In this document: one piece after another, positions 1-43,412 of the stretch | How positions within the stretch are numbered: position 1 is the first letter of the stretch | How the letters are laid out: the number at the start of each line of letters is the position of its first letter | Assembly (NCBI GenBank): GCA_031553685.1 | Contig: JAVBLE010000033.1 | Coordinates: 1 to 43,412 of the forward strand | Direction: 5' to 3' | DNA from: Paludibacteraceae bacterium | GTDB taxonomy: Bacteria > Bacteroidota > Bacteroidia > Bacteroidales > Paludibacteraceae | Length of the DNA stretch: 43,412 nucleotides | Program-made: the position numbers and the translations under genes | The notes under the pieces: generated by a model | Seen by the model: the letters and a program-made list of their open reading frames with translations, nothing else | What the model was told of the DNA's origin: nothing | Databases searched by the model: none

Positions 1-1
1 T

Positions 2-307
2 TGGTCAAACAAATATCCCTATATAATAAAATCTTGGCTTGATAACTGGAAAAAAATATCGCCCATGTTTGACTTTCCTCAACCTATCAGAAAGCTAATG
101 TATACAACCAATATTATTGAAAGCTTTAACTCGCAGTTGCGTAAAGTAACCAAGTCTAAAAGAGTATTTACCAATGACATGGCTCTTACTAAACTTTTAT
201 TCTTAGTACAGCAAAAGATATTGGAAAAGACTGCTCCTATTGCCGCTTGGAAAGAAATTTTAGCCGAGTTTATTATTTTATTTGAGAAAAGATGGTACAT
301 TAGCTGA
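2..307 (+). mobile_element. IS256-family (mutator-type) transposase, C-terminal fragment; the 5' part lies outside the window
   Basis: The frame is open from nt 2. Translation ...KSWLDNWKKISPMFDFPQPIRKLMYTTNIIESFNSQLRKVTKSKRVFTNDMALTKLL... matches the conserved IS256 transposase C-terminus (YTTNxIES, RKVTK motifs). Confidence 0.7.
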
Positions 308-500
308 TCCTTTCCCCCGTTGACACAGTTTAATGAACAGACCCCTTTTTACTCCCTCTTTGGGTGTAAATCCTGATTGAGAAAGTCGATTACCCGAATA
401 TTCCAAATATAATTTCTTAATGAATAATCTTTTTTCCGTATTTTTGGCAAAGCAAATTGAATTTTTATTCTTCATTCCTAATTTTTAATTAAAAATAAGT

Positions 501-1754
501 ATGGCTCTGAATTATATTTGGGTAGCGTTTTTCTTGGTGGGTTTTGTGGTTGCTATTGCCCGCTTTTTGTTTATGGGCGATGTGGATGTGTTTCAGCAGA
601 TGGTGGCGAGTACTTTTGATATGTCGAAACTGGCTATTATGAATATTGCTTTGCCGCTGGCGGGGGTGATGACACTGTGGTTGGGACTGATGAATATCGG
701 CGAAAAGGCAGGTGCGATTAATTTCTTGTCGCGCATTATCGGACCGTTTTTCTCAAAATTATTTCCCGAAGTTCCGAAAAACCATCCGGTGAACGGACAG
801 TTGGTGATGAATTTTTCGGCTAATATGCTGGGGCTGGATAACGCGGCTACTCCGCTCGGACTGAAGGCGATGAACAGCTTGCAGGAGCTGAATCCGGATA
901 AGGACAAGGCGTCGAATGCGCAGATTATGTTCCTGGCGCTGAATACTTCGGGGCTTACTATTATCCCGGTGTCTATCCTGGCTATGCGCTCGCTGGTGAA
1001 GGGTCCTGCCGGGGAGCTGGCGGCTAACCCTACGGATGTGTTTGTGCCGCTATTGCTGACAACAGCGGTGGCGATGCTTTCGGCTGTTCTTTTTGTGGGG
1101 ATTAAACAGAAACTAAACCTGTGGAACCGGACAGTTATGGGCTGGATTGGCGGCATTATGCTTCTTTTGGCAGGCATTGTTTGGGGCGTTTCGCAGTTGA
1201 GCCAGGAAGAGATGCAGACGGTGTCGAAGGTGGTGAGTAATTTGCTGTTGTTGTTTATTATTGTGGTGTTTATCGGCGGGGCGCTTTGGCGCAGGGTGAA
1301 TGTGTATAATGCGTTTATCGAGGGGGCAAAGTCGGGTTTTGAGACGGCGGTGAAGATACTGCCGTTTATGGTGGGCATGCTTGTGGGGATTGGTGTTTTT
1401 CGTGCTTCGGGCGCGATGGAGTTGTTGATGGATGGTTTTCGTCATGGGTTTGCTTTTCTGGGCTTGAATACGGATTTTGTGGATGCGCTTCCGGTTGCTT
1501 TTATGAAACCGCTGAGCGGCAGTGGTGCCAAGGCGATGATGGTGGAAACGATGTCGACTTTCGGTCCCGATTCGTTTGCCGGCAAACTGTCATGTTTGTT
1601 TCAGGGCGCGGCGGATACTACTTTTTATATTGTGGCGTTGTATTTTGGTTCGGTGGGGATTAAGAATACGCGGTATGCTGTTGGTGCGGGTTTGTTTGTT
1701 GATTTGATGGGTGTGCTGGCGGCTGTTGTTTTTGGGTATTTGTTTTTTGGGTAA
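501..1754 (+). CDS. Nucleoside-recognition (Gate) domain membrane protein, fused SpmA/SpmB-like
   Basis: A 417-aa polytopic membrane ORF with two Gate-like halves, of the type annotated as nucleoside transporter or spore maturation protein A/B. There is a TTG...TAATTTTT promoter-like sequence upstream. Confidence 0.6.
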   Translation: MALNYIWVAFFLVGFVVAIARFLFMGDVDVFQQMVASTFDMSKLAIMNIALPLAGVMTLWLGLMNIGEKAGAINFLSRIIGPFFSKLFPEVPKNHPVNGQLVMNFSANMLGLDNAATPLGLKAMNSLQELNPDKDKASNAQIMFLALNTSGLTIIPVSILAMRSLVKGPAGELAANPTDVFVPLLLTTAVAMLSAVLFVGIKQKLNLWNRTVMGWIGGIMLLLAGIVWGVSQLSQEEMQTVSKVVSNLLLLFIIVVFIGGALWRRVNVYNAFIEGAKSGFETAVKILPFMVGMLVGIGVFRASGAMELLMDGFRHGFAFLGLNTDFVDALPVAFMKPLSGSGAKAMMVETMSTFGPDSFAGKLSCLFQGAADTTFYIVALYFGSVGIKNTRYAVGAGLFVDLMGVLAAVVFGYLFFG

Positions 1755-1768
1755 GATCGCATTTTGTT

Positions 1769-1800
1769 CCGTAGGGGCGTTGCATGCAACGCCCCTACGG
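1769..1800. repeat. REP element copy 1: perfect 32-bp palindrome CCGTAGGGGCGTTGCATGCAACGCCCCTACGG
   Basis: Read directly. The same core recurs at 2097, 2441 and 5251. It lies immediately upstream of the RAYT gene. Confidence 0.85.
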
Positions 1801-1819
1801 GACATCTTCATAACTTTAT

Positions 1820-2395
1820 ATGTCATATAATTCTAAAACACATAATCGCCGTAGCATTCGGTTGAAGGATTATGATTATTCGCAGGCAGGCTTGTATTTT
1901 GTAACTATTTGTGTACATAACAGGGAATGTTTGTTTGGTGAAATTGCTGATGGACACATAAGCTTGTCGAATATTGGCACTATTGCTGATTTATTATGGT
2001 TTGAAATAAAAAATCATGCGCCTAATGTGGAATTGTGCGAATTTGTTGTGATGCCAAATCATATTCATGGGATTATTGAGATAAAAGACTTACCGTCCGT
2101 AGGGGCGTTGCATGCAACGCCCCTACATGCAACGCATCCACAACCGGACGAACCCTGCAAGCAGAAAAATGAATATATGGCAGCTATTTCGCCCAAAGCA
2201 GGTACACTGTCAACAATTATTCGTTCGTACAAATCGGCGGTATCAAGGCACGCTCATCGTTTAGGTTACATATTTGCATGGCAACGCAGCTTTCACGAAC
2301 ACATTATTCGAGATAATAATGACCATGCGCGTATTGCCGAATATATCAAAAACAATCCTGACATGTGGACAGATGATTGTTTTTACAAAGAATAA
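1820..2395 (+). CDS. REP-associated tyrosine transposase (RAYT, IS200/IS605-like Y1 HUH transposase)
   Basis: HUH motif HIHGII, catalytic Tyr region SYKSAVS, WQRSFHEHIIRD and YIKNNP tail. REP palindromes lie just upstream (1769) and downstream (2441). A full REP copy also lies inside the ORF at 2097-2139, translated as VGALHATPLHATH. Confidence 0.75.
   Translation: MSYNSKTHNRRSIRLKDYDYSQAGLYFVTICVHNRECLFGEIADGHISLSNIGTIADLLWFEIKNHAPNVELCEFVVMPNHIHGIIEIKDLPSVGALHATPLHATHPQPDEPCKQKNEYMAAISPKAGTLSTIIRSYKSAVSRHAHRLGYIFAWQRSFHEHIIRDNNDHARIAEYIKNNPDMWTDDCFYKE
2097..2139. repeat. REP element copy 2 (core plus ATGCAACGC extension), located inside the RAYT coding sequence in-frame
   Basis: ccgtaggggcgttgcatgcaacgcccctacatgcaacgcatcc; the ORF stays open across it. 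Confidence 0.8.
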
Positions 2396-2408
2396 AAAAA
2401 ACAATAAT

Positions 2409-2879
2409 ATGATAACTTACCAAATCGAAAAGGACACCCTCCGTAGGGGCGTTGCATGCAACGCCCCTACATGCAACTCCCCAATCAAAATCCCCAACCT
2501 AAAACGCCGCGAAACCACCCAATGGATCAAAACCATCGCCCAACAATACAACCTGAAAGTGGGCGATGTAAATTACATCTTTTGTTCCGACGAGAAAATA
2601 CTGGAAATAAACCGTGAGTATCTGCAACACGATTATTACACCGATATAATAACTTTCGACTATACTGAAAACGGCAAGATTTCGGGCGATATTTTTATCA
2701 GCCTCGACACGGTAAAATCGAATGCCGAAAAGTATAAGGTTGCGTTTGAACAGGAATTGCACCGCGTGATTATCCACGGCATACTGCACCTTTGCGGACA
2801 GAAAGACAAGTTGCCGAAAGACCGTGCCGAAATGACACGAAAGGAAGATGAGGCGTTGAAATTGTTGTCAAACCTATGA
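2409..2879 (+). CDS. ybeY: Endoribonuclease YbeY (rRNA maturation factor)
   Basis: HGILHLCGQKD zinc-binding motif and the YbeY fold sequence DIITFDY...FISLDTV. The only in-frame ATG is at 2409 (MITYQ...). A REP copy (2441-2482) is translated in-frame as RRGVACNAPTCNS near the N-terminus. The longer ORF from 2274 overlaps RAYT and is not credible. Confidence 0.8.
   Translation: MITYQIEKDTLRRGVACNAPTCNSPIKIPNLKRRETTQWIKTIAQQYNLKVGDVNYIFCSDEKILEINREYLQHDYYTDIITFDYTENGKISGDIFISLDTVKSNAEKYKVAFEQELHRVIIHGILHLCGQKDKLPKDRAEMTRKEDEALKLLSNL
2441..2482. repeat. REP element copy 3, in-frame inside the 5' end of ybeY
   Basis: ccgtaggggcgttgcatgcaacgcccctacatgcaactcccc. Confidence 0.8.
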
Positions 2880-3063
2880 CAACAGGTTTTGATAAAATAA
2901 GAAGGACAATACACAAACAATAGAAGTATCGTCATGCGTTTAACTATCAATGTTTTACTTATTCAAAAATAAGAAAACGAAAGCAGAAAATATCTTTTGC
3001 CTTCGTTTTTTCACAATCTTTATTAATCGGTATTGTTTAGTAACTTTCTCATTCCGAGCACCA

Positions 3064-4962
3064 TTACTCTTTTTTGACGCTATAGGCATCGCCATCCCAT
3101 TGTATATCATTCCTAAACTGTATTCTGCTTGCCAACTCTTGGATAGCCGGTTGGGTCAAGCCCTTATTTCCCCTCAAATTTAATTCGAAGCGCACATACA
3201 GGTTAAGGTTAGTCCAATCCCTTAAACTCTCGTCGGTCAATTGATTGTTTTTACAATATAAATACTTAATTCTGGTATTATTGTCAAAGATGATAGTCGT
3301 TAGTTGGTTGTCCGAACAATATAGTGATTCTAAATAGGCACTGTTACTTACATTCAGCTTGCGCAATTGGTTATTGTTGCAAGATATTTTTGTGAGTCTG
3401 TTGTTTTTACTCAGATCCAAATCCGTCAACAAATTATTTTCGCAATCCAACCGGTTTAATTCAACACAAGCACTTGTATTTAATGCCTTTATCCTATTGT
3501 TGCCGCAATTAAGCAATCCAAGATTTGTATTATTACTCAAATCCAATGCATTCAAATTATTATTATTACAAGCAAAAATTCTCAGCCTGTGGTTATTGCC
3601 GGTATCCAATGTATCTATACGGTTGTAGCTGCATTCCAATTCTTGAAGCGCCGCATTGTTCGATAAATTTAGTTTTTGCAATTGATTATTGTGGCATTTT
3701 ACCGTTTCCAAATCGACACACCGGTCTAAATTCAAAGCACTCAATTTATTATACCCACAATCCAACAGCTTAAGTTTTGTGCAATTATTCAAGTTCAATT
3801 CTGTTAATTGATTGCTGCCACATACCAGTGTGTCTATATTATAACAATTGGCAACATTCAGCTTCGTCAATTTATTATTCTCGCAATACAATTTTTTGAG
3901 TTTCGTATTTTTACTTAAATCCAACTTTGCAAATTGCGACTGCCTAATATTTAGCTCTTCCAGTTTCCGGCAATTACTCACATCCAGCGATTTCAATTCA
4001 CCCCAGAGGCGCAATATTTTAAGATTTGTATTCTTGCTCAAATCCAAGCCCAATACTTCGGTAGAAAAATTACAAACCAATATTTCTAAATCAGGAAGAC
4101 TCCTTGTATTCAACCGCTTTAAATTGTACGATCCGAAAAACAATTCCTTAAGTTTCGTATTAGCGCTCAAGTCCAACTCCGCCAGCCGGCTATCGAGGTA
4201 AACCAATCGCTCCAAATCAGGATAAATACTCGTGTCCAGCCTGTCCAGCCTGTTTCCTGTACAATCCAGCACAAGAAGTTTCCGGTTGTTCGCAATCAAC
4301 GAAGTAAGCTCATTGTTGTTGCAAATCAACCCTTCCAGATTTGAAAAAGAATTAGTATTCAGCGTGCTCAGTTTATTGTAGCTGCAATCCAATCTCTTAA
4401 GATTAGAACAATTACCAATCGTCAATTCGGGCAAAAGATTATGATTGCAATCAAGATATTCCAGCTTGGAGAAACCATCCAGATACAACTCCTGCAACCC
4501 GTTATGATTGCAAATCAATTCCTTCAGGTTAACATTATTGTTGTTTATATTCAATCCATAAAAACCATTATCGCTACAATCCACCACCTCCAATTTAGCA
4601 CAAGAATCGATAACCAGCCAGTACTCAAAACCCTGAAAATCATACTCACTCATGTAAATCCTATGACACTCAAACCGTTTTAAATACGAAAACCCACTAA
4701 TTATAATATCATCCACAGCCGTAGCATGATTTAAAGACAACCCGGTCAAATGCCTCAGACTATCAGTATCCCAAACGCAACCCTCCCATTCACCGTAATC
4801 GTCCCCCGCCCAGTTCGCATATTTCTCCGAAAACTTCGCAGCAATCCCCCGCAGTTTATCCACATCAGTAGCATCATAAACATTCCCGTCGCTACCCTTA
4901 TATTGAGCCGCCGCACACAAAAAAACAAAAACAAAAAACAAAACCAGGTTAAATCTCTTCAT
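3064..4962 (-). CDS. Secreted leucine-rich-repeat (LRR) protein
   Basis: Signal peptide MKRFNLVLFFVFVFLCAAAQ, followed by more than 20 tandem 22-residue LxxLxCxxNxLxxLxL repeats across the ORF. Confidence 0.8.
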   Translation of the reverse strand: MKRFNLVLFFVFVFLCAAAQYKGSDGNVYDATDVDKLRGIAAKFSEKYANWAGDDYGEWEGCVWDTDSLRHLTGLSLNHATAVDDIIISGFSYLKRFECHRIYMSEYDFQGFEYWLVIDSCAKLEVVDCSDNGFYGLNINNNNVNLKELICNHNGLQELYLDGFSKLEYLDCNHNLLPELTIGNCSNLKRLDCSYNKLSTLNTNSFSNLEGLICNNNELTSLIANNRKLLVLDCTGNRLDRLDTSIYPDLERLVYLDSRLAELDLSANTKLKELFFGSYNLKRLNTRSLPDLEILVCNFSTEVLGLDLSKNTNLKILRLWGELKSLDVSNCRKLEELNIRQSQFAKLDLSKNTKLKKLYCENNKLTKLNVANCYNIDTLVCGSNQLTELNLNNCTKLKLLDCGYNKLSALNLDRCVDLETVKCHNNQLQKLNLSNNAALQELECSYNRIDTLDTGNNHRLRIFACNNNNLNALDLSNNTNLGLLNCGNNRIKALNTSACVELNRLDCENNLLTDLDLSKNNRLTKISCNNNQLRKLNVSNSAYLESLYCSDNQLTTIIFDNNTRIKYLYCKNNQLTDESLRDWTNLNLYVRFELNLRGNKGLTQPAIQELASRIQFRNDIQWDGDAYSVKKE

Positions 4963-4994
4963 AGTAAAATTATTAAGAATTCATTAAAAAACAT

Positions 4995-5113
4995 TTGGGC
5001 GCGTCCCCGCCGCGTGCCCATTTTGGATGCGTAGGGGTAGACCTATGTGTCTGCCCGGTCGTTAAACCATTCGTACACAGGGTCGGGGTCGGGCTGTCCG
5101 CTATACTCCTCGC
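4995..5113. repeat. GC-rich repeat family 2, copy A (TTGGGCGCGTCCCC...CCCATTTTGGA...CGGGGTCGGGCTGTCCGCTATACTCCTCGC)
   Basis: Shares a 30-bp core with 21318-21349 and 39926-39956, and a 5' module with 39876-39915. It lies directly upstream of the minus-strand LRR gene start. Confidence 0.6.
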
Positions 5114-5250
5114 TCGCATCCCTATCCGGTTCGTAGAGCCGTGGCGCGCCGCGGCTCTACCACATCCCTATCCGGTTCGCTGCGGGGTGCCGCTCCCATC
5201 CCTCGCGCATCCGCCCTGCGGGACGGGTTGGCGCACCGTCCGTTATCCTA

Positions 5251-5294
5251 CCGTAGTAGGAGCGTTGCATGCAACGCCCCTACAATGCATCTCC
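5251..5294. repeat. REP element copy 4 (slightly diverged: CCGTAGTAGGAGCGTTGCATGCAACGCCCCTACAATGCATCTCC)
   Basis: Read directly; embedded in the GC-rich structured island 4980-5425. Confidence 0.75.
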
Positions 5295-5424
5295 GTACCC
5301 CGTATTATTCACCGCTACTCCTCGTTTCCCAGCGAGGAGTCCATGGCTTTGTGTTTCAAAACACCTTACCAAATCCCCCCTCGCTCGAAAGTGAAGGGGG
5401 AAACGAAGAGCGACAAGCGCTTAA

Positions 5425-6465
5425 TTATTTTTTATTAAAGTAATATCTAAGCCCTAATTGCAAATTACCCACTCCAATACCTTCCCTTTCGTCTTCTTCC
5501 AATTCAATCGTCGACTTATGTCCATTGGCTTCCATAGTCATTTCATTCAACGCCCCGGCTATAGCCGAATAGTTTAGTCCGATACCCCAATTCTTATCAA
5601 ACCGGTAATCAACACCCAGTGCGAAATAACCTCCAACAGTATTTCCGCTAAATGAGGCATTTATATTATTGTAATCCTTCAGAGTGAATTTTTCTTTAAA
5701 TCTGTTGTAACCTACACCTATCCCAAGATTGAATAACCACTTAGCATTGGCAGAGCTTAAACGAAGCATAAAAGCAGGTCCGACAAACAAAATCCGATCG
5801 TTAGGTTTTGCCAGAATTTCACCTTGATAATTTTGAAGGTCTTTGTCGGTATTGGCATTATACTGCGAATAAACAAGGCGCATACCGATATAATCAGTAA
5901 AATAATAATCGCCAAAAATATCAAAACTCCATCCGTTCATTAAATCTTCAAACACTGCTCTTTGTTGAGGCGAAAGATTCGTGGCTATTTCGGCAGTACG
6001 CCAGCCCCAACCTGCGTTAAAACCTAATGTAGCTACAGGAGGTTTCGCTTTTACGGGAGAGGAACTGATAGATTTTTGCCAATATTGTGTATCAGCAGCC
6101 AATGTAGAATCATTAGCAGTTGCGTTTATGCGCAACACAGTAGCGTCGAATTGATGACACGAACTTTTAAAAGAAGGTCGCAAATGGTTGTTTATATACA
6201 CGGCATTTCCCCCCAATTTGCGTGCTTCTTGTTTTACTAAATTTATCATGGTGGATGAATCGCATTTCATGGTAGAACCGCCATCTTTAGCCGAAACATT
6301 TCCCAATGTAACCCACTTGGAAGGCACTTTGTTACTGTCTTTATAAACAGCAACAAATGCAGTATCGTTTAACGCAGGATATTTCTTTAATACAGATGTA
6401 GTAATCTTTGGATTACATGCACAAAGTAAATAACCCATAGCAAAGAAGAAGATTAGCTTTTTCAT
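5425..6465 (-). CDS. Lipoprotein with C-terminal outer-membrane beta-barrel-like domain (hypothetical)
   Basis: ATG at 6465 gives MKKLIFFFAMGYLLCAC (lipobox Cys). The C-terminal half has alternating hydrophobic beta-strand character and ends ...LGLRYYFNKK. The upstream TTG extension is unlikely. Confidence 0.5.
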   Translation of the reverse strand: MKKLIFFFAMGYLLCACNPKITTSVLKKYPALNDTAFVAVYKDSNKVPSKWVTLGNVSAKDGGSTMKCDSSTMINLVKQEARKLGGNAVYINNHLRPSFKSSCHQFDATVLRINATANDSTLAADTQYWQKSISSSPVKAKPPVATLGFNAGWGWRTAEIATNLSPQQRAVFEDLMNGWSFDIFGDYYFTDYIGMRLVYSQYNANTDKDLQNYQGEILAKPNDRILFVGPAFMLRLSSANAKWLFNLGIGVGYNRFKEKFTLKDYNNINASFSGNTVGGYFALGVDYRFDKNWGIGLNYSAIAGALNEMTMEANGHKSTIELEEDEREGIGVGNLQLGLRYYFNKK

Positions 6466-6550
6466 AATAAGGTTCGGTTTTATTTTATAATAACACAAAA
6501 ATAAATTAAAACTTTATTAAATCGACAAAAACATATTACAAAATATCGAT

Positions 6551-6819
6551 TAACCTCAGTTCGATTAATCAAAAATTTACACAGAGAAATATTTTACTTT
6601 GATCAAAACCTTGTTTTTTAGATTGCACTTAGGCTAACTCAAGCTTTCAAAAGAGAAACACGGAGCTACACAGAGTGAAAAATCAAAGATTTTTCTCCTC
6701 TCTGTAGCTCTCTGTGAAGCTCGAATGCAATTTTCAAGAAAAAACCTCAGGTTAAAAACCAATCACAAGGTTTGAGATTACATTTTCTCTGTGTAAAATA
6801 ATAATCGAACTGAGGTTAT
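6551..6819. mobile_element. MITE-like long-hairpin element with about 38-bp imperfect terminal inverted repeats (TAACCTCAGTTCGATTA...TTTACACAGAGAAA)
   Basis: The left end 6551-6590 is the reverse complement of the right end 6781-6819. Nested inner inverted repeats (AAAACCTTG/CAAGGTTT; CTACACAGAG/CTCTCTGTAG) surround a GAAAAATCAAAGATTTTTC hairpin. A related copy is at 32295-32434. Confidence 0.5.
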
Positions 6820-6830
6820 TAAAATGAAAA

Positions 6831-7259
6831 TTAGGGCAAACGCACGAAATTTGCCCTAAAGTAAAAAACAGTCAGGGCTTCACTTTGAGTGAATCCCTGA
6901 CTTATCAAGAAATTACGGTTTATTCTCGGTGTTTTATGGTCTCGGATTTTCCGAATAGGAAAAACCTTGTTGTTTTTTGTTTTCGGAAATTCCGAACGGG
7001 CAAAACCTTGCACTTTTATAGTTTCGGAAATTCCGAACGGGCAAAAGCTTGTGTTTTTATCCTCTCGGTATTTCCGAATGAGCAAATACTCTCGCTTTTA
7101 TGCCTTCGGAATTTCCGAATGAATAAAAGCTCGGTGTTTTACGCTTCCGGAATTTCCGGATGGATTTTTACTGCTTATTTTGGCTTTTCGGAATTTCTTT
7201 TTATTGTCGGAGTAAAACTCCTTTTGAGTAAATTAGCAAATTTCGTGCGTTTGCCCTAA
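6831..7259. repeat. Composite element: 24-bp terminal inverted repeats (TTAGGGCAAACGCACGAAATTTGC) enclosing a terminator-like hairpin and seven tandem repeats of about 41 bp, each with a TTCGGAAATTCCGAA-type palindrome
   Basis: 6831-6854 is the reverse complement of 7236-7259. The array is at 6934-7222 (units start TTTTA..., end ...AAAACCTTG). Unit 6 has the compensatory variant TCCGGAATTTCCGGA. Confidence 0.6.
6871..6901. repeat. Hairpin GTCAGGGCTTCACTTTGAGTGAATCCCTGAC (second copy in opposite orientation at 41710-41740)
   Basis: 12-bp stem; flanked by an A/T run. On the minus strand it reads hairpin then TGTTTTTT. Confidence 0.5.
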
Positions 7260-7367
7260 ATGAAAATACAACACACCCATTAATTCGGAATTAATCGTTA
7301 ATTTTGTTCCTCAAAATAAATAATTCCGATTGTAAATTGTAAATCATAAAATAGTAAATACACCCCC

Positions 7368-9656
7368 ATGCCATTCGATTTACCCATTATCCAAAAATTC
7401 TACCACGAATTACCCAAAGCCATAACCAACGCCAAAGAGCAACTGTTGCGACCGCTCACATTAAGCGAAAAAATACTATACGCCCACCTGTCCAAAGAAA
7501 GTGAGGGGGTAACTCAAAGCTACCCCCTCATTAAACCCTATAAGCGTGGCTCGGACTATGTCCTTTTCGCCCCCGACCGCGTGGCGATGCAAGACGCCAC
7601 CGCACAAATGGCATTGCTCCAGTTTATGAACGCAGGAAAACCACGAACCGCCGTGCCCACTACCGTGCATTGCGACCACCTCGTGCAAGCCGACAACGGC
7701 ACACTCAAAGACCTGCCACGCGCACTCAAACAAAACGAAGAAGTATATAACTTCCTGCAAACCGTTTCGGCAAAATACGGCATTGGCTGCTGGAAAGCCG
7801 GAGCAGGTATTATTCACCAAGTGCTGTTGGAAAACTACGCTTTTCCGGGCGGAATGATGATTGGTACAGACTCGCACACCGTGAATGCCGGCGGATTGGG
7901 CATGATAGCCATTGGCGTAGGGGGTGCCGATGCTGTCGATGTGATGGTAGGCATGCCTTGGGAACTCAAAATGCCAAAGCTGATTGGCGTAAAACTAACC
8001 GGCAAACTCAGCGGCTGGGCAGCGCCCAAAGATGTGATACTGAAACTCGCCGGAATGCTTACCGTAAAAGGAGGAACAGGCTGTATTGTCGAATATTTCG
8101 GCGATGGCGCGCACACGCTTTCGTGCACCGGCAAAGCAACCATTTGCAATATGGGCGCCGAAATCGGAGCCACCACTTCTATCTTTGCCTACGATAAAAA
8201 AATGAGCGACTACCTTCGCGCCACCAAACGCAAAGAAATAGCCACCCTCGCTGATGCTGTTGCCGAACACCTGCAAGCCGATTTTGAAGTAGAGCAACAC
8301 CCCGAGAAATATTTCGACCAAGTCATCGAAATTAATCTGTCGGAAGTCGAACCCTATATCAATGGACCTTTTACGCCCGACTTGGCAACGCCGATTTCCG
8401 AATTTGCAGCATTTATCAAGGAAAATAATTATCCGCCCGTGCTCGAAGTCGGTCTGATTGGCTCGTGTACCAATTCGTCGTATCAGGATATGATGCGGGC
8501 GGCTTCGGTGGCTCGTCAGGCAAAAGACAAGAAGCTGGAGGTAAAAGCACAGTTTATCGTTTCGCCCGGTTCGGAGTTGGTGCGCTACACTGCCGAACGC
8601 GATGGGCTGTTGAACGATTTTAACAACATCGGGGCAATGCTTATGGCAAATGCCTGCGGTCCTTGTATCGGGCAATGGAACCGGCACAACAACCCCGACC
8701 GCGAAAACAGTATCATCACTTCGTTTAACCGCAACTTTGCCAAGCGAGCCGACGGAAACCCGAAAACACACAGTTTCGTAGCCTCGCCCGAAATCGTTAC
8801 CGCATTGACCATTGCCGGTTCAATGACATTCAATCCGCTCAAAGATTATTTAAAAAATACGGATGGCGAGTTCGTCATGCTCGACGAACCCCAAGGCGAC
8901 GAACTTCCTGCCAAAGGTTTTGATGCCGAAGATTTAGGTTTGATCGCACCCCCTGCTGATGGCAGTTTGATAGAAGTAACCGTAAACCCCGACAGCGACC
9001 GCCTGCAACTCCTTACGCCTTTTGCCGAGTGGGATGGCAACGAAATTCCTACCATGTCGCTGCTTATCAAAGCCAAAGGCAAATGCACCACTGACCATAT
9101 CAGCATGGCGGGCAAATGGCTCAACTATCGGGGGCATTTGGACAACATTTCCAACAACCTGCTGATCGGCGCTGTCAATGCCTTCAATGAAGAAACAAAC
9201 AAGGTGTACAACAGCATTTCCAATAAATTTGAGGCGGTGCCCGACTCTGCCCGTATCTATCAAAAAGCAAACATTCCAACCATCGTTATTGGTGATGAAA
9301 ACTACGGCGAAGGCTCCTCGCGCGAGCATGCCGCCATGGAACCCCGCCATTTGGGCGTGCGTGTGGTGTTGGTCAAATCCTTTGCCCGCATACACGAAAC
9401 CAACCTGAAAAAACAAGGTATGCTCGCCCTCACATTTGCCAACAAAGCTGATTACGACCTAATCCGCGAGGACGATACTTTTGAACTTTCCGGTTTAACG
9501 CACTTTGATCCAAATAAACCGTATTTTACCATGAAAATAAATCATATTGATGGAACAAGTAACATAATTCAAGTAAACCACACTTACAATCAAAGCCAGT
9601 TCGAGTGGTTCAAAGCCGGTAGTGCGTTGAATTTGATTCGGAAACAAAATGGATAA
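7368..9656 (+). CDS. acnA: Aconitate hydratase (aconitase family, about 760 aa)
   Basis: Fe-S ligand motifs [11 protein letters not shown] and [11 protein letters not shown], and the swivel domain region [14 protein letters not shown]. Confidence 0.92.
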
Positions 9657-9989
9657 ACCGCAAAGTTTACAAGAGTTTTTTTTGTTTTTTTATCTTAAAA
9701 AGGGTAACGATGCCAAAAATGGTTGGTGATTTTTAGAAAAATATTTTGTATAATTGCCTGGTAAAGTTGAAGAGGAAACGAGCTTTGTTGAGGAGCAACT
9801 CGTCAGCAATAAACTTTACGGATGTACAGTAAATAAGAAGGAGTAGTTTTACAACTGCTCCTTTCTCTATTTTATTGGTATCCTTTAATGGCTAAAAAAC
9901 CTATCTTTCATTGCTTTTGAAGAATAAATACCATTTGAAGGCGGACTTTTTACAATCCGCCTTCAGAATAAATTTTGAGGAAAAGTAAT

Positions 9990-10613
9990 TTACTCGACCA
10001 CAATCTTCTGTATATAGACCTTCTCGTCCGAACCTTTGACATGCAATGAATAAAGCCCGCGACCAAAACTTGCCGGCAAAGATGCTTTCGAAGCGTTCGC
10101 TTCCATGTTCGCCACTTCCATTCCTTGCATATTATACACCTTTACATTCAACGATTTGGAGTCTTGCAATTCGACCAAAATATTTTGGTTAGGCTCTACC
10201 ACTGTCGCCGATAAAATTAGTTTCGACATATCTACTTCTGGCGTGTAAAACCCGGTGGAAGCCTGCACTATAATTTTCCCTTTCATCCCCAAAGAAGCAT
10301 GCGGCTCACAAACAAAATAAATTGTACCTACCTGAGCATCTGTTAATATAATGGAAGGATTCGATTCTGTGGAAGTAAAACGGAAACCCCCGCTCAATTG
10401 TGTATTTTGATTCGCATTCCAGGTAGATTCCGACACTTGTGTGGCAGTATGTACCCCTCCAAGCGAAAATGTGATAATATCGCCCACTTTGGCTGTGGTT
10501 TCAGCCGGATTAAATGTATTAGATGCGGTTGAGTTTATTACATGGGTGGTGGCAAATGTTGCTACCGACAATAAGTAAAGGCTAAATAAGATTGTAAATT
10601 TTTTCATGTTCAA
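9990..10613 (-). CDS. Secreted type-1 copper (cupredoxin/plastocyanin-like) protein with T9SS C-terminal sorting domain
   Basis: Signal peptide; Cu ligands in YFVCEPHASLGMKG; C-terminal roughly 80 aa with ...GLYSLHVKGSDEKVYIQKIVVE, typical of the Por/T9SS CTD. Confidence 0.7.
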   Translation of the reverse strand: MNMKKFTILFSLYLLSVATFATTHVINSTASNTFNPAETTAKVGDIITFSLGGVHTATQVSESTWNANQNTQLSGGFRFTSTESNPSIILTDAQVGTIYFVCEPHASLGMKGKIIVQASTGFYTPEVDMSKLILSATVVEPNQNILVELQDSKSLNVKVYNMQGMEVANMEANASKASLPASFGRGLYSLHVKGSDEKVYIQKIVVE

Positions 10614-10759
10614 AATAATTTAATTGTTTGACAAATTTTCGATGAAATCTGCGGCAAATATATTAAATTATTTTTAAATAAAAGTATTTTGCTACTTATT
10701 TGATTAAAATAAATCATTTTTAAATTATAAGCAGTCAATAGAATTTATCTTATTTGTAA

Positions 10760-11671
10760 TCAATTCGTTATATCTCCAACAACTCCAATAACTGTCGGAA
10801 AATGATTGTTTAAAATATCCTCAAAACCTCTGATACGAACGATTATATTAAATCTTTTGGGTGGTGTATTTTTTAAATCTTCAGGGTTAATTTTAGAAGA
10901 TTCTTCAGACGAAAGATGGCTGAGTTTAGAAAAATCACTCTCTTCGTTGAAAAAAGCATACAGCTTCTTCGGATTTTCTGCCCAATCTTCGTACGGATTG
11001 TGAGATGACAAAACATTGACCGTGTCGCCTGTTGATTTGGCAACAACCAAGAACTGCACATAACCATTCCGATAATCTTCATAATCAATATTTTGCGCAT
11101 AAATTATTTGCACAACATCAGCATTCTTTAAAGCACCCGGTTGTATGTTGAAATCGTTGACCTCAAAATATTGAAACTTGTATATTGCCGGTTCTTCAGA
11201 TATGGGGCGATGGGTCTGTTTTCCTTCTTTTTCTTTTATATTATCAAGGATTGCACCGATAAAAATCCAAAAAACAACCCCGAAAATTATTCCGAAAACA
11301 AACACCTTTGTGTAATAACGATTAACCTCAGGTGGCACAGTCTGCGAACGATATGCCTGAGATTGTGGCTGTTTCGGTTGTGCGTAAGTCTGCTTGTAGG
11401 GTTGCGTAGGGCGCGGCGGTGGTTTGGGTGTAGAGTACGACTGCGTTTGCCTGTTCAGGTAATAATATAGCCGGATGTCGTATTGCCGCTTCTTCATGGG
11501 GTCTGAAAGTACTGCGTACGCCTCATGTATTTCCTGAAATTTTTCTACATAATATTGCTCGCAATTATGCCTGTCAGGATGAAATTTGAGCGCCATTTCG
11601 CGGTATGCCTTTTTTATTTCTTCGGCTGTAGCGTTATATTTTAAGCAAAGTATTAGGTAGTAGTTTTTCAT
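10760..11671 (-). CDS. J-domain (DnaJ-like) membrane protein
   Basis: N-terminal J domain YYLILCLKYNATAEEIKKAYREMALKFHPDR; a proline/Gln-rich linker; one TM segment; an unknown C-terminal domain. Confidence 0.75.
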   Translation of the reverse strand: MKNYYLILCLKYNATAEEIKKAYREMALKFHPDRHNCEQYYVEKFQEIHEAYAVLSDPMKKRQYDIRLYYYLNRQTQSYSTPKPPPRPTQPYKQTYAQPKQPQSQAYRSQTVPPEVNRYYTKVFVFGIIFGVVFWIFIGAILDNIKEKEGKQTHRPISEEPAIYKFQYFEVNDFNIQPGALKNADVVQIIYAQNIDYEDYRNGYVQFLVVAKSTGDTVNVLSSHNPYEDWAENPKKLYAFFNEESDFSKLSHLSSEESSKINPEDLKNTPPKRFNIIVRIRGFEDILNNHFPTVIGVVGDITN

Positions 11672-12022
11672 CCAAACAAAAATTTTCCAAAACTACCAAT
11701 TTTTTCCACTAAATTTGCAAACATTTTTTACCTGTTATGCATTTAGACTTTATTTGAATGTATTAAAATGATGAATTTCTATTTTTTTGGACAGAATTTA
11801 CAAAATTAACAGATAAATTTTGCCAAAGGCAAAATAAAAAACATGTAAATTCTGTTAATCCTGTCAAAAAATAAAGCTTTATTCAAAAATAATCCGCAAA
11901 TGCACAACAAGTATTTTTTCTAAATTATTTTGCAATGGTTCAGATGTTTTTGTTGTAAATAAGAAATCGTTTACTTCGTGTTAAATCTGTAAATTGTAAA
12001 TCCGTAAATTGTAAATTCATAT

Positions 12023-14689
12023 ATGATGACAGCTAAAGAAATTCGCAAATCATTCCTCGATTTTTTCGCTTCGAAAGGGCATCACATCGTGCCATCCGCA
12101 CCGATGGTGGTAAAGAATGACCCTACGCTGATGTTTACCAACGCCGGCATGAACCAATTTAAAGACCTGTTTTTGGGCAATGCGCCTATTAAATATCCAC
12201 GCGTTGCCGACTCGCAAAAATGCCTCCGGGTAAGCGGCAAGCACAACGACCTGGAGGAAGTGGGACACGATACTTACCACCACACCATGTTCGAAATGTT
12301 GGGCAACTGGTCGTTTGGCGATTATTTCAAAGAAGAAGCCATTGCGTGGGCGTGGGAATATTTGACCGAAGTGCTCAAATTAGACAAAAGCCGTCTGTAT
12401 GCCACGATATTTGAAGGCGATGCCAAAGAAAATTTGGCAAAAGATGAAGAAGCTGCCGGACTTTGGGCAAAATACCTTCCTGCCGACCGCATCATCAACG
12501 GGAATAAAAAAGATAACTTCTGGGAAATGGGTGATACGGGACCTTGCGGACCATGTACCGAAATCCATATCGACTTGCGCTCGGACGAAGAACGCGCCCA
12601 AAAACCCGGTGTGGAACTGGTAAACAACGACCACCCGCAAGTAGTGGAAATCTGGAACAATGTATTTATGCAGTTCAACCGCAAAGCCGATGGCTCGCTC
12701 GAATTGCTCCCTGCCAAACATGTGGATACCGGCATGGGCTTTGAGCGCCTTTGTATGGCTGTGCAAGGTAAACAATCGAACTACGACACGGATGTTTTCC
12801 AACCGATTATTAGGGAAATAGAGAAAATAACAGGCTATCAGTATAGTCATTCTGACGAAAGTCAGAATCCCCTTCACCAAGAGGGGATTGCGGGTCGAGC
12901 CCGCAATGATGCCCAAGAGCAGGTCGATATTGCCATGCGTGTGATTGCCGATCATATCCGCACCATAGCTTTCTCAATTACCGACGGGCAGCTGCCGTCG
13001 AATGCCAAAGCGGGGTATGTTATCCGCCGTATTTTGCGCCGCGCGGTGCGTTATGGGTATACATTCTTGGGTCAACACCATGCTTTTATGTATAAGTTAA
13101 TCCCGGCTTTGATAGACAGTATGGGTGAAGCTTATCCCGAACTTCCGGCACAAAAAACATTGGTCGAAAAAGTGATCAAAGAAGAAGAAGAATCTTTCCT
13201 TCGTACGCTCGAAACCGGAATTCGATTATTAGATAAAAATCTCCCAAAAGATGGCAAAATATTAAGTGGTGAAATAGCATTTCAATTGTACGACACTTTC
13301 GGTTTTCCTTTGGATTTGACCGAACTTATTTTGCGCGAAAACGGCATGACTGTGAATGTGGATGAGTTTAATGTGGAGATGCAAAAGCAAAAAGAACGCG
13401 CCCGCAACGCTGCTGCTGTGGAAACCGGCGACTGGATATCTGTACGCGAGGGTGAAACTCAATTTGTGGGTTATGATATGTTGGATTGTGAAGTGGAGAT
13501 CCTGCGTTACCGCAAGGTGAAGCAAAAGAACGAAGAATTGTTTCAGTTGGTGTTTGACAAAACGCCTTTTTATGGAGAAATGGGAGGACAAAGCGGTGAT
13601 TGCGGCACATTGGAATCGGACAACGAAACCATCCAAATTATTGATACCAAGAAAGAAAACGGACTAAGTATTCATATTTGCAAAAATCTCCCTAAAGATA
13701 TTACGGCTACTTTTTATGCCGAAGTAGATTTGGCGCACCGGCGCGCGGTGGAAAACAACCACACGGCTACGCACCTTTTGCATGAAGCGTTGCGCGAAGT
13801 GCTGGGCAAGCATGTGGAACAAAAGGGTTCGCTGGTAACTGCCGATTATTTGCGTTTCGACTTCGCTCATTTCCAAAAGGTAAGTGCCGAAGAACTTCGT
13901 GCGGTAGAGCGATTGGCGAACAAAAAGATACGCGAAAACCAAATCCGCGAAGAACTGCGTGAACTGCCGATTGAAGAGGCGCAACGAATGGGAGCGATGG
14001 CTCTGTTTGGCGAAAAGTACGGCGAAAAGGTGCGTGTGGTAAGATATGGTACTTCGATCGAACTTTGCGGGGGTACGCATGTGGGTGCCACCGGACAAAT
14101 CGGCTTGGTAATCGTCACTGCCGAATCGTCTATTGCAGCCGGTGTGCGCCGTATTGAGGCAATCACTGCTGAAAAAGCCGAAGCATTCGTCGAAGCGCAA
14201 CAGGACTTGCTTCGTGATGCCAAAGAACTGTTTAACAATGCGCCGAATGTGATTTCTTCCATTAAAAAAATGGTGGACGAAAATGCTGATTTAAAGAAAA
14301 AGGTCGAAGGGTTTGTGCAGGAACATATTGCTAATATTGCCAATCATTTGTCTGCACGAACTGAAAATGTGAAGGGAATTACTGTTGTCCGTCACCGGAT
14401 GGAGGCTTCGAACGATGTGGTGCGGGGTGTTGCTACACAGTTGCGCGCGAAGTTTGCCGACGAGAAATTCTTACTTGTTTTAGGTACGGAGTTTGAGGGC
14501 AAACCGTCTCTTACGGTTGCTTTGAGCCAACCGTTGGTGGATGCGGGACTGAATGCCAACACAATTATCCACGAGGCGGCTAAAGAAATTGAAGGCAACG
14601 GCGGCGGACAAGCTTTTATGGCAACTGCCGGCGGAAAAAACCCGGCTGGTATTGACCGCGCTATGAATAAGGCAGTGGAAATGATTTAG
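12023..14689 (+). CDS. alaS: Alanine--tRNA ligase
   Basis: Full-length 888 aa with conserved class II motifs: [22 protein letters not shown], the editing-domain HxxxH/CGGTHV, and the C-terminal DHHA1 GGGGG. Confidence 0.95.
12846..12912. repeat. Roughly 66-bp triple-hairpin element inserted in-frame inside alaS (encodes [22 protein letters not shown])
   Basis: Hairpins ATTCTGACGAAAGTCAGAAT, CCCCTTCACCAAGAGGGG and ATTGCGGGTCGAGCCCGCAAT. A second, reverse-oriented copy is at 37549-37610. Confidence 0.55.
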
Positions 14690-14754
14690 GATGAAAATAG
14701 AAAATGTAGAGGTGCAAAATACATCTTTGTTTAACTTTTAAAATATAAAACATT

Positions 14755-15270
14755 ATGACTTTACTTTCTGTTCTTTTTACGGTTTCGGTTTTGCTTTTAG
14801 TGGCGCAAACGATTTATTTCTTTTTGGTGGAAGATACCAATATTTACAAGAAATATACTTACGACTTGCAACAGTTTAATTTTATTTCGATCAAATCCGG
14901 GATAGCGTTTTTCTTTGGCGTAATGATCACTTTTTATGCCATTGATATTTATACACTAAATGACATTACTCTTTCGCGTATTTTGCTGGCTGTTTTTGTG
15001 GGTGTTATCACGGCATTTTCGGTTTTGGTGATATACCGCTTTATTATTATCCACCTGCAAATCCGTGCCAAGAAGACGCATACTTTCCACGAGCTTGAGA
15101 CCAAAGTGGTGTGGTACGATAATATGCAGGAGATGGGCGAAGTGGGCATTTTGACCAAGCTCGGCGTGTTGCTTGTGCCTTTTCATGCGGTGGGCAATTT
15201 CCACAATGGCGACACGGTTATCGTGAGTGGAAATTACAACAGGATTGAGAGCATCGAACTGAAGGGATAA
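14755..15270 (+). CDS. Hypothetical membrane protein (3-4 TM helices plus small C-terminal domain)
   Basis: ORF with hydrophobic segments; no recognisable motif. Confidence 0.45.
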   Translation: MTLLSVLFTVSVLLLVAQTIYFFLVEDTNIYKKYTYDLQQFNFISIKSGIAFFFGVMITFYAIDIYTLNDITLSRILLAVFVGVITAFSVLVIYRFIIIHLQIRAKKTHTFHELETKVVWYDNMQEMGEVGILTKLGVLLVPFHAVGNFHNGDTVIVSGNYNRIESIELKG

Positions 15271-15446
15271 AAACATCTTTCGTATTAATACGAGTGGCAA
15301 AAAAAGAAAAAAAATGGCTTCCGTATCAATACGGACGCTAAAAAAATTAAAATACAATATTCGTATTAGTATAGATGAAAAATGGAAAATCACCAACTTC
15401 TCTTTTCATTGTACGCTTTGTGTCTTCGTGGGAAAAATAAAACAGT

Positions 15447-16790
15447 ATGGCAAAACAAATAAAAGTAATAAAATGTCCTCAATGCGGCAGTGTGCGGCAA
15501 ACCCTGATTGGCAAGGATACTTATAAATGTAACGATTGCGGAACGAATTATTTTTTGGATAATGATGATATAAACATCAATATTAATGAAGAGAAAAAAG
15601 AACAGCCTGTAACTCCTCCTGTAAATGTAAAACCTAAAAAAGTAGGAGGGATTATTGTTATTGCTGTCATTCTTTTTTTCTTTTTCATGTCAAAGCTTTG
15701 TGGACATAAGGAAGCCGGGAAGACCAGCGGAACTTCATCGCCATCTCAAAGCAAGATAGAAGGCAGCATCAAGTTGGCAAAACTGATTGACGACCCCAAT
15801 TCGGACAATCCGATGGCGTTTATCATCGACACACGCCGGCAAGGCACAAAAGGCGAAGGCGAATTTATGGTGTTGTACGACCTGAACAAAGGCGAAATTG
15901 CGAAAGAAAAACAACTGTACGACGGAAAAGAAGCCTTTCGGTCGGTTTCTTATTATGTGTATGATTTCTTCAATTCGTGGTACTTGGAAGAGAGTATGGA
16001 TAAATCGTACACCTGTTACAAATTAGACCCCAAAAATCTGATCATCGAAAATGTGGGCGACAAGCTCGCCAAAGATTTCCCCGAATTATCTGCCAGAGTG
16101 GCCACTGTTCATAAAGACACCTATCAAGAGGCATTTGATATAATGAGCAATGATGGCGACAAATATTCTTATTCGCCTTATTCAAACAAATTATATGCTG
16201 ACGACGATGATGTAAAGGCAGATAAAACAATCCCGTTGCACAACTCGTATTATTATGGTTTTACCGAAGCGAAAAATTACACCAAGCTGCCGCAATCAAA
16301 ACGGGTGCAGTTGATTGAACTTCGATGCATATCGCAAAACAAAAAGCTGAAAGAGTTTGATCTGTCGTGGGATTACGACTCGTGGGGGCGCGGTTATGTG
16401 ATAGATGCGCTGTGGTTCAACGGAAAATATGAGTTTTCGAAAGATGTAACCCCCGATCGTAAATATTTTGGAGGCAACAGGAAGCACGACGATCATTTCC
16501 CCCGCGTTATTTATTGGAACAACAACGAGGTGATTGTGCTCATAAAAGCCAATGCCAACCCAAGCTCGACTTACAACCTACAAAGCATCAGCACAAAAGA
16601 CGGTTCGGTAAGATGGACAATCGAAACAAACTGGCAAAAGAAACTAAACGAAATCGATTTTAAAGAATACAAAAATTGTTATGTGTTAGCCGGCAAAGGA
16701 GAAAGCTATGATTTTGAATTTTACAAAATAGATAAAAACAAACCGGCACTTAAAGAATACGATATTCCACAATATCCGAAAAGACGATGA
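15447..16790 (+). CDS. Zinc-ribbon/TM-anchored protein, paralog 1 (hypothetical)
   Basis: N-terminal CPQCGS...CNDCGTNYFLDNDD zinc ribbon, one TM helix, and a roughly 330-aa extracytoplasmic domain. Its stop overlaps the start of the paralog downstream (ATGA). Confidence 0.6.
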   Translation: MAKQIKVIKCPQCGSVRQTLIGKDTYKCNDCGTNYFLDNDDINININEEKKEQPVTPPVNVKPKKVGGIIVIAVILFFFFMSKLCGHKEAGKTSGTSSPSQSKIEGSIKLAKLIDDPNSDNPMAFIIDTRRQGTKGEGEFMVLYDLNKGEIAKEKQLYDGKEAFRSVSYYVYDFFNSWYLEESMDKSYTCYKLDPKNLIIENVGDKLAKDFPELSARVATVHKDTYQEAFDIMSNDGDKYSYSPYSNKLYADDDDVKADKTIPLHNSYYYGFTEAKNYTKLPQSKRVQLIELRCISQNKKLKEFDLSWDYDSWGRGYVIDALWFNGKYEFSKDVTPDRKYFGGNRKHDDHFPRVIYWNNNEVIVLIKANANPSSTYNLQSISTKDGSVRWTIETNWQKKLNEIDFKEYKNCYVLAGKGESYDFEFYKIDKNKPALKEYDIPQYPKRR

Positions 16791-17884
16791 GCACTGTAGT
16801 AAAAAAAATCCAATGCCCGCAATGCAAAAGCACCAAATGCACCCCTTTTGGCAACGATAAATACCGCTGCGATTACTGTGGCACCGAGTTTATTTTGGAT
16901 AACGACGATGTCAATATTTTCATCAACCACAACCAAGCCCCTGCCGCCACAACTGCCCCGACGCCACCACCCGCGATAAGCGAAGAAGCCCGCCGGCGCA
17001 ATAAAAAACTGTGGAAAGTAGCCGGTTGCCTTTGGGGCGTGCTTATTGCCGTGTTTATTTTTGCTGCTATAATAGGGAAATGTAGCGAAAAATCGGACAA
17101 GCCGAAGAGTGCTGTTGCCCCCCAAACCGAAAATCGAACCATTGTGCGAGGCACTGAATTGCTCTGGAGTGTTGCCGATACGAAAGAACCACTGTTTATA
17201 GCCTTTGAGCAAGAAACAAAGAAATCCACCGGCGAGGTTGTTGCCTATAGTTTTGTGGTGAAGGAGGCTTTTACACAAAAAGAGTTGAAAAGGATTCCAT
17301 TCGAAGGAAAAGATATTCCGAAACTGGCTGTTAAAGTTATTTCAGACACCAGTATTTATGTCGTTTCAGACATGCGTACACTGTATAAATTTGATACAAA
17401 AACGCTGCAACTGACCGATGCAACCAATCATCTGAAATCACCATACGACAATCTCAAACCCTTGTACAAGGAATTTGCATCCGGCATTTCGAGCATCGAT
17501 TTTTCGCCACATAAAGGTGGATTGGTGGTCATCACAAATGATGGCAAAACCTACACTGTTTTCCTCGACACCCAAAAAATTTATACTTCAAAAGAATTGT
17601 CGAAGTTAAAATCATCACAAAATAATTTTGAGAATTTACCCCAAAAGAAACAGGAACACTTTTCAGTTTTATATCAAGATAAAAATGTAATTTTGATCCA
17701 ATATAAAAAACAGAAAGAAGCCTCTTTTGCTATAGAGCATCTCGACGCAAAAACACACCAATCAAAAGGGATAATCAGTTCTGCTTCGCAAATAACGCAG
17801 GCATGCCTCTACAAGAAAGGTTTTGTATTATTAAGCGAGAATGGAGATATTTCTATTATAGATAATAAAGATTTGGAAAAATAA
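16787..17884 (+). CDS. Zinc-ribbon/TM-anchored protein, paralog 2 (hypothetical)
   Basis: The N-terminus CPQCKS...CDYCGTEFILDNDD closely parallels the upstream gene, followed by a TM helix and an unrelated C-terminal domain. Confidence 0.6.
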   Translation: MSTVVKKIQCPQCKSTKCTPFGNDKYRCDYCGTEFILDNDDVNIFINHNQAPAATTAPTPPPAISEEARRRNKKLWKVAGCLWGVLIAVFIFAAIIGKCSEKSDKPKSAVAPQTENRTIVRGTELLWSVADTKEPLFIAFEQETKKSTGEVVAYSFVVKEAFTQKELKRIPFEGKDIPKLAVKVISDTSIYVVSDMRTLYKFDTKTLQLTDATNHLKSPYDNLKPLYKEFASGISSIDFSPHKGGLVVITNDGKTYTVFLDTQKIYTSKELSKLKSSQNNFENLPQKKQEHFSVLYQDKNVILIQYKKQKEASFAIEHLDAKTHQSKGIISSASQITQACLYKKGFVLLSENGDISIIDNKDLEK

Positions 17885-17897
17885 CTGTATGTAAAAA

Positions 17898-17918
17898 GGG
17901 CTTGAAAAGCCCGGTTTT
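17898..17918 (+). terminator. Rho-independent terminator-like hairpin GGGCTTGAAAAGCCC followed by GGTTTT
   Basis: Read directly, 14 nt after the stop of the 16787..17884 gene. Confidence 0.55.
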
Positions 17919-18272
17919 CATAACCGTGTGCAAGCATAGCGCAGCTTACAGAAACAGAATGAGAACTGTGCATCTGCCTGAAAGGCAGAACTTGCAGAAA
18001 GAAAATCCTGCCTTTCAGGCAGATGTAATGTTTATTGCATTGATACCACAGGTCGTTGACCCAATGTCATCAACTTAAGGATTAAATTGAGAAAGACTAC
18101 CGTCATGTCGACCTTGTGGAGACATCGCATAAGACTGAGAAATTGCAAATATAAGCTGACAATGCCTACTCATGCGATGTCTCCACGACGCTCCTCGTAT
18201 CCTCGTCGCTTTGGTCGACATGACGAAAGGCTTAAGTTGATGACATTGGGTCGTTGACCTGCGGTTATGAAA
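17916..18272. repeat. 357-bp nested imperfect palindrome (long-hairpin element)
   Basis: Outer inverted repeat TTTCATAACCG/CGGTTATGAAA. 31-bp arms 18049-18079 / 18231-18261. Inner arms 18101-18113 / 18214-18225 and 18116-18130 / 18172-18186. A separate 18-bp-stem hairpin lies at 17971-18027. Confidence 0.55.
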
Positions 18273-18330
18273 GTATCGCTTTTCAAGCTAAATAATTTAC
18301 TAACTTATAATACATTAGTAACGAAAAAAT

Positions 18331-19335
18331 ATGGGACTAAAAGACATCTTCAGAAGACAGTTAAGTACTGTCATTGAGTGGACTAATCAAAGTGCAAATA
18401 TTCTGATAGCAAAAGCCGGTACGCCTACTGACGAAATCAAAAACGCCAGCAAACTGATTATCGCGCCCGGACAAGGCTGTATCGTTGTGTACGAAGGAAA
18501 AATCGAAGCCGTAACAACCGATGCCGGAGTTTACACGCTCGAAACAGACAACCATCCATTTATCACCACGCTGATTAAAATGCGCCAGATGTTCGAAAGC
18601 GAGCACAAAATGCGCATCTATTTCTTCCGCACGGCAGAACTGCTCAACCAGCGTTGGGGCACTGCCTCGCCGGTTAAGTACATGGATAGCGTTTACAAGT
18701 TCCCGGTGGAGATGAGCGGGTATGGCAATTATTCGGTAAAATTGGCTGACGCACAACACTTTTTTTCCAATCTGATCGGGTCGAAAGACCTGTTTACAGC
18801 AACCGACTTGCAAGAAATTGTTGTAGCGCGGCTTATCCCGCAAATGGGGTCGTACTTGGGGCAGTCGAAATTTTCCATTGTAGAAATAGATGCACATCTC
18901 ACCCAGATTTCGGACGAAATGAAAGGGAAGATGCAACCAACTTTTGCCGAACTCGGTTTGGTACTGACCGATTTCCGCATCGAAGCCACTTCGTTTGACG
19001 AAGAATCGACCGAGCGCATCAACCGCATTGCCGGTATGACTGCCGAAGCTCTTTCGGCTGCCGAAGTAGGATTGGATTATGTGCAGCTGGAAAAACTCCG
19101 TGCCCTGCGCGACGCTGCCAAAAACGAAGGCGGAATTGCCGGCGCGGGCATGCAATTGGGCGTGGGCTTGGAACTTGGCAAAACGCTGCTTTCGGGCAAA
19201 GACAATGTGATAACCGGCAGTGCCGACAAAGATCCTGTCGAACAACTGAAAAACCTAAAGATGCTTCTCGACGAAGGTATCTTGACTCAAGAAGAATTTG
19301 ACGCAAAAAAGAAAGAATTGTTGGAGAAAATGTAA
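18331..19335 (+). CDS. SPFH (band-7/virion-core-like, COG4260-type) domain protein with C-terminal SHOCT domain
   Basis: The C-terminal LKNLKMLLDEGILTQEEFDAKKKELLEKM is a typical SHOCT motif. The N-terminal roughly 250 aa resemble the SPFH-superfamily 'putative virion core protein' family. Confidence 0.65.
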   Translation: MGLKDIFRRQLSTVIEWTNQSANILIAKAGTPTDEIKNASKLIIAPGQGCIVVYEGKIEAVTTDAGVYTLETDNHPFITTLIKMRQMFESEHKMRIYFFRTAELLNQRWGTASPVKYMDSVYKFPVEMSGYGNYSVKLADAQHFFSNLIGSKDLFTATDLQEIVVARLIPQMGSYLGQSKFSIVEIDAHLTQISDEMKGKMQPTFAELGLVLTDFRIEATSFDEESTERINRIAGMTAEALSAAEVGLDYVQLEKLRALRDAAKNEGGIAGAGMQLGVGLELGKTLLSGKDNVITGSADKDPVEQLKNLKMLLDEGILTQEEFDAKKKELLEKM

Positions 19336-19427
19336 AATGCAGACAGGAGATGAAAAGAGAAAAGACATAAGGCTATATTCTTTGTCTTCCAATCTTTTGT
19401 CTATTGTCTTTTATCTAAAGAAAAAAC

Positions 19428-19649
19428 ATGAAATACATTTTAGGAATTATCGGCATTATTTTGGTGAGCGTGTTTGCCACCGTTTTTATCATGCTTTTGT
19501 GGGGCATTCCGGTTCCGTGGCTGCCTTTGTTCCAAATCGGGGGAACTTTATTGGTAGTTTGCCTGGCAGCCCTGTTGTTTTATTTACTCTATCACTGGTT
19601 TTTCAAAAAAGAAAAGCCGGAGCGGGTGATTGGGAAAAAGAAAGATTAA
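19428..19649 (+). CDS. Small two-TM membrane protein (hypothetical)
   Basis: 73-aa ORF with two hydrophobic helices and a basic tail. Confidence 0.4.
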   Translation: MKYILGIIGIILVSVFATVFIMLLWGIPVPWLPLFQIGGTLLVVCLAALLFYLLYHWFFKKEKPERVIGKKKD

Positions 19650-19732
19650 GAAAATAAAAATAAGTTTCACAAAGAGCACAAATAGTATAGTATTTTACTT
19701 GTGCTCTTTGTGAATTCTATGAGGGAAAACTT

Positions 19733-20674
19733 CTACTCAATTTTATTTCCTCGTAAAAATTCATCAATCCCCATTCGTTTCTTCCCTGCTGCCTGCACCG
19801 AAAGTAAATGCAAATAACCACCAGCAGTAGATATTTTCAGATATGATTTATTATCCGTAAAAAACTTTCCGGCAGGGTGAGTGTGTGCAGTTATTTCTTC
19901 TTTCGTTTCAAATATTTTCAGAGAAATAGCTTCTCCGTTCGACAACATCAAGTCGGCATGCGCAGACGGATAAGGTGACAGTCCGCGCACAAAGTTGTAC
20001 AATTCGGTGGTTGGTTTTGTCCAATCCATGCGGCAAGTATCTTTAAAGATTTTCGGCGCATGTTTCAGTTTGCTCGATTGTGGCTGCGGCATTTCAGTTA
20101 CTTCACCTTCCAAAATCAAATCCACTGTTTTCACAACTAAACCCGCACCCATCGTCATCAAGCGGTCATGAATATTGCCGGCGGTATCGGTATGCGCAAT
20201 CGGTGTTCGTTCTTGCAAAATAATATTTCCGGTATCAATTTCATGTTGGAGGAAAAAAGTAGTAACGCCCGTTTCCGTTTCGCCATTGATAACCGCCCAG
20301 TTGATAGGCGCTGCACCCCGATATTGCGGCAACAATGAAGCATGCAAATTAAATGTACCCAAGCGCGGCATGTCCCACACCACTTCGGGCAACATGCGAA
20401 AAGCCACCACAACCTGCAAATCAGCTTGCAAAGTCTGCAAATCGGACAAGAAAACCTCATCTTTCAACTTTTCGGGCTGAAGTAGCGGCAGGTTATTGTC
20501 AAGCGCATATTGCTTCACTGGCGAAAACTGCAACTTCTGTCCGCGACCGGCAGGCTTATCGGGCATGGTAACAACGCCGACAATATTATAACCGCCTTCG
20601 TGTAGTCGTTTCAGGCTTTCCACCGCAAAATCGGGCGTGCCCATATACACTATTCGTAAATCTTTTTTTTGCAT
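19733..20674 (-). CDS. fmt: Methionyl-tRNA formyltransferase
   Basis: N-terminal MGTPDFAVESLKRL, the formyltransferase core NLHASLLPQYRGAAPINWAVINGE, and a C-terminal Fmt domain. Confidence 0.92.
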   Translation of the reverse strand: MQKKDLRIVYMGTPDFAVESLKRLHEGGYNIVGVVTMPDKPAGRGQKLQFSPVKQYALDNNLPLLQPEKLKDEVFLSDLQTLQADLQVVVAFRMLPEVVWDMPRLGTFNLHASLLPQYRGAAPINWAVINGETETGVTTFFLQHEIDTGNIILQERTPIAHTDTAGNIHDRLMTMGAGLVVKTVDLILEGEVTEMPQPQSSKLKHAPKIFKDTCRMDWTKPTTELYNFVRGLSPYPSAHADLMLSNGEAISLKIFETKEEITAHTHPAGKFFTDNKSYLKISTAGGYLHLLSVQAAGKKRMGIDEFLRGNKIE

Positions 20675-20678
20675 AAAA

Positions 20679-21071
20679 TTAAAAATCGAGCATCGAAGTG
20701 CCTAATAAAAGGTTGATCACCGTTTTTTGTTGCGGTTTGCAATCTATTGTCGAAGTTTTAAGAGCGTTGCAACCGGTGTATTCGGCTTTTATTTTATATT
20801 TGCCTGCCGGAACAATAAACTTGTATTTGCCAAGACTATCTACAAACATTCCATAGTTTGTCCCCTCAATTGAAACCGAAGCTGCAATCGGGCGCCCCAT
20901 AAAGTCCATTACCCGACCTGTAATAAGCGTTTTTCCCGCTTCGACTTCGGTATTGGGCGTTTGCTCCAGTATTTTATATTTACCGTCAACAAGGTCTTTC
21001 TTGTTTTGTGCCGAAAGAGAAAGAGTGATTGTTACCATTATAATGGCAAGAACTGTTGTTATTTTTTTCAT
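20679..21071 (-). CDS. Secreted carboxypeptidase-regulatory-like (CarbopepD_reg) domain protein
   Basis: ATG at 21071 gives the signal peptide MKKITTVLAIIMVTITLSLSAQ, followed by ITGRVMDFMGRPIAASVSIEG. The longer upstream extension is unlikely. Confidence 0.5.
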   Translation of the reverse strand: MKKITTVLAIIMVTITLSLSAQNKKDLVDGKYKILEQTPNTEVEAGKTLITGRVMDFMGRPIAASVSIEGTNYGMFVDSLGKYKFIVPAGKYKIKAEYTGCNALKTSTIDCKPQQKTVINLLLGTSMLDF

Positions 21072-21274
21072 TTCTAAAAATATTTTATTGTTAAAAAGTT
21101 GTCTAAATAAAGTGCTCTGCCATAGCATAAAAAATGCTTTACTAATTCCCCCTTGCCGGGAAACGGAAGAACAGATTAACAAGAAAAGAACTACAAAGTA
21201 AACGATTATTAGATTTTGATGCAAAACAATCAACTATTTTTTTATTAAAAAGCAGCTCAGTATATGATAGAAAC

Positions 21275-21349
21275 AGTCGGGGCGTTCCTCCTCCTGCTGC
21301 GTGTGTACTAATAACAGCGGGGTCGGGCTGTCCGTTATACTGCTCCCTC
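21275..21349. repeat. GC-rich repeat family 2, copy B (CGGGGTCGGGCTGTCCGTTATACTGCTCCCTC)
   Basis: Core shared with 5084-5113 and 39926-39956. Confidence 0.55.
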
Positions 21350-21484
21350 TCCAGTATTTATTTAACCAATCTTGAAGATAGAACTTAATATAGCATGGTA
21401 GCGTTGCAAACGCAAAACCACAAACTCCTCTTTAGGAAACAATGAAGTAACACAGTATTTAATATCTTTGCAAAAAATTTATCT

Positions 21485-22933
21485 ATGCTAAAAGAATTAT
21501 TCCGGAAAAAAGATATTTCGCATGCCCTTGCCCAATCCGGCAGGATGAACGGCGGGCTTAAACGGAGCCTTTCGCTCACCAACCTGATTGCGTTGGGTAT
21601 CGGCGCCATTGTCGGGACAGGTATTTTTGTCATTACCGGACAAGCCGCTGCCGAATACGCCGGACCTGCCTTGACAATTTCTTTTACCATCTCGGCATTG
21701 GCATGTATGCTCGCCGGACTGTGTTATGCCGAGCTTGCTGCCATGATGCCTGTTGCCGGAAGTGTTTATTCATACAGCTACTCCACAATGGGCGAAGTGC
21801 TGGCATGGTTTATCGGCTGGACACTGATATTGGAATACCTGTTCGCTTGCTCGAGCGTAGCCGTTGGATGGTCGGGGTATATGATGAGTTTGCTGCACGG
21901 TTGGGACATTCATTTGCCGGCACAAATCAGCCAAGCCACTTTCGACCATATAAACAACGAATGGATTTGGACAGGAAGCATCATCAACTTTCCGGCTGTG
22001 TTTATTGTGGGGGTTATCACAGCTATGTTGCTTGGCGGGATGCGCGAATCGGCTTGGGTCAATAATATCATTGTGGTTATCAAAGTAAGTGTTATCCTTT
22101 TGTTTATTGGATTCGGGCTGTCGTATATCGATATCGGGAATTTGCATCCGTATATCCCCGAAAACACAGGCGAGTTTGGTAAATTCGGATGGACAGGTAT
22201 TTTGCGCGGGGCGGGCGTTGTCTTCTACGCTTTCCTTGGGTTCGATGCTTTATCGACCGCCGCGCAGGAAGCCAAAAACCCACAAAAAGATATGCCCCGA
22301 AGTATTTTATCTTCGTTGATGATTTGTGCCATCCTTTATGTAGCAGTAACAACCGTGCTCACAGGCATTGTTAACTATAAAGAACTGCATGTGGATGCTC
22401 CTATTGCTTTGGCTATCGACCGTGCGGGCGAAGGCTTGGCTTGGCTCAGTCCGTTTATCAAACTGGGCGCTATTGCCGGATTGAGTTCTGTTATTCTGGT
22501 AATGATGATTGGACAATCGCGCATTTATTTTGCTATTTCGAGCGATGGATTGCTGCCCCGTATATTCTCGAGGGTGCATAAAAAACACTGTACGCCTTTC
22601 AACGCCACCGTTTTCTCCGGCGTTGTTACCGGATTGGTTGCCGGGCTGTTTCCCCTGCATGTGCTTAGCGAACTGGTTTCGATAGGTACGCTGTTGGCTT
22701 TCACCATTGTGTGTTTGTCCATCGTTGTTCTGCGCAAAACGCAGCCTGACCTTAATCGTCCGTTCAAAACGCCTTTGGTACCGTTTCTTCCCCTGCTTGG
22801 TGCTGCGTTTTGCATTATGCAAATGGTTTTTCTGCCTTGGAGCACCTGGCTGCGCCTTATCGGGTGGACCGTTGTAGGGTTTGTTATATATTTTGTTTAT
22901 GGTATGCGGCGCAGTAAGTTGCGGAAAGGGTAG
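21485..22933 (+). CDS. Amino acid permease (APC superfamily)
   Basis: 12-TM ORF with the APC signature region GTGIFVITGQAA... Confidence 0.88.
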   Translation: MLKELFRKKDISHALAQSGRMNGGLKRSLSLTNLIALGIGAIVGTGIFVITGQAAAEYAGPALTISFTISALACMLAGLCYAELAAMMPVAGSVYSYSYSTMGEVLAWFIGWTLILEYLFACSSVAVGWSGYMMSLLHGWDIHLPAQISQATFDHINNEWIWTGSIINFPAVFIVGVITAMLLGGMRESAWVNNIIVVIKVSVILLFIGFGLSYIDIGNLHPYIPENTGEFGKFGWTGILRGAGVVFYAFLGFDALSTAAQEAKNPQKDMPRSILSSLMICAILYVAVTTVLTGIVNYKELHVDAPIALAIDRAGEGLAWLSPFIKLGAIAGLSSVILVMMIGQSRIYFAISSDGLLPRIFSRVHKKHCTPFNATVFSGVVTGLVAGLFPLHVLSELVSIGTLLAFTIVCLSIVVLRKTQPDLNRPFKTPLVPFLPLLGAAFCIMQMVFLPWSTWLRLIGWTVVGFVIYFVYGMRRSKLRKG

Positions 22934-22939
22934 TTTTTT

Positions 22940-24262
22940 ATGGAATCATATTCAATCGTCATTATTCTTTTGGCTATTGCTATCGGACTGTTTCCGGTGG
23001 CTACGAGGTTTAAGATACCATATCCGATGCTGTTGCTGGCAGTGGGTATTGGGGTGGGTTTTATACCGGATGTACAGCTGTCTATCCAACCTGATGTAGT
23101 GTTTCTTATATTTCTTCCGCCAATGCTTTATGATGCGGCGTTCAATATTTCTTTCAAGGGTTTCAGAAGTAATCTGAACACTATATCTTTATTGGCTATT
23201 TCACTCATATTTATTACTACGATTGGCATTGCCGTGGTAGCACGCTATCTTATCCCGGGCATGACATGGCCGCTGGCATTTGTTCTTGGCGCCATTCTTT
23301 CTCCTCCCGATGCTATTGCAGCTTCCGGTGTTACTAAAGGGTTAGGTTTGCCCCACCGCACATCGACAATACTGGAGGGCGAAAGCCTGGTAAACGATGC
23401 TTCAGCATTAGTAGCGTTCCGGTTTGCAGTTGCTGCCGTTGCCGGTAGTTCGTTTGTGTTTTGGAAAGCCGGATTGATGTTTCTGCTTTCGCTTGGTGGC
23501 GGTTTTTTGATAGGTTGGCTTATGTGGGTCATTTTCGCGTTTATTAATCGTAAATTTAATCGAAATACACCGGTTATGGTGAGCCTTAACCTGATGTTGC
23601 CTTTTGTAGCTTACCTCATTGCCGAAGAATTTCATGTGTCGGGCGTAATAGCGGTTGTGGTGGTAGGGCTAATGCTTTCAGGACACAAAAATAAGATTGC
23701 CAAAGAAGTAGCCTCACAATCCAAAAGTATTTGGGACACCGGTATATTTATACTTGGCGGATTGATTTTTCTTTTGATTGGATTGCAATTTCCGCATGTG
23801 ATTGAGAATATTTCACTACCCATTATTTTACCTCTTATCGGTTGTTCATTTTTGCTGCTTGCTACTGCAATGGTTATCCGGATGGGCATGCTTTTCTGGC
23901 ACAGAGAAGACACAATTAGAAACCTTAAAAAAATTGACCAACGACATAAAGAGATTTTGCAAAAGGTAAACAACGAACGCTTTAAACGGCGCATGGAAAA
24001 GCGTATGAACCGTTTCAAAGATTACCAGCCGCTGAGCATTAATGAGTGTGTCGTTATCGGATGGTCGGGTATGCGGGGCATTGTTTCATTGGCTGCCGCA
24101 TTATCGTTGCCTTTGTGGATGGATAACGGTGTAGCTTTTCCTCAGCGCGACAAAATTATCTTCATTACGATTACAACAGTTGTTCTGATGCTTTTGATAC
24201 AAGGGATCGGTTTGCCGCTACTGATAAAGTTTTTGAAGATGGATGTAAACAAACATGCTTGA
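22940..24262 (+). CDS. Na+/H+ antiporter (CPA1/NhaP-type)
   Basis: Polytopic membrane domain with an ESLVNDA-like motif (EGESLVNDASALV) and a cytoplasmic regulatory tail. Confidence 0.88.
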   Translation: MESYSIVIILLAIAIGLFPVATRFKIPYPMLLLAVGIGVGFIPDVQLSIQPDVVFLIFLPPMLYDAAFNISFKGFRSNLNTISLLAISLIFITTIGIAVVARYLIPGMTWPLAFVLGAILSPPDAIAASGVTKGLGLPHRTSTILEGESLVNDASALVAFRFAVAAVAGSSFVFWKAGLMFLLSLGGGFLIGWLMWVIFAFINRKFNRNTPVMVSLNLMLPFVAYLIAEEFHVSGVIAVVVVGLMLSGHKNKIAKEVASQSKSIWDTGIFILGGLIFLLIGLQFPHVIENISLPIILPLIGCSFLLLATAMVIRMGMLFWHREDTIRNLKKIDQRHKEILQKVNNERFKRRMEKRMNRFKDYQPLSINECVVIGWSGMRGIVSLAAALSLPLWMDNGVAFPQRDKIIFITITTVVLMLLIQGIGLPLLIKFLKMDVNKHA

Positions 24263-24352
24263 TTGTAGTTGTTTTCTTACTGCCAAAAGCAAATTTATGG
24301 TATAATCAAATTTCATGTTTTCCTCCCCTATGAGGCAATACAGGGCTTGAAC

Positions 24353-25048
24353 CTACAACTCCCCAACATCCGCAAAACTATAATAATCATTCCGCCCGAC
24401 AATGATATGGTCAACCAAATTTATTTCGAGCGCCTGAAAGGCTTTTTGTAGTTTCTGTGTCAGTTGTTTGTCTTGCGGGCTGGGCTTCGTGCTTCCCGAA
24501 GGATGGTTGTGGCAAATGGCTACCAAAACAGCCATTTTATCCAATGCCGCTTTCAAAGCCATGCGAGTGTCAACACCGGTGCCATTTATCCCGCCCGAAC
24601 TCAGTTTTACCTGTCCCAATACTTTATTGGCATTATTAAGCAAAAGCAGCCAAAACTCCTCGTGTGGCAAATCGGACAGCAAGGGGTGAAACAACTCGAA
24701 AATATCACGGCTGGTGATTATTTGTTCGCGCTCGAGCGATTCGGCATGTTTGCGCCGCCTACCGAGTTCCAACGCTGCTACAATGGTAATGGCTTTTGCC
24801 TCGCCTACGCCTTTGAAATTGGCGATCAACTCTTCGATAGAAAAACGCCCCAACTCGTCCAGATTATCGTGTGCCGAACGGAGTATGCGCCGCGAAAGTT
24901 CCACCGCCGTTTCGTCCCTGTTGCCCGAACCGATCAGGATTGCCAGCAGTTCGGCGTCGGTCAGGCTGGAAATGCCGCGTTGCATTAGCTTTTCGCGCGG
25001 ACGGTCTTCTTCTGCCCATTGGGTGATGGTTAGGTGTTTTTCTTGCAT
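24353..25048 (-). CDS. radC: RadC-like JAB/MPN domain protein
   Basis: N-terminal helix-hairpin-helix region and JAMM motif HNHPSGSTKPSPQD. Confidence 0.9.
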   Translation of the reverse strand: MQEKHLTITQWAEEDRPREKLMQRGISSLTDAELLAILIGSGNRDETAVELSRRILRSAHDNLDELGRFSIEELIANFKGVGEAKAITIVAALELGRRRKHAESLEREQIITSRDIFELFHPLLSDLPHEEFWLLLLNNANKVLGQVKLSSGGINGTGVDTRMALKAALDKMAVLVAICHNHPSGSTKPSPQDKQLTQKLQKAFQALEINLVDHIIVGRNDYYSFADVGEL

Positions 25049-25162
25049 GTAGTTTTTTGTAGGTTCAAGGTTAAAATATTTTGTCGATTCAAAAACTTGT
25101 CGTACATTTGTGGTATAAAATAAAAGCGGCTAAATGACTATTTCGGACACGGCGAGGGTTGT

Positions 25163-25627
25163 TTAGCCGTTTTCTATTGCAGTAATACAATATTGTATCT
25201 TTTGTCCGCTACCACGCAGCTCGCCTACGGTCAATTTTATCTTCCCAAATCCGATTTTTTCATACTCCATCACAAATATTTTTGAGAATCGCGATTGGTT
25301 TTTCACATTTGGCTTCGGTTCTTCGGCAATGAACTCTCCTTTATTATCTTTGGGAACAAGTGCATTTTCTATCACTTCGGACAAAAATGTAACTGCTATA
25401 GTTGATTGATAATTCAAAGATGCATGCCCTGCTGTTTCTTCTACCGACAGAAAACGCACATAGATAAGTGAATCTAAAGATTTATTGTAAAGATGTTTTT
25501 CTGGATTTGCCTCAATCCATTTTCCGTAAAAGTCAATGATAAATTGTTTTCGTTGTTTTTTGTCTTCCTTTGTAATTCCTGTAGCAATACCGGTTGCATC
25601 CAATTTCATAGTTTTTGATTTGTTCAT
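25163..25627 (-). CDS. Hypothetical protein (154 aa), possibly the last gene of the island operon
   Basis: ORF only; no motif recognised. A terminator-like hairpin (CGGCTAAA...TTTAGCCG) lies downstream at about 25100-25160. Confidence 0.45.
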   Translation of the reverse strand: MNKSKTMKLDATGIATGITKEDKKQRKQFIIDFYGKWIEANPEKHLYNKSLDSLIYVRFLSVEETAGHASLNYQSTIAVTFLSEVIENALVPKDNKGEFIAEEPKPNVKNQSRFSKIFVMEYEKIGFGKIKLTVGELRGSGQKIQYCITAIENG

Positions 25628-25743
25628 TTTCCACTCACAAAGTTACTGTTTCCATCAAAAAAACAAAATGAAGCAAATCTTAAAGTTTGGTTGGTTTTAA
25701 ATCATTTTTTTATTTACTACTGTGTCTAAATCTTAATTCAATA

Positions 25744-27417
25744 TTATAACAACTCTATTATTTTCTTAATAGCATCAAATAGCTTTACAACTCCATCCTT
25801 TATGTAAATATCATGATTAAGATACTGTCCATTATTTTTCTCATCCAAGATCCTTTTATCTGTATGAACAAAACCATTTCGTTTCCGGATTAATCGATAT
25901 ACTTCTTGTACAAATTTACCATCAGTCTGATTTAATTCTTGAAAATACAAACCTGCAAATTTTTGCCATTCGGGAGGTCTATCATTTGTGATTTTGGTAT
26001 TAGTATTTATATATTTTTCTTCATTCCATTCCCAATCAAGCAATAAATCCTTGTTGCATATTTCCCATGTTTTGTCTTGTGAATTGTATTGGATTAAATG
26101 TTTATTCACAAGTTCAATAACCATACAAAGTGTAATGTAAGAATAGGCAAACTGTGTCTTAGTTTTTGTAACTAAAATCATATCCCAAAATAATTGAAGT
26201 TGAGTTTTTAATTCTGATTTAAAATTAAAGGGATAGGTAAAACAATCAATTCGCTTTATTATTTCTTGGTAAGAAATATATAAAGTTTTAAGAAAGTTTC
26301 TCTCAAAGCAGTTTTTTACATCTTCTTTGAAGCGTAAATAATTTTGTTCTGAGAACTCATTAGAAAATCCAAATTCTGGTGACTCTTTCATGTAATAGCC
26401 ATCTGCACCAGCATCTAATAGAGCTTTCAAATTCCAAACCTTATTGGAGGCGGTGAAGATTATTGCTTGATAACCTTGATTAAGGGATTTGATTTTTTGT
26501 AAAACTTTCATTCCCGAGAAATCCTCTGGTTTCAATGTTTTATCTTCTTCTATTCCATTCAGGCGCAAATCTATCAAGTACAAATCAAAAGGTGTATTTT
26601 CAATCAAATTTTTACTTTCAACAGAAAGGTTATTATAATCGTTTACTTTTTCTTTGATAACAACAAAATCTTCAGTTGCTGAGGTTTTAAATACTTTTCG
26701 TAAAACTATTTCCCAGCCTTTATCAGCCTCATCATCAATTAATAAAACCTTTTTATTTGTGGCATTAATTTTATTTGGGTTTCCTACAGGGATTTTATCA
26801 ATAATTTTCAATAACGGAGGATTATGTTTTGATCTATCATAATTTAGTGCTGATATGTATTTAAAATATAACTTTGTTTTATCTTTTTCAAAGTTATTAT
26901 TTCCAAATAATGCGTTAGCATTGGCAGCCTTGTCCATACTATGTGCACCCCAAACATTTGCTAAAGAATGTCTTCCAGTAACTTCATCAGGTAGAATTTT
27001 TATAATATTGAGAAAGCCCATTTTATATTCATCAATAAGAATACCGTTATTCGCGGATATTTCAATTCCCATTTTATCAAAATCAGAGAAACCAATACCT
27101 TTTGTTGCAAGAATTTGACTCCAAATCTTTGTATCAATCATTATTGATTTTAATGAAGATATGCTTGCAAATAATATTGGCAACAAAGCTTTTTCTTTTA
27201 AATATTCGATAGAAAGCCTTATGTGTAACCCAATTTTTAAAGACAGAATTGAATCATTAGGAATCTCAATGATCAATTTATCTATTTCATTTTTGTTAAA
27301 AATCGAAATTAACCAATTATGAATTTCATAATCATTTGTCAAGTTTGGAATTTCAATAAAATTGAATCCAGATTCCTTTGCAGTATTACTATTACCAAGT
27401 ATAAATATTTTCTCCAT
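25744..27417 (-). CDS. Response-regulator receiver (REC) domain protein with C-terminal HEPN-like (RNxxxH) domain
   Basis: The REC signature KKVLLIDDEAD...DLYLIDLRLNG...AIIFTASNKVWNLKALLDAGADGYYMK falls at about aa 213-330. The C-terminus has ...VYRLIRKRNGFVHTDKRILDE, matching the Rx4-6H motif (here R-N-xxx-H). The N-terminal roughly 210 aa are unassigned. The start overlaps the upstream gene by 26 nt. Confidence 0.6.
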   Translation of the reverse strand: MEKIFILGNSNTAKESGFNFIEIPNLTNDYEIHNWLISIFNKNEIDKLIIEIPNDSILSLKIGLHIRLSIEYLKEKALLPILFASISSLKSIMIDTKIWSQILATKGIGFSDFDKMGIEISANNGILIDEYKMGFLNIIKILPDEVTGRHSLANVWGAHSMDKAANANALFGNNNFEKDKTKLYFKYISALNYDRSKHNPPLLKIIDKIPVGNPNKINATNKKVLLIDDEADKGWEIVLRKVFKTSATEDFVVIKEKVNDYNNLSVESKNLIENTPFDLYLIDLRLNGIEEDKTLKPEDFSGMKVLQKIKSLNQGYQAIIFTASNKVWNLKALLDAGADGYYMKESPEFGFSNEFSEQNYLRFKEDVKNCFERNFLKTLYISYQEIIKRIDCFTYPFNFKSELKTQLQLFWDMILVTKTKTQFAYSYITLCMVIELVNKHLIQYNSQDKTWEICNKDLLLDWEWNEEKYINTNTKITNDRPPEWQKFAGLYFQELNQTDGKFVQEVYRLIRKRNGFVHTDKRILDEKNNGQYLNHDIYIKDGVVKLFDAIKKIIELL

Positions 27418-28102
27418 ACTGTAAATAACTTTCTATTATAGATTGTATTTTCTCTCTAAATTCACTTATTGTTACCGGATTTTTCTCTAAATCATCTAAA
27501 AAAACTTCGTAACTAATATTTGAAAACGATAATTTGATAAATTCCTGAAATTGCTTTGGCAAATTCTTCAAATCCAATTTATCGGTGTTCTTCTGTGAGA
27601 TAATAGCTTCCAACACAATATTTCCAATATTGCGCACTTCTTTTGCTTGAAAATTCTTTCCCCAAGCTAAAATTTGTAACTCAATTTCTCCTGTATTTTT
27701 ATAGTATTCTACAAAAACTTTCAGATGTTCATAGAAAAGGTTCTTTTTTATTCCTCGGATAAAATGTGGATTTTCTACTTCTGGTTCTCCCATATTGTTA
27801 CTAAACAATACCAAAGGAATTTTATCTCCAAAATCTGCAATTTCTTCCTTAATCTTTCTAACATTGCTTGTAGAACCAGATAAAAATCCTTTTTCCACAT
27901 CCCAATCTTCGGTCGTTATGTGCAAAAGAATACATTTCGCATTTTGAAGAAATTTCAAATGTAAAATATCATTTGCCTTTTCACGCTTTTCAATTCGTTC
28001 CACAGAAGTAAGATATCCATTAAAAGTACCATCTTCTATAAAGTTAATATTGTATTGATTCTGACGCTGGCTATTTTGATTATCGTCAATTAAGTAAATC
28101 AT
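27392..28102 (-). CDS. Pseudo-receiver (REC-like) domain protein plus helical C-terminal domain (hypothetical)
   Basis: MIYLIDDNQ..., ...CILLHITTEDWD..., IPLVLFSNN..., IRGIKK resembles the REC beta1/beta3/beta4/beta5 pattern with a degenerate acceptor site. Its ATG overlaps the stop of the upstream gene (TAATG). Confidence 0.45.
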   Translation of the reverse strand: MIYLIDDNQNSQRQNQYNINFIEDGTFNGYLTSVERIEKREKANDILHLKFLQNAKCILLHITTEDWDVEKGFLSGSTSNVRKIKEEIADFGDKIPLVLFSNNMGEPEVENPHFIRGIKKNLFYEHLKVFVEYYKNTGEIELQILAWGKNFQAKEVRNIGNIVLEAIISQKNTDKLDLKNLPKQFQEFIKLSFSNISYEVFLDDLEKNPVTISEFREKIQSIIESYLQYGENIYTW

Positions 28103-29790
28103 TATTGATAATAAAATGTAAGTATATGTGTAAAGCCAATTACTTCCGAAGCCTTTATTTCTTCTTGTTCTATAGTTCCTTTTTCGCGAAGAATATTAAT
28201 TTTTATAGGCTTGTCATCAATTTTAGTAATAACTGACCAATGGCAATATCCTTGAAGGTGTTCTGCTATTTTACCCATATTGCCCTTGTCTAATGATAGC
28301 CATTCTTTTATTAAAATATCCGCATCTTTGGTTGGATAAGAATTGTGGTGTGTAATAATAACTTGACTTACAAAAAAGTCGTCATCTGTAGTGCGTTTGT
28401 ATTCAACAGATATTTGCCTTTTGTCAGGTGTATTACTACGCTTTTGTATTTCTTCAAAAATTGTTTCCAAAGCCGCTTTAAATTCACCTACATGTGTGTA
28501 GAAATCGGCTTTTGACAATTTCATTGTTTTTATATCAAAAGTGTTTTCAGAAAACACTTTATTGATAAGTGTTTCTAAATTAGGTGATTCAATACGGGTA
28601 GTTCGTCTAAAATCTTTTATGACTTCTGCAAATTGAGTATGTCTTATTGGATGCAATTTATTGCTTTTCGTTTCTTTCCATTCCGCAGATGACCATGCAT
28701 TTGTAATTTCTTTGGCATTGTATTGATTGTTAAAAATAGTCAATTTTGATTTTTGCTCAAATGCAAATTGAGTCAATAAGTCTTTTAAAGTTTTGGGTAT
28801 TTCTAGTTGATCAAAACTTTCGGTACAAACTTTTCTTGCTTGTGCTAAAAATGAATCCATATCAAAATCACCGTTTTCGTCAAAATCGTGTGTTAGGTAT
28901 TTCAATCCATCACGCTGATTGAATAGAGACATAAATTGAGCTACATCTTTAGGATTGCCTTTTTCTCCACGCATAATGGCTTTCTTGAATTGTAGCTCTT
29001 CAATTTCTTTCTCAAGATTGGCTATATCCTGCTTAAATTCGTCTATCTGTGTTTCTAATTTCAATATTTGTTCATCTATCTGTTCATATTTACTTTCATC
29101 TTGTAGCATTTCTTCTTTGATTGGAAGAATTCTGCTAAACCTGCTCCATTCACGAGCATTCTTATAGGCTCCTAAACTTGATTCTGGAACATACAAAGGA
29201 AAGTTATAAAAATGATATGATTTGTCATTTTTACGAAATGTTTCAGAAGATATAATTTGTGGAGTACTTCTTCTATTAATAATATATGCAAGATTCGCAT
29301 TGTTATAAAACAAGTTTTTACCAAGTGATTCTACGCTTTCAGGTATTGTAATAGTTGTCAGAGAAACACAACCCCAAAAAGCACCTTCGCCAATTTTTAT
29401 AATACTATTAGGCATTTCAACAGTTTTTAATCCAGAACACTTATTGAAGGCATATTCTCCAATAGTTACTACACTATTGGGAATTTCAATGGATTCCAAT
29501 CCCGAACAATTCATAAAAGCACCATACTCAATATTATTAACAGTATTAGAGATAGATACAGATGTTACCCCCATACAATCTAAAAATGCTAATTGCCCAA
29601 TATTTAAAACTCCTTGATTTACTATTATTTTTGTAATATTCTTGCCATACCAAGGCACCTTACTACTATTGAAAAAATCTCTCATTTTCCCTTCTCCACT
29701 AATAGTAAGTGTAGTGCCATTGAGTGAAGCAATTACATCACTTGCATTTTCAGTTCCACAATCCCAAGTTTGTATATTTGTATTTTTCAT
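28102..29790 (-). CDS. BspA-type leucine-rich-repeat (LRR_5) protein with central coiled coil and an unassigned roughly 300-aa C-terminal domain
   Basis: ATG at 29790 (MKNTNIQTW). Repeats IEIPNSVVTIGEYAFNKCSGLKTVEMPNSIIKIGEGAFWGCVSL. Coiled coil YEQIDEQILKLETQIDEFKQDIANLEKEIEELQ. The TTG-started extension to 29835 is unlikely. Confidence 0.65.
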   Translation of the reverse strand: MKNTNIQTWDCGTENASDVIASLNGTTLTISGEGKMRDFFNSSKVPWYGKNITKIIVNQGVLNIGQLAFLDCMGVTSVSISNTVNNIEYGAFMNCSGLESIEIPNSVVTIGEYAFNKCSGLKTVEMPNSIIKIGEGAFWGCVSLTTITIPESVESLGKNLFYNNANLAYIINRRSTPQIISSETFRKNDKSYHFYNFPLYVPESSLGAYKNAREWSRFSRILPIKEEMLQDESKYEQIDEQILKLETQIDEFKQDIANLEKEIEELQFKKAIMRGEKGNPKDVAQFMSLFNQRDGLKYLTHDFDENGDFDMDSFLAQARKVCTESFDQLEIPKTLKDLLTQFAFEQKSKLTIFNNQYNAKEITNAWSSAEWKETKSNKLHPIRHTQFAEVIKDFRRTTRIESPNLETLINKVFSENTFDIKTMKLSKADFYTHVGEFKAALETIFEEIQKRSNTPDKRQISVEYKRTTDDDFFVSQVIITHHNSYPTKDADILIKEWLSLDKGNMGKIAEHLQGYCHWSVITKIDDKPIKINILREKGTIEQEEIKASEVIGFTHILTFYYQ

Positions 29791-29816
29791 AAATAAATTG
29801 GTTTTAAAAGTTTTTA

Positions 29817-29867
29817 TTTTTGTTTCACACTGCAAAACTACAAGTTATCTGTGCATTCTTTCTGCAC
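29817..29867. promoter_or_regulatory. 51-bp direct repeat copy 1 (TTTTTGTTTCACACTGCAAAACTACAAGTTATCTGTGCATTCTTTCTGCAC) in the promoter region of the LRR/REC/HEPN operon
   Basis: 47 of 51 nt identical to 30161-30211. It lies 27-77 nt upstream of the operon ATG. Confidence 0.6.
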
Positions 29868-29892
29868 TGTTATGATTTTATGTAGCGAATCT

Positions 29893-30039
29893 TTAATTTT
29901 CATCGTTATCTTCGTCATAATCATCGTCATCATAATCCCGCTCATTCAAGGAATCCAAATATTTGTCTTCCAAATAATCCATGTAGTCTTGTGGATCAGA
30001 AAATCCATCATCCATCATTAAGTCTGAAAATCCGCTCAT
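29893..30039 (-). CDS. 48-aa highly acidic peptide (MSGFSDLMMDDGFSDPQDYMDYLEDKYLDSLNERDYDDDDYDEDNDEN)
   Basis: Translated by hand from the minus strand. It is below the 60-aa cutoff of the ORF track. It sits between the two 51-bp direct repeats, with a nested hairpin (30060-30135) upstream. Confidence 0.35.
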   Translation of the reverse strand: MSGFSDLMMDDGFSDPQDYMDYLEDKYLDSLNERDYDDDDYDEDNDEN

Positions 30040-30160
30040 AGTGTTTGTTTTTAGAGGTTAAATTAAGCCAACCGGAAGGATTAAAATCAAATCCGCTATG
30101 GGAAAGATTTGATTTTACGCGATTGGCTTAATTAAATGTTTTTATAATTCTTGTTACTTG

Positions 30161-30211
30161 TTTTTGTTTGACACTGCAAAACTACAAACTATCTGTGCAC
30201 TCTTTCTGCAC
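30161..30211. promoter_or_regulatory. 51-bp direct repeat copy 2, 53-103 nt upstream of the WYL regulator gene
   Basis: TTTTTGTTTGACACTGCAAAACTACAAACTATCTGTGCACTCTTTCTGCAC. Confidence 0.6.
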
Positions 30212-30263
30212 AAATGTAAGAAATATTTTGTTCCTTTGTATTGGACTGAAAAATAAATAAATT

Positions 30264-31283
30264 ATGGCAACCAATAAAAATGCACAAGCTCGTTACAGGA
30301 TACTTGATAATTGTTTTCGTAATAATGGGCGAAGATATTTTATCGAAGACTTAATTTCGGAATGTAATAAAAAATTGGCGGAAATTGACCCCGATTCTAA
30401 AGGTATCAGTCGCCGACAGATTTTTGATGACATTGCGTTTATGGAAAGTTCCGAAGGTTGGGAAATTGATTTATTAAGAGAAAAAGATGGGAAAAGGGTG
30501 TATTATTGTTATGCTGATACTTCTTTTTCTATCAACAATATGCCATTGACAGAATCGGATATTAACCGATTACAAACCGCACTGCAAACCTTTTCACAAT
30601 TCAAAGGGATGCCTCAATTTGAATGGATGTATGAGCTTTTGCCCAAACTGAAACGGGGAAGTTCTGATGTGTATTCTCCCGAGATTATGGAATTTGAGAC
30701 AAATCAGGATCTAAAAGGTATTGAACATATCGGTACGCTTTATGATGCCATCCTTTATAAAAAAACATTGAGAGTTGATTATCTGCAATCATTTAAAGAT
30801 AAATTGCAACTAATCATTCATCCATACTATTTGAAACAATACAATACCCGGTGGTTTTTGTTCGGTTGTAATTCTGAAAATGGGAAATATGATTGGAATC
30901 TTCCATTGGACAGAATCATTGATATAAAAGAAATTCATAAACCATATATTCCTAATACGGTAATTGATTGGAATGAATATTTTGATGATATAATAGGAGT
31001 AACAAAACCGGAAAGTTCCGGAATAGAAGAAATCACACTCCATTTTTATGGAAAAACAGGACACTATATTGAGTCAAAGCCAATTCATCCTTACCAAAGG
31101 CACAAATGGTTAAGCTCAGAAATACTTGAGGTTAACTTGGAGTTAATTATTAATTACGAACTAGAACGGCTTATTCTATCGTATGCCGATAGTGTAAAAG
31201 TGATTCAACCTCAGTCTTTAGTTGAACAGATAAAAGAACGCTTATCTAAAGGTGTTTATCAATATGATTCACCTATCTATTAA
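30264..31283 (+). CDS. wHTH-WYL-WCX transcriptional regulator (BrxR/CapW/PafBC-like)
   Basis: WYL domain signature IIHPYYLKQYNTRWFLFGCNSENGKYDWNLPLDRIIDI, preceded by an N-terminal HTH region (YRILDNCFRNNGRRYFIEDLI). It is divergent from the LRR/REC/HEPN operon. Confidence 0.78.
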   Translation: MATNKNAQARYRILDNCFRNNGRRYFIEDLISECNKKLAEIDPDSKGISRRQIFDDIAFMESSEGWEIDLLREKDGKRVYYCYADTSFSINNMPLTESDINRLQTALQTFSQFKGMPQFEWMYELLPKLKRGSSDVYSPEIMEFETNQDLKGIEHIGTLYDAILYKKTLRVDYLQSFKDKLQLIIHPYYLKQYNTRWFLFGCNSENGKYDWNLPLDRIIDIKEIHKPYIPNTVIDWNEYFDDIIGVTKPESSGIEEITLHFYGKTGHYIESKPIHPYQRHKWLSSEILEVNLELIINYELERLILSYADSVKVIQPQSLVEQIKERLSKGVYQYDSPIY

Positions 31284-31302
31284 ATTAGCATTCCATAGTT
31301 GC

Positions 31303-31329
31303 AGTTATTCGGATTTTCCGAACAACTGA
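31303..31329 (+). terminator. Hairpin CAGTTATTCGGATTTTCCGAACAACTG 20 nt after the WYL gene stop
   Basis: Same TTCGGAwwTTCCGAA palindrome type as the tandem array at 6934-7222. Confidence 0.45.
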
Positions 31330-31501
31330 CAGTTCATTCAATTTTCTTCAAAAAATTATTTTGACAAATACTTACCATGCTCTTATTGTTTTGTGCTTTT
31401 TTAGGTATACATGTCAAAAAAGGTTGCTAAAACTAATCTTTAACGCCATTGCAAAAGCAGTTTCAGTTTTATAAATTGAAACCGTTTTCAATTTTATTAA
31501 T

Positions 31502-32148
31502 ATGAATAAAAAAAATGCTGGGTTTGTGGTAGTTCCTCTGTCATCAAATGGGGAACTCGTTGTGGAAAACAACGGTTTAAATGTAAAGAATGCGATGCTC
31601 TGACAACATGGACAAACAAAGGAGTTTCATCATCTAATCGTTTTATATGGTTTCGCCGTTGGATTGTAGGGAAACAAACTTTTCCCGAATTAGTTTCTCA
31701 AAGCGGTTATAGAGTACAGATGTGTCAATTCCATCAAATAAAGATTATTCAGCGTTATTTAACAAAGAAGCCTGATTTACAGGCAGGCAAAGAGTTGTTA
31801 GAACTTGTCAAGTTATTGACTCAAACGGATAAAGAAAGTTTTCTTCTCAGCTTTGCTTGCTGGCATGAGAAATGGGATGAATTTTTGCGAGAACGCTCAA
31901 AGGACAGGCTAACTGGAAAGACTCATTATATTCATAAAAGATTGCGAAGTGCCTATTTGAGTTTAAAACATAATATGCCTTATTTGTGGACTTGGTCTGA
32001 TTATATTCAGATAGGAATACCCAATACCAATAATGTTTTGGAAGGGAAGTTTGCCGATTTAAAAACCAAATTGAGGAATCATAACGGACTATCCAAAAGA
32101 ACTCGTGAGGTCTTTATTGATCACTACTTTAAACAAACATTCCGTTAA
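31502..32148 (+). mobile_element. IS1595/IS1016-like transposase gene with a frameshift in an A8 run (probable pseudogene or slippage site)
   Basis: ATG at 31502 (MNKK) is in frame 2. Immediately after the A8 run (31508-31515), frame 1 encodes the zinc ribbon CWVCGSSSVIKWGTRCGKQRFKCKECD, continuing into the 31720..32148 ORF (...NVLEGKFADLKTKLRNHNGLSKRTREVF...). One extra A would fuse the frames. Confidence 0.6.
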
Positions 32149-32186
32149 ACTCTCGGTGGAATATTCCACCGAGAGTTTAACGGAAT
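32139..32186. repeat. 48-bp perfect palindrome (ATTCCGTTAAACTCTCGGTGGAAT | ATTCCACCGAGAGTTTAACGGAAT) spanning the transposase stop codon, followed by two 22-bp direct repeats (32188-32209, 32229-32250)
   Basis: Read directly. Confidence 0.8.
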
Positions 32187-32294
32187 CTCATCCTCACTTT
32201 TGAACATTAGTGTAAATCAGGTGCGTTTTCATCCTCACTTTTGAACATTAAACCGCCTTTTTACATTACTTTTGAAGAATATTGAAAACTGGAA

Positions 32295-32434
32295 TTTTAC
32301 ACAGAGGAAAATGTATTTTGTTTAAAAATATTCAATTGATAATAAGGCTGTTAGTTCGAACATTCGCTTAGAGAAAAATGCAGAGTTTCCCAGAAGCTGA
32401 AAAATCGAAGATTTTTCTATTCTCTGTGTAAAAT
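32295..32434. mobile_element. MITE-like element with perfect 12-bp terminal inverted repeats TTTTACACAGAG, related to 6551-6819
   Basis: Shares the core hairpin GAAAAATCGAAGATTTTTC and the AGTTCGA motif with the 6.5-kb copy. Confidence 0.5.
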
Positions 32435-32455
32435 AAATATAAACAAACTTTACCA

Positions 32456-33235
32456 ATGAAAATAAAAACACACATATTGCTTGCTTTTCTATTGGCTATT
32501 TCACAAACTATTTTTCCGGTCGAAATCGAAAAGGCGGAATTAGACCAAATCGGCGAAAAAATTTTTAAAAACGAGTGTGCCGGCAATAAAGAATACTTGG
32601 TTTTTTGGAATAAAAATGAAAACTTTCCATCGCTCGGTATCGGGCATTTCATCTGGTATCGGGAGGGACAAACCGAAATTTTTGACGAAAGTTTTCCGAA
32701 ACTGATTGAGTTTTATAAGTCGAAAAATGTCAAACTGCCTTGTTTCTTGAAAAAAAACAAAACAGCTCCGTGGGCTTCGCGCGAAGATTTTATGCACGAC
32801 AAGGAAGCAGGAAAACTCAATGAGTTGCGCGATTTCTTATACAATACAAAGGACACGCAAATACTTTTTATTTACCAACGATTGGAAGCATCGTTGGATA
32901 AAATGCTGCAACAATCAAACAATAAAGAAAATGTGCGGGCACAGTTTTACCGAGTGTCGCAATCGCCAAACGGCATGTATGCTTTGATCGATTATGTCAA
33001 CTTCAAGGGCGAAGGCATCAGTGAAAAGGAACGGTATAATGGGGCAGGGTGGGGGCTGCTTCAAATATTGGAATATATGCAGGGCACAGAAACAGGCAAA
33101 GCGGCAACCAACGAATTTGCTGCCGGTGCAAAGTTTGTTCTCGAACGCCGTGTGCGCAATTCCGACCCAAAAAAGAACGAACAACAATTTCTTGCCGGAT
33201 GGCTCAAAAGGGTAGATACCTATAAGCTACCTTGA
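32456..33235 (+). CDS. Secreted hypothetical protein
   Basis: Signal peptide MKIKTHILLAFLLAISQTIFP; no motif recognised. Confidence 0.55.
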   Translation: MKIKTHILLAFLLAISQTIFPVEIEKAELDQIGEKIFKNECAGNKEYLVFWNKNENFPSLGIGHFIWYREGQTEIFDESFPKLIEFYKSKNVKLPCFLKKNKTAPWASREDFMHDKEAGKLNELRDFLYNTKDTQILFIYQRLEASLDKMLQQSNNKENVRAQFYRVSQSPNGMYALIDYVNFKGEGISEKERYNGAGWGLLQILEYMQGTETGKAATNEFAAGAKFVLERRVRNSDPKKNEQQFLAGWLKRVDTYKLP

Positions 33236-33347
33236 GTTAAAAACTAAATTTCTGTTATCAAAATGACTATTGAAAGCTGAAAATTTGTATTTTTGTCATC
33301 TTTGCAATATCCGGCAATAGCATAGTTGCGAATAAAATATTGAATTC

Positions 33348-34316
33348 ATGCCAAAAACCAAATATCATTTTAATCCCGAAACCCTTAGCTACGAGAAGGT
33401 AGACCAATCGTTCAAGAGCCGCTTGAAACGGTTTTCGATACACTTCCTCACCAGTTTCTTTCTGGGGATAATTTTCTTCCTGATATTTGTGTTCTCGGTC
33501 GAATCGCCTTACCAAAAGAACCAGCGCAAAGAATACAACAAAGTGGTGTCGCAATACAAAGTGCTTAGCAAACAGTATGATCAGGTACAAGAAGTGCTTA
33601 CCGACCTGCAAGAGCGCGACAACAACCTGTACCGCGTAGTTTTCCAAGCCGACCCAATCCCGCTCGCCGTGCGCAAAGGCGACTATTCGGCTACTAACCG
33701 CTACGACTATATTACTGATTTTACCAACAATGAAATTGTGCGCAACACCACACAGAAGGTAGATGAAATTCGTCGCCAGATTTATATCCAGTCCAAATCA
33801 TTTGACGATATAGTTAATTTGGCAAAAAACCATGAGAAAATGTTGGAGTGTATGCCTGCTATACAGCCCGTTCAGAATAAAGATCTTAAATACATGGCAT
33901 CCGGTTTCGGTATGCGCATCGACCCGGTGTATCACACGCCGAAATTTCATGCAGGAATGGACTTTACCGCACCTACCGGAACTAAGATTTTTGCCACCGG
34001 CGATGGTGTAATCAGTTTTGCCGATTGGCGCCAAGGTTATGGAAACTGTGTAATGGTTGACCATGGTTTTGGTTACGAAACGCTTTATGGGCACATGGAG
34101 AAATTCAATGTGCATGCAGGGCAAAAGGTAAAACGCGGCGATGTAATCGGTTTTGTAGGCAGTACCGGAAAATCTACCGGACCGCACCTGCACTACGAAG
34201 TGCATTACAAAGGGCAAATCATGAATCCACAAAACTATTATTTCCAAGACCTTTCGCCTGAGGATTACGATAAGATGTTGCAAATCACCAATAACTCTGC
34301 ACAAGTGTTCGATTAA
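33348..34316 (+). CDS. M23 family metallopeptidase (EnvC/NlpD-like) with N-terminal TM and coiled coil
   Basis: FHAGMDF...GYGNCVMVDHGFGYETLYGHM...GSTGKSTGPHLHYEV (HxxxD and HxH zinc motifs). Confidence 0.88.
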   Translation: MPKTKYHFNPETLSYEKVDQSFKSRLKRFSIHFLTSFFLGIIFFLIFVFSVESPYQKNQRKEYNKVVSQYKVLSKQYDQVQEVLTDLQERDNNLYRVVFQADPIPLAVRKGDYSATNRYDYITDFTNNEIVRNTTQKVDEIRRQIYIQSKSFDDIVNLAKNHEKMLECMPAIQPVQNKDLKYMASGFGMRIDPVYHTPKFHAGMDFTAPTGTKIFATGDGVISFADWRQGYGNCVMVDHGFGYETLYGHMEKFNVHAGQKVKRGDVIGFVGSTGKSTGPHLHYEVHYKGQIMNPQNYYFQDLSPEDYDKMLQITNNSAQVFD

Positions 34317-34357
34317 TGTCTGACCGTTGAACTGATTTATTTTGTAGAAACCGCACA

Positions 34358-36613
34358 ATGAAAAAATCGTTAGAAAATACGACTACAAAGGAAGATGCAC
34401 TCATTCAGGAACAATATTATTACCTGATTGAAGATTATAAAAAATCGGGACACCGGCTCGATTTCGAATTGGTGGACAAAGCTTTTCAATTTGCCAACAA
34501 AGCGCATCAAGGCGTCAAACGCCGTTCGGGCGAACCGTATATGTTGCATCCGTTGGCGGTGGCGCGCGTTGTGGTGCGCGAAATCGGGTTGGGAACTACT
34601 TCTATTTGTGCCGCCTTGTTGCACGATGTAGTCGAAGACACCGATTATACCGTCGAAGATATCGAAAACCTTTTTGGCAAGCGCATCGCATTGATTGTAG
34701 ATGGATTGACCAAGATTGCCGGAGGCGTATTTGGCACGCAGGCATCCTCTCAAGCCGAAAATTTCCGCAAACTGCTGCTCAGTATTTCCAACGATGTGCG
34801 GGTGCTTATGATAAAAATAGCCGACCGCCTGCACAACATGCGTACGCTGAGTTCGATGCCGCCCGCCAAACAATATAAAATTGCCGGCGAGACACTATAT
34901 ATATATGCGCCACTTGCTTACCGTCTCGGACTTTTCAAAATAAAAACCGAACTCGAAAATCTCAGTTTCAAGTACGAGCATCCGGATACTTACGGAGAAA
35001 TTGAACGGAAACTGAACGAAGGTGAAGAAAAACGCGAAGAAGTATACACACGCTTTATCACCCCGATAGAACAGCGCTTACGCGAAAAAGGATATGAGTT
35101 TCAAATAGAAAAGCGGGTGAAAACGCCGTATTCCATTTGGAACAAAATGCAAACAAAACACATCGAATTTGAAGATGTGTATGACCTTTTGGCAGTACGG
35201 ATTATCTTCAAACCGCGCGAAGACATTTCCGAAAAAGAGCAATGCTTCATGATTTATACCACCATCACCAGTTTCTACATGCCGCATCCCGACCGCACGC
35301 GCGATTGGGTGAGCCAGCCTAAGGCAAACGGTTATGAAGCCTTGCATTGTACGGTGATGGTGCCTGCGCATGGAAAAGATGTAGGGCAGTGGGTCGAAGT
35401 GCAAATCCGCAGTGAGCGCATGCACGAAATTGCCGAAAAAGGGCTTTCGGCGCATTGGAAATACAAAGTCGGAGGCGAAGAGGCACAAGAAAACGAACTT
35501 GATAACTGGCTCAAAACCATCAAGGAAATTATCGAAAATCCTGAACCGGACGCACTCGATTTTTTAGACACCTTCAAACTCAATCTTTTCTCGACCGAAA
35601 TATTTGTATTTACGCCCAAAGGCGATATTCGCGTGCTTCCGCAAGGAGCTACCGCATTGGACCTTGCCTTTTCGCTGCACTCAGATCTGGGCTTGCACTG
35701 TATTGGGGCAAAGGCAAATCACAAACTAATTCCTCTTAGCCAAGCCCTCAACAGTGGCGATCAGGTGGAAATACTTACTTCCGACAGCCGTTTTCCCGAG
35801 TCCGAGTGGTTGAGCTATGTAACCACAGCGCGCGCCAAATCACGGCTGAAACAATATTTCCGCAAGGAAAACAAAGCCCTTATCAACAAAGGAAAAGAGA
35901 TGATTGAAAAGAAATTTGCCGACATGGGTATCCCTTTCAATCAGGAAAACGGGCAGTTGTTACTCGATTATTTTAAAGTAAAAGAAAAAATAGAATTTGC
36001 GCTCGATGTAGCTTCCGGTAAAATTAGTTTGCAAGACATTGAAAAGACTGTATTTAAACTGAAAAGCAATGTGGGTTGGCGCAATTTCTGGGGCTTGCAG
36101 TTTGGTTTTGGCAAAAGCGACAGCAAAGAAAGCGGTGCAATGCCTAAAATAGACCGCAAAAAAACAGTTAAACTCACCGATGATGTACAAGGCAAAATAC
36201 CTTATGTCATAGCCGATTGCTGTAATCCGATACCCGGCGACGATGTGCTTGGCTATGTCGATAACGACGAAACAATTATTTTACACAAGCGGCAATGTCC
36301 GGTAGCCGTGCAACTAAATGCAAAATTCGGTGAACGCATTATTTCTGCCGAATGGAAAAGTAAGAAAATCCTTTCCTATATTGCCACGCTCGAAATAAAA
36401 GGATTTGACACACAGGGAATATTAATGAAAATACTGAAAGTGATTTCGGAAGACTATGCCGTAAATATTCAGAAAATAAATATCGAAGCCAAAGATGGTG
36501 TGTTTTCAGGGCAATTTAATATCTTTGTGCACAATACCGAAGACCTCAATATTTTATGTGCAAAAATAGCTACCATACCGGAGGTCAAATCAATTAAACG
36601 ACTGGAAGACTAA
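34358..36613 (+). CDS. relA: Bifunctional (p)ppGpp synthetase/hydrolase, RelA/SpoT family
   Basis: HD domain HDVVEDT, the synthetase domain, and TGS and ACT C-terminal domains. Confidence 0.93.
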   Translation: MKKSLENTTTKEDALIQEQYYYLIEDYKKSGHRLDFELVDKAFQFANKAHQGVKRRSGEPYMLHPLAVARVVVREIGLGTTSICAALLHDVVEDTDYTVEDIENLFGKRIALIVDGLTKIAGGVFGTQASSQAENFRKLLLSISNDVRVLMIKIADRLHNMRTLSSMPPAKQYKIAGETLYIYAPLAYRLGLFKIKTELENLSFKYEHPDTYGEIERKLNEGEEKREEVYTRFITPIEQRLREKGYEFQIEKRVKTPYSIWNKMQTKHIEFEDVYDLLAVRIIFKPREDISEKEQCFMIYTTITSFYMPHPDRTRDWVSQPKANGYEALHCTVMVPAHGKDVGQWVEVQIRSERMHEIAEKGLSAHWKYKVGGEEAQENELDNWLKTIKEIIENPEPDALDFLDTFKLNLFSTEIFVFTPKGDIRVLPQGATALDLAFSLHSDLGLHCIGAKANHKLIPLSQALNSGDQVEILTSDSRFPESEWLSYVTTARAKSRLKQYFRKENKALINKGKEMIEKKFADMGIPFNQENGQLLLDYFKVKEKIEFALDVASGKISLQDIEKTVFKLKSNVGWRNFWGLQFGFGKSDSKESGAMPKIDRKKTVKLTDDVQGKIPYVIADCCNPIPGDDVLGYVDNDETIILHKRQCPVAVQLNAKFGERIISAEWKSKKILSYIATLEIKGFDTQGILMKILKVISEDYAVNIQKINIEAKDGVFSGQFNIFVHNTEDLNILCAKIATIPEVKSIKRLED

Positions 36614-36710
36614 TTAGAATTACTGTAAAAAATGAGACAATAAAATCATTGAACCGGAGGTCACGCCAACGGAAATGATGATTGAATCTTTAAATATTTG
36701 TTAAGATTAT

Positions 36711-37478
36711 ATGGAAAATGAGAAAATGGTGTTGCGCACCGAAAACCTGGTGAAATCTTACGGCAAAAGAACCGTTGTAAGCCATGTATCTATCGATGTA
36801 AAACAAGGAGAAATTGTAGGATTGCTCGGTCCGAACGGCGCCGGCAAAACCACTACTTTTTATATGACCGTTGGGCTGGTTACACCCGAAGAAGGAAAAA
36901 TATTTTTGGATGAAAAAGATATCACCAAATATCCCGTTTACAAGCGTGCACAAAGCGGCATTGGATACTTGGCACAAGAAGCTTCGGTTTTTCGTAAAAT
37001 GAGTGTGGAAGATAATATCAAAGCCGTACTCGAAATGACTAAATTCAGCAAAGAGTATCAACGCGAAAAATTGGAACTGCTTATTGAAGAATTTCGCTTA
37101 GATCATGTACGCAAAAACTTGGGAGACCAGTTGTCGGGAGGAGAGCGCCGCCGTACCGAGATAGCCCGTTGCTTAGCCATTGAACCCAAGTTTATCATGC
37201 TTGATGAGCCGTTTGCGGGAGTTGACCCGATTGCGGTACAAGACATCCAGGATATTGTGTGGCAATTAAAAGAAAAAAACATCGGTATCCTCATTACCGA
37301 CCACAATGTGGACGAAACACTTTCGATTACCGACCGCGCATATCTTCTTTTCGAAGGAAAAGTATTGTTTCAAGGCTCTGCCGAAGAATTGGCAGCAAAC
37401 CAAGTTGTGCGCGAAAAATATCTCGGTCGCGATTTTGAACTGAAACGCAAAAGACAAGCCAGTGAATTGACAATTTGA
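36711..37478 (+). CDS. lptB: LPS export ABC transporter ATP-binding protein LptB
   Basis: Walker [10 protein letters not shown], signature LSGGERRR, Walker [11 protein letters not shown]. Confidence 0.88.
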
Positions 37479-37548
37479 CAATTTACCAATTGACAATTTT
37501 GTCTTTTGAATTGACATTGTTAAATTAATATAGTTTTATAGTTGTTGT

Positions 37549-37610
37549 CATTGCGGGATTGACCCGCAATCCCCCACTGATAGAGAGATGCTGAATCAAG
37601 TTCAGCATGA
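37549..37610. repeat. Second copy (reverse orientation) of the hairpin element found inside alaS
   Basis: CATTGCGGGATTGACCCGCAATC ... ATGCTGAATCAAGTTCAGCAT; its reverse complement aligns base-for-base with 12846-12912 around GGGGATTGCGGGTCNANCCCGCAATGA. Confidence 0.5.
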
Positions 37611-37695
37611 CGAGAAACGAGAAAATCTATACTAAATTAACAGTACCTTTGAATTAAATAGTAAATAGTCAATCGTTCAATTGTAAATAAAGAAG

Positions 37696-38397
37696 ATGTT
37701 GGTTAAAATATCAGATATCAACCTATACTATCAAATAAGCGGTTCCGGAGAGCCGCTTATTTTGCTTCATGGCAATGGTGAAGACTCGTTTATCTTTGAA
37801 AAACAGATTGAATATTTTTCAAAGAAATATCAGGTAATAGCCATTGACACCCGTGCTCATGGGCAAACGGAACGAGGCGCTAAACCCTTCACTTTCGATA
37901 CCTTTGCCGACGATGTAATTGGCTTAATGGATTCGTTGCAAATAGAAAAAGCCCATATATTAGGCTTTTCGGATGGAGGAAACACAGCGTTGCATATTGC
38001 GTTGAAATATCCGCAGCGGATAAAGTCGCTTATCCTTGTTGGCGCCAATCTTTTCCTGTCAGGAATGAAATTCACAATTCGAACAATTATTTCACTCAAT
38101 TACCTTTGGCTTTGCGTTAGTTCACTTTTCAATCAAGAAATAAAACAAAAGAAAGAAATTTGGTCACTCATGGTTTTTCAACCACAACTCTCGTTTCGGC
38201 AAATATCAGCCATACAAAATCCCACCTTAATTTTAGTTGGTGAGCACGATATGATAAAAGAAAGCCACAGCCGGAAAATGGCTGCGGCAATGCCCAATGC
38301 TCAACTCCAAATCTTGTCTGATGCGAATCATTTTTTACTGTTCGAGCAGACAGAAAGGGCGAATGGATTGATTGATAATTTTTTGTGTTTGCAGTAG
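37696..38397 (+). CDS. Alpha/beta hydrolase fold protein
   Basis: LILLHGNGEDSF, nucleophile elbow GFSDGG, and a C-terminal His region. Confidence 0.72.
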   Translation: MLVKISDINLYYQISGSGEPLILLHGNGEDSFIFEKQIEYFSKKYQVIAIDTRAHGQTERGAKPFTFDTFADDVIGLMDSLQIEKAHILGFSDGGNTALHIALKYPQRIKSLILVGANLFLSGMKFTIRTIISLNYLWLCVSSLFNQEIKQKKEIWSLMVFQPQLSFRQISAIQNPTLILVGEHDMIKESHSRKMAAAMPNAQLQILSDANHFLLFEQTERANGLIDNFLCLQ

Positions 38398-38425
38398 GGA
38401 CAAGTCGCGACTTGTCCTTACCATA

Positions 38426-39748
38426 TTACAACAAATTACTAGCCAACTCTGACAAATGGCTTCGTTCGCCCTTAATCAAATTCACATGCGCAAAAATATC
38501 CTGACCCTTCATGCGGTCAATCATATACACCAATCCGTTCGATTGCGCATCTAAATAAGGCGAGTCAATCTGCTGAATATCCCCTGTAAACACAATTTTA
38601 GTGCCTTCGCCTGCGCGGGTAATAATCGTTTTCACTTCGTGTGGCGTGAGGTTTTGCGCTTCGTCCACAATAAAGTAAGTCTCGCTCAGGCTCCGACCGC
38701 GGATAAACGCCAATGCCTCGATGATTAGCTGGTTGTTCTTTTGCAGTTCCTCAATTACGCGCACCTCTTTGCCCTGGTACGAAAGGCTGTGTTTAATCAC
38801 TGCCAGATTATCGAACAATGGTTGCATATACGGCGAAATCTTTTCTTGCGTGTCGCCGGGCAGGTATCCCAAATCCTTATTCCCCAACGCTACAATCGGG
38901 CGAGCCAGCAAAATCTGCTTATAACTCTCATATTTGCCCAACGCAGCTGCCAGCGCCAACAGCGTCTTACCCGTACCCGCACGCCCTGTAAGCGCCACCA
39001 GTTTAATCTCGTCGTCCAACAACACATTCATGGCAAAACTCTGTTCGGCATTCCGCGCCTCAATTCCAAACACCCGTTCTTTCTCAATGCGCTGCACCCT
39101 GTCGTCAAACGGATTATAGCGGCACATCACACTCGCACGGTTGCTCTTCAAAATAAAACACTGGTTCGGGTCAACATGTTCCTTAAGCCCCACATCGTCG
39201 AGCGGAATCCCCTCAATCGACGCATACAATCGATCTACCACCTCCGGAAGCACATCGTCAAAAGTAACCTGCGACTTCTCGAAAATATCCATATTCGTAA
39301 CCTTGTCCGAAATATAATCCTCAGCCGTAATGCCGAGCGATTTAGATTTGAGCCGCAAGTTAATATCCTTCGTTACCAAAATCGTTTTTCCCTTCAACTT
39401 CTTTTGCAAAGTCATTGCCACCCCCAAAATCCGGTGATCAGGAATTCTCTCTCCAAAAGCCTTAACCAACTCCTCCGGATATTCCTCGTGTGTTACCACA
39501 AACAATTTTCCCAGTCCCACACCCAATTTCGCACCCTTCTCAAACAAATCGTTATCGGCAATCAAATCCATATCACGGGCAAACTCGCGCGCATTAAAAT
39601 TAATCTGTTCGTTCCCCTTTTTAAACTTATCCAGCTCCTCCAGCACCACAATCGGGATATAAATATCATTCTCTTCAAAATTATAAATACATTTGTGGTC
39701 GTGTAAAATCACATTCGTATCCAACACAAAATTCTTTTTTGCACCCAT
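38426..39748 (-). CDS. PhoH-like ATPase with N-terminal PIN domain
   Basis: ATG at 39748 gives MGAKKNFVLDTNVILHD (PIN). Walker A GRAGTGKT and the PhoH C-terminal region. The TTG extension to 39868 is unlikely. Confidence 0.85.
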   Translation of the reverse strand: MGAKKNFVLDTNVILHDHKCIYNFEENDIYIPIVVLEELDKFKKGNEQINFNAREFARDMDLIADNDLFEKGAKLGVGLGKLFVVTHEEYPEELVKAFGERIPDHRILGVAMTLQKKLKGKTILVTKDINLRLKSKSLGITAEDYISDKVTNMDIFEKSQVTFDDVLPEVVDRLYASIEGIPLDDVGLKEHVDPNQCFILKSNRASVMCRYNPFDDRVQRIEKERVFGIEARNAEQSFAMNVLLDDEIKLVALTGRAGTGKTLLALAAALGKYESYKQILLARPIVALGNKDLGYLPGDTQEKISPYMQPLFDNLAVIKHSLSYQGKEVRVIEELQKNNQLIIEALAFIRGRSLSETYFIVDEAQNLTPHEVKTIITRAGEGTKIVFTGDIQQIDSPYLDAQSNGLVYMIDRMKGQDIFAHVNLIKGERSHLSELASNLL

Positions 39749-39875
39749 AACTAAATAATTAAGAATTAAAAAATAGCAATTACTTTTGTAAATGTAATCT
39801 TTTTTCGCAAACAATCCCCAAAATATTATTAACAAACACAAAAACCTTGAACTTTGAATCTTGAACAATAAATAC

Positions 39876-39956
39876 TTGGGCGTGCCCCCTCAAAGCCCTA
39901 TTTTGGAAAACATACCAATACAGCTCGGGGTCGGGCTATCCGCTGTACTCCTCGCC
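39876..39956. repeat. GC-rich repeat family 2, copy C
   Basis: TTGGGCGTGCCCCC...CCCTATTTTGGA...CGGGGTCGGGCTATCCGCTGTACTCCTCGCC; upstream of the minus-strand PhoH gene. Confidence 0.55.
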
Positions 39957-40054
39957 ACCTACAATTCTTATCACACAAAGGGAAGCAAAACCGTAGTTAG
40001 CCCCTCTCCTGTGGAGAGGGGTTGGGGAGAGGTGGCTGCGGGATGTCGCTACAA

Positions 40055-40183
40055 TAGCGAAGCATCACGAACACCAAAAATAATTATCTGTGAGTAATAG
40101 CGAAGCATCACGAACACCAAAAATAATTATCTGTGAGTAATAGCGAAGCATCACGAACACCAAAAATAATTATCTGTGAGTAA
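40055..40183. repeat. Perfect 3 x 43-bp tandem repeat (TAGCGAAGCATCACGAACACCAAAAATAATTATCTGTGAGTAA)
   Basis: Read directly; units at 40055, 40098 and 40141. Confidence 0.9.
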
Positions 40184-40400
40184 TCCCTCACGCAACGCGG
40201 ATAACCGGCAGTTATCCCGTTGAAGAACAGGTGCAGCGCACCGTAATATAAGTGTGTCGGTACTCTGTACCTCAATTTCTTATGCTGATATAATAGCTAC
40301 AAAGATTGCGGTGCTCTGCACCTGAATGACAAACAATAAAACAACTTTAAATAAAATCACTCCCTTTAACCAAAAACGGGGAGGGGTTAATTAAAACAAC

Positions 40401-41669
40401 ATGAACTATCCCGAAACCCTGCAATACCTCTACTCCCGCCTGCCCCTGTTTCAGCGCGAAGGAGCCGCTGCCTATAAACCAGGACTTGACAATACCTTTA
40501 AGTTAGATAACCATTTAGGAAATCCACACCGGCAATATAAAACCATCCATATAGCAGGCACCAACGGCAAGGGCTCTGTATCGCACCTCTTAGCCTCCGT
40601 GCTGCAACATGCCGGATATAAAGTAGGGCTTTACACATCGCCCCACCTTAAAGACTTTCGCGAGCGTATACGCGTCAACGGAATACCTGTATCCGAACAA
40701 TATATATGTGATTTCACAGAACAAAATAAAATTCTTTTCGAAGAAATAAACCCCTCCTTTTTCGAAGCCACCATGTGCATGGCATTCTGTTATTTTGCCG
40801 ATCAAAAGGTAGATATAGCCGTTATTGAAACAGGCTTGGGTGGACGGCTCGACAGCACCAATATCATTCAACCCATATTAAGCATTATAACCAATATCAG
40901 TTTCGACCATACCGCATTTCTGGGCGATACGCTCGCAGCCATTACCTCCGAAAAAGCAGGAATCATAAAACCACATACACCGGTTGTTGTGGGAGAGACA
41001 ACTCCCGAAACAAGACCTGTTTTCCTGCAGAAAGCTATCCAAGAAAATGCACCCATACATTTTGCCGAAGAAGAAATCTCCGCAGAACTAATAGAAGCCC
41101 AAGCCGGCAAGCAAACCTATAACTGTACCGGCTATCCAAACCTAACCATCGGCTTAGGTGGAATCTATCAGGAGAAAAACATAAAGACCGCTCTTGCTGC
41201 CATCGCTCAATTACAAAAAATAATTACTATTAATAATAGTGCTGTATATCAAGGCTTCGAAACCGTAACCCAAACTACCGGTTTGCAAGGTCGCTGGCAA
41301 CAACTCAGCGGAAATCCTACTGTCATTTGTGACACCGGACACAACGAAGCCGGCATTCGCTACATCGTACAACAACTCAAACAACAATCATACAACCACC
41401 TGCGCATCGTACTCGGCGTAGTCAATGACAAAGATATACAAGCCATGCTTTCGTTACTTCCCGCCGAAGCAACCTATTATTTTTGCCGCGCCGATATTCC
41501 CCGCGCTCTTCCTGCCGAAGAACTGCAACAGCAAGCTGCCGGATTCGGATTACAAGGAAAAGCCTATCCAAGCGTAGCCCAAGCTTTACAGCAAGCCAAA
41601 CTCGAAGCTGCTGCCGATGATTTTATCTTTGTCGGTGGGAGTACCTTTGTGGTGGCGGAGGTGGTGTGA
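40401..41669 (+). CDS. folC: Bifunctional folylpolyglutamate synthase / dihydrofolate synthase
   Basis: Mur-ligase P-loop GTNGKGS and the FolC motifs ETGLGGRLD and ITNISFDH. Confidence 0.9.
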   Translation: MNYPETLQYLYSRLPLFQREGAAAYKPGLDNTFKLDNHLGNPHRQYKTIHIAGTNGKGSVSHLLASVLQHAGYKVGLYTSPHLKDFRERIRVNGIPVSEQYICDFTEQNKILFEEINPSFFEATMCMAFCYFADQKVDIAVIETGLGGRLDSTNIIQPILSIITNISFDHTAFLGDTLAAITSEKAGIIKPHTPVVVGETTPETRPVFLQKAIQENAPIHFAEEEISAELIEAQAGKQTYNCTGYPNLTIGLGGIYQEKNIKTALAAIAQLQKIITINNSAVYQGFETVTQTTGLQGRWQQLSGNPTVICDTGHNEAGIRYIVQQLKQQSYNHLRIVLGVVNDKDIQAMLSLLPAEATYYFCRADIPRALPAEELQQQAAGFGLQGKAYPSVAQALQQAKLEAAADDFIFVGGSTFVVAEVV

Positions 41670-41709
41670 AGAGTTTTTGGTGTTTTACCGGTAATGAAAA
41701 AAATGCTAA

Positions 41710-41740
41710 GTCAGGGCTTCACTCAAAGTGAAGCCCTGAC
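41710..41740 (+). terminator. Hairpin GTCAGGGCTTCACTCAAAGTGAAGCCCTGAC after folC (copy of 6871-6901 in opposite orientation)
   Basis: 12-bp perfect stem, followed by TGTTTAAAAAAAA, which is not a canonical T-run. Confidence 0.45.
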
Positions 41741-41972
41741 TGTTTAAAAAAAACTGTTTTAATTTTATTGATAATTAATAAATATTTTTTACATTTGCGC
41801 ACATTAATTAAGTATTCAAAATATTGAAGCACGCCACACATATTATCTCTTTACCTTGTGTTTTTAACTAAAATAACTTGCACGCTTCACAATCTCTTTA
41901 AACTATACACTTATAAATCTCACAGCATTTTTTATTTGTAAAATTTTAATAACAATTTAAATTATATTCAAA

Positions 41973-42854
41973 ATGACAAAAGACAATTTCTTTAGAATTT
42001 GGTTGCTTATCAGTTTAGGTTTCGTATGCGCAGCATTTACCGCTTGTAAAGATGATGAAACTATAGTAGAAAGTATTAGTTTAAACAAAAGCACGATGGA
42101 GCTTTCTATCGGTGAGTTTGAAACTTTGGTGGCTTCTGTTTTGCCTACCGATGCTACAGACAAAACCGTAACATGGAGTAGCAAGAATGCCAATGCAACT
42201 GTAGATGCCACTGGTAAAGTAACAGCCATAGCCGCAGGCACAGCTGTAATTACTGCTCAGGCAGGTGGTAAAAGTGCTACCTGTACTGTTACGATAATCG
42301 ATCCTGCGCTATTAAATGATGCTGGTGCAGTCATAAACGGTGTGCGCTGGGCAACACGCAATGTAGATGCTGTTGGTACTTTTGCTGCTACCGCTGAAAG
42401 CTCCGGTATGTATTTTCAATGGAACCGTAAAAAGGCATGGAGTGGCAAAGTCAACACATCCATTGTAATCAGTACATGGGATGCTACCATATCTGATGGT
42501 ATGAAATGGGAAAAGACTAACGACCCATCTCCTGTCGGTTGGCGCATCCCTACTCCTGCCGAAATCGAGTCTTTGCTTGATGAAACCAAAGTAACGAGAG
42601 CTTGGGACGCCACCCAAAAGGGCTATACATTTACCGATAAAACTACTAATGCCTCCATTTTCCTTTATGCTGCGGGCTACATCAGTAGTGACCTTCGCAT
42701 ACCCGATAATGAATACATACGCGGCTATTATTGGAGTAATACAAGGGCAGATGACTCTAGTGCATACGGTTTGCTCTTTGGTAATAATCCGTATGCAGTC
42801 AGTAGTACACACGGTTGTAAAAATGGTCGGTCAATACGCTGCGTGGCAGAATAA
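41973..42854 (+). CDS. Lipoprotein with Big_2 Ig-like domain and Fibrobacter succinogenes major paralogous (FISUMP) domain
   Basis: Lipobox LGFVCAAFTAC. Big_2 region DKTVTWSSKNANATVDATGKVTAIAAG. FISUMP motifs INGVRWATRNVD, GWRIPTPAEIESL, GYYWSNT and GRSIRCV. Confidence 0.75.
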   Translation: MTKDNFFRIWLLISLGFVCAAFTACKDDETIVESISLNKSTMELSIGEFETLVASVLPTDATDKTVTWSSKNANATVDATGKVTAIAAGTAVITAQAGGKSATCTVTIIDPALLNDAGAVINGVRWATRNVDAVGTFAATAESSGMYFQWNRKKAWSGKVNTSIVISTWDATISDGMKWEKTNDPSPVGWRIPTPAEIESLLDETKVTRAWDATQKGYTFTDKTTNASIFLYAAGYISSDLRIPDNEYIRGYYWSNTRADDSSAYGLLFGNNPYAVSSTHGCKNGRSIRCVAE

Positions 42855-42873
42855 TTTGACTATTTAAAAATGT

Positions 42874-42961
42874 CTGAACCATGATTTTTAAAGATTTATA
42901 GGATTGTCAATACTATAATACTTGGCAATCTTGATAAGCCTACGAAAATCATGGTTCAGAC
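42874..42961. repeat. 88-bp hairpin element (17-bp inverted repeats GTCTGAACCATGATTTT / AAAATCATGGTTCAGAC) preceding tandem array 2
   Basis: Read directly. Confidence 0.5.
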
Positions 42962-42980
42962 TTCTTGCAATATCGGAGCT

Positions 42981-43220
42981 TTTACCCATTCCGCAATGCG
43001 GAAACCCTAAAACCTCAAAGTAAAACCCTTTCGCCGTTAGCGAAGACCTAAAACCCGAAACATTTACCCATTCGCCAATAGCGGAAGCAAAAAAGCACAA
43101 GAATTTACCCCTCCGCTAATGGCGAAAGCATAAAACCTCAAACTTTTACTCCTCCGCCAAAAGCGGAAGAGGAAAACCACAAAGGTTAAACCTTTCGCCA
43201 AAAGCGAAGACGAAAAAGCG
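42981..43220. repeat. Tandem array 2: six units of about 41 bp, each TTTACCC-[CGC-loop-GCG hairpin]-AAAACC
   Basis: Units start at 42981, 43021, 43063, 43104, 43144 and 43186. Hairpins are CCGCAATGCGG, CGCCGTTAGCG, CGCCAATAGCG, CCGCTAATGGCG, CCGCCAAAAGCGG and CGCCAAAAGCG. The architecture parallels array 1 at 6934-7222. Confidence 0.6.
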
Positions 43221-43412
43221 TTACAGTTTAGAAGAAACGGCATTGCATAGCCCTTTGCGTTAGCTTGGAGAATAAAAAATAAAATGATTATCCGCTATTT
43301 TACCCCCAACCCCCTAAAGGGGGCTCGCAATCAACAACAGACTGTTTGTGTTGGGTAAGTCCCCTTTAGGGGATTTAGGGGTGGTTGGAAGCATCTTCTT
43401 AGAAATTAGGGG

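Follow-up and report, generated by a model that had tools for sequence, protein, structure and literature searches.

The segment at positions 6831–7259 of the window (the whole stretch of 43,412 nt analysed here, a contig of a Paludibacteraceae bacterium) is probably a MITE-like transposon with an internal hairpin minisatellite, inserted upstream of an aconitase gene. This assignment is supported by perfect terminal inverted repeats (TIRs), a direct repeat abutting them, the absence of coding capacity, a break in the homology to a relative at the right end, a contig in the Logan assemblies that starts at the same end, and the position of both neighbouring promoters outside the element. Counted against it are the failure to find a second copy of the TIRs or a matching transposase, and 38 further arrays that lack TIRs. 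The direct repeat outside the TIRs, the right-end homology break, the Logan terminus, a second array in the window and a Bacteroidota-wide family of such arrays are additions to the first-pass annotation of this DNA, which had been made from the sequence alone. As selfish elements go, it is rather ordinary, and it represents neither a new gene nor a new defence system.

Architecture of the element

From left to right, the element of about 429 bp consists of a TIR, a strong hairpin, the array, a 40-nt tail and the second TIR (Table 1). The 24-bp TIRs already noticed in the first-pass annotation are formed by the inverted repeat TTAGGGCAAACGCACGAAATTTGC, the two copies of which are complementary at all 24 of 24 positions, with 0 such repeats expected by chance. 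The sequence of the TIR is TTAGGGCAAACG..., and each TIR is itself a hairpin or palindrome. Initially the TIRs had been described as a mere boundary of the array; taken together with the direct repeat that flanks them, they identify all 429 bp as an insertion of the transposon type. The identical 7-mer on both sides of the 429-bp span corresponds to a frequency of 4e-4 over the window, and it grows to 10 nt, AAATGAAAAT (left copy at 6822–6831), if an overlap of 1–2 nt with the TIR end is allowed. This repeat abuts both TIRs exactly, and the hairpins taken singly have unduplicated flanks. Such a combination of TIRs and a duplication outside them is the hallmark of transposition of the DDE type, and a length of 7–10 bp would suit several DDE families, for example IS256, ISAs1, IS4 or IS1.

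Table 1. Positions of the element, its parts and other features of the window.
Feature	Position	Strand	Remarks
Left TIR	6831–6859 (24 nt = 6831–6854)	+	29-nt hairpin TTAGGGCAAA-CGCACGAAA-TTTGCCCTAA
Right TIR	7233–7259 (24 nt = 7236–7259)	-	reverse complement of the left hairpin, 2-nt deletion in inner arm
Flanking direct repeat, left copy	6824–6830	.	candidate target-site duplication; core ATGAAAA
Flanking direct repeat, right copy	7260–7266	.	ATGAAAA
Leader hairpin	6870–6902	-	AGTCAGGGCTTCACT-TTG-AGTGAATCCCTGACT, followed by GTTTTTTACTTT on the minus strand; terminator-like
Six in-register 41-bp units	6932–7177	+	frame TTTTAT-GCn-TTCGG-N5-CCGAA-nGGGCAAAA-nCTTGnnn
Degenerate seventh unit	7178–7218	+	TTTTGGCTTTTCGGAATTTC half retained, 3' arm of palindrome gone
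Outer-membrane beta-barrel gene	5425–6465	-	
TAnnTTTG motif of the beta-barrel gene	6496–6503	-	just outside the element
TAATTTTG, likely aconitase -7 promoter element	7299–7306	+	outside the element; conserved in the relative L052
Aconitase gene	7368–9656	+	
Adjacent separate MITE	6551–6818	.	17-nt TIRs and subterminal inverted repeats; 3-bp ATT direct repeat
RAYT gene	1820–2395		NCBIfam REP_Tyr_transpos E=2e-16; weak Pfam Y1_Tnp; NHIHG motif
IS256-type remnant	31503–32148		inverted repeats differ from those of the element
Second array, six 41-bp units	42972–43217	-	palindrome TTCGC-N5-GCGAA; no TIR

The hairpin between the left TIR and the array had first been described as terminator-like at 6871–6901. 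It is a real hairpin with a second perfect copy at 41709–41741; since it has no T-run on the plus strand, it resembles a terminator on the minus strand only and is not a plus-strand terminator. The open reading frames within the element are repeat artefacts only, without Pfam match, and the one of 124 aa is absent from protein records. When sigma-70 promoters and terminators were scanned for, promoter-like sites proved to be no commoner than in shuffled sequence.

The internal array and its palindrome

Tandem Repeats Finder, run on the window, reported a 41-bp array with period 41 at 6925–7163 (5.8 copies, 73% matches, score 192), and a repeat search of the window found five to six in-register copies with an exact 41-bp spacing. 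Of the seven units of roughly 41 bp claimed originally, six are clear and the seventh is degenerate; the array and its period stand. The unit is built around a 7-1-7 palindrome, positions 5–10 and 34–41 being the most variable ones, and the T-tracts are phased at 41 bp. The TTCGG-N5-CCGAA palindrome was confirmed: when up to 2 mismatches were allowed, its core TTCGGAAATTCCGAA was found 11 times in the window, where 0.2 occurrences would be expected. Likewise present is the unit with the symmetric double substitution, TCCGGAATTTCCGGA, at 7146–7160.

The second array of the window shares with the first one the frame TTTTAT-GCn-TTCGs-N5-sCGAA-nGGGnAAAA-nnTTG. The innermost stem pair, G:C in the first array, is C:G in the second one, a compensatory change, and no similarity to leader or tail was found around the second array. 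With both arrays taken together (12 units), 95% of the cells of the 5-bp stem are paired, three of the five stem pairs show changes on both sides, and the covariation score was reached by none of 500 shuffles. The proposal that the palindrome is under constraint rather than drifting is borne out by this covariation and by the innermost pair, which is complementary in 23 of 23 consensus units (see below). The palindrome is kept more than drift predicts; what preserves it is either selection for a hairpin or cruciform, or symmetric binding.

A single occurrence of the palindrome after the WYL gene had been linked to the array as well. The palindrome exists there (31308–31322, 1–2 mismatches), but it has nothing else in common with the 41-bp unit (unit HMM E=0.37), and the same palindrome was found elsewhere within a rhuM-like coding sequence (loci L072 and L092). 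Therefore, the palindrome beside the WYL gene is probably unrelated to the array and the link probably spurious.

Genomic context and evidence for insertion

The element is located in a spacer of 900 bp, and the divergent genes on its two sides encode an outer-membrane beta-barrel protein and aconitase; a DnaJ-domain gene and AlaRS are further neighbours. The Bacteroidota -7 motif TAnnTTTG does not occur within the element, and the copies belonging to both flanking genes lie outside of it. With both promoters outside, the element occupies a dispensable stretch between them.

The closest available relative has an aconitase that is 89% identical (loci L052 and L053), and the 340-bp region upstream of it carries no array. 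In blastn, the homology between the window and L052 starts at position 7264, i.e., 5 nt beyond the right TIR and within the right copy of the duplication. This comparison covers the right junction; the left flank is rearranged in the relative and, because the upstream gene differs, the left junction is not comparable. Two further relatives, at 78% identity, likewise have no array upstream of aconitase. With three relatives devoid of the array at this place, the role of a gene-specific operator or conserved aconitase regulator is unlikely, and we rejected it.

Additional information came from the Logan assemblies of SRR23967709, which contain the source organism. In Logan, contigs are assembled at k=31, all 31-mers are distinct, and linked contigs overlap by 30 nt (PMC12424806). 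Contig L001, which carries an identical aconitase gene, starts exactly with the last 30 nt of the element (7230–7259, AAATTAGCAAATTTCGTGCGTTTGCCCTAA). On the other side, the last position of contig L093 is 6811, which falls within the end of the neighbouring MITE. Given k=31, the start of L001 at 7230 would result from a branching of the graph at the terminus of the element, with the terminal 30-mer occurring in more than one context. This one inference from an assembly graph implies that the element terminus has multiple contexts in SRR23967709; alternatively, the break could come from population heterogeneity at this single locus. The predicted junction sequence of the empty site is TTATTAAAATGAAAATACAACACACCC.

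Searches for a second copy of the TIR gave no hit in the 43-kb window (scan with up to 9 mismatches), in metagenome contigs (exact 23-mer) or in viral contigs (21-mer). The whole element had no match in plasmids (blastn), and TIR, leader and tail had no copy in any of the 95 fetched loci (blastn-short). No transposase with matching ends was found in the window either. The IS256-type remnant in the window was considered as the mobilising insertion sequence and rejected, as its ends do not match. Since neither a second TIR copy nor a parent insertion sequence was found, the status of a family can only be inferred for this element.

A family of 41/42-bp hairpin arrays in Bacteroidota

Scanning 185,579 reference genomes with a periodic three-unit pattern yielded 49 loci, and the AT-rich non-coding matches came almost all from Bacteroidota. 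The lineages with arrays include Bacteroidaceae, Prevotellaceae, Tannerella, Dysgonamonadaceae, Draconibacterium, Maribellus, Marinifilum and Odoribacter. The period in these genomes is 41 or, less often, 42 bp; the sequence of the unit is lineage-specific and the frame is common to all lineages. One metagenome-assembled genome has at least 7 loci sharing a single unit sequence. A two-unit scan of metagenome contigs revealed units closely related to the one in the window, TTTTATGC-TTTCGGAAATTCCGAAA-GGCAAAA, and altogether the arrays of this 41/42-bp class in Bacteroidota genomes and metagenomes number dozens.

Among 23 distinct Bacteroidota consensus units, the innermost pair is complementary in all 23 (15 G:C, 8 C:G), compared with the 50% allowed by the pattern, and the pairs outside the search pattern are complementary in 11–14 of the 23. 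Because the search patterns demanded a GC-cored palindrome and a period of 39–43 bp, the preference for 41–42 bp and a part of the stem complementarity are partly ascertained; this ascertainment touches neither the innermost pair nor the pairs that the pattern did not cover.

At one metagenome locus, the number of units differs between two (L077) and about six (L075, L089, L091), with flanks that are 95% identical. Hence, the arrays behave as variable-number tandem repeats. TIRs flanked none of the 38 other arrays tested (27 from genomes, 11 from metagenomes); the sole apparent case, L023, turned out to be an inverted array. An array can thus exist without TIRs, and the element may have formed around a pre-existing array or captured it. 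With regard to genes, neither orientation nor position was consistent, as arrays occur upstream, between divergent promoters or after 3' ends. At 9 loci in other genomes the arrays lie 5' of genes of the DUF6261 family. DUF6261 had no match in PHROGs, and its sequence matches in the PDB were insignificant (E >= 0.036).

These observations allow a broader reading, which we hold as a tentative possibility: the 41/42-bp arrays would constitute a phylum-wide, so far undescribed class of structured repeats, a direct-repeat counterpart of REP/BIME with a real function, and the TIR element would be one vehicle spreading them. The features shared under this reading may be the T-tract, followed by 6 nt and a GC-cored hairpin, together with compensatory change, strain-variable copy number and the recurrence 5' of DUF6261 genes. 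Candidate functions would be such as arrays of binding sites for a structure-specific protein, or tunable regulatory spacers.

Neighbouring repeats and the RAYT gene

The MITE-like element that had been reported immediately 5' of the array is real, with its own TIRs and subterminal inverted repeats (Table 1), and a partial second copy is found at about 32290–32445. The core of its TIR, ACCTCAGTTCGA, has one mismatch to the published TIR of ISPg3 (IS5 family) from P. gingivalis (PMC4596501). The window carries several other small palindromic repeat families. Both this second MITE with IS5-like ends in the spacer and the other repeat families were counted as further support for the MITE assignment.

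The window also encodes a RAYT, the gene of which is flanked and interrupted by GTAG-headed palindromes, GTAGGGGCGTTGCATGCAACGCCCCTAC. Bertels and Rainey reportedly described two inverted REPs as a REPIN in 2011. The two terminal hairpins of the element might be inverted REP palindromes, moved as single-stranded DNA by the RAYT (Y1/HUH), and the array might be cargo or a later growth. The presence of the RAYT amid its palindromes speaks for such an origin, as does the TAGGG...CCCTA foot that the TIR hairpin, with the head TTAG, shares with the REPs at the RAYT; this resemblance was also counted against the MITE assignment. To our knowledge, however, Y1/HUH transposition makes no target-site duplications, contrary to the 7–10 bp duplication present here. 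Moreover, stem and loop of the REPs at the RAYT are unlike those of the TIR, the head of the TIR is not GTAG or CGTC and the units of the array have no such head, the two arms are 381 nt apart, much beyond described REPINs, and the RAYT is 4.4 kb distant. We consider a REPIN-like origin unlikely.

Less likely alternatives: binding sites, independent palindromes or structured RNA

It is about equally unlikely, in our judgement, that the array functions at the DNA level in protein binding, as a centromere-like array, a site for a nucleoid protein or an operator, with one dimer per palindrome and the TIRs being incidental. A spacing of 41–42 bp, or about four helical turns, would set the sites on one face of the DNA; the 7-1-7 palindrome at a fixed spacing of 41 bp resembles the 43-bp sopC repeats of the F plasmid; palindromy is maintained across arrays; a G.U strand bias is absent; the T-tracts are phased; and the class recurs 5' of the DUF6261-family genes at the 9 loci. 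Against this, the palindrome varies between the two arrays of one genome as well as between genomes, which makes one conserved binding protein unlikely. No partition or DNA-binding gene is adjacent and the context is one of chromosomal housekeeping genes, the relatives have no array upstream of aconitase, and orientation and position are inconsistent across loci. A plasmid centromere or iteron array like sopC was rejected, as there is no adjacent partition or initiator gene and no plasmid match.

A slightly less probable explanation is an immobile composite, in which a resident neutral minisatellite became bracketed by two independently acquired small palindromes and the direct repeat arose by chance in AT-rich DNA. 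This would agree with the lack of TIRs at the other arrays tested, with the failure to find another TIR copy and with the wealth of small palindromic repeats of several families in this genome. It conflicts with the exact abutment of the direct repeat to both ends (chance about 4e-4) and the unduplicated flanks of the single hairpins; furthermore, the outer edge of the right TIR is also the place of the homology breakpoint in the relative and of the start of the Logan contig.

Least probable is a transcribed structured RNA, be it a multi-hairpin sRNA, the possibility raised in the first-pass annotation, or a CRISPR- or TIGR-like guide array cut into RNAs of about 41 nt. The predicted fold is very stable (z about -12 on either strand), the stems covary, and variability is highest at the unit positions given above; yet such strong folding is a trivial consequence of the TIRs and palindromes. 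In Rfam 15, no relevant match of the window was found at the gathering score or in E-value mode, where the matches were noise, and the element contains no Bacteroidota -7 motif and no unique spacers. Mismatches in the Bacteroidota consensus units, read on the TTTT-first strand, comprise 32 G.U (G.T) against 58 A.C pairs; this absence of a preference for G.T over A.C gives no sign of an RNA from that strand. Neither a cas gene nor one for a Nop-domain protein was found among the window proteins. A CRISPR array, as had been noted before, is not compatible with contiguous units lacking unique spacers, and no Cas domain was detected among the window proteins scanned; a TIGR-Tas array (about 36 nt per unit, two variable spacers, and a Nop-domain Tas) was rejected in view of the period of 41, the diffuse variation and the missing Nop-domain protein.

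Proposed mechanism and implications

In the preferred MITE interpretation, the segment would be one non-autonomous mobile element acting at the DNA level, delimited by two 24-nt TIRs and encoding no protein. It would have inserted, with a target-site duplication of 7–10 bp, into a neutral stretch between the divergent beta-barrel and aconitase promoters, and its ends would be recognised by a transposase encoded elsewhere in the genome and acting in trans. The interior would combine a terminator-like hairpin with a minisatellite made of the Bacteroidota-wide family of 41-bp hairpin units; the array may have been part of the element originally or may have been captured by it. Judging from the copy-number differences at one locus, the array would grow and shrink most likely by replication slippage or unequal recombination. 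The palindrome might be retained because a hairpin, cruciform or symmetric site makes the unit persist. Termination, DNA bending, protection of mRNA 3' ends or any other effect on the genes nearby would be incidental, similar to the effects of REP, BIME and BOX.

Nothing in the data marks the array as a gene, as an array of guide RNAs or as a regulator dedicated to aconitase. Considered as mobile or selfish DNA between two promoters, and not as an aconitase regulator, sRNA gene or defence array, it should be annotated as a repeat/MITE, and the open reading frames called across it should be discarded. The 41-bp hairpin frame recurs in many Bacteroidota, including gut Bacteroidaceae and Prevotellaceae as well as Tannerella and Draconibacterium. 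Short-read assemblies are broken by such arrays, which vary in copy number and could act as strain markers. If the association with DUF6261 or the period of about four helical turns reflects a function, the class merits experimental study; of interest would be how hairpin arrays of 41 bp are maintained and spread within Bacteroidota.

Comparison with known systems

Several known repeat systems share features with the element. The sopC locus of the F plasmid, located beside sopAB, consists of tandem repeats of about 43 bp, or about four helical turns, each with a short inverted repeat and one conserved binding sequence. Period and inverted repeat per unit are similar here, whereas partition genes are absent and the palindromes are variable. 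REP, BIME and REPIN sequences, associated with RAYT, are extragenic palindromic units that are often clustered and the stems of which are kept by compensatory change; the units in REP clusters usually alternate in orientation, have a GTAG or CGTC head and come without target duplication. Compensatory stems, and a RAYT with GTAG-headed REPs in the same window, constitute the likeness to this group, but the 41-bp units described here are all direct and have no GTAG or CGTC head. The BOX elements of Streptococcus pneumoniae have the structure boxA-(boxB)n-boxC, with the 45-nt boxB repeated 0–8 times and ends resembling inverted repeats; they are non-coding, intergenic, stably folding and present in more than 100 copies per genome of these Firmicutes. 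The modular build, the internal tandem repeats, the inverted-repeat-like ends and the stable fold are parallels to the element, which differs by its unrelated sequence, whereas BOX belongs to the Firmicutes and exceeds 100 copies.

BOX is of one kind with two elements of P. gingivalis. The BrickBuilt MITE consists of 23-nt imperfect repeats with leader and tail, and is always intergenic (PMC4596501). With the element it shares the placement of a minisatellite within a MITE, the leader and tail segments, the intergenic position and the imperfect repeats; it differs by the 23-nt unit, 12-nt TIRs of the IS5 type, variable or absent duplications and reported promoter activity. MITEPgRS (MITE464; Naito et al. 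2008, PMC2575886; Klein et al. 2015, PMC4596501) comes nearest to the element among those described; it is a TIR-bounded, intergenic and non-coding element containing a tandem array of up to 14 copies of a repeat with a reported length of 41 nt. It comes from the same phylum and shares TIRs, intergenic and non-coding nature, a variable internal array and the period of 41, a comparison made by repeat length. About 20 copies of MITEPgRS per genome are documented, compared with one seen here, and additional modules, Repeat A/B, are located inward of its two ends. The TIRs of MITEPgRS, GAGACTGTTGCA, correspond to ISPg1 (IS5 family) and bear no relation to those of the element, which, compared with the published TIR table (PMC4596501), are not of the IS5 type (GAGACC...TTGCA). 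Because of the non-IS5 TIRs, and because Repeat C was compared by length only, we did not place the element in the MITEPgRS family; it belongs to a known kind, the MITEs with an internal minisatellite, outside of that family.

Hairpin arrays at other loci

At nine loci from several Bacteroidota families (L005, L006, L015, L017, L020, L024, L040, L043 and L045), a distance of 46–275 nt separates an array of the 41/42-bp hairpin family, in either orientation, from the 5′ end of a gene of the DUF6261 family. The product of this gene is alpha-helical. Judging by these nine loci, the pairing looks commoner than chance would give for a small family. The 43,412-nt window contains no DUF6261 gene.

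Direct evidence of copy-number polymorphism came from a single metagenomic locus, at which sequences with 95% identical flanks carry either about six 41-bp units (L075, L089 and L091) or two (L077). The array is located there between the stop codon of a gene and a strong bidirectional terminator.

Two relatives whose aconitase is 78% identical have terminator hairpins upstream of the aconitase gene (about 9820–9860 in L094 and about 9818–9865 in L095), and these contain GCGTTTGCC...GGCAAACGC. Their 9-mer is also found at the core of the TIR (GGGCAAACGC) of the candidate MITE at 6831–7259, which holds the array in the window; this match is probably a coincidence.

A lone palindrome 3′ of the WYL gene (31308–31322, CAGTTATTCGGATTTTCCGAACAACTG), taken in the first-pass annotation for a single occurrence of the array palindrome, may be a gene remnant and not an array unit. 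It is similar to the paired palindromes at rhuM-like genes in two other loci (L072, 21–76; L092, 3567–3622). These rhuM-like genes look internally deleted, and TTCGGAAATTCCGAA encodes ...VRKFRT... there.

Other repeats and gene clusters in the window

The RAYT (REP-associated tyrosine transposase) gene lies between two identical GTAG-type REPs, GTAGGGGCGTTGCATGCAACGCCCCTAC, located at 1771 and 2443 (whole region 1771–2470). Two further copies occur: one interrupts the RAYT ORF at 2099, the insert encoding ...SVGALHATPLHAT..., and the other lies at 5256 (5256–5283).

Just 3′ of the Mur-ligase-family (folC-like) gene, a hairpin with a perfect 15-bp stem (41709–41741, AGTCAGGGCTTCACT-CAA-AGTGAAGCCCTGACT) is identical in sequence to the internal hairpin of the candidate MITE (6870–6902), and so represents either a terminator module that has been reused or one more family of small repeats. 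The 43-bp tandem repeat upstream of the same gene is non-palindromic, bears no relation to the 41-bp family and looks like a very recent expansion. GC-rich mosaic repeats in the intergenic regions 5000–5400 and 39900–40050, which have GGGTCGGGGTCGGGCT(G/A)TCCGCT(A/G)TACTCCTCGC in common along with several GC-rich hairpins of short length, are a further dispersed repeat family in a genome of otherwise 40% GC. The second array of the 41-bp family (42972–43217, minus strand) is flanked by two more inverted-repeat structures, within 43303–43380 and 42873–42960; one consists of CCCCCAACCCCCTAAAGGGGGCT / AGTCCCCTTTAGGGGATTTAGGG, the other, of 17 bp and directly after the Big_2-domain gene, of GTCTGAACCATGATTTT / AAAATCATGGTTCAGAC.

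The genes from 25744 to 31283 form a probable conflict or defence cluster, together with the gene of a RadC-like JAB protein.

Coordinates and properties of annotated features
Feature	Position	Remarks
RAYT gene	1820–2395	NCBIfam NF047646, E=2e-16, score under curated cut-off; HUH-like NHIHG motif
Second MITE	6551–6818	directly 5′ of the array element; 17-nt TIRs, subterminal inverted repeats TTTACACAGAGAAA, 3-bp ATT duplication
RadC-like JAB protein	24353–25048	
iREC/receiver protein	25744–27417	
Unannotated 236-aa ORF		between iREC/receiver protein and histidine kinase
Histidine kinase	28102–29835	'conflict context' type, BspA-type LRRs
WYL-WCX regulator	30264–31283	
IS256-family transposase	31503–32186	Zn-binding variant; remnant or frameshifted
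43-bp tandem repeat AATAGCGAAGCATCACGAACACCAAAAATAATTATCTGTGAGT	40053–40184	3.1 copies, 100% identical

IS256-family remnant and second MITE

Positions 164–301 of NF048019 were matched by ORF 31720–32148 (E=9e-61); this score covers that ORF, and the N-terminal zinc-ribbon part, from 31503 in another frame, was read by eye. The remnant region also holds a 48-bp perfect palindrome (32139–32186), and candidate IS ends lie nearby at 31337–31353 and 32270–32286. A partial copy related to the second MITE was located at about 32290–32445. The TIR core of this MITE, ACCTCAGTTCGA, differs by one mismatch from the published TIR of ISPg3 of P. gingivalis.

Follow-up and report, generated by a model that had tools for sequence, protein, structure and literature searches.

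Is the hairpin-rich segment inside alaS a mobile element that entered a conserved gene in frame, and if so, to which kind of element does it belong? The window, by which we mean the whole 43,412-nt stretch analyzed here, carries alaS (alanine--tRNA ligase, 888 codons in the open reading frame listing) at 12023-14689 on the plus strand, and this gene holds the insertion. Its product has the Pfam domain tRNA-synt_2c (651 bits) along with tRNA_SAD and DHHA1, and in alignments with the catalytic fragments of human and bacterial AlaRS it reached 1e-125 to 1e-132. A comparison of filled and empty sites placed the insertion, 66 nt made up of two unlike hairpin modules (a heterodimer), at 12845-12910 on the plus strand. 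The first-pass annotation had described an in-frame element of about 66 bp; length and frame were both borne out, but the span lies one base earlier than was given. The insert takes the place of a single Gly codon and lengthens the gene by a net 63 nt, or 21 amino acids, and an orthologue (P0002) reads GHQY-G-AQEQV at the site, so that the gap in relatives is 21 residues and not the 22 that had been expected. At the DNA level the site is unfilled in two loci (L121 and L138), and both flanks of the insert are colinear with the orthologues. More than 100 related AlaS proteins, including the two nearest (~86% identical over conserved columns), are without the segment. As judged from these alignments, the insertion postdates the split from the nearest sampled relatives, and the open frame suggests that the 21 extra residues are translated.

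We considered whether the segment could be an assembly or chimera artefact, since the assembly is a draft in which contigs may be wrongly joined at repeats, or whether it could be a mini-intein, an intron or another spliced element. The insert is exact and in frame with colinear flanks, however, and an independent assembly (L122), whose AlaS is 68% identical, carries an element of the same type at this very codon boundary. Both of these independent insertion events occurred at 5′-TAY|G. Additionally, 66 nt is far below the size of inteins or group I/II introns, and Rfam gave no meaningful match, either at the gathering threshold on the whole window or at an E-value threshold on the two copies described below. 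An origin of either sort is extremely improbable.

The insert follows a conserved Tyr codon in a short loop of variable length where the tRNA-recognition domain starts, a loop whose length also differs in human AlaRS. An AF2 model of mediocre quality (mean pLDDT 69.5) places residues 278-294 in a coil with pLDDT under 50, flanked by helices 260-270 and 289-320, in line with the surface loop that had been anticipated. At least five independent insertions have entered this loop across lineages, and it accommodates between 9 and 43 extra residues. Its contents vary among lineages, even inside one clade of 94-99% identity.

The alaS copy had been read as three consecutive hairpins. The sequences are as described, but they form two modules, and the middle stem (CCCC-N10-GGGG, 12869-12886) is the pairing of the two conserved module tails. 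The left module, at 12845-12872 on the plus strand by hairpin reading and folding, consists of a tag, AGTC (12845-12848), a stem, ATTCTGAC (12849-12856), a GAAA loop (12857-12860), the opposite stem arm, GTCAGAAT (12861-12868), and a CCCC tail (12869-12872). A 10-nt spacer, TTCACCAAGA (12873-12882), leads to the right module, which lies on the minus strand at 12883-12911 with tag CATC, stem ATTGCGGG, loop CTCGA, stem CCCGCAAT and tail CCCC, and which reads ATTGCGGG-TCGAG-CCCGCAAT on the plus strand at 12887-12907. The left tag departs from the usual C/T-GTC, and the right module departs from the family consensus at one loop base and one tag base. Among the copies listed, the alaS copy is the sole case with both tags (AGTC and CATC) off-consensus, and it may now be beyond recognition. 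The left-module core GTCATTCTGACGAAAGTCAGAATCCCC, which omits the first tag base, recurs in another locus (L062), where that base is C instead of the A in the window. Folding of 12840-12915 as RNA gave -33.9 kcal/mol (z = -5.9, equaled by 0 of 200 shuffles), and as single-stranded DNA the two strands gave -18.8 and -18.4 kcal/mol (z of about -5.6).

The window also contains the second copy that the first-pass annotation had placed between lptB and a hydrolase gene. We found this intergenic heterodimer at 37546-37612 on the minus strand, built on the same plan as the alaS copy; its reverse complement reads CGTC-ATGCTGAA-CTTGA-TTCAGCAT-CTCT, a spacer and GGGGG-ATTGCGGG-TCAAT-CCCGCAAT-GACA, and both of its tags (CGTC and TGTC) are canonical. 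Upstream lies lptB (36711-37478, plus strand; NCBIfam TIGR04406 LPS_export_lptB, 367.6 bits against a cut-off of 240) and downstream an alpha/beta hydrolase gene (37696-38397, plus strand; Pfam Abhydrolase_1, 1.6e-31). The window contains two occurrences of the core ATTGCGGG-N5-CCCGCAAT, where 0.2 would be expected by chance.

Beyond the window, a longer form of the core recurred in at least 120 stretches from other genomes, mainly of termite-gut Bacteroidales, which yielded 144 exact copies. These loci were gathered by an exact 22-base core, so that the counts apply to well-conserved copies in those genomes that the scan reached; many of the source genomes are MAGs. Inverted dimers of 61-102 nt accounted for 57 of the 144 copies listed and single modules for 87. 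Dimer spacers vary, with recurring spacer subfamilies and several length subfamilies that have conserved internal sequence, and in 27 of the 57 dimers listed the partner stem is unlike the TTGCGGG stem of the core, making them heterodimers. Across the loci collected, GTCA followed by a hairpin and a CCC tail occurred 221 times, compared with 0-2 times for five control tetramers. In 54 dimers the base before GTCAT was C in 30, T in 23 and A in 1, and a CCTC tag variant appeared in 3 copies among the matches listed. Full-text literature searches returned no paper with the module DNA or its four peptide translations, and searches on palindromic elements in Bacteroidetes or Symbiothrix found nothing relevant. 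When the four module peptides were joined as a 44-aa synthetic query, a set of 5.8 billion proteins gave 10 candidates among the matches listed.

To determine if the stems are maintained by pairing, we used a query of flanks and loop only; a covariation count on alignment A3 was dropped because its sequences had been preselected for pairing, which made the count circular. Stems with 2-5 changes on both arms still paired in 7 of 7 cases. We conclude that tag, tail and loop are conserved while the stems shift by compensated substitutions. This result bears on whether the family could be a classical MITE, that is, an IS shortened by deletion and moved as dsDNA by a DDE transposase recognizing 28-nt terminal inverted repeats. 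Such an element would be short and non-autonomous with inverted ends, it could account for length subfamilies with conserved internal sequence, and the lack of a transposase linked to the element is what a MITE would show: when ORFs of 100 aa or more from 120 loci were clustered all against all, no recurrent neighbor emerged. Compensatory stem changes, however, would not be selected by a dsDNA-binding transposase, and single modules are no rarer than dimers (87 and 57 among the copies listed). Target-site duplication, sought at 1-5 nt, was missing in all 54 dimers, none of which had any direct flank identity, and it was absent also from the alaS empty/filled pairs; the dimer flanks were pyrimidine/purine in 53 of 54. 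We therefore regard a classical MITE as highly unlikely.

About a quarter of the listed copies (35 of 144) lie within long open reading frames of real genes, in a stop-free frame with at least 60 codons on each side, and the host proteins had Pfam domains in 7 of 7 cases tested. These copies weigh on another explanation, in which the alaS segment is no passenger but a selected, functional extension of AlaRS or an alaS-specific cis-regulatory RNA structure. In its favor, pairing in the stems remains perfect and the frame is open, several lineages have this loop enlarged, and strong mRNA hairpins could slow ribosomes. Against this, unrelated genes by the dozen as well as intergenic DNA carry the same sequence, the nearest relatives do without the segment, the loop contents differ even among close relatives, and no Rfam family matched. 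Selection for a role in alaS is thus very unlikely, and a dispersed repeat carried as a passenger is the reading that we pursue here.

We next asked which enzyme such a repeat could depend on. The window holds an ORF resembling a RAYT (REP-associated tyrosine transposase) at 1820-2395 (NCBIfam REP_Tyr_transpos, 2e-16), which contains the motifs NHIH and YIKNNP and weakly matches E. coli TnpA-REP (4er8), so the elements could be REPINs or BIME-like REPs mobilized by this protein. Homologous RAYTs are present in 3 of 120 loci, and a tagged hairpin that inserts without duplication is also compatible with HUH enzymes. A different repeat, GTAGGGGCGTTGCATGCAACGCCCCTAC, however, flanks the RAYT of the window and also breaks into it in frame, and the CGTC modules adjoin none of the RAYTs seen. 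The literature likewise reports no transposase association for CGTC REPs (PMC3733652, Table 1), and the modules instead bracket a GIY-YIG gene. We rejected the RAYT as the mobilizing enzyme because the palindrome flanking it is GTAG-tagged, whereas the modules carry (C/T)GTC, and we consider mobilization by it quite improbable.

The GIY-YIG gene was located by phmmer, using as probe an E. coli YhbQ sequence; a strict GIY-YIG regular expression gave 0 matches. Modules were present on both sides of the gene in 7 of 7 loci from related genomes (L040, L082, L131, L133, L134, L135 and L136), with the upstream copies of L134 and L135 being degenerate (tags CATC and AGTC) and read from the upstream sequence by eye, not by the module scan. 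The left-type module of alaS also flanks GIY-YIG gene arrays in L082 and L135. The product is a single-domain protein of ~110 aa (Pfam GIY-YIG, 62 bits). A module overlaps the 3′ end of the gene, such that 77 of the 120 best homologues end in a module-encoded peptide at residue ~111. In L040 the gene carries a frameshift, and of the L040/L082 pair only one gives an ORF of at least 100 aa, which is not enough loci for the ORF clustering above to show a recurrent neighbor. No Ssn-like GIY-YIG gene was found within the 43-kb window, and its presence in this genome is accordingly a presumption.

The published Ssn nuclease binds its hairpin as ssDNA only and cuts a few bases upstream, and its gene, a single-domain GIY-YIG gene of cd10448 type, is arranged as NTS-ssnA-NTS (Chenal et al. 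2025, Nat Commun 16:2388; PMC11893778). Since the modules that bracket the GIY-YIG gene match this arrangement, we infer Ssn-type recognition of the modules, by an enzyme that would be encoded elsewhere in the genome. By analogy, the Bacteroidales GIY-YIG homologue is a candidate to bind and cut ssDNA carrying CGTCATTGCGGGCTTGACCCGCAATCCCC. The published SRM pattern, HGTCWYN(0-2)YYVSBRHN(0-5)WNVSBRGN(0-2)RNCYNB, was matched by 0 of the 4 window modules and was not matched by the TTGCGGG consensus, because the stem sequences differ; the TTCCCGC-GAAG variant did match, and the pattern had 19 matches in 795 kb of loci. The pattern was built by hand from 29 genomes (PMC11893778), and the mismatch therefore weakens the assignment to SRM as defined, not the proposal that the modules work like SRM.

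Taking these lines jointly, we think it very probable that alaS 12845-12910 is a non-autonomous dispersed repeat, a heterodimer of the CGTC-REP/SRM kind that is carried as a tolerated passenger and would be recognized by an Ssn-type enzyme. The element would have entered alaS at codon phase 0, and with 66 nt and no stop in that frame it would leave alaS open and be read as 21 extra residues, in a putatively disordered surface loop where it would be tolerated instead of serving as an AlaRS adaptation. A further joint reading, in which the Ssn-type GIY-YIG nuclease itself spreads the modules by single-strand transposition, with horizontal cross-phylum spread in the termite gut, is speculative and in our view rather unlikely; in the literature, a role of that enzyme in copying or moving the modules is put forward as a hypothesis and is not established. 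If this further reading were true, the alaS junctions (no duplication, a start at the tag, 5′-TAY|G twice) would be footprints of a GIY-YIG nuclease, and a quarter of the insertions of the family would seed new peptide loops.

The two-module architecture, the likely Ssn-type GIY-YIG partner and the recurrent use of the AlaS loop had been overlooked by the first-pass annotation. The findings show that it is common for gut Bacteroidales to carry selfish hairpin repeats inside essential genes, which is thus not peculiar to Rickettsia, and they link such intragenic repeats to the Ssn ssDNA-nuclease system, described only recently. A tolerant AlaRS loop could be of use for engineering tags into AlaRS and offers insight into protein length variation made by repeats. 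The published SRM search pattern overlooks a large Bacteroidales branch of the family.

Several known systems invite comparison. Rickettsia palindromic elements, reportedly described by Ogata and colleagues in 2000 and 2002, are said to lie in frame in conserved and even essential genes, where they are tolerated as extra peptide. The alaS insert is likewise palindromic, in frame in a conserved gene and absent from orthologues. With ~100-150 bp the classic RPE-1 is the longer element and has a sequence unrelated to the modules, and Rickettsia are Alphaproteobacteria, whereas the hosts here are Bacteroidales. At the peptide level, GTCATTCCCGCGAAGGCGGGAATC, which is the sequence of a module variant in the loci analyzed, can encode VIPAKAGI of R. 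conorii; the tie to RPE-4 and RPE-6 is through this peptide and a published CGTC assignment.

REPIN-RAYT systems and BIMEs resemble the modules in several ways: their hairpins carry a 4-nt tag, they come as single units and as inverted doublets, they leave the target unduplicated, and their partner gene lies between copies of its own repeat. Their tag is GTAG and their partner a Y1 HUH transposase, however, and a separate system of this type, with a different repeat, occupies 1771-2470 of the window. The Neisseria NTS/dRS3 repeat is, like the modules, a 28-nt oriented hairpin repeat that starts with CGTCAT, and it differs from a co-occurring variant, CGTCATTCCCGCGAAGGCGGGAATCCCC, by 2 mismatches. 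The SsnA system has the same module-gene-module order around a single-domain GIY-YIG gene of ~100 aa, and the spacing of Y6, Y17 and E64 in SsnA equals that of Y8, Y19 and E66 in the GIY-YIG proteins of the related genomes. In-frame insertion into genes, as seen here, is not discussed in that work (PMC11893778).

By their anatomy the modules fit the CGTC REPs, families CGTC-1 to CGTC-4, reported from 5 phyla including Bacteroidetes (Di Nocera, De Gregorio & Rocco 2013, BMC Genomics 14:522; PMC3733652). These have an unpaired 4-nt tag, CGTC, with variants TGTC and CCTC; a stem of 8-9 bp with A-T and T-A at its first and second positions; a loop of 4 nt in family 1 and 5 nt in families 2-4; and an unpaired tail of ~3 nt with consensus CCA (PMC3733652). 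At the family level the modules carry CGTC or TGTC tags with the CCTC variant, stems of 8 bp starting from AT (ATTCTGAC/GTCAGAAT, ATTGCGGG/CCCGCAAT and ATGCTGAA/TTCAGCAT), and loops of 4 nt (GAAA) or 5 nt (TCGAG, CTTGA and ATTGA/TCAAT), with tails that are CCCC or CTCT in place of CCA; the left module resembles CGTC-1 by its 4-nt loop and the right module CGTC-2 by its 5-nt loop. Inverted dimers, often heterodimers, predominate among CGTC REPs with spacers of 10-100 nt, intragenic in-frame copies encode 20-30 aa, and transposase association is lacking (PMC3733652, Table 1). The modules agree in forming dimers and heterodimers (57 dimers in 144 copies) with no recurrent ORF of at least 100 aa beside them. 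The Bacteroidales/termite-gut hosts and the high intragenic share (35 of 144) seen here are not described for CGTC REPs in that study (PMC3733652). The superfamily includes Neisseria dRS3 and R. conorii RPE-4 and RPE-6 (PMC3733652), and the view of the alaS insert as an RPE-like mobile palindromic element is upheld in this sense. We conclude that the kind of element is itself not new and that its insertion in alaS is a fresh example of a known phenomenon.

The alaS gene, at 12023..14689 on the + strand in the ORF listing, encodes a full-length AlaRS (Pfam tRNA-synt_2c, 651 bits, plus tRNA_SAD and DHHA1). The element within it, at 12845-12910, reads A-GTC-ATTCTGAC-GAAA-GTCAGAAT-CCCC-TTCACCAAGA-GGGG-ATTGCGGG-TCGAG-CCCGCAAT-GAT and is a dimer of two inverted hairpin modules. 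RNA folding of the 76 nt around it gave -33.9 kcal/mol, far below shuffles (z = -5.9), and folding of the same 76 nt as ssDNA gave -18.8 and -18.4 kcal/mol for the two strands (z ~ -5.6). A second copy at 37546-37612 on the - strand, between lptB (TIGR04406, 367.6 bits) and an alpha/beta hydrolase gene, matches this plan when reverse-complemented. The first-pass annotation's hairpin-rich element in alaS, with a second copy in the lptB-hydrolase intergenic region, is therefore borne out by sequence, folding and plan. Its three consecutive hairpins are not, as the middle one arises where the CCCC tail of one module pairs with GGGG in its partner. An AT-rich TGTAAATTGTAAAT... motif, possibly a promoter or leader element, lies directly 5′ of the alaS start codon (11988-12019), upstream of the hydrolase start codon (37660-37691) and at a third site (7331-7362).

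The empty site became apparent once the 120 best AlaS homologues were aligned with MAFFT. Across conserved columns the nearest relatives, P0002 and P0003, share 86.6% and 85.8% identity with the window AlaS, and in place of its 28-residue stretch they have Y-G-AQEQV and Y-G-DNEKT. At the DNA level, the empty site in a related locus (L121) is CAGTAC-GGT-GCACAAGAG and the filled site in the window is CAGTAT-[AGTCAT...AATGAT]-GCCCAAGAG, such that one codon was replaced by 66 nt, a net gain of 63 nt and 21 amino acids, in frame. We conclude that the element inserted into alaS; the gap predicted for AlaS relatives is present, with a net size of 21 residues and not 22. A function of the segment specific to alaS is contradicted by the close relatives that do without it and by the occurrence of the element in unrelated genes. 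The peptides read from the copy are S-HSDESQNP in the left module, in the phase of (R/C)HCGLDPQSP, and GIAGRARND in the right. In a mediocre AF2 model of AlaS residues 1-470 (mean pLDDT 69.5), helices 260-270 and 289-320 flank the insert, which is coil and has residues 278-294 under pLDDT 50, consistent with the expected loop position. Loop length at this site also differs in human AlaRS, and we infer that AlaS carries the 21 extra residues as a translated segment, tolerated in a surface loop.

Extra segments of at least 6 amino acids occur in this one loop (reference residues 269-279) in 10 of the 120 best homologues, while internal insertions elsewhere in the same sequences number only three. 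Nearest-neighbour comparison indicates at least five independent events: the window, the homologues P0039, P0019 and P0025, and a 94-99%-identical clade (P0024, P0034, P0027 and P0044) with three different loop states. P0039, encoded at locus L122 and just 68% identical to the window AlaS, carries a 93-nt dimer of the window type in which the first 24 nt of the left module (GTCATTCTGACGAAAGTCAGAATC) are identical, and which begins right behind the same Tyr codon; its nearest relative, P0102 (L137), is without the dimer. An assembly artefact or a splicing element as the source of the alaS segment is contradicted by L122, which is an independent assembly, by the colinear flanks and by the small size of the element. 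The loop offers about seven permissive codon boundaries, so the shared position argues only weakly for target choice, and filtering by selection explains it as well. In other Bacteroidales, differing hairpin-rich inserts occupy the same loop at L123:501-3179, L124:501-3167, L122:2454-5177 and L137:301-2940. The element in L123 and L124 is another one, encoding SPLNPPQG(D/E)..., and a further loop insert is a CTCTCTCC-TGT-GGAGAGAG hairpin encoding SPVERAGRE. We consider this AlaRS hot-spot loop worth recording.

The search proposed in the annotation for copy number and intragenic share used the exact core GGGGATTGCGGG-N5-CCCGCAATGA and, in one genome per species, returned at least 120 stretches holding 144 copies. 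The listed copies came mainly from termite-gut Bacteroidales (Ca. Symbiothrix dinenymphae, single-cell 'Bacteroidia bacterium MS49x/PG1894', and Prevotellaceae and Dysgonomonadaceae MAGs), with a few from rumen or horse Bacteroidales. Aligned, they define a 28-nt module of (C/T)GTC, AT plus a 6-bp stem, a loop that is mostly CTTGA, the complementary stem plus AT, and a CCCC tail. Among the matches listed, 57 of 144 copies have an inverted second module upstream, forming dimers of 61-102 nt grouped in recurring spacer subfamilies, and the partner stem differs in 27 of the 57, making these heterodimers. GTCA followed by a hairpin and a CCC tail occurs 221 times in the collected loci, compared with 0-2 times for each of five control tetramers. 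When flanks and loop were specified and the stem was left free, stems with 2-5 changes from TTGCGGG had the other arm changed to match, with 7/7 pairing in nearly every case (for example TCCTGAA/TTCAGGA, TCCCCAA/TTGGGGA and the window's own TGCTGAA/TTCAGCA). These matched changes show that the hairpin itself is under constraint. The modules form a repeat family.

No direct repeat, even of 1 nt, was found at the ends of the 54 listed dimers examined, so the modules make no target duplication. This absence and the compensated stems contradict an origin as a DDE-type MITE. In 53 of 54 listed dimers the left flank is a pyrimidine and the right flank a purine, that is, the first base of the tag, the sole exception being the alaS copy. 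When the ORFs of 100 aa or longer in the 120 loci were all clustered, no neighbour gene recurred and no linked transposase emerged. The exact core also occurs on five IMG/VR contigs and on termite-gut contigs binned as Oscillospiraceae, Defluviitaleaceae, Chitinispirillales and Clostridia (the non-Bacteroidales-binned and IMG/VR loci being L006, L013, L025, L029, L034, L048, L051, L063, L069, L079, L084, L095, L100, L020, L022, L047, L058 and L126-L130), which points to either cross-phylum spread or mis-binning. At least the L079 contig looks truly Gram-positive, given its LPxTG-type pilin-like ORF (weak NCBIfam match).

In-frame survival is frequent: 35 of the 144 listed cores are read through by a stop-free frame that extends for at least 60 codons, often hundreds, on each side. 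The module is open in four of six reading frames, and the intragenic copies encode (R/C)HCGLDPQSP (18 of 35), GIAGQARND (11), VIAGLTRNP (5) or GLRVKPAMT (1). All seven host genes tested contain Pfam domains: a UvrD-type helicase with a PD-(D/E)XK nuclease domain, an M24 aminopeptidase, an ABC ATPase, a Methyltransf_4 (PF02390) methyltransferase domain followed by an SLT domain, GH43 plus GH16, an ABC-2 permease and a GDSL lipase. In several of these the domains span the element or flank it on both sides. In some ORFs it separates two domains normally found as individual proteins, and may thus bridge fused genes. Several loci have at least two separate insertions in one host gene, namely L001:4039-5019 (a putative sugar-kinase-like ORF of 326 aa), L066 (the UvrD-type helicase), L119 and L074 (the Methyltransf_4-plus-SLT ORF).

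The window also encodes a RAYT-like Y1 transposase (motifs NHIH ... YIKNNP) in a REPtron at 1771-2470 (ORF 1820..2395, +), whose NCBIfam REP_Tyr_transpos match (2e-16) is below the cut-off because the ORF is split. Mobilisation of the modules by this RAYT is unlikely, since it is flanked, and interrupted in frame, by a GTAG-tagged palindrome, GTAGGGGCGTTGCATGCAACGCCCCTAC, and not by the CGTC module. A further copy of that palindrome lies at 5256-5283, and the arrangement is that of TnpA-REP subclass 2.4 of Bacteroidetes and Cyanobacteria (PMC6006769). A third dispersed hairpin family within the 43 kb is a 42-nt perfect-stem palindrome, AGTCAGGGCTTCACTTTGAGTGAAGCCCTGACT, at 6866-6907 and 41704-41745 (copies 95% complementary). 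Other repeats are tandem arrays at 6925-7170 (six 41-nt units, each with a TTCGGAAATTCCGAA palindrome) and 40053-40184 (three identical 43-nt units), and a 31-nt dispersed repeat, TCGGGGTCGGGCTGTCCGCTATACTCCTCGC, at 5083-5113, 21317-21347 and 39925-39955 (87-94% identity).

In related genomes, although not in the window, the modules are physically linked to a GIY-YIG gene. With E. coli YhbQ as the query, a phmmer search of every ORF of 45 aa or more in the collected loci singled out L082 and L040. The L082 ORF (118 aa, Pfam GIY-YIG 62 bits) has CGTCATTGCGGGCTCGACCCGCAATCCCC 22 nt upstream of its ATG, a stop codon overlapped by GAGATTGCGGATCAAGTCCGCAATGACG and, behind it, an array of TTGCGGG and TTCTGGC-GAAA heterodimers of the type in the alaS insert; L040 has a frameshifted copy with the same flanks. 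Among the best 120 of its 5040 homologues (E <= 1e-5), 77 carry the module peptide (G/E)IAGQARND or GDCGSSPQ-stop at residue ~111, directly behind a conserved KEYY motif, and most of the others a degenerate form. At five of five loci, the DNA of three further homologues showed one module ~20 nt ahead of the gene and, at its 3′ end, another in inverted orientation; in L134 and L135 the upstream module is degenerate (tags CATC and AGTC), was missed by the module scan and was read from the printed sequence. With modules on both sides at every further locus, the association is strong. At least seven tandem TTCTGAC/TTGCGGG heterodimers (period ~112-115 nt) lie directly 3′ of the Ssn-like gene at L135:1868-2657 and L082 (reverse strand 5001-5360). 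At L131-L134 the Ssn-like gene (1501-1887, product P0131), found on at least 24 contigs, lies within a type I restriction-modification operon between a 405-431-aa ORF and HsdR, bracketed by its own modules.

The known counterpart is SsnA of Neisseria, a GIY-YIG nuclease of 94 aa consisting of a single domain. Copies of the 28-nt NTS (CGTCATTCCCGCGMAVGCGGGAATCYRG) lie on both sides of its gene, and the enzyme binds and cuts the NTS exclusively as ssDNA and in a single orientation (Chenal et al. 2025, PMC11893778). The same study reports thousands of homologues that have Ssn-related motifs (SRMs) of their own, and raises the hypothesis of Ssn as a mobilising enzyme, either domesticated or active. 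Y8, Y19 and E66 of the L082 protein are spaced like Y6, Y17 and E64 of SsnA. The published degenerate SRM pattern matches no window module, whereas the TTCCCGC variant fits it, at two mismatches from the NTS. By analogy we treat the alaS element as working like an SRM: an Ssn-type enzyme encoded in this genome would recognise the modules as ssDNA. The alaS copy would be partly decayed, because its tag bases are altered (ATC instead of GTC in the right module; A instead of C/T one base further out in the left) and SsnA cleavage rests mainly on three bases upstream of the palindrome (PMC11893778).

The alaS element is a repeat of an already known kind. CGTC REPs have a CGTC, TGTC or CCTC tag, stems of 8-9 bp from an initial AT, a loop of 4 nt (family 1) or 5 nt and a 3-nt tail, form inverted dimers in the majority, frequently heterodimers, encode 20-30 aa where intragenic and in frame, lack transposase association, and occur in five phyla including Bacteroidetes (Di Nocera et al. 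2013, PMC3733652). The window modules share each defining feature except the tail sequence, and we file the element as a member of this superfamily, in which R. conorii RPE-6 and RPE-4 and Neisseria dRS3 have also been placed (PMC3733652). With the empty and filled sites and the dispersed family, the original description of an RPE-like mobile palindromic element inserted in frame in alaS was right in substance. The Bacteroidales expansion of CGTC REP modules and the tie of intragenic repeats to an Ssn system also deserve recording. R. conorii peptides in the supplement of PMC3733652 include VIPAKAGI and ...RFRGND; compared at the peptide level, VIPAKAGI is encodable by GTCATTCCCGCGAAGGCGGGAATC, a module variant that is the dimer partner eight times in the collected loci.

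What the first reader, a model, noticed from the sequence alone, without database searches (positions are those of the whole stretch)
25163..31283. Candidate undescribed WYL-regulated three-gene system: BspA-LRR/coiled-coil protein, pseudo-receiver, and REC-HEPN-like protein
Three minus-strand genes are translationally coupled: a TAATG stop/start overlap at 28102 and a 26-nt overlap at 27392-27417. Gene A (28102-29790) is a BspA-type LRR plus coiled-coil protein with a large unassigned C-terminal domain. Gene B (27392-28102) is a degenerate REC-like domain. Gene C (25744-27417) has an unknown N-terminal domain, a canonical REC, and a C-terminal domain carrying an RNxxxH motif of the HEPN RNase type. 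A possible fourth small gene is at 25163-25627. A wHTH-WYL regulator (30264-31283) is transcribed divergently; this is the class (BrxR/CapW) that controls BREX, CBASS and other defence islands. The locus is visibly more AT-rich than the flanking housekeeping genes. It is bracketed by radC and a decayed IS1595 copy, which suggests horizontal acquisition. No histidine kinase partner is present. I do not recognise this gene combination as a known defence system; the architecture (LRR sensor, REC switch, HEPN effector) is consistent with an abortive-infection-like RNase system.
Basis: partly seen in the sequence, partly recalled or inferred. Interest (0 to 1): 0.85.

Follow-up and report, generated by a model that had tools for sequence, protein, structure and literature searches.

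The report
Kinase-gated HEPN RNase defence operon
This AT-rich island carries an intact copy of a rare Bacteroidota gene cassette that looks like an anti-phage system: an intracellular sensor kinase appears to switch on an RNA-cutting enzyme by phosphorylation. Its key domains are already listed in Pfam as conflict-associated, but I found no experimental test of it.

The parts
30264..31283 (+). WYL-WCX transcriptional regulator (339 aa), divergent from the operon
   Evidence: Pfam WYL E 8e-8 and WCX E 1e-7. PADLOC WYL models E 4e-24 and 4e-15. A divergent orthologue lies upstream of the kinase in 17 of 24 related loci that have enough upstream sequence.
30158..30211 (-). Operator/promoter element, copy 2. 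The core is the inverted repeat GTGCA-N7-TGCAC at 30196-30211, followed by a Bacteroidota -7-like box TAGTTTTG. It lies between the WYL start and the small ORF.
   Evidence: 54-nt direct repeat, 91% identical to copy 1. The motif GTGCAGAAAGNNTGCA occurs twice in the window with 0 expected. It occurs once, next to the WYL gene, in each of L001-L007. The -7 box assignment is my inference from the published Bacteroides consensus TAnnTTTG.
30058..30136 (-). Stable hairpin in the leader between operator copy 2 and the small ORF; function unknown
   Evidence: Inverted repeats I3 and I8. RNA fold -27.5 kcal/mol, z -5.35 against shuffles. No Rfam match. Absent from L001, where the intergenic gap is only about 60 nt.
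29893..30039 (-). Small acidic ORF (48 aa; 20 Asp/Glu, 2 Lys/Arg), a possible accessory component of one LRR-type sub-branch
   Evidence: ORF. L001-L003 have a 54-aa gene at the same position sharing M[IM]DDGFxDxxDYMDYL (phmmer E 2e-4). It is absent from the closest LRR-type relative L037.
29814..29867 (-). Operator/promoter element, copy 1 (core 29852-29867; -7-like box about 29833-29840), immediately upstream of gene A
   Evidence: Its position puts the TTG at 29835 inside the promoter, so ATG 29790 is the likely start of gene A (inference).
28102..29790 (-). Gene A, the sensor kinase (562 aa). Parts: cytoplasmic BspA-type LRR (residues 48-167, nt 29290-29649); coiled coil (about 216-278, nt 28957-29145); HisKin-conflict domain (279-560, nt 28111-28956) with invariant His301 (within nt 28876-28908).
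   Evidence: Pfam LRR_5 E 7e-33 and PF22561 E 2.2e-55. H301 is 100% conserved in 65 diverse kinase domains. No signal peptide or TM segment. The LRR matches solved BspA-like LRR proteins. There is no sequence-level match to canonical kinases.
27392..28102 (-). Gene B (236 aa). Receiver-fold domain (residues 1-137, nt 27692-28102) with D6/D7, S101 and K120 kept but His61 at the phospho-acceptor position (within nt 27905-27934), followed by a helical C-terminal domain. No Pfam family.
25744..27417 (-). Gene C, the effector (557 aa). Parts: iREC (residues 4-109, nt 27091-27408); a conserved unassigned linker (about 110-215); canonical REC (216-362, nt 26332-26772; D228/D229, D283, T322, K344); HEPN domain (363-557, nt 25747-26331) with RNGFVH at nt 25864-25881.
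31720..32148 (+). Truncated IS256-family (Zn-binding variant) transposase, C-terminal half only. It marks the right side of the AT-rich island.
   Evidence: NCBIfam NF048019 E 9.4e-61, profile positions 164-301 of 304. GC 0.35.

Best explanation
The locus is an intact, horizontally acquired copy of a rare, mainly Bacteroidota conflict (most likely anti-phage) system built on a private His-Asp phosphorelay. The invariant core is three translationally coupled genes: a divergent histidine kinase (Pfam HisKin-conflict), a roughly 240-aa receiver-fold protein (gene B), and an iREC-REC-HEPN protein. Proposed mechanism: the variable N-terminal module of the kinase detects an infection cue. In this window that module is a cytoplasmic BspA-type LRR; in most relatives it is a retron-type reverse transcriptase, and in one it is TPR. 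The kinase then autophosphorylates on the invariant His301 and transfers the phosphoryl group to Asp283 of the receiver in gene C. That releases or assembles the C-terminal HEPN RNase (Arg513/Asn514/His518), which cleaves RNA and arrests the infected cell. Gene B has the receiver pocket but His instead of the acceptor Asp, so it probably sets the threshold of the relay as a decoy, scaffold, phosphatase-like partner or His-phosphotransfer step. The divergent WYL-WCX protein represses the operon through the GTGCA-N7-TGCAC operator that overlaps the promoter, which is duplicated here. SHOWN: gene structure, domain families, conservation of order and coupling, sensor swapping, defence-island context, conserved operator, HEPN homology and motif, REC catalytic residues. 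INFERRED: kinase activity, direction of phosphotransfer, RNase activity, phage trigger, role of gene B, repression by WYL.
Confidence: 0.62

Rival explanations
1. The cassette is an addiction or stabilisation (toxin-antitoxin-like) module of a mobile element. The HEPN protein is a toxin held in check by gene B and/or by the phosphorylation state. Its main role is to keep the island or plasmid in the cell, with phage defence incidental or absent.
Against: No MNT or other known HEPN antitoxin is present. A three-protein relay with exchangeable sensor modules (LRR, TPR, retron RT) is far more elaborate than a TA pair and is typical of sensing systems. A WYL repressor and BREX/TOTE neighbours point to immunity.
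Confidence: 0.15
2. It is a physiological, non-conflict two-component system. An intracellular ligand sensed by the LRR controls an RNA-processing or RNA-binding output used for stress adaptation or regulation of host transcripts, and the HEPN domain acts as a specific regulator rather than a suicide effector.
For: REC-enzyme response regulators are common in ordinary signalling (established knowledge: CheB, RpfG, PorX). One relative lies among ordinary chromosomal genes (L033). In this window the neighbours are housekeeping genes: radC, an antiporter, an amino-acid permease, an M23 peptidase.
Against: The family is patchy and rare: 210 representatives among 1.84 billion proteins; 26 loci among 185,579 species genomes. 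It has atypical GC and sits in varied, often mobile or defence contexts. Retron RT, LRR and TPR sensors are exchanged on one kinase. Pfam curators recorded the kinase as occurring in conflict contexts. None of this is expected for a housekeeping regulator.
Confidence: 0.1
3. The 'kinase' domain is not a kinase. Gene A is a scaffold or other enzyme, and the receiver and receiver-like domains act as nucleotide- or ligand-responsive switches independent of phosphorylation, as has been proposed for some conflict-system REC domains. The system would still be defensive, but signal-gated rather than phosphorelay-gated.
For: No detectable sequence similarity to canonical kinases and no recognisable G1/G2 boxes. 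[quoted passage not shown] Two of the three receiver-like domains here (iREC and gene B) lack the acceptor Asp.
Against: The curated Pfam model labels the domain a histidine kinase at E 2e-55. A 100% invariant His followed by acidic residues lies in the N-terminal part of the domain. The REC in gene C keeps the complete phospho-acceptor pocket across the family, which is hard to explain without phosphorylation.
Confidence: 0.13

Closest known systems
Pfam PF22561 (HisKin-conflict) + PF22563 (iREC) conflict-system families. These are curated computational entries, apparently from the Aravind-lab deposits that also defined the TOTE families (Aravind, Iyer & Burroughs 2022, as cited in PMC12458937). 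From memory, Burroughs & Aravind 2020 (J Bacteriol 202:e00365-20) also predicted histidine-kinase/receiver-based threshold immune systems and a receiver-related sensor. Neither paper could be read here.
   Same: The kinase domain of gene A and the N-terminal domain of gene C match these models strongly. The genes are adjacent and coupled, as in every relative examined.
   Different: I could not check whether the LRR-fused form, gene B, the HEPN output or the WYL control were described. Gene B has no Pfam family at all. No experimental validation was found. The system is absent from PADLOC v2.
Retron systems with clade-8 RTs carrying variable C-terminal fusions: types I-C (Toprim), XI (protease) and XII (TIR) of Mestre et al. 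2020, PMC7736814
   Same: In most sister loci the kinase is fused to, or preceded by, an RT whose best PADLOC matches are exactly these retron RT models (E about 1e-98, RT part only). Those loci also have a long non-coding gap upstream of the RT.
   Different: This window has no RT; an LRR takes its place. The retron classification has no kinase- or receiver-linked type. No msr/msd RNA was demonstrated (no Rfam hit).
Ambrosia defence system: XRE regulator, MTase, HATPase kinase AbrB, REC-wHTH AbrC and HNH nuclease (bioRxiv 10.1101/2025.09.30.679545)
   Same: A kinase plus receiver pair embedded in a phage-defence operon. Mutating conserved residues in any predicted domain abolishes defence, and protection is lost when the predicted phosphorylation site (D60) is mutated.
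   Different: In Ambrosia the REC drives a wHTH, a transcriptional output controlling an RM-like module. Here the REC is fused directly to the predicted RNase effector, the kinase domain is a different and highly divergent family, and there is an extra receiver-fold protein.
HEPN abortive-infection and toxin RNases: HEPN-MNT toxins, AbiA C-terminal HEPN, RnlA/LsoA, Csm6/Csx1, Cas13
   Different: The gating domain here is a phospho-receiver rather than CARF, MNT-mediated AMPylation or crRNA. The domain is too divergent to hit any Pfam HEPN model directly.
BrxR/CapW-type WYL regulators of defence islands (BrxR: Luyten et al. 2022, PMC9122589, from the reference list seen)
   Same: WYL + WCX architecture, divergent orientation next to the controlled operon, and an inverted-repeat operator overlapping the promoter region.
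   Different: Orthology to BrxR or CapW was not tested. The N-terminal HTH gave no Pfam hit. The ligand and any derepression are unknown. The regulator is better conserved than the core genes it accompanies (for example L024: WYL E 1e-141 against gene B E 5e-15).
Response regulators with enzymatic outputs (CheB, RpfG, PorX REC-PglZ)
   Same: A REC domain directly fused to an enzyme domain that phosphorylation is expected to activate (established knowledge; PorX is mentioned in PMC12839542).
   Different: A HEPN output and an additional inactive N-terminal receiver; the cognate kinase is cytoplasmic and non-canonical.

Membership tests
HisKin-conflict / iREC two-component conflict system (Pfam PF22561 + PF22563) | Protein with the HisKin-conflict domain | tested here: met
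   Gene A residues 279-560, E 2.2e-55, 188.9 bits against a cut-off of 27, full-length model match 4-303 of 303.
HisKin-conflict / iREC two-component conflict system (Pfam PF22561 + PF22563) | Partner protein with an inactive receiver (iREC) followed by an active REC | tested here: met
   Gene C: iREC E 1.4e-15, 57.7 bits against a cut-off of 27. REC residues D228, D229, D283 and K344 are invariant and T322 is at 90% or more.
HisKin-conflict / iREC two-component conflict system (Pfam PF22561 + PF22563) | Conserved operonic linkage of the kinase, the roughly 240-aa protein and the iREC-REC protein | tested here: met
   Same order in all complete related loci; coupled junctions in 28 of 29 (A/B) and 29 of 29 (B/C).
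Histidine kinase (functional) | DHp helical hairpin with a phospho-acceptor His, plus a Bergerat-fold ATP-binding domain with N/G1/G2 boxes | tested here: inconclusive
   An invariant His301 sits in GLKyLTHDxD. No G1/G2 boxes are recognisable.
Histidine kinase (functional) | ATP-dependent autophosphorylation and transfer to the receiver Asp | not testable with these tools
   Needs biochemistry.
HEPN RNase superfamily | Rx4-6H catalytic motif, conserved across the family | tested here: met
   RNGFVH at residues 513-518. R, N and H are invariant in alignments of 42 and 30 sequences. RNxxxH is present in 97 of 121 distinct family C-termini; most of the rest shown carry Rx5H (RNTxxxH) and a few another Rx4H motif.
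HEPN RNase superfamily | Sequence-profile membership in a curated HEPN family | tested here: inconclusive
   The window domain itself has no Pfam HEPN hit at E<=1. Relatives hit HEPN_RiboL-PSP (P0111: 32.1 bits against a cut-off of 28.4; P0077: 27.2 bits). The window-type profile aligns to that subgroup at 97.9%, E 4e-13, with the motifs in register.
HEPN RNase superfamily | HEPN helical-bundle fold | tested here: inconclusive
Receiver (REC/CheY-like) domain, gene B | Flavodoxin-like (beta-alpha)5 fold with a phospho-acceptor Asp at the end of beta-3 | tested here: not met
BrxR/CapW-type WYL defence regulators | HTH + WYL + WCX protein encoded divergently, with an operator at the controlled promoter | tested here: met
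   WYL and WCX hits, PADLOC WYL models, and a conserved inverted-repeat operator next to the gene in seven loci and twice here. The HTH was not detected by Pfam, and orthology to BrxR or CapW was not tested.
Retron | Retron-type reverse transcriptase with an adjacent msr/msd non-coding RNA | tested here: not met
   There is no RT in the window locus. Retron-type RTs occur only in sister loci. No Rfam match in either locus.
Any system in PADLOC-DB v2.0.0 | Significant match of the core proteins to a defence-system model | tested here: not met
   Only the WYL protein matches. Genes A, B and C give nothing better than E 4e-4, to a REC-containing candidate, PDC-M60B.
HEPN-MNT toxin-antitoxin | Adjacent minimal nucleotidyltransferase antitoxin | tested here: not met
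   No nucleotidyltransferase domain in A, B, C, D or the small ORF.

The most novel reading that the evidence does not exclude
This would be a new mode of innate immune signalling in bacteria: a cytoplasmic LRR pattern-recognition receptor fused to a non-canonical histidine kinase, which fires a private phosphorelay into a receiver-HEPN RNase. Gene B, a receiver-fold protein whose acceptor Asp is replaced by an invariant His, would act as a previously unknown kind of phosphotransfer or threshold element. The same relay would be re-used with a retron reverse transcriptase as the sensor in sister systems, linking retron 'guard' sensing to His-Asp signalling. The 48-aa acidic protein could be an added inhibitor or DNA mimic.
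Probability: 0.25. Interest if true: 0.8.

Novelty: new variant of a known kind. Interest (0 to 1): 0.6.

Why it matters
If the mechanism holds, this family would show His-Asp phosphotransfer being used to arm an immune effector directly at the protein level. In the one validated kinase/REC defence system I found (Ambrosia), the authors hypothesise a transcriptional output instead. The family would also show that one signalling core can accept three very different sensors: LRR, TPR and a retron reverse transcriptase. The LRR form is the closest bacterial analogue in this family to an LRR receptor kinase, and would be the simplest member to reconstitute because it needs no non-coding RNA or msDNA. 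Gene B, a receiver fold with His in the acceptor position and no Pfam family, is a well-defined biochemical question. The conserved WYL operator gives a ready handle for induction experiments. The core domains were already flagged computationally, however, so the advance would be experimental and mechanistic rather than the discovery of a new gene set.

Tried and rejected
(1) Gene D (25163-25627) as a fourth component: rejected. No homologue in any related locus, and only weak hits to LPD3 and HEC-02B (E about 3e-3). (2) IS1595 identity of the flanking remnant: rejected; it is IS256-family. (3) C-terminal effector swapping in gene C, suggested by 75-80% query coverage in many hits: rejected. 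121 of 123 distinct C-termini form one homologous cluster, so this is one fast-diverging HEPN domain. (4) Gene B as a paralogue of iREC: hhalign found no similarity (probability 0.6%). (5) UG/Abi reverse transcriptases (UG19, UG22) as the identity of the sister-locus RTs: rejected. The RTs match retron models at E about 1e-98, and the UG/Abi paper mentions no receiver or response regulator and kinase only in unrelated contexts. (7) Foldseek confirmation of HEPN: not significant. (8) Rfam families in the regulatory region or upstream of the sister-locus RT: none. A sub-threshold His_leader hit at 32076-32184 is probably chance. (9) The primary literature for the Pfam families: Burroughs & Aravind 2020 and Aravind, Iyer & Burroughs 2022 are not held, and no held paper contains 'HisKin-conflict', 'PF22561', 'PF22563' or 'iREC domain'. 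(10) Organism identity: all window proteins are singletons without names, and the window's genome was not among the GTDB representatives returned. Bacteroidota is inferred from the relatives and the promoter motif. (11) Surface adhesin role for the BspA-type LRR: rejected, since there is no signal peptide or TM segment.

Full report
OBSERVATION. Three minus-strand ORFs lie at 28102-29790 (A; an upstream TTG at 29835 is also open), 27392-28102 (B) and 25744-27417 (C). A divergent ORF lies at 30264-31283. The A/B junction reads CAATAATGATT, a TAATG stop/start overlap. The ATG of C lies 26 nt before the stop of B. GC is 0.314 across 25050-32450 against about 0.43 on both sides. radC is confirmed at 24353-25048 (RadC family, E 1.5e-61).

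WHAT THE PROTEINS ARE. Gene A is not "LRR plus an unassigned domain". Residues 48-167 are BspA-type LRR (LRR_5, E 7e-33). Residues 279-560 match Pfam PF22561, "Histidine Kinase domain observed in conflict contexts", over the full model at E 2.2e-55. The N-terminus of gene C (residues 4-109) matches PF22563, "Inactive Receiver domain" (iREC), at E 1.4e-15, and is followed by a receiver domain (Response_reg, E 5e-6). Across 30 homologues that receiver keeps the complete phospho-acceptor pocket: D228, D229, D283 and K344 are invariant and T322 is conserved in at least 90%. The statement that no kinase partner is present is therefore wrong: the operon encodes its own kinase and receiver.

CONSERVATION AND VARIATION. 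I examined homologous loci from metagenomes and from one genome per GTDB species. The kinase, B and the iREC-REC-HEPN gene occur in that order in every complete case. In 29 non-redundant loci the A/B junction is -4..+3 nt in 28 and B/C overlap by 8-47 nt in all 29. Of 26 loci found among 185,579 species genomes, all but one 4-kb MAG contig are Bacteroidota. The variable part is the N-terminus of the kinase. It is fused to a reverse transcriptase in eight of ten long forms or preceded by a separate RT gene. It is TPR in L010 and LRR in this window, L001 and L037, and in about 28 protein clusters. The RTs are retron-type: their best PADLOC matches are retron RT models of types XI, XII, I-C and XIII at about 1e-98, covering only the RT part. 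These correspond to the clade-8 RTs with variable C-terminal fusions in Mestre et al. 2020, a classification that has no kinase- or receiver-linked type (PMC7736814). A fixed signalling core with exchangeable sensor modules is the pattern expected of an immune system.

CONTEXT. Relatives lie directly downstream of a BREX cluster (L036), next to integrases (L035, L037), and next to relaxase/MobC genes (L004). Others lie beside Peptidase_M78+DUF4411 and a Ymh-family gene (L001) or on a Chryseobacterium oryzae plasmid, where RefSeq calls the genes "hypothetical protein" and "response regulator". In four RT-type lineages the cassette is followed by the two TOTE genes, a PIF1-like helicase with TBP-TOTE and S1CSD-TOTE. 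TOTE is a predicted conflict system (Aravind, Iyer & Burroughs 2022, as cited in PMC12458937). One relative sits among ordinary genes (L033). In this window the island is bounded by radC and by the C-terminal half of an IS256-family transposase (NF048019, E 9e-61), not an IS1595. Gene D (25163-25627) has no homologue in any related locus and is probably unrelated cargo.

REGULATION. The WYL-WCX gene lies divergently upstream of the kinase in 17 of the 24 loci that have enough upstream sequence. It is better conserved than the core genes: in L024, WYL scores E 1e-141 against 5e-15 for gene B. Next to it lies a conserved element, TTGTGCAGAAAG(G/A)(C/G)TGCA, containing the inverted repeat GTGCA-N7-TGCAC. 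A TAnnTTTG box follows it, which resembles the Bacteroides -7 promoter element (my knowledge of that consensus). The element is present in L001-L007. In this window a 54-nt block containing it occurs twice, at 29814-29867 and 30158-30211, 91% identical. The core motif occurs nowhere else in the 43 kb, with 0 expected. Copy 1 lies just upstream of ATG 29790, which argues against the TTG 29835 start. Copy 2 precedes a stable hairpin (30058-30136, -27.5 kcal/mol, z -5.35) and a 48-aa ORF (29893-30039) with 20 acidic and 2 basic residues. L001-L003 encode a 54-aa protein at the same position sharing M[IM]DDGFxDxxDYMDYL. The closest LRR-type locus, L037, lacks it. I read it as an accessory gene of one sub-branch, of unknown function.

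MECHANISM (INFERENCE). All proteins lack signal peptides and TM segments, so the LRR is an intracellular sensor. The most economical model runs as follows. The WYL protein represses the operon. On infection the sensor module activates the kinase, which autophosphorylates on His301; this residue is 100% conserved in 65 diverse domains, in GLKyLTHDxD. The phosphoryl group passes to Asp283 of gene C, and the phosphorylated receiver releases or dimerises the HEPN RNase, which arrests the cell. Gene B and the iREC domain, both receiver folds without an acceptor Asp, would tune the threshold. The weak point is the kinase.

COMPARISON WITH KNOWN SYSTEMS. The locus meets the sequence definitions of the two Pfam conflict families, and I file it there as an LRR-sensor variant. 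It is not a retron, because it has no RT. It is not a HEPN-MNT toxin-antitoxin pair, because it has no MNT. It matches no PADLOC v2 system. The nearest experimentally validated relative in logic is Ambrosia, whose HATPase kinase and REC-wHTH regulator are both essential for defence (10.1101/2025.09.30.679545). There the authors hypothesise that the output is transcriptional, and the kinase family is different. BREX-linked Schlafen RNases fused to a minimal histidine kinase (PMC12839542) are another loose parallel. DefensePredictor still lists HATPase and REC among domains "not validated as defensive" (PMC13092281).

VERDICT. The finding is real and intact, and the defence interpretation is reasonable. 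It is less novel than claimed, because the kinase and iREC families are already curated as conflict-associated. It is mechanistically richer than claimed: a complete private phosphorelay, a His-substituted receiver-fold protein, retron/LRR/TPR sensor exchange, and a duplicated WYL operator. I rate it a new variant of a known, computationally predicted but experimentally untested, kind. Interest is 0.6.

Noticed in passing
window 29893-30039 (-): A 48-aa, highly acidic ORF (20 D/E, 2 K/R) between the WYL gene and gene A. It shares M[IM]DDGFxDxxDYMDYL with a 54-aa gene at the same position in L001-L003, and it is absent from L037. It could be an inhibitor, a DNA mimic or an accessory subunit.
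   Followed up: partly
window 29814-29867 and 30158-30211: A 54-nt operator/promoter block is duplicated (91% identity), giving the small ORF and gene A each their own copy of the putative WYL operator GTGCA-N7-TGCAC. Related loci have a single copy.
   Followed up: yes
window 30058-30136 (-): A long, stable hairpin (-27.5 kcal/mol, z -5.35) in the leader of the small acidic ORF. It has no Rfam match and is not present in L001. It could be an attenuator, a processing site or an insertion scar.
   Followed up: partly
window 25163-25627 (-): Gene D (154 aa) has only weak similarity to LPD3 (a polyvalent-protein domain of mobile elements, E 3e-3) and to PADLOC HEC-02B (E 3e-3), and no homologue in related loci. 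It is probably separate mobile-element cargo within the same AT-rich island.
   Followed up: partly
window 31720-32148 (+): The transposase remnant is the C-terminal half of an IS256-family 'Zn-binding variant' transposase (NF048019, E 9e-61), not IS1595. The N-terminal half is missing.
   Followed up: yes
window 32456-33235 (+): A 259-aa ORF with a hydrophobic, signal-like N-terminus, no Pfam or NCBIfam match, and intermediate GC (0.41). It lies between the IS remnant and an M23 peptidase gene.
   Followed up: no
L004 9703-13312; L035 11710-15463; L036 12309-15948; L039 8593-12181: In four RT-type lineages the cassette is immediately followed, on the same strand, by the TOTE pair (a PIF1-like helicase with TBP-TOTE, plus S1CSD-TOTE). 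In L039 the pair is identified only by position and size; RefSeq calls the genes 'AAA family ATPase' and 'hypothetical protein'. L038 shows WYL-RT-261 aa-TOTE without the kinase cassette. The retron-type RT may serve either module, or the two may form a composite system.
   Followed up: partly
L004 4483-4861: A gap of about 380 nt without ORFs between the WYL gene and the retron-type RT. This is a candidate msr/msd-like non-coding RNA; it has no Rfam match.
   Followed up: partly
L038 2614-5168: A decayed LRR-kinase locus. The kinase is intact, but only fragments of gene B (162 aa) and of the iREC region (44 aa) remain, abutting an inverted WYL-RT-TOTE cluster. This is evidence of recombination between these modules.
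   Followed up: partly
L031 and L032, 10001-12184: A 727-aa protein that fuses a gene-B-like N-terminus to a REC and a different 198-aa C-terminus, next to a conserved WYL gene and with no detectable HisKin-conflict kinase. The exhaustive search also found gene-B-like N-termini on proteins of about 520-810 aa.
   Followed up: no
L024, L025, L027, L028, L030 (WYL genes): The WYL regulator is far better conserved than the genes it accompanies (E 1e-130 to 1e-141 against 1e-6 to 1e-15 for gene B). This suggests the regulator and its operator travel as a conserved unit between diverging cassettes.
   Followed up: no
window 26772-27091 (gene C residues about 110-215): A strongly conserved segment between iREC and REC (GRHSLANxWGAxxMDKAANxNAL, LYFKY) with no domain assignment.
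   Followed up: no

Follow-up and report, generated by a model that had tools for sequence, protein, structure and literature searches.

The 557-residue response regulator encoded on the minus strand of this 43,412-nucleotide stretch of Paludibacteraceae DNA (the window) is probably the effector of a kinase-controlled defence operon, a HEPN RNase that phosphorylation would trigger. Its open reading frame is a real gene, for which 669 homologues were found. The operon runs, on the minus strand, from a small acidic ORF through a kinase gene and gene B to the effector gene, and a WYL-WCX gene diverges from it (Table 1). The kinase, gene B and effector form a core of three genes, joined by overlapping stop and start codons; with two accessory genes the cassette counts five.

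Table 1. Positions in the window of the genes, domains and sequence elements of the cassette
Feature	Position (nt)	Strand	Evidence
Effector gene, response regulator, 557 aa	25744..27417	-	ORF; Pfam iREC and Response_reg; AlphaFold2; homologues
iREC, residues 1-125	27043..27417	-	PF22563; alternating strand-helix pattern in model
Conserved helical linker, residues 126-215	26773..27042	-	near-invariant columns; helices 128-198 in model
REC, residues 216-352	26362..26772	-	residue conservation, hhalign, Foldseek, PF00072
Two linker helices and HEPN-type domain, residues 353-557	25747..26361	-	model helices, motif conservation
RNGFVH, HEPN Rx4H motif (R513, N514, H518)	25864..25881	-	translation and conservation
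Gene B, 236 aa, no assigned family	27392..28102	-	ORF
Predicted sensor kinase gene (LRR, coiled coil, HisKin-conflict)	28102..29835	-	PF13306, PF22561, coiled-coil matches
LRR_5 repeats, BspA-type, residues 63-182	29290..29649	-	PF13306 E=7e-33
HisKin-conflict domain, residues 294-575	28111..28956	-	PF22561
Palindrome GTGCA-N7-TGCAC, copy 1, directly upstream of kinase gene	29851..29867	.	pattern count
Very acidic ORF, 48 aa, upstream of kinase gene	29893..30039	-	translation; called gene in source assembly
Palindrome GTGCA-N7-TGCAC, copy 2, between WYL gene and acidic ORF	30195..30211	.	pattern count
WYL-WCX regulator, 339 aa, divergent	30264..31283	+	Pfam WYL and WCX; PADLOC WYL E=3.8e-24

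Receivers and output domain of the effector

From N to C terminus, the effector consists of an inactive receiver (iREC), a helical linker, a second receiver (REC) and a HEPN-type domain. The AlphaFold2 model of the full-length protein (pLDDT 90.9, pTM 0.87) has as its top Foldseek matches the tandem-receiver regulators PleD and PorX; Foldseek matches also include CheY and Spo0F. The original prediction, which described one receiver fused to an output domain, overlooked the iREC. Pfam family PF22563 covers residues 4-109 with 57.7 bits against a cut-off of 27 (E=1.4e-15), and the sequence of this domain (MEKIFILGNS...KLIIEIPND) has neither the DD pair of an acidic pocket nor an acceptor Asp. 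The linker that follows matches no Pfam family over residues 126-215. It carries the motifs GRHSLANVWGA and LYFKY, and its near-invariant columns are G148, R149, H150, S151, A153, W156, Y184, F185 and K186.

The residues of the second receiver support a phosphorylation-competent domain. They lie in LLIDDEAD (D228, D229, E230), DLYLIDLRLNG (the acceptor D283, nt 26569-26571) and IIFTASN (T322), followed by K344, and are present as first quoted. In an alignment of 64 homologue sequences (42-66% identity to the query), D228, D229, E230, D283 and K344 are each found in 64/64, and 63/64 have T or S at position 322. By hhalign the REC aligns with CheY, Spo0F, PhoB and NarL at 98.7% probability (E=1.5e-16). 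PF00072 gives the query 27.0 bits, under the cut-off of 30.2, and its homologues 30.8-39.1. The domain thus combines the full residue set (DD, acceptor D, T/S and K) with a receiver profile and a (beta-alpha)5 fold.

In the definition of the HEPN superfamily, helix 3 closes with an Rx4-6H motif whose Arg is followed by a polar N, D or H (PMC3710099). In the model, the C-terminal core of the effector is an up-down bundle of four helices (residues 397-415, 420-441, 500-517 and 535-556), with a beta/helix insert (a beta-meander, residues 442-494) between helices 2 and 3, and RNGFVH sits at the C-terminal end of helix 3. The protein had been said to end in this motif; it does lie near the C-terminus, but 39 further residues follow and make up helix 4. 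H518 and the helix-2 residue E435 are present in 64/64 sequences of the alignment, R513 and N514 in 63/64. The Rx4H motif is kept in 119 of 120 relatives, and R[NH]x3-5H occurs near the C-terminus of 69 of the 71 response-regulator proteins of related loci. The query reads E435-L-V-N-K439, the HEPN Ex3[KR] pattern, while most homologues have N, not K/R, at position 439.

The C-terminus of the query has no HEPN match in Pfam, NCBIfam or PADLOC; the query subtype is too divergent for any Pfam HEPN model. The link to HEPN was therefore drawn through homologues. P0111 (32.1 bits, cut-off 28.4), P0077 and P0101 match HEPN_RiboL-PSP, and hhalign relates their subtype to that of the query with 99.4% probability. 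A search of the domain profile against PDB sequences returned nothing meaningful. The domain otherwise diverges to 23-30% identity while the Arg, Asn, His and helix-2 Glu stay near-invariant, a pattern that marks an active site. Fold and Arg/His conservation, the two checks proposed with the original call of a HEPN-type RNxxxH output, both came out in its favour, and sequence and model together support a HEPN-type domain that is predicted to be an RNase.

With known HEPN RNases (HepT/MNT 5yep, 7ae2, 8xdj; Csm6; Cas13; RNase L; the RiboL-PSP family, Anantharaman et al. 2013, PMC3710099) the effector shares a core of four helices, of which the second carries an acidic residue and the third ends in R-N-x3-H, and the variable insert that separates these two. 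It differs from them in its input, which is a receiver here and AMPylation by MNT, cOA (cyclic-oligoadenylate)-CARF or guide RNA there, and in the beta-meander insert of the query subtype.

Operon partners and related loci

Although the effector was first thought to have no cognate histidine kinase nearby, the second gene upstream, part of the same operon of overlapping genes, encodes a protein with a HisKin-conflict domain. PF22561 matches it with 188.8 bits against a cut-off of 27 (E=2.4e-55; model positions 4-303 of 303), and matches 67/67 of its homologues. The domain has an invariant His316, followed by Asp, in LKYLTHDFDE (nt 28888-28890). The protein is 577 aa long from a TTG start, or 562 aa from the ATG at 29790, the form in the source annotation. 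Its LRR_5 repeats are presumably the sensor module, coiled-coil-type matches cover residues 231-293, and a search of its sequence for a hydrophobic segment found none. The protein is predicted to be a histidine kinase, a label that derives entirely from Pfam curation. Neither HisKA nor HATPase_c matches any of the 67 family members, the kinase profile found no match among PDB sequences, and hhalign against EnvZ gave nothing. The N, G1 and G2 boxes of ATP binding are not recognisable by eye, and the conserved blocks KADFYTH, ITHxNS, KGNMGK and GFTHILTFYY do not match them.

Gene B lies between the two. It shares 1 nt with the end of the kinase gene and 26 nt with the start of the effector gene and is translationally coupled to each of them; sometimes it forms a natural fusion with the effector, joined to iREC and REC. 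Its homologues comprise 235 cluster representatives. It contains CILLHITTED, whose H61 is shared by all of the 115 family members; F100 and Y124 do not vary either, and D6, D7 and S101 are conserved in at least 90%. A broad alignment of the family aligns weakly with REC by hhalign (P=0.0016), placing H61 on D57 of CheY, and shows only weak similarity to the effector domains. A narrow alignment gave no significant similarity to the iREC, REC, linker or C-terminus of the effector; the set-up is insensitive for gene B, since the iREC-versus-REC control fails there too. Weak Pfam matches are to the FleQ and OKR_DC_1_N families, and searches of both gene B profiles against PDB sequences yielded nothing meaningful. 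The N-terminal half of gene B is possibly CheY-like, with His61 in the place of the acceptor Asp. The original description of gene B as a receiver reading LLHITTED at the acceptor position was right about the string and agrees with the weak profile alignments, which suggest the fold without establishing it.

The remaining elements lie upstream of the kinase gene. The acidic ORF has a 54-aa counterpart in the same place at a related locus (L001), with a shared DDGFxDxxDYMDYL. The pattern GTGCA-N7-TGCAC occurs twice in the window against 0.06 expected matches; each copy sits in a repeat unit some 55 nt long, and related loci have an identical palindrome in the intergenic region between the WYL gene and the reverse transcriptase or kinase gene. 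We infer from their position and recurrence that the palindromes are candidate operators. A scan for sigma-70 promoters and terminators did not rise above shuffled background in this AT-rich region. A downstream 154-aa ORF (25163-25627) was rejected as a component, having no counterpart in any related locus. The cassette lies within a low-GC island, together with an IS fragment.

PADLOC-DB v2 recognises none of the three core proteins and has no significant match for the kinase or gene B; the effector has only a weak REC-region match, to PDC-M60B, in v2.0.0. The order kinase, gene B, effector is kept in about 60 Bacteroidota loci out of 72 genome loci, and in 6 metagenome loci besides; the family is widespread in Bacteroidota, gut and rumen lineages included. 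A HisKin-conflict protein accompanies the effector in nearly every complete related locus, and the WYL gene adjoins the cassette in most. The neighbours of the cassette in other genomes include BREX genes, a relaxase and genes annotated as TOTE.

What varies is the presumed sensor. Most related loci have a retron-type reverse transcriptase in place of the LRR repeats, and the kinase of a close relative (L008) carries TPR repeats. The reverse transcriptase is fused to or precedes the kinase in most sister loci, which recalls retrons XI, XII and I-C, where it is fused to protease, TIR or Toprim effectors; the best PADLOC matches of the sister-locus enzymes are to these types (E ~1e-85 to 1e-100). 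The window differs from these retrons in that LRR repeats take that place, and a search between 18 and 38 kb found no reverse transcriptase match.

Proposed mechanism and alternative readings

In the mechanism that we favour, the cytoplasmic LRR module of the kinase would sense an infection cue, a task that would fall to the retron-type reverse transcriptase or the TPR repeats in sister systems. The kinase would then autophosphorylate on His316 and pass the phosphoryl group to Asp283 of the REC, and the phosphorylated REC would alter the conformation or oligomeric state of the effector. By analogy, two HEPN domains may come together to form a composite Rx4H active site that cuts RNA, leading to growth arrest or abortive infection. 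Gene B may modulate phosphotransfer or restrain the effector, and the WYL protein may repress the operon through the GTGCA-N7-TGCAC palindromes. A role in defence is suggested by the low-GC island with its IS fragment, the BREX, relaxase and TOTE neighbours, the WYL gene and the retron-type reverse transcriptases, and Detocs provides a precedent for the mechanism.

The effector could instead act independently of phosphorylation, its REC or iREC sensing small molecules or nucleotides and the "kinase" serving as a scaffold or sensor without phosphotransfer, so that ligand binding or a protein-protein contact would free the HEPN RNase. This would fit the proposal of the Aravind group that some conflict-system receivers are kinase-free, nucleotide-responsive switches, the lack of recognisable HATPase_c or HisKA similarity in the PF22561 domain, and the ligand binding of WYL regulators. 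We nonetheless consider it unlikely, because every phosphotransfer residue of the REC (DD, D, T/S and K) is conserved, which is hard to account for without phosphochemistry, and because in the PF22561 protein, which accompanies the effector almost without exception, an invariant His stands before an Asp. With such a protein upstream, the phosphorylation-independent option raised in the original prediction becomes unnecessary.

Two further readings concern the role and the activity of the HEPN domain. The cassette might be a stress module resembling a toxin-antitoxin system, in which gene B or the iREC restrains a HEPN toxin and the kinase tunes it to a physiological signal. We regard this as quite improbable: exchange of sensors, here between a retron-type reverse transcriptase, LRR and TPR, is what immune systems typically show, and immunity is also the typical setting for a WYL regulator, a low-GC island and frequent BREX or TOTE-annotated neighbours. 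The toxin-antitoxin and defence readings are also compatible, since abortive-infection systems are in effect regulated toxins. That the C-terminus is a HEPN look-alike, a non-catalytic helical bundle for binding or oligomerisation, is very hard to believe given four near-invariant active-site residues in so divergent a domain; non-catalytic HEPN domains usually lose the motif (PMC3710099).

Within the favoured phosphorylation-triggered defence operon, a more specific arrangement can be put forward as a speculation, its three parts taken jointly. The divergent kinase, a His-bearing pseudo-receiver and the iREC-REC-HEPN effector might form a common chassis onto which sensors (reverse transcriptase, LRR or TPR) are plugged; gene B might have a CheY fold and use its invariant His61 itself for phosphoryl chemistry, as relay, sink or phosphatase; and the LRR variant, with the conserved small acidic protein, might be a protein-sensing substitute for a reverse transcriptase/msDNA sensor. 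If this were true, gene B would be a two-component intermediate of a kind not described before.

Known systems and significance

The closest layout is that of Detocs (DtcA/DtcB/DtcC), in which a kinase with TPR repeats is followed by a standalone receiver and a receiver-effector, and defence is lost when the His of the kinase or the Asp of the effector is mutated (Rousset et al. 2023, bioRxiv 10.1101/2023.01.24.525353). The effectors listed for it are PNP, REase, TOPRIM, TM and hydrolase, and an earlier bioinformatic analysis is cited as the source of the hypothesis (bioRxiv 10.1101/2023.01.24.525353). In both systems the first of three genes encodes a cytoplasmic sensor kinase (a predicted one here) with an N-terminal repeat scaffold, the second a small protein, and the third an effector joined to a receiver, toxic in Detocs and predicted to be so here. 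Both have swappable sensor and effector modules, TPR repeats being found here on the L008 kinase. PADLOC-DB v2.0.0, a release in which the presence of Detocs models is unconfirmed, does not assign the proteins of the window to Detocs. The kinase here is a divergent PF22561 protein, whereas that of Detocs has canonical HisKA and HATPase_c domains; the effector here is a HEPN protein with an extra iREC; and gene B has, according to weak alignments, an invariant His where DtcB has its phosphate-accepting Asp. With Detocs established experimentally and the Pfam iREC and HisKin-conflict families named for this context, the effector logic is less unusual than the original prediction held.

The proteins of the window score far above the cut-offs of PF22561 (HisKin-conflict) and PF22563 (iREC), and in this they resemble the predicted histidine-kinase conflict systems. 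We take the bioinformatic analysis cited in the Detocs paper to be Burroughs & Aravind 2020 (J Bacteriol 202:e00365-20), whose abstract reportedly counts histidine-kinase-based signalling among newly predicted immune systems. Our literature search found no description or test of the present system; systems of this kind have apparently been catalogued computationally and await an experimental test.

In PleD and PorX, too, a catalytic output follows two receivers, one active and the other inactive or serving as an adaptor, but their outputs are a GGDEF cyclase and a PglZ phosphodiesterase and their functions physiological, not defensive. For the WYL-WCX gene, the closest parallel is with BrxR and CapW, WYL regulators of defence systems. 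As with these, a divergent WYL-WCX gene stands beside a predicted defence operon with palindromes in the shared intergenic region, although the palindromes here are candidate operators by position and recurrence only.

To our knowledge, few Bacteroidota defence systems have been tested so far. If the proposed mechanism is true, the effector would be a HEPN RNase turned on by His-Asp phosphotransfer; the controls otherwise described for these nucleases are guide RNA, AMPylation and the binding of cyclic oligoadenylate to CARF. The invariant His of gene B at a putative acceptor position is a concrete oddity in two-component chemistry. One kinase-B-effector core with three sensors (retron-type reverse transcriptase, LRR and TPR) amounts to a natural experiment on the exchange of immune sensors, which may also tell what retron-type reverse transcriptases signal to.

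A receiver-HEPN effector

The C-terminal domain of the effector is a HEPN domain, for which RNase activity is predicted. All motif strings quoted in the original prediction lie at the expected sites of the translation, and an element absent from it, an inactive receiver (iREC), precedes the REC domain (see table). In an alignment of 64 homologues with 42-66% identity to the query, D228, D229, E230, D283, K344 and P347 are each present in 64/64, with T or S occupying position 322 in 63. The Pfam Response_reg model matched residues 268-345 with 27.0 bits, slightly below its cut-off of 30.2, and a profile of the REC region matched canonical receivers (a profile of CheY, Spo0F, PhoB and NarL) at 98.7% probability and E=1.5e-16. 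An AlphaFold2 model of the full-length protein (pLDDT 90.9, pTM 0.87) matched response regulators in Foldseek, with the tandem-receiver enzymes PleD and PorX on top. The receiver domain is genuine and, judged by its residues, looks phosphorylation-competent.

Of the 120 best homologues, 119 carry the R-N-x3-4-H motif; the remaining one is a truncated protein. R513 and N514 are retained in 63/64 aligned sequences and H518 and E435 in 64/64, with the remainder of the domain down to 23-30% identity. The HEPN domain is diverse in sequence across effectors from independent loci, and R[NH]x3-5H is kept in 69/71 of them, ~30-55 residues before the C-terminus. A domain-only structure model (pLDDT 94.4) has a helical HEPN architecture. 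Anantharaman et al. (2013, PMC3710099) define HEPN domains by an Rx4-6H motif that ends helix 3 and has a polar residue following its Arg, by an acidic helix-2 residue that is often part of Ex3[KR], and by a variable insert separating helices 2 and 3. The features of the model are exactly these. The best match in a fold comparison was a HepN-family toxin (5yep_B, 115/133 residues aligned, score 9.3), followed by the HEPN-domain-containing Roquin (4txa_A, 8.6), the HEPN toxin 7ae2_A (8.3), YutE (1ylm_B, 8.0), AbiA (8oz7_A, 7.9), TTHA0636 (1wwp_B, 7.7), the HEPN toxin 8xdj_A (7.4), HI0074 (1jog_A, 7.4), Csm6 (8jbc_A, 7.3) and the AF0298 HEPN protein (2hsb_A, 7.2). No Pfam HEPN model matched the query's own C-terminus. 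Those of homologues P0111, P0077 and P0101 matched HEPN_RiboL-PSP (P0111 with 32.1 bits, cut-off 28.4), and an alignment of this subtype with that of the query (99.4% probability) brings their RN..H motifs into register. Overall, the original prediction is confirmed in part: the REC-HEPN fusion that it proposed is real and conserved.

Features of the locus and its products (nucleotide positions refer to the window, residues to the protein named)
Feature	Position	Strand	Detail
Low-GC island	about 25100-33200		~30% GC
154-aa ORF	25163-25627	-	just downstream of effector
Effector gene	25744..27417	-	557 aa
iREC (effector)	residues 4-109		PF22563, E=1.4e-15 (Pfam)
LLIDDEAD (effector REC)	D228, D229, E230		translation
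DLYLIDLRLNG (effector REC)	D283		translation
IIFTASN (effector REC)	T322		translation
Conserved Lys (effector REC)	K344		translation
Linker helices (effector)	ahead of helix 1		two; domain-only model
HEPN helix 1	residues 397-415		domain-only model
HEPN helix 2	residues 420-441		carries E435; E-x3-K in query; domain-only model
HEPN insert	residues 442-494		beta meander and one helix; domain-only model
HEPN helix 3	residues 500-517		RNGFVH at C-terminal end; domain-only model
RNGFVH	R513-H518; 25864-25881	-	translation
HEPN helix 4	residues 535-556		domain-only model
Gene B	27392..28102	-	236 aa
Kinase gene	28102..29835	-	577 aa from TTG
Kinase start in source annotation	29790	-	ATG; 562 aa
BspA-type leucine-rich repeats (kinase)			PF13306, E=7e-33
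Coiled coil (kinase)	residues 231-293
PF22561 (kinase)			model positions 4-303 of 303; 188.8 bits, E=2.4e-55
Kinase-WYL intergenic region	29791-30263		two copies of a ~55-nt direct-repeat module
GTGCA-N7-TGCAC	29851-29867		ahead of kinase gene; one per module
GTGCA-N7-TGCAC	30195-30211		ahead of acidic ORF; one per module
Acidic ORF	29893-30039	-	48 aa; upstream of LRR-kinase gene; called as gene in source assembly
WYL gene	30264..31283	+	WYL-WCX regulator
IS256-type transposase fragment	31720-32148		Zn-binding variant; C-terminal 142 aa only
PIN-PhoH fusion	38426-39868	-	PIN_4 and PhoH-like ATPase; 480 aa

The predicted kinase and gene B

The earlier statement that no cognate histidine kinase lies nearby was wrong, as the same operon of overlapping genes encodes a protein with PF22561, described in Pfam as a 'Histidine Kinase domain observed in conflict contexts'. 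The kinase stop codon and the gene B start codon overlap in TAATG, and the end of gene B reaches 26 nt into the effector gene. All three proteins lack hydrophobic segments, which indicates a cytoplasmic sensor. In the kinase family His316 is invariant and followed by Asp, inside LKYLTHDFDE. Neither HisKA nor HATPase_c matched any family member, the kinase profile had no match among PDB sequences, and a comparison with EnvZ found nothing. Thus, the protein is a predicted histidine kinase based on Pfam curation, the invariant His316 and strict linkage to a receiver whose catalytic residues are intact.

The gene B protein, which matches no Pfam, NCBIfam or PADLOC family, belongs to a family with 235 cluster representatives. 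Among 115 diverse members H61 (115/115), F100 and Y124 are invariant, and conservation is 90% or higher at L4, D6, D7, S101, L127, F130 and G148. The pattern LIDD...ILxH...PLVxFS...K follows the order of receiver catalytic residues, with the acidic pair and the S/T and K positions largely retained. Two independent receiver profiles gave weak hhalign alignments (P=0.0016 and 0.0034), which equate D6/D7, H61 and S101 with CheY D12/D13, D57 and T87. Weak Pfam matches in the family include FleQ (5 members, the most recurrent) and OKR_DC_1_N (2), both CheY-like folds, and gene B is naturally fused to iREC and REC in P0419, P0486 and P0496. It is plausible that gene B encodes a receiver-like protein with His at the acceptor-Asp position, as the original prediction had remarked.

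Sensor exchange, regulation and genomic setting

The system recurs in conserved form with an exchangeable sensor. Purpose-built profiles were used to scan 6 metagenomic loci and 72 from species-representative genomes, nearly all Bacteroidota (Bacteroidia, Flavobacteriia, Sphingobacteriia, Cytophagia and Saprospiria). The recurrent order starts with a WYL regulator, in most cases divergent, followed by sensor, PF22561 kinase, gene B and iREC-REC-HEPN effector. The sensor in most loci is a reverse transcriptase (RT), fused or adjacent to the kinase, with top PADLOC matches to retron RT classes XI, XII and I-C (E ~1e-85 to 1e-100, RT region only). LRR_5 repeats take this place in the window and three related loci (L001-L003), and TPR repeats in L008; a profile scan of positions 18-38 kb of the window found no RT. 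Many species encode a retron-type RT and PF22561 kinase as a single polypeptide (L005 3788-6295, L015, L017, L025, L027 and others), a fusion for which a literature search found no description.

The kinase and WYL genes are separated by 428 nt from the TTG start. GTGCA-N7-TGCAC occurs twice in the window (0.06 expected), each time followed by TAGTTTTG, which fits the Bacteroidota -7 promoter box TAnnTTTG. The palindrome is found in 17/79 loci and recurs mainly in the intergenic region between WYL and RT/kinase genes, making it a good candidate WYL operator, here overlapping duplicated putative promoters. The highly acidic ORF (MSGFSDLMMDDGFSDPQDYMDYLEDKYLDSLNERDYDDDDYDEDNDEN) has a 54-aa counterpart in L001 (5324-5488) with the common motif DDGFxDxxDYMDYL, and may be a fifth component peculiar to the LRR variant.

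The cassette lies in a low-GC island with radC on one side of the insertion and an M23 peptidase gene on the other; flanking housekeeping genes, which also include relA/spoT, have ~43-47% GC. With the transposase fragment at its edge, the island looks like a scar of horizontal acquisition. In other genomes the cassette adjoins BREX genes, a relaxase, or a helicase and partner with Pfam 'TOTE'-named domains, and this setting and these neighbours fit a defence role.

In 14/46 loci the effector is directly followed by a PIF1/UvrD-like helicase of ~700 aa with a TBP-TOTE domain (L004 8703-12312, L005 9309-12948 and 12 further loci), suggesting a commoner association than that of casual island neighbours. 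A DUF7017/S1CSD-TOTE protein follows it in both Pfam-annotated loci (L004, L005); the window has neither gene. The 154-aa ORF was rejected as a component, having no counterpart beside related cassettes; its weak matches (LPD3, E=0.003; PADLOC HEC-02B, E=0.003) aside, it is probably unrelated island cargo. The PIN-PhoH fusion, among the downstream housekeeping genes, also appears unrelated to the system.

A proposed two-component defence pathway

The best-supported reading of the operon is a two-component defence pathway. A cue perceived by the LRR sensor would lead to phosphorylation of kinase His316, the phosphoryl group would pass to D283 of the REC domain, and the phosphorylated receiver would activate the HEPN domain for RNA cleavage, probably through dimerisation, as the active site of HEPN proteins is typically a composite one. 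Among experimentally tested systems the closest analogue is Detocs, which combines a TPR kinase and a receiver-effector with a standalone receiver as 'buffer', and which loses its defence when either the His of the kinase or the Asp of the effector is mutated (Rousset et al. 2023, bioRxiv 10.1101/2023.01.24.525353). Membership in Detocs by sequence was rejected, as a PADLOC search had no match. Unlike Detocs, the system has a kinase of a different family (PF22561), an additional iREC domain in the effector, a HEPN output and a middle protein with His in place of Asp.

The Pfam family names (HisKin-conflict, iREC) indicate that the architecture is already catalogued, presumably by Burroughs & Aravind (2020); a literature search found no experimental study of the kinase-gene B-effector system. 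The effector gene is a new member of a computationally known kind of predicted defence system. Its interest lies in a HEPN RNase that may be gated by phosphorylation, in the exchange of reverse transcriptase, LRR or TPR repeats as sensor, and in the invariant His61 of gene B.

Follow-up and report, generated by a model that had tools for sequence, protein, structure and literature searches.

Tandem copies of a probable WYL-regulated promoter module precede a small acidic protein gene and a predicted conflict operon in a Paludibacteraceae bacterium

WYL-domain regulators are emerging as a common switch of many defence islands, nearly all of the work on them coming from Proteobacteria and Actinobacteria. 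Three members, CapW, BrxR and DriD, were reported to sense ssDNA (PMC11662680, PMC13622015, PMC10853764). The sites bound by DriD have the form CGxC-N7-GxCG with an A/T-rich centre; they lie over the -35 element at a fixed distance to the -10 element, and one of them is found in the promoter of DriD itself (PMC10853764, PMC13004042). BrxR operators are composed of 10-11 bp arms around a 5-bp spacer and overlap the -10 element or lie downstream of it, and in pEFER two operator boxes, R-BOX1 and R-BOX2, were described within one island (PMC9122601). DriD of Caulobacter crescentus and PafBC of Actinobacteria are activators that are themselves activated by ssDNA, whereas BrxR and CapW, known from BREX, CBASS and other islands, are repressors. 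The papers on BrxR, CapW and DriD that were consulted mention no conserved small acidic partner gene.

In this study, we have analysed a stretch of 43,412 nucleotides (contig JAVBLE010000033.1, hereafter "the window") from a Paludibacteraceae bacterium of the phylum Bacteroidota, at which a WYL regulator gene and a three-gene operon are transcribed in opposite directions, with a pair of direct repeats and a very small gene for an acidic protein lying between them (Table 1). Judged from the sequence, the two repeats are probably tandem, co-oriented copies of one WYL-regulated promoter module that drive the acidic gene and the conflict operon. A WYL dimer would bind each TGTGCA-N7-TGCACA palindrome, which would occupy the position of the -33 promoter element, and in this way the regulator gene, the acidic gene and the operon would all come under one signal; by precedent, this signal may be ssDNA resulting from phage attack or DNA damage. 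The WYL-proximal copy 2 would drive the acidic gene and its palindrome would serve the divergent WYL promoter as well, allowing autoregulation, while the distal copy 1 would drive the LRR-HisKin/p236/iREC operon. Both copies would have arisen, or have been homogenised, within this lineage. As a duplicated regulatory module, the repeat belongs to a generally known kind, and it is the acidic protein and the rigid promoter grammar that deserve follow-up.

Table 1. Coordinates of the features discussed in the text (positions are those of the window)
Feature	Position	Strand	Remarks
iREC + receiver-like domain + C-terminal region, 557 aa	25744..27417	-	third operon gene; PF22563, E 1e-15
p236, 236 aa, no known domain	27392..28102	-	second operon gene; kept with HisKin and iREC in related loci
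LRR_5 + coiled coil + HisKin-conflict, 562 aa	28102..29790	-	first operon gene; Pfam PF22561, E 2e-55
Repeat copy 1	29814..29867	-	predicted promoter/operator module of the LRR-HisKin operon
Predicted -7 box TAGTTTTG, operon promoter	29833..29840	-	11 nt from operator core; consensus match
Operator O1 (predicted)	29850..29868	.	TGTGCA-TTCTTTC-TGCACT, arms 6/6 and 5/6
Acidic protein gene, 48 aa, 20 D/E	29893..30039	-	N-terminal motif MSGFSDLMMDDGFSDPQDYMDYLED, then disordered acidic tail
Nested hairpin, 17-nt outer arms	30058..30136	-	in the predicted 5'UTR of the acidic gene
Repeat copy 2	30158..30211	-	predicted promoter/operator module of the small acidic gene; palindrome shared with the divergent WYL promoter
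Predicted -7 box TAGTTTTG, acidic-gene promoter	30177..30184	-	11 nt from operator core; consensus match
Operator O2 (predicted)	30194..30212	.	TGTGCA-CTCTTTC-TGCACA, perfect 6-N7-6 palindrome
Predicted -7 box TTCCTTTG, promoter of the WYL gene itself	30231..30238	+	outside the repeat, 20 nt from operator core
wHTH-WYL-WCX transcription regulator, 339 aa	30264..31283	+	Pfam, PDB profile, AF2/Foldseek

The regulator matches the Pfam WYL and WCX models PF13280 (E 8e-8) and PF25583 (E 1e-7), as well as the WYL models of PADLOC, and belongs to a large Bacteroidota clade (4,461 homologues at E<=1e-20). A phmmer search of the protein against PDB sequences gave no match, a profile being required; with a profile of its orthologues, weak matches to PafBC, DriD, BrxR and CapW were obtained. 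The AF2 model is of moderate quality, and full-length Foldseek alignments of this model (pLDDT 69) ranked PafBC and DriD as the best matches (E about 4e-13), followed by CapW (9e-8) and BrxR (3e-7), the E values for this set ranging overall from 4e-13 to 1e-5. In the model, the N-terminal wHTH and the overall fold agree with the solved wHTH-WYL-WCX members and, as for this class, a predicted palindromic operator is present in the promoter region of the regulator's own gene. The succession of wHTH, helical linker, WYL and WCX is the same as in DriD and PafBC (339 aa here vs 327 aa), although sequence identity to them amounts to only 13-17%.

A repeat search of the window returned the direct repeats as two 54-nt copies, identical at 49 of 54 positions (91%). 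The initial annotation had described them as slightly shorter, 51-bp repeats, and within that 51-mer its count of 47/51 identities is right, as are the distances that it gave to the operon ATG (27 nt) and to the ATG of the WYL gene (53 nt). When the two intergenic stretches were aligned locally, a score of 95 was reached; shuffles scored 22.8 on average (sd 3.4, max 35). The partial palindrome GTGCA...TGCAC that was pointed out within the repeats is present, at a spacing of N7, at the two repeat sites only in the 43-kb window (0.06 occurrences expected); its true extent is larger, namely the 19-bp TGTGCA-N7-TGCACA, and the O2 palindrome is almost unvarying among relatives (alignment A4). The proposal that it is a candidate operator for the WYL regulator gained support, since the palindrome is conserved among WYL orthologues of different Bacteroidota species, many of which have it 65-70 nt before the start codon. 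Very probably, then, it is the operator of the WYL regulator.

On the minus strand, the order of elements is the same in both copies, with the 19-bp palindrome followed by the -7 box TAGTTTTG and then by the start region. The Bacteroidota -7 promoter consensus is TAnnTTTG (PMC7366714), and TAGTTTTG, which is read on the minus strand from the left half of the repeat, is a perfect -7 box oriented toward the minus-strand genes. As both copies hold such a minus-strand box, they are read here as tandem, co-oriented promoter modules, with predicted transcription starts near 30170 (-) for the acidic gene and near 29826 (-) for the operon. The idea that the repeats are shared by two divergent promoters thus needs correction: the WYL promoter does have the palindrome of copy 2, but only that, its -7 box being outside the repeat. 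In many of the 68 surveyed GTDB-genome loci encoding WYL orthologues, a tCTTTG-type box, which fits TAnnTTTG, is seen about 20 nt beyond the palindrome, and among the 25 operator-bearing loci, 10, the closest orthologues included, have a core-to-box spacing of 19-21 nt on the WYL side. Relatives such as L006-L008, L102 and L105 (L numbers denote fetched loci) have a single-copy TAccTTTG or TAacTTTG box at the equivalent place.

The grammar is rigid. In 969 kb of fetched loci, the composite TGCA-N7-YGCR + 9-13 nt + TWnnTTTG was matched 85 times, compared with no match in a shuffle. In 48 distinct contexts, the -7 box begins exactly 11 nt after the 15-nt operator core (TGCA-N7-TGCA), and all other distances between 0 and 40 nt add up to 13 counts; common descent of the modules, in place of a stereochemical requirement, could explain part of this constancy. 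A sigma-70 promoter scan was uninformative for Bacteroidota, and its "terminator" calls were merely the 5-bp stems of the palindrome. With operator and promoter defined at the sequence level, such a grammar could serve to predict the regulon of this large Bacteroidota WYL clade genome-wide.

The direction in which the regulator may act can be approached by analogy. The predicted operators resemble DriD sites in their 4-N7-4 core, their A/T-rich centre, their position equivalent to -35, their fixed distance to the box equivalent to -10 and the presence of a site in the regulator's own promoter. This geometry, together with the ranking of the folds, makes us lean to DriD-like, ssDNA-dependent activation, to which we would give an even chance. 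CapW/BrxR-like repression that is relieved by ssDNA is possible, if somewhat harder to defend. Here too, a WYL regulator is found beside a defence operon, one regulator type accompanies unrelated systems, a palindromic operator is predicted in the regulator's own promoter and, for BrxR and CapW, the ligand is ssDNA. Moreover, the characterised regulators that are adjacent to defence systems, BrxR and CapW, are repressors, which counts against the activation reading. On the other side, the arms here are of 6 bp and the spacer of 7 bp, and the palindrome is placed at -33, upstream of the -7 box, unlike the geometry of BrxR operators; the fold match to BrxR and CapW is also weaker than that to DriD. 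A mixed mode of action seems rather unlikely. Even in the DriD-like reading, differences from DriD and PafBC should be kept in mind, as the host is a member of Bacteroidota with a promoter of the sigma-ABfr type (-7 box) and the regulon in the window comprises a predicted conflict operon and a small acidic protein instead of DNA-repair genes. With a geometry like that of DriD, some of the WYL proteins linked to defence may be activators, not repressors.

Related loci carry the module in one copy or in two. In L081, L099, L100, L101, L086 and L093, the order is a WYL gene (80-82% identical), a module, the acidic ORF and an AAA_15/21 ATPase operon. L081, L099 and L100 have another module, more diverged, in the stretch that separates the acidic ORF from the operon; it shows 51/71 identity to the first and a score of 56 vs a shuffle maximum of 32. 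In L090, L092 and L093, a degenerate second palindrome (e.g. ATGCA-N7-CGCAG) with a TAACTTTG box can be made out by eye, alignments to the first module being not above those of shuffles; a half-site remains, again by eye, in L101, and no second operator can be recognised in L085 or L086. In L085, the acidic gene is followed by an LRR-HisKin gene that is 49% identical to that of the window. From these layouts, the acidic gene is tied to the WYL module and not to one effector, as it precedes either an ATPase or an LRR-HisKin operon. In L085, L090 and L092, an IS200-like sequence is found in place of the WYL gene while the module and the genes remain; control in cis by a neighbouring regulator is therefore not obligatory. 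L102, L103, L105 and L106 have a WYL gene and an LRR-HisKin/p244/iREC operon with one module in an intergenic gap of about 127 nt, and no acidic gene. The position of copy 1 and its 5'UTR match the single module of L102, and the layout of L105 is likewise that of a single module.

The two modules of the window have 49 of 56 positions in common, compared with at most 43 of 56 for any orthologue, and the common positions include derived states such as TAGTTTTG. Being closest to each other and holding derived states in common, they point to duplication or gene conversion within the lineage, on an architecture that is found elsewhere too. To this extent, the earlier thought that the small gene sits on a duplicated cassette was partly right, given that the modules are mutually closest and that relatives with the same operon have a single module and no acidic gene. 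Recombination between the two copies would be expected to delete the acidic-gene cassette. It could even be argued that the repeats simply bound a small cassette with the acidic gene, mobile or duplicated, as its ends or as sites of recombination, and have no part in regulation. In favour of this are the closeness of the two copies, the optional presence of the acidic gene among close relatives, the insertion inside of a hairpin with terminal inverted repeats and the IS256 remnant nearby. We nonetheless consider it unlikely, because the palindrome, the 11-nt spacer, the -7 box and the start region are each found in single copy, and at the same place, in unduplicated relatives, no recombinase accompanies the cassette and the second module of other loci is too diverged for a recombination product. 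Duplicated promoter modules remain our preferred reading of the repeats.

The nested hairpin that had been noted upstream of the small ORF is indeed there, but is not conserved as an upstream element. When the 5'UTRs of the window and six relatives were aligned, a UTR of about 55 nt proved to be conserved apart from the hairpin, an insert of about 80 nt that all six relatives lack. We regard it as an insertion specific to this lineage and perhaps MITE-like. Its 17-nt outer arms are inverted, and it occurs once in the window and nowhere in the other fetched loci or the viral contigs, save for L001 and L002, which have the same sequence. One may ask whether the hairpin is itself the functional core, a structured ncRNA or riboregulator transcribed from copy 2 to which the acidic ORF would be secondary. 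In fact, its minus-strand RNA is predicted to fold at -27.5 kcal/mol with a z score of -5.35 (vs -2.2 for the plus-strand RNA), and this inside the predicted 5'UTR; the preference for that strand, however, depends on one or two G-U pairs. Rfam, searched with permissive E-values over 29780-30270, gave generic miRNA-like hairpins only and no family. With its single copy, and with six aligned relatives that have the same UTR and lack it, the ncRNA explanation is very unlikely.

The ORF between the two modules translates as MSGFSDLMMDDGFSDPQDYMDYLEDKYLDSLNERDYDDDDYDEDNDEN. A 48-aa hyper-acidic peptide with 19 Asp/Glu had been announced at this place; the peptide was found, with 20 such residues. 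Its conservation had been named beforehand as a test, and the ORF proved to be conserved, with its frame under purifying selection. A word-indexed search gave one homologue, P0002, near-identical over the first 25 residues, and when 1.84 billion representatives were searched in full with a profile, 37 matches at E<=1e-3 were obtained, of which the 29 retrieved N-terminal matches have a common N-terminus, MSGF[TS]DMMIDDGFSDPQEYMDYLE. Between the window and L071, the first 26 codons show about 13 synonymous and 4 non-synonymous differences. Codon-position entropy in 26 distinct DNA sequences is 0.59, 0.43 and 1.22 bits for the first, second and third positions, and dN/dS relative to the window is 0.07-0.41 where dS is computable. 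The 48-aa acidic ORF, which is annotated as a gene in public assemblies, is by these measures a real gene, and its family is a rare one, defined by the motif MSGFTDMMIDDGFSDPQEYMDYLE and kept under purifying selection. That a plus-strand mirror ORF (29872-30021) for a 49-aa hydrophobic, type I toxin-like peptide is the real gene instead, with transcription starting at copy 1 and ending at the hairpin and T-run and with the acidic ORF as an artefact, is extremely improbable and largely refuted, for although this frame is open and very hydrophobic, TGTTTTTAT follows the hairpin on the plus strand and the repeat is directly oriented, it is the acidic frame that is conserved in the 26 sequences with its variation at third positions, codon adaptation is 0.56 for the mirror frame vs 0.78 for the acidic frame and 0.71-0.75 for reference genes, gene callers list the acidic ORF only and the hairpin is missing from all relatives; conservation and codon use both speak for the acidic strand, and the mirror ORF is not annotated as a gene.

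For the acidic protein, AF2 predicts helices at residues 3-10 and 16-37; pLDDT is 83-93 for the first 30 residues, whereas confidence in the tail is low. Folded DNA mimics of the Ocr/ArdA type imitate the B-DNA backbone by means of a folded carboxylate surface; the window's protein, a two-helix hairpin in the model (residues 3-37), is too small to be compared with them in this respect and has no homology to them. The role of DNA mimic or regulator partner first suggested for acidic mini-proteins may apply to it. No relevant family was found in Pfam, PHROGs, NCBIfam or PADLOC, and the viral contigs scanned yielded no relatives. Neither tblastn nor a motif regex found the protein in the 68 GTDB WYL loci; the gene is confined to a narrow, mostly metagenomic set. 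Short members usually keep the tie to the operator, even where no WYL gene adjoins: those of this kind (L074-L077, L080, L096, L107 and, nearly, L089) have an operator-plus-box module about 70 nt upstream of the start codon, whereas mid-operon members and those fused to large C-terminal domains are without it. A conserved acidic protein that has no library match and is a recurrent target of the operator makes a concrete candidate for an as yet missing accessory factor of WYL signalling.

Acidic C-terminal tails are known from ssDNA-binding proteins, such as E. coli SSB (...DDDIPF) and T7 gp2.5, and acidic proteins that mimic DNA exist. The tail of the window's protein is likewise rich in D, E and Y and disordered, and 21 of the 39 short members terminate with F, W or Y after the acidic run (e.g. 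DDDIF, DEF, GLPF). Members of the family are found near genes for a DprA-like protein (L071), UvrD or PIF1 helicases (L073, L079, L109), DarT (L111), a reverse transcriptase (L109), a tail-less 110-aa SSB (L077, L107) and, in L098, RT-Cas1, Cas6 and a putative Cas2, the latter recognized by its N-terminal sequence. In L033, the corresponding slot, between two palindromes, holds a DUF3127 protein ending in DDLPF. These contexts and terminal residues suggest a link to ssDNA or SSB biology, which we put forward for the acidic protein as a hypothesis only. In contrast to the SSB tails, the window's protein ends in ...DEDNDEN, without the aromatic or Pro-Phe tip and without an OB fold, and its conserved part is an N-terminal helical hairpin that has no known counterpart. 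Perhaps, and we regard this as doubtful, Bacteroidota regulons under ssDNA-sensing WYL proteins have, as a dedicated output, acidic proteins composed of the MSGFTDMMIDDGFSDPQEYMDYLE helical hairpin and a D/E/Y tail, often aromatic-ended, which act as mimics of ssDNA or of the SSB tail. These acidic proteins would then tune or lock the induced state of defence operons, either by binding the WYL domain as a feedback on the regulator or by binding proteins that interact with SSB or process ssDNA.

The operon itself is a predicted anti-phage or conflict operon. It brings together a HisKin-conflict protein and an iREC-receiver protein, as do the HisKin-conflict/iREC systems (PF22561, PF22563), and the order of these genes is the same in L005, L007, L019, L022, L102 and L105. 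It differs from its relatives in the N-terminal sensor, which is an LRR here; in the others, the sensor is either a TPR or a reverse transcriptase that comes with a retron-like ncRNA. We found no experimental work on a HisKin-conflict/iREC system in the literature, and the words WYL, kinase and receiver are absent from the main text of the retron classification (PMC7736814). The loci compared here indicate that a single type of regulator has been shuffled between unrelated defence operons, including LRR-, TPR- and RT-HisKin operons and AAA-ATPase systems. Rfam at the gathering threshold returned nothing for the whole window, in which no tRNA or tmRNA was found either. The flanking genes are housekeeping ones (Na/H exchanger, fmt, RelA/SpoT) and a truncated IS256 transposase gene follows the WYL gene, so that the locus can be viewed as a small chromosomal island. 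L001 and L002, two Logan contigs, match the window with 100% identity.

In three related loci (L085, L090 and L092), other sequence reaches the operator edge and the WYL gene is gone together with its promoter. Despite this loss, the operator-plus-box module (palindrome TGCA-N7-YGCR followed by a predicted Bacteroidota -7 box), the acidic gene and the operon are all retained. The replacing sequence contains strong hairpins (ccgtaggttacgcttcgcttcacctacgg) and, in L092, additionally carries an IS200-like Y1 transposase gene. In the window, an IS256-family transposase ORF lies directly downstream of the WYL gene and is a remnant, marking the island edge. Elsewhere, WYL/acidic-gene/ATPase loci are adjoined by relaxase, NikA/MobC, DUF3408 and HTH_17 genes (L099, L101), which indicates that these loci reside on mobilisable elements.

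Coordinates of the features discussed, in the window or in related loci (L numbers)
Feature	Position	Strand	Remarks
Region replacing WYL gene and promoter	L085:1-130; L090:1-260; L092:213-830		
C-terminal half of IS256-family transposase, 142-aa ORF	window 31720-32148	+	NCBIfam NF048019, E 9e-61
Relaxase, NikA/MobC, DUF3408, HTH_17 genes	L099:6256-7983; L101:6017-9876		
Downstream operator-plus-box module	~7000 in locus coordinates (L029, L031, L032, L038, L040); ~3390 (L048)		
DUF3127 protein gene	L033:5569-5934	-	C-terminus ...GLPDDLPF
Acidic-family gene and operator module near SSB gene	L107:6001-6319; L077:73-1240		
Acidic-family members with Cys-rich extension	L071:2743-2973; L073:6001-6318		
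265-aa protein with acidic-family N-terminal motif, and its RT-Cas1, putative Cas2 and Cas6-like neighbours	L098:168-5478		
Mirror ORF, 49-aa very hydrophobic peptide	window 29872-30021	+	

The position of the module also varies. In six distant WYL homologues (37-45% identity) it is found directly downstream of the WYL gene and faces onward, an arrangement in which the regulated genes would be co-directional with the WYL gene, not divergent from it.

The slot between two palindromes, filled in the window by the acidic gene, is occupied in L033 by a gene for a DUF3127 protein with an SSB-like C-terminal tip, flanked by two GGTGCA-N7-TGCAC palindromes. In L107 and L077, a 110-aa SSB without an acidic tail is encoded ~0.7 kb from a module-bearing acidic-family gene. 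The L107 acidic gene consists of two ORFs (48-aa and 45-aa), apparently split by a frameshift, and its L076 counterpart is intact (92-aa). On the opposite strand of the acidic gene in the window, the mirror ORF was rejected as a gene on conservation and codon usage; it arises because GAT, GAC and GAA read ATC, GTC and TTC in reverse.

In many WYL orthologue loci, a reverse transcriptase (RT) is fused to the HisKin protein or encoded 5' of its gene. The intergenic region between the RT and WYL genes (250-380 nt) has inverted repeats at both ends (L005, L010, L013, L022, L027, L033; also L003 and L104), such as AAGCCTGCTGC/GCAGCAGGCTT and GAATGTCCGTTCC/GGAACGGACATTC, whose sequence varies from locus to locus while complementarity is preserved. 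Judged by this pairing, they look like the a1/a2 stem of retrons. Retron-like systems of the RT-HisKin-iREC type paired with a WYL regulator go unmentioned in the main text of a retron classification paper (PMC7736814).

Acidic-family members were also identified in other settings. Two (L071, L073) carry a conserved Cys-rich C-terminal extension past the acidic tail (..CSQCSNYGCPKHPCN and ..CNHCSNYGCNAHPCN) and form the final gene in operons with DprA-like or UvrD-like genes; the layout is reminiscent of a leader-core peptide. The gene for the 265-aa protein of L098 has a Cas6-like gene on one side and, on the other, an RT-Cas1 fusion plus a putative Cas2 called from N-terminal sequence only. 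It is preceded by a different palindrome, GACA-N7-TGTC, and then by a TATATTTG box.

Follow-up and report, generated by a model that had tools for sequence, protein, structure and literature searches.

Two tandem 41-bp hairpin arrays of one unit family in a Paludibacteraceae contig

Our analysis of a 43,412-bp contig from a Paludibacteraceae bacterium, the whole of which served as the window of this study, identified a real, non-coding tandem array of six units with a short hairpin in each unit (array 2), belonging to one unit family with an oppositely oriented array 36 kb away (array 1). In their behaviour, the arrays resemble palindromic repeats of the selfish or structural kind that bacteria are known to carry, and the family itself is undescribed; no described 41-bp Bacteroidales repeat was found in the literature. 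On balance, and with modest confidence, we favour the explanation that array 2 is a lineage-specific palindromic minisatellite, which behaves in a REP/BIME-like manner and gains and loses whole units.

Unit structure and kinship of the two arrays

The arrays and the elements next to them occupy the following positions.

42978–43224, minus strand: array 2, six head-to-tail 41-bp units, recovered by Tandem Repeats Finder (TRF), PWM, covariance model, predicted hairpins and pair counts
43184–43224, 43143–43183, 43102–43142, 43061–43101, 43020–43060 and 42978–43019, minus strand: the single units of array 2
41973–42854: Big_2/Fib_succ_major gene, after whose stop codon the array 2 region begins
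42872–42961: 90-bp hairpin beside array 2, whose perfect 17-nt arms, GTCTGAACCATGATTTT, are separated by 56 nt
43299–43387: long, imperfect G/C-run hairpin with CCCCCTAAAGGGGG and CCCCTTTAGGGG sub-palindromes, 25 nt from the contig end
6926–7171, plus strand: array 1, six 41-bp units with the core stem TTCGG/CCGAA, recovered by TRF, PWM and covariance model
7172–7212: degenerate seventh unit after array 1
6831–6854, plus strand: perfect 24-nt inverted repeat on either side of array 1, left arm
7236–7259, minus strand: right arm of the same inverted repeat

TRF reported array 2 with a period of 41 at 43050–43206 (3.8 copies, 72% matches, 0% indels) and also with a period of 82 at 43009–43208; array 1 was reported at 6925–7163, with a period of 41 and 5.8 copies. 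The unit consensus of array 2 is yTTGnGnTTTTAnGn-TTCGC-n5-GCGAA-nGGGTAAAAg, in which the 5-bp core stem, TTCGC/GCGAA or TCCGC/GCGGA, keeps a constant position across units. DNA folding likewise placed the predicted hairpin at the identical position in every unit, as a core hairpin of 15–17 nt nested in a 35-nt quasi-palindrome. A tandem hairpin array of six units of about 41 bp each had been proposed in the first-pass annotation, and both TRF and the covariance model confirmed it; the stems quoted at that time (CCGCAATGCGG, CGCCGTTAGCG and CCGCCAAAAGCGG) are all present in the sequence. Reading 3' from the Big_2/Fib_succ_major stop codon, the order is the 17-nt-arm hairpin, the six units, 74 nt, the G/C-run hairpin and a final 25 nt. 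Array 2 and the contig end are 190 bp apart, and a short-read contig from this strain stops within the first unit of the array.

A PWM and a covariance model, both built from the array units, were scanned over the 43-kb window. The covariance model recovered six units per array at 33–51 bits (E 4e-6 to 9e-11), and outside both arrays its best score in the 43 kb was 13.5 bits. Units of array 1 scored 34–43 bits with the PWM and 33–50 bits with the covariance model. When array 2 was compared with array 1 by PWM, it reached 31–38 bits on the minus strand relative to 13–19 bits on the plus strand, and the covariance model gave 35–51 bits on the minus strand and at most 27 bits on the other. The same family and the same 41-bp period had been claimed for both arrays, and the PWM, the covariance model and the pair counts agree with this. 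The same orientation had been claimed as well, but array 2 fits best as the reverse complement of array 1. Since the unit is quasi-palindromic (GTTTTA ... hairpin ... GGGYAAAAC), both strands seem to start with TTTTA and to end with AAAACC. In the sense of array 1, the joint unit reads yTTGnGnTTTTAnGn-TTCSS-five loop bases-SSGAA-nGGGyAAAAC, and in the unit alignment arrays 1 and 2 show conservation of both flanks, the T-run as well as the GGG-A-run. Within an array no unit alternates in orientation, and all six share a strand. Arrays 1 and 2 are therefore one unit family in opposite orientations, comprising 12 units in two arrays within 43 kb, and this, together with the finding that nothing else in the window is alike, argues for a palindromic minisatellite. 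Both arrays are intergenic, and their neighbours are an OMP gene, aconitase and the Big_2 protein.

The GTCTGAACCATGATTTT hairpin begins 18 nt past the Big_2/Fib_succ_major stop codon and folds at −22.7 kcal/mol (DNA; z −7.7), with its arms at 42872–42888 and 42945–42961; it corresponds to the 88-bp hairpin that had been described as preceding array 2, and array 1 has no equivalent of it at its side. The GGGG/CCCC hairpins noted earlier at the end of the window were also recovered, as the G/C-run hairpin, whose arms at 43303–43325 and 43358–43380 are 83% complementary (z −3.5) and which gave spurious miRNA-precursor matches only in Rfam. A hairpin directly 5' of both arrays had been taken as a common feature; this was not upheld, as array 2 is flipped and its hairpin consequently sits 3'. 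Local alignment of the leaders and tails of both arrays in all orientations gave scores of 15–20, relative to shuffle maxima of 25–30. The flanks of the two arrays are thus alike no more than by chance, the apparent hairpin immediately 5' is coincidental, and there is no common element. Judged by these alignments, the hairpins flanking arrays 1 and 2 are unrelated, and both arrays lie in palindrome-rich intergenic spacers.

Array 1 is located within an 870-bp spacer crowded with other palindromic elements, which likewise favours the minisatellite explanation. The 24-nt inverted repeat is private to this array, with 2 copies only in the window. A hairpin with a 15-bp stem (AGTCAGGGCTTCACT ... 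AGTGAAGCCCTGACT) occurs twice, at 6870–6902 before array 1 and at 41709–41741 after the FolC stop codon; its recurrence after FolC indicates an element separate from array 1, probably a terminator-like palindrome of the dispersed kind. A long interrupted inverted repeat (6551–6589 / 6784–6818, with perfect blocks of 17 and 14 nt) encloses about 194 bp between the OMP gene and array 1, and in its layout the segment 6551–6818 resembles a small MITE or a promoter segment that can invert.

Stem covariation and transcript features

When the 12 units of arrays 1 and 2 are aligned together, 95% of the cells of the 5-bp core helix are paired, and in three of the five base pairs both partners have changed; these compensating changes include G-C to C-G and U-A to C-G. 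The covariation score was 0.265, relative to 0.097 ± 0.026 for shuffled alignments, and none of 500 shuffles reached this value. Controls in which the partner was slid by 1–3 columns gave 43–59% pairing. The outer T-run/A-run helix is weaker (73% paired), and the hairpin loops are unconserved between units in the alignment. Covarying stems with conserved flanks, as claimed before, were thus borne out by pair counts, shuffles and slid controls, and the paired core helix with its double-sided changes supports a palindromic minisatellite. The array folds far better than shuffles on both strands (z −5.2 and −4.7). Departures from the stem amount to one G-U versus one C-A, so that neither strand is favoured as RNA.

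At the gathering threshold, Rfam gave 0 matches over the whole window, and in E-value mode it returned sub-threshold miRNA-precursor look-alikes only; no tRNA was found in the array region. The 558-bp array 2 region contains no Bacteroidetes −7 box (TAnnTTTG) on either strand, and 0 intrinsic terminator sites were detected in 42600–43412. The T-run is located 5' of each hairpin, unlike the order in an intrinsic terminator. An own promoter or terminator was rejected on the basis of the missing box and of the lack of a hairpin-plus-T-run in the array 2 region. A coding repeat was also rejected, since 41 is not a multiple of 3 and none of the short mechanical ORFs across the arrays has a Pfam match. 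A phage or plasmid origin was rejected upon 0 blastn matches in phage and plasmid collections; viral contigs gave 1 match among 2.9 million.

Arrays in other genomes and in relatives

We searched a collection of one genome per species with a two-unit pattern (T-run plus YCGS-n5-SCGRA hairpin, twice, about 41 bp apart, with the GGG-A-run flank unused), which pre-selected the CG core and a period of roughly 40–42 bp. The pattern matched 46 loci, relative to fewer than one chance match expected (an estimate under uniform base composition). TRF arrays with a period of 40–43 and 2–15 copies were present at 33 of the 46, with periods mostly of 41–42 bp, where the pattern allowed roughly 40–42 bp only. 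The hosts are mostly Bacteroidales MAGs (Bacteroidaceae RGIG858, Dysgonamonadaceae, UBA3143, Prevotella, Tannerella), and a few loci lie outside Bacteroidales, in Myxococcota, Verrucomicrobiota and Planctomycetota. Several genomes carry 2–7 loci, with RGIG858 arrays on seven contigs and those of Ct408_bin30, STF2_177 and UBA3143 on three each. The arrays are intergenic in all but three cases, in convergent, divergent and co-directional contexts, and their neighbours are unrelated housekeeping genes (dxr/rseP, ispD/HAD, alr-murF, urocanase and others). This excess of loci over chance, their intergenic position next to unrelated neighbours and the presence of several loci per genome point to a palindromic minisatellite.

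Likeness in sequence to the window units was found only in Tannerella L045, whose array reads GTTTCATGA-TTCCGGAAATTCCGGAA-TGGCAAAAC, and in L042, and it was weak (at most 25 bits). On the sequences compared, what is widely shared is the build of the array and not homology. The core palindrome TTCGGAAATTCCGAA is nearly unchanged in three unrelated genomes, namely those of the window, L042 and L045. Arrays of RGIG858 start and stop sharply within a unit and have no common non-repeat termini, and their spacer variants, as judged by eye, seem to differ between arrays; the sharp edges and the array-specific variants suggest amplification in place. We further found adjacent sub-arrays with the same 41–42-bp period and different unit sequences in L015 (1–358), L013 (930–1343) and L048 (4289–4864), a layout which hints that the period may be retained while the sequence is replaced.

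A difference in length was observed between two GTDB species representatives, labelled Bacteroides sp. and Prevotella sp., whose flanks are 98.65% identical over 8 kb.

L031, 2524–3122: array of 14 units of 42 bp
L046, 4860–5374: array of 12 units of 42 bp

The nearest FolC relatives of the window organism are 76% identical, and matches at or below 70% are labelled Paludibacteraceae or Prevotellaceae. In the closest relative, whose aconitase has 89% amino-acid identity, no array is present upstream of aconitase. The FolC loci of relatives at 75–76% identity show a different gene order and no array, and over 73 kb of relatives no covariance-model score exceeded 16 bits. In 618 kb of metagenome contigs picked for an unrelated palindrome, no tandem repeat of period 41/42 was found. 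A conserved regulatory element was rejected, as the aconitase and FolC loci of relatives lack an array. Taken together, the absence at these loci and the two-unit difference in length indicate that the arrays are lineage-specific, unconserved in position and changing by whole units. Along with the lack of such arrays in the 618 kb, this again supports the minisatellite explanation.

Known repeat systems and competing explanations

Like the REP/BIME elements of enterobacteria and pseudomonads, which are present in many copies, the arrays are clusters of short imperfect extragenic palindromes (20–40 bp), which sit between convergent, co-directional or intercistronic genes, are lineage-specific and strain-variable, and keep the stem while the sequence drifts. 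In contrast to REP/BIME, they carry no GTAG/CGTC end tag, they are fixed 41-bp head-to-tail repeats that do not alternate in orientation and are not joined by linker motifs, and the palindrome that accompanies the RAYT of the window is not theirs. The arrays thus resemble REP/BIME in behaviour and are not members of that family. The window holds the following elements of the RAYT type.

1820–2395, plus strand: RAYT-like HUH/Y1 gene (NCBIfam NF047646, E 2e-16, 60 bits at a cut-off of 80)
1771–1798, 2099–2126, 2443–2470 and 5256–5283: perfect 28-bp GTAG palindrome GTAGGGGCGTTGCATGCAACGCCCCTAC

The RAYT-like ORF has a weak Pfam Y1_Tnp match, and its sole PDB match is 4ER8, E. coli TnpArep, with which the HUH and tyrosine regions align. 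GTAGGGGCGTTGCATGCAACGCCCCTAC flanks this gene (1771 and 2443) and also lies in frame inside it (2099). The exact 28-mer occurs in at least 120 metagenome contigs (loci L053–L172) of 34–68% GC, and among the matches listed 29 contigs hold it inside RAYT homologues at the same codon position; these homologues share only 43–50% amino-acid identity, with the palindrome nucleotide-perfect. It is very unlikely that array 2 is a classical REP/BIME cluster made and moved by the transposase at 1820–2395. The gene lies 4.5 kb from array 1, and REP arrays are proposed products of RAYT processing (PMC3733652), but the palindrome that flanks the gene and lies within it is a different one, and in the unit alignment the array units have neither a GTAG/CGTC tag, unlike GTAGGGGCGTTGCATGCAACGCCCCTAC, nor similarity to it. 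With the RAYT tied to another palindrome and the units lacking GTAG, this explanation fails two defining tests. In addition, all units are head-to-tail instead of alternating, and no array with a period of 41/42 bp is present in the 618 kb of GTAGGGGCGTTGCATGCAACGCCCCTAC contigs (among the matches listed), of which 29 encode RAYT homologues. The array unit was rejected as the cognate REP of this RAYT for the same reasons. A second, different GTAG-tagged palindrome (GTAGGGACAAGTCGCG / CGCGACTTGTCCTTAC) is found at 38394–38421, at the end of an alpha/beta-hydrolase gene.

The centromere sopC of the F plasmid consists of 12 tandem 43-bp repeats with a short inverted repeat in each, which are bound by SopB, and it is a single plasmid locus beside sopAB. 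It shares with the present arrays tandem units of about four helical turns and a short dyad-symmetric core in each, whereas here two chromosomal arrays with different cores lie 36 kb apart with no partition genes nearby, and arrays occur at many unrelated loci in other genomes. The intergenic mosaic elements of Neisseria are made of heterogeneous repeat blocks of 50–150 bp separated by dRS3 palindromes, dRS3 being a phage integration target. Intergenic arrays and a palindrome of half-site, spacer and half-site at regular intervals are common to both, but no link to phage integration was seen for the 41-bp arrays. Among described elements of the same order, the BrickBuilt MITE of Porphyromonas gingivalis comes closest; in this MITE, 23-nt units lie between shared 'leader' and 'tail' segments with inverted-repeat ends (PMC4596501). 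It is likewise a spacer-less tandem repeat of Bacteroidales, always intergenic and present in many copies, several per genome in the case of our arrays, and array 1 is likewise bracketed by an inverted repeat. The arrays differ from it in their 41-bp units with a hairpin and in having no shared leader, tail or terminal repeat. A BrickBuilt-type MITE with common ends was rejected, given that the array flanks are unrelated, that the 24-nt repeat occurs only around array 1 and that the RGIG858 arrays lack shared ends.

Our favoured explanation, a palindromic minisatellite, may be pictured as follows. A unit of about 41 bp, with a GC-cored hairpin between a T-run and a GGG-A-run, would be amplified in place head to tail, and the length of the array would change through slippage during replication or through unequal recombination among units, both of which would be favoured by hairpin extrusion on single-stranded DNA. 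New loci may be seeded when one or a few units are transferred, either by an enzyme that recognises hairpins in single-stranded DNA, probably other than the RAYT encoded in the window, or by ectopic recombination. The palindrome would be retained either because it is needed for propagation or because its arms are homogenised by template switching within the hairpin. Effects on the host, if any, would be side effects of stable hairpins, whether in the DNA or in read-through transcripts; examples from enterobacterial REP/BIME are the blocking of 3' exonucleases and the provision of a site for supercoiling or for nucleoid proteins. Several findings count against this explanation. No mobilising enzyme and no signature of transposition (target duplication, shared termini) was found, the RAYT lies beside a different palindrome, and no RAYT was found near the arrays in other genomes. 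The T-run and GGGYAAAAC are conserved in arrays 1 and 2 and weakly in L045, which could reflect a sequence-specific partner, and the near-constant 41–42 bp, about four helical turns, is not predicted by a purely selfish model, although the search pattern allowed only about 40–42 bp.

These last features also bear on two explanations that invoke a protein. The units may be phased binding sites on duplex DNA, in which the dyad TTCSS-n5-SSGAA with its flanks is presented on one face of the helix by the 41-bp spacing and a dimeric protein coats or wraps the array. The strict 41-bp period with no indels in array 2, the dominance of 41–42 periods among the recovered arrays, the near-constancy of TTCGGAAATTCCGAA in the window, L042 and L045, and the flanks conserved in both arrays are in agreement with such sites. 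We nevertheless consider them unlikely, because the compensating changes keep pairing and not base identity, which a protein that reads sequence would not select, and because the half-sites differ between two arrays of one genome. Moreover, the neighbours are unrelated, no DNA-binding or partition gene recurs beside the arrays, and part of the preference in period comes from the search pattern itself. It is similarly doubtful that the arrays represent an undescribed class of helix-phased 41–42-bp hairpin arrays, in Bacteroidales and sporadically in other phyla, that a dedicated partner reads through period and flanks. Such a partner could be a one-face DNA-binding or nucleoid protein, or a hairpin-specific single-strand DNA enzyme, other than a RAYT, that seeds and amplifies units; in that case the arrays would be a functional chromosomal landmark or a new mobile repeat system and not inert minisatellites.

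A structured RNA, transcribed alone or in a UTR or intercistronic region, in which the row of hairpins serves as scaffold, protein sponge, or message stabiliser or insulator, also appears improbable. It would account for the good folding of both strands and for the covarying stem, and the L045 array, lying between the co-directional dxr and rseP, is probably co-transcribed with them. However, no Rfam family fits, the array 2 region has neither a TAnnTTTG box nor an intrinsic terminator, the loops are unconserved and the balance of G-U and C-A shows no strand bias. The arrays also lie in either orientation relative to flanking genes and are missing from close relatives. Hardly credible, finally, is a degenerate or spacer-less CRISPR array or an artefact of assembly. 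The regularly spaced, partly palindromic element of about 35 nt starts with GTTTTA and ends with AAAAC, and the position of array 2 close to the contig end, with the same-strain short-read contig breaking in its first unit, could suggest a fault of assembly. But CRISPR arrays, which share regularly spaced, partly palindromic repeats with ours, have unique spacers between near-identical repeats; here the entire 41-bp period repeats at about 72% identity, so it is not a CRISPR array, and no cas-like domain was seen among the annotated ORFs of the window. The units differ from one another, unlike those of a collapse or duplication artefact, and array 1, of the same family, sits mid-contig.

If the minisatellite explanation is true, one more family of extragenic palindromic repeats is added, now in uncultured Bacteroidales, and this family spreads to new loci with neither a GTAG tag nor shared terminal repeats. 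The array of 41-bp units breaks short-read assemblies, since array 2 lies at or near the point where both this contig and another assembly of the strain stop. It is also liable to be mistaken for a CRISPR array or a small RNA. Such arrays also supply variable-number markers for strain typing.

Other repeats and a low-GC island were observed in the contig. Upstream of FolC, at 40053–40184, lies a perfect 43-bp tandem repeat (3.1 copies, 100% identity) that shows no obvious hairpin and no relation to the 41-bp family. Nested inverted repeats with arms of 35, 30, 21 and 18 nt span about 300 nt at 17964–18265, in the spacer before an SPFH gene, with no Rfam match, and a perfect 48-bp palindrome with 24-nt arms and no spacer is located at 32139–32186, at the end of the ORF 31720–32148. 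The low-GC island at 25100–32200 (28–34% relative to about 43% elsewhere) encodes iREC/receiver, 'HisKin-conflict' plus BspA-type LRR, and WYL-WCX proteins, and looks like a horizontally acquired conflict/defence module. At the start of the contig, 65–307 encodes a C-terminal fragment of a Mutator/IS256-family transposase, and thus both contig ends fall in repeated DNA.
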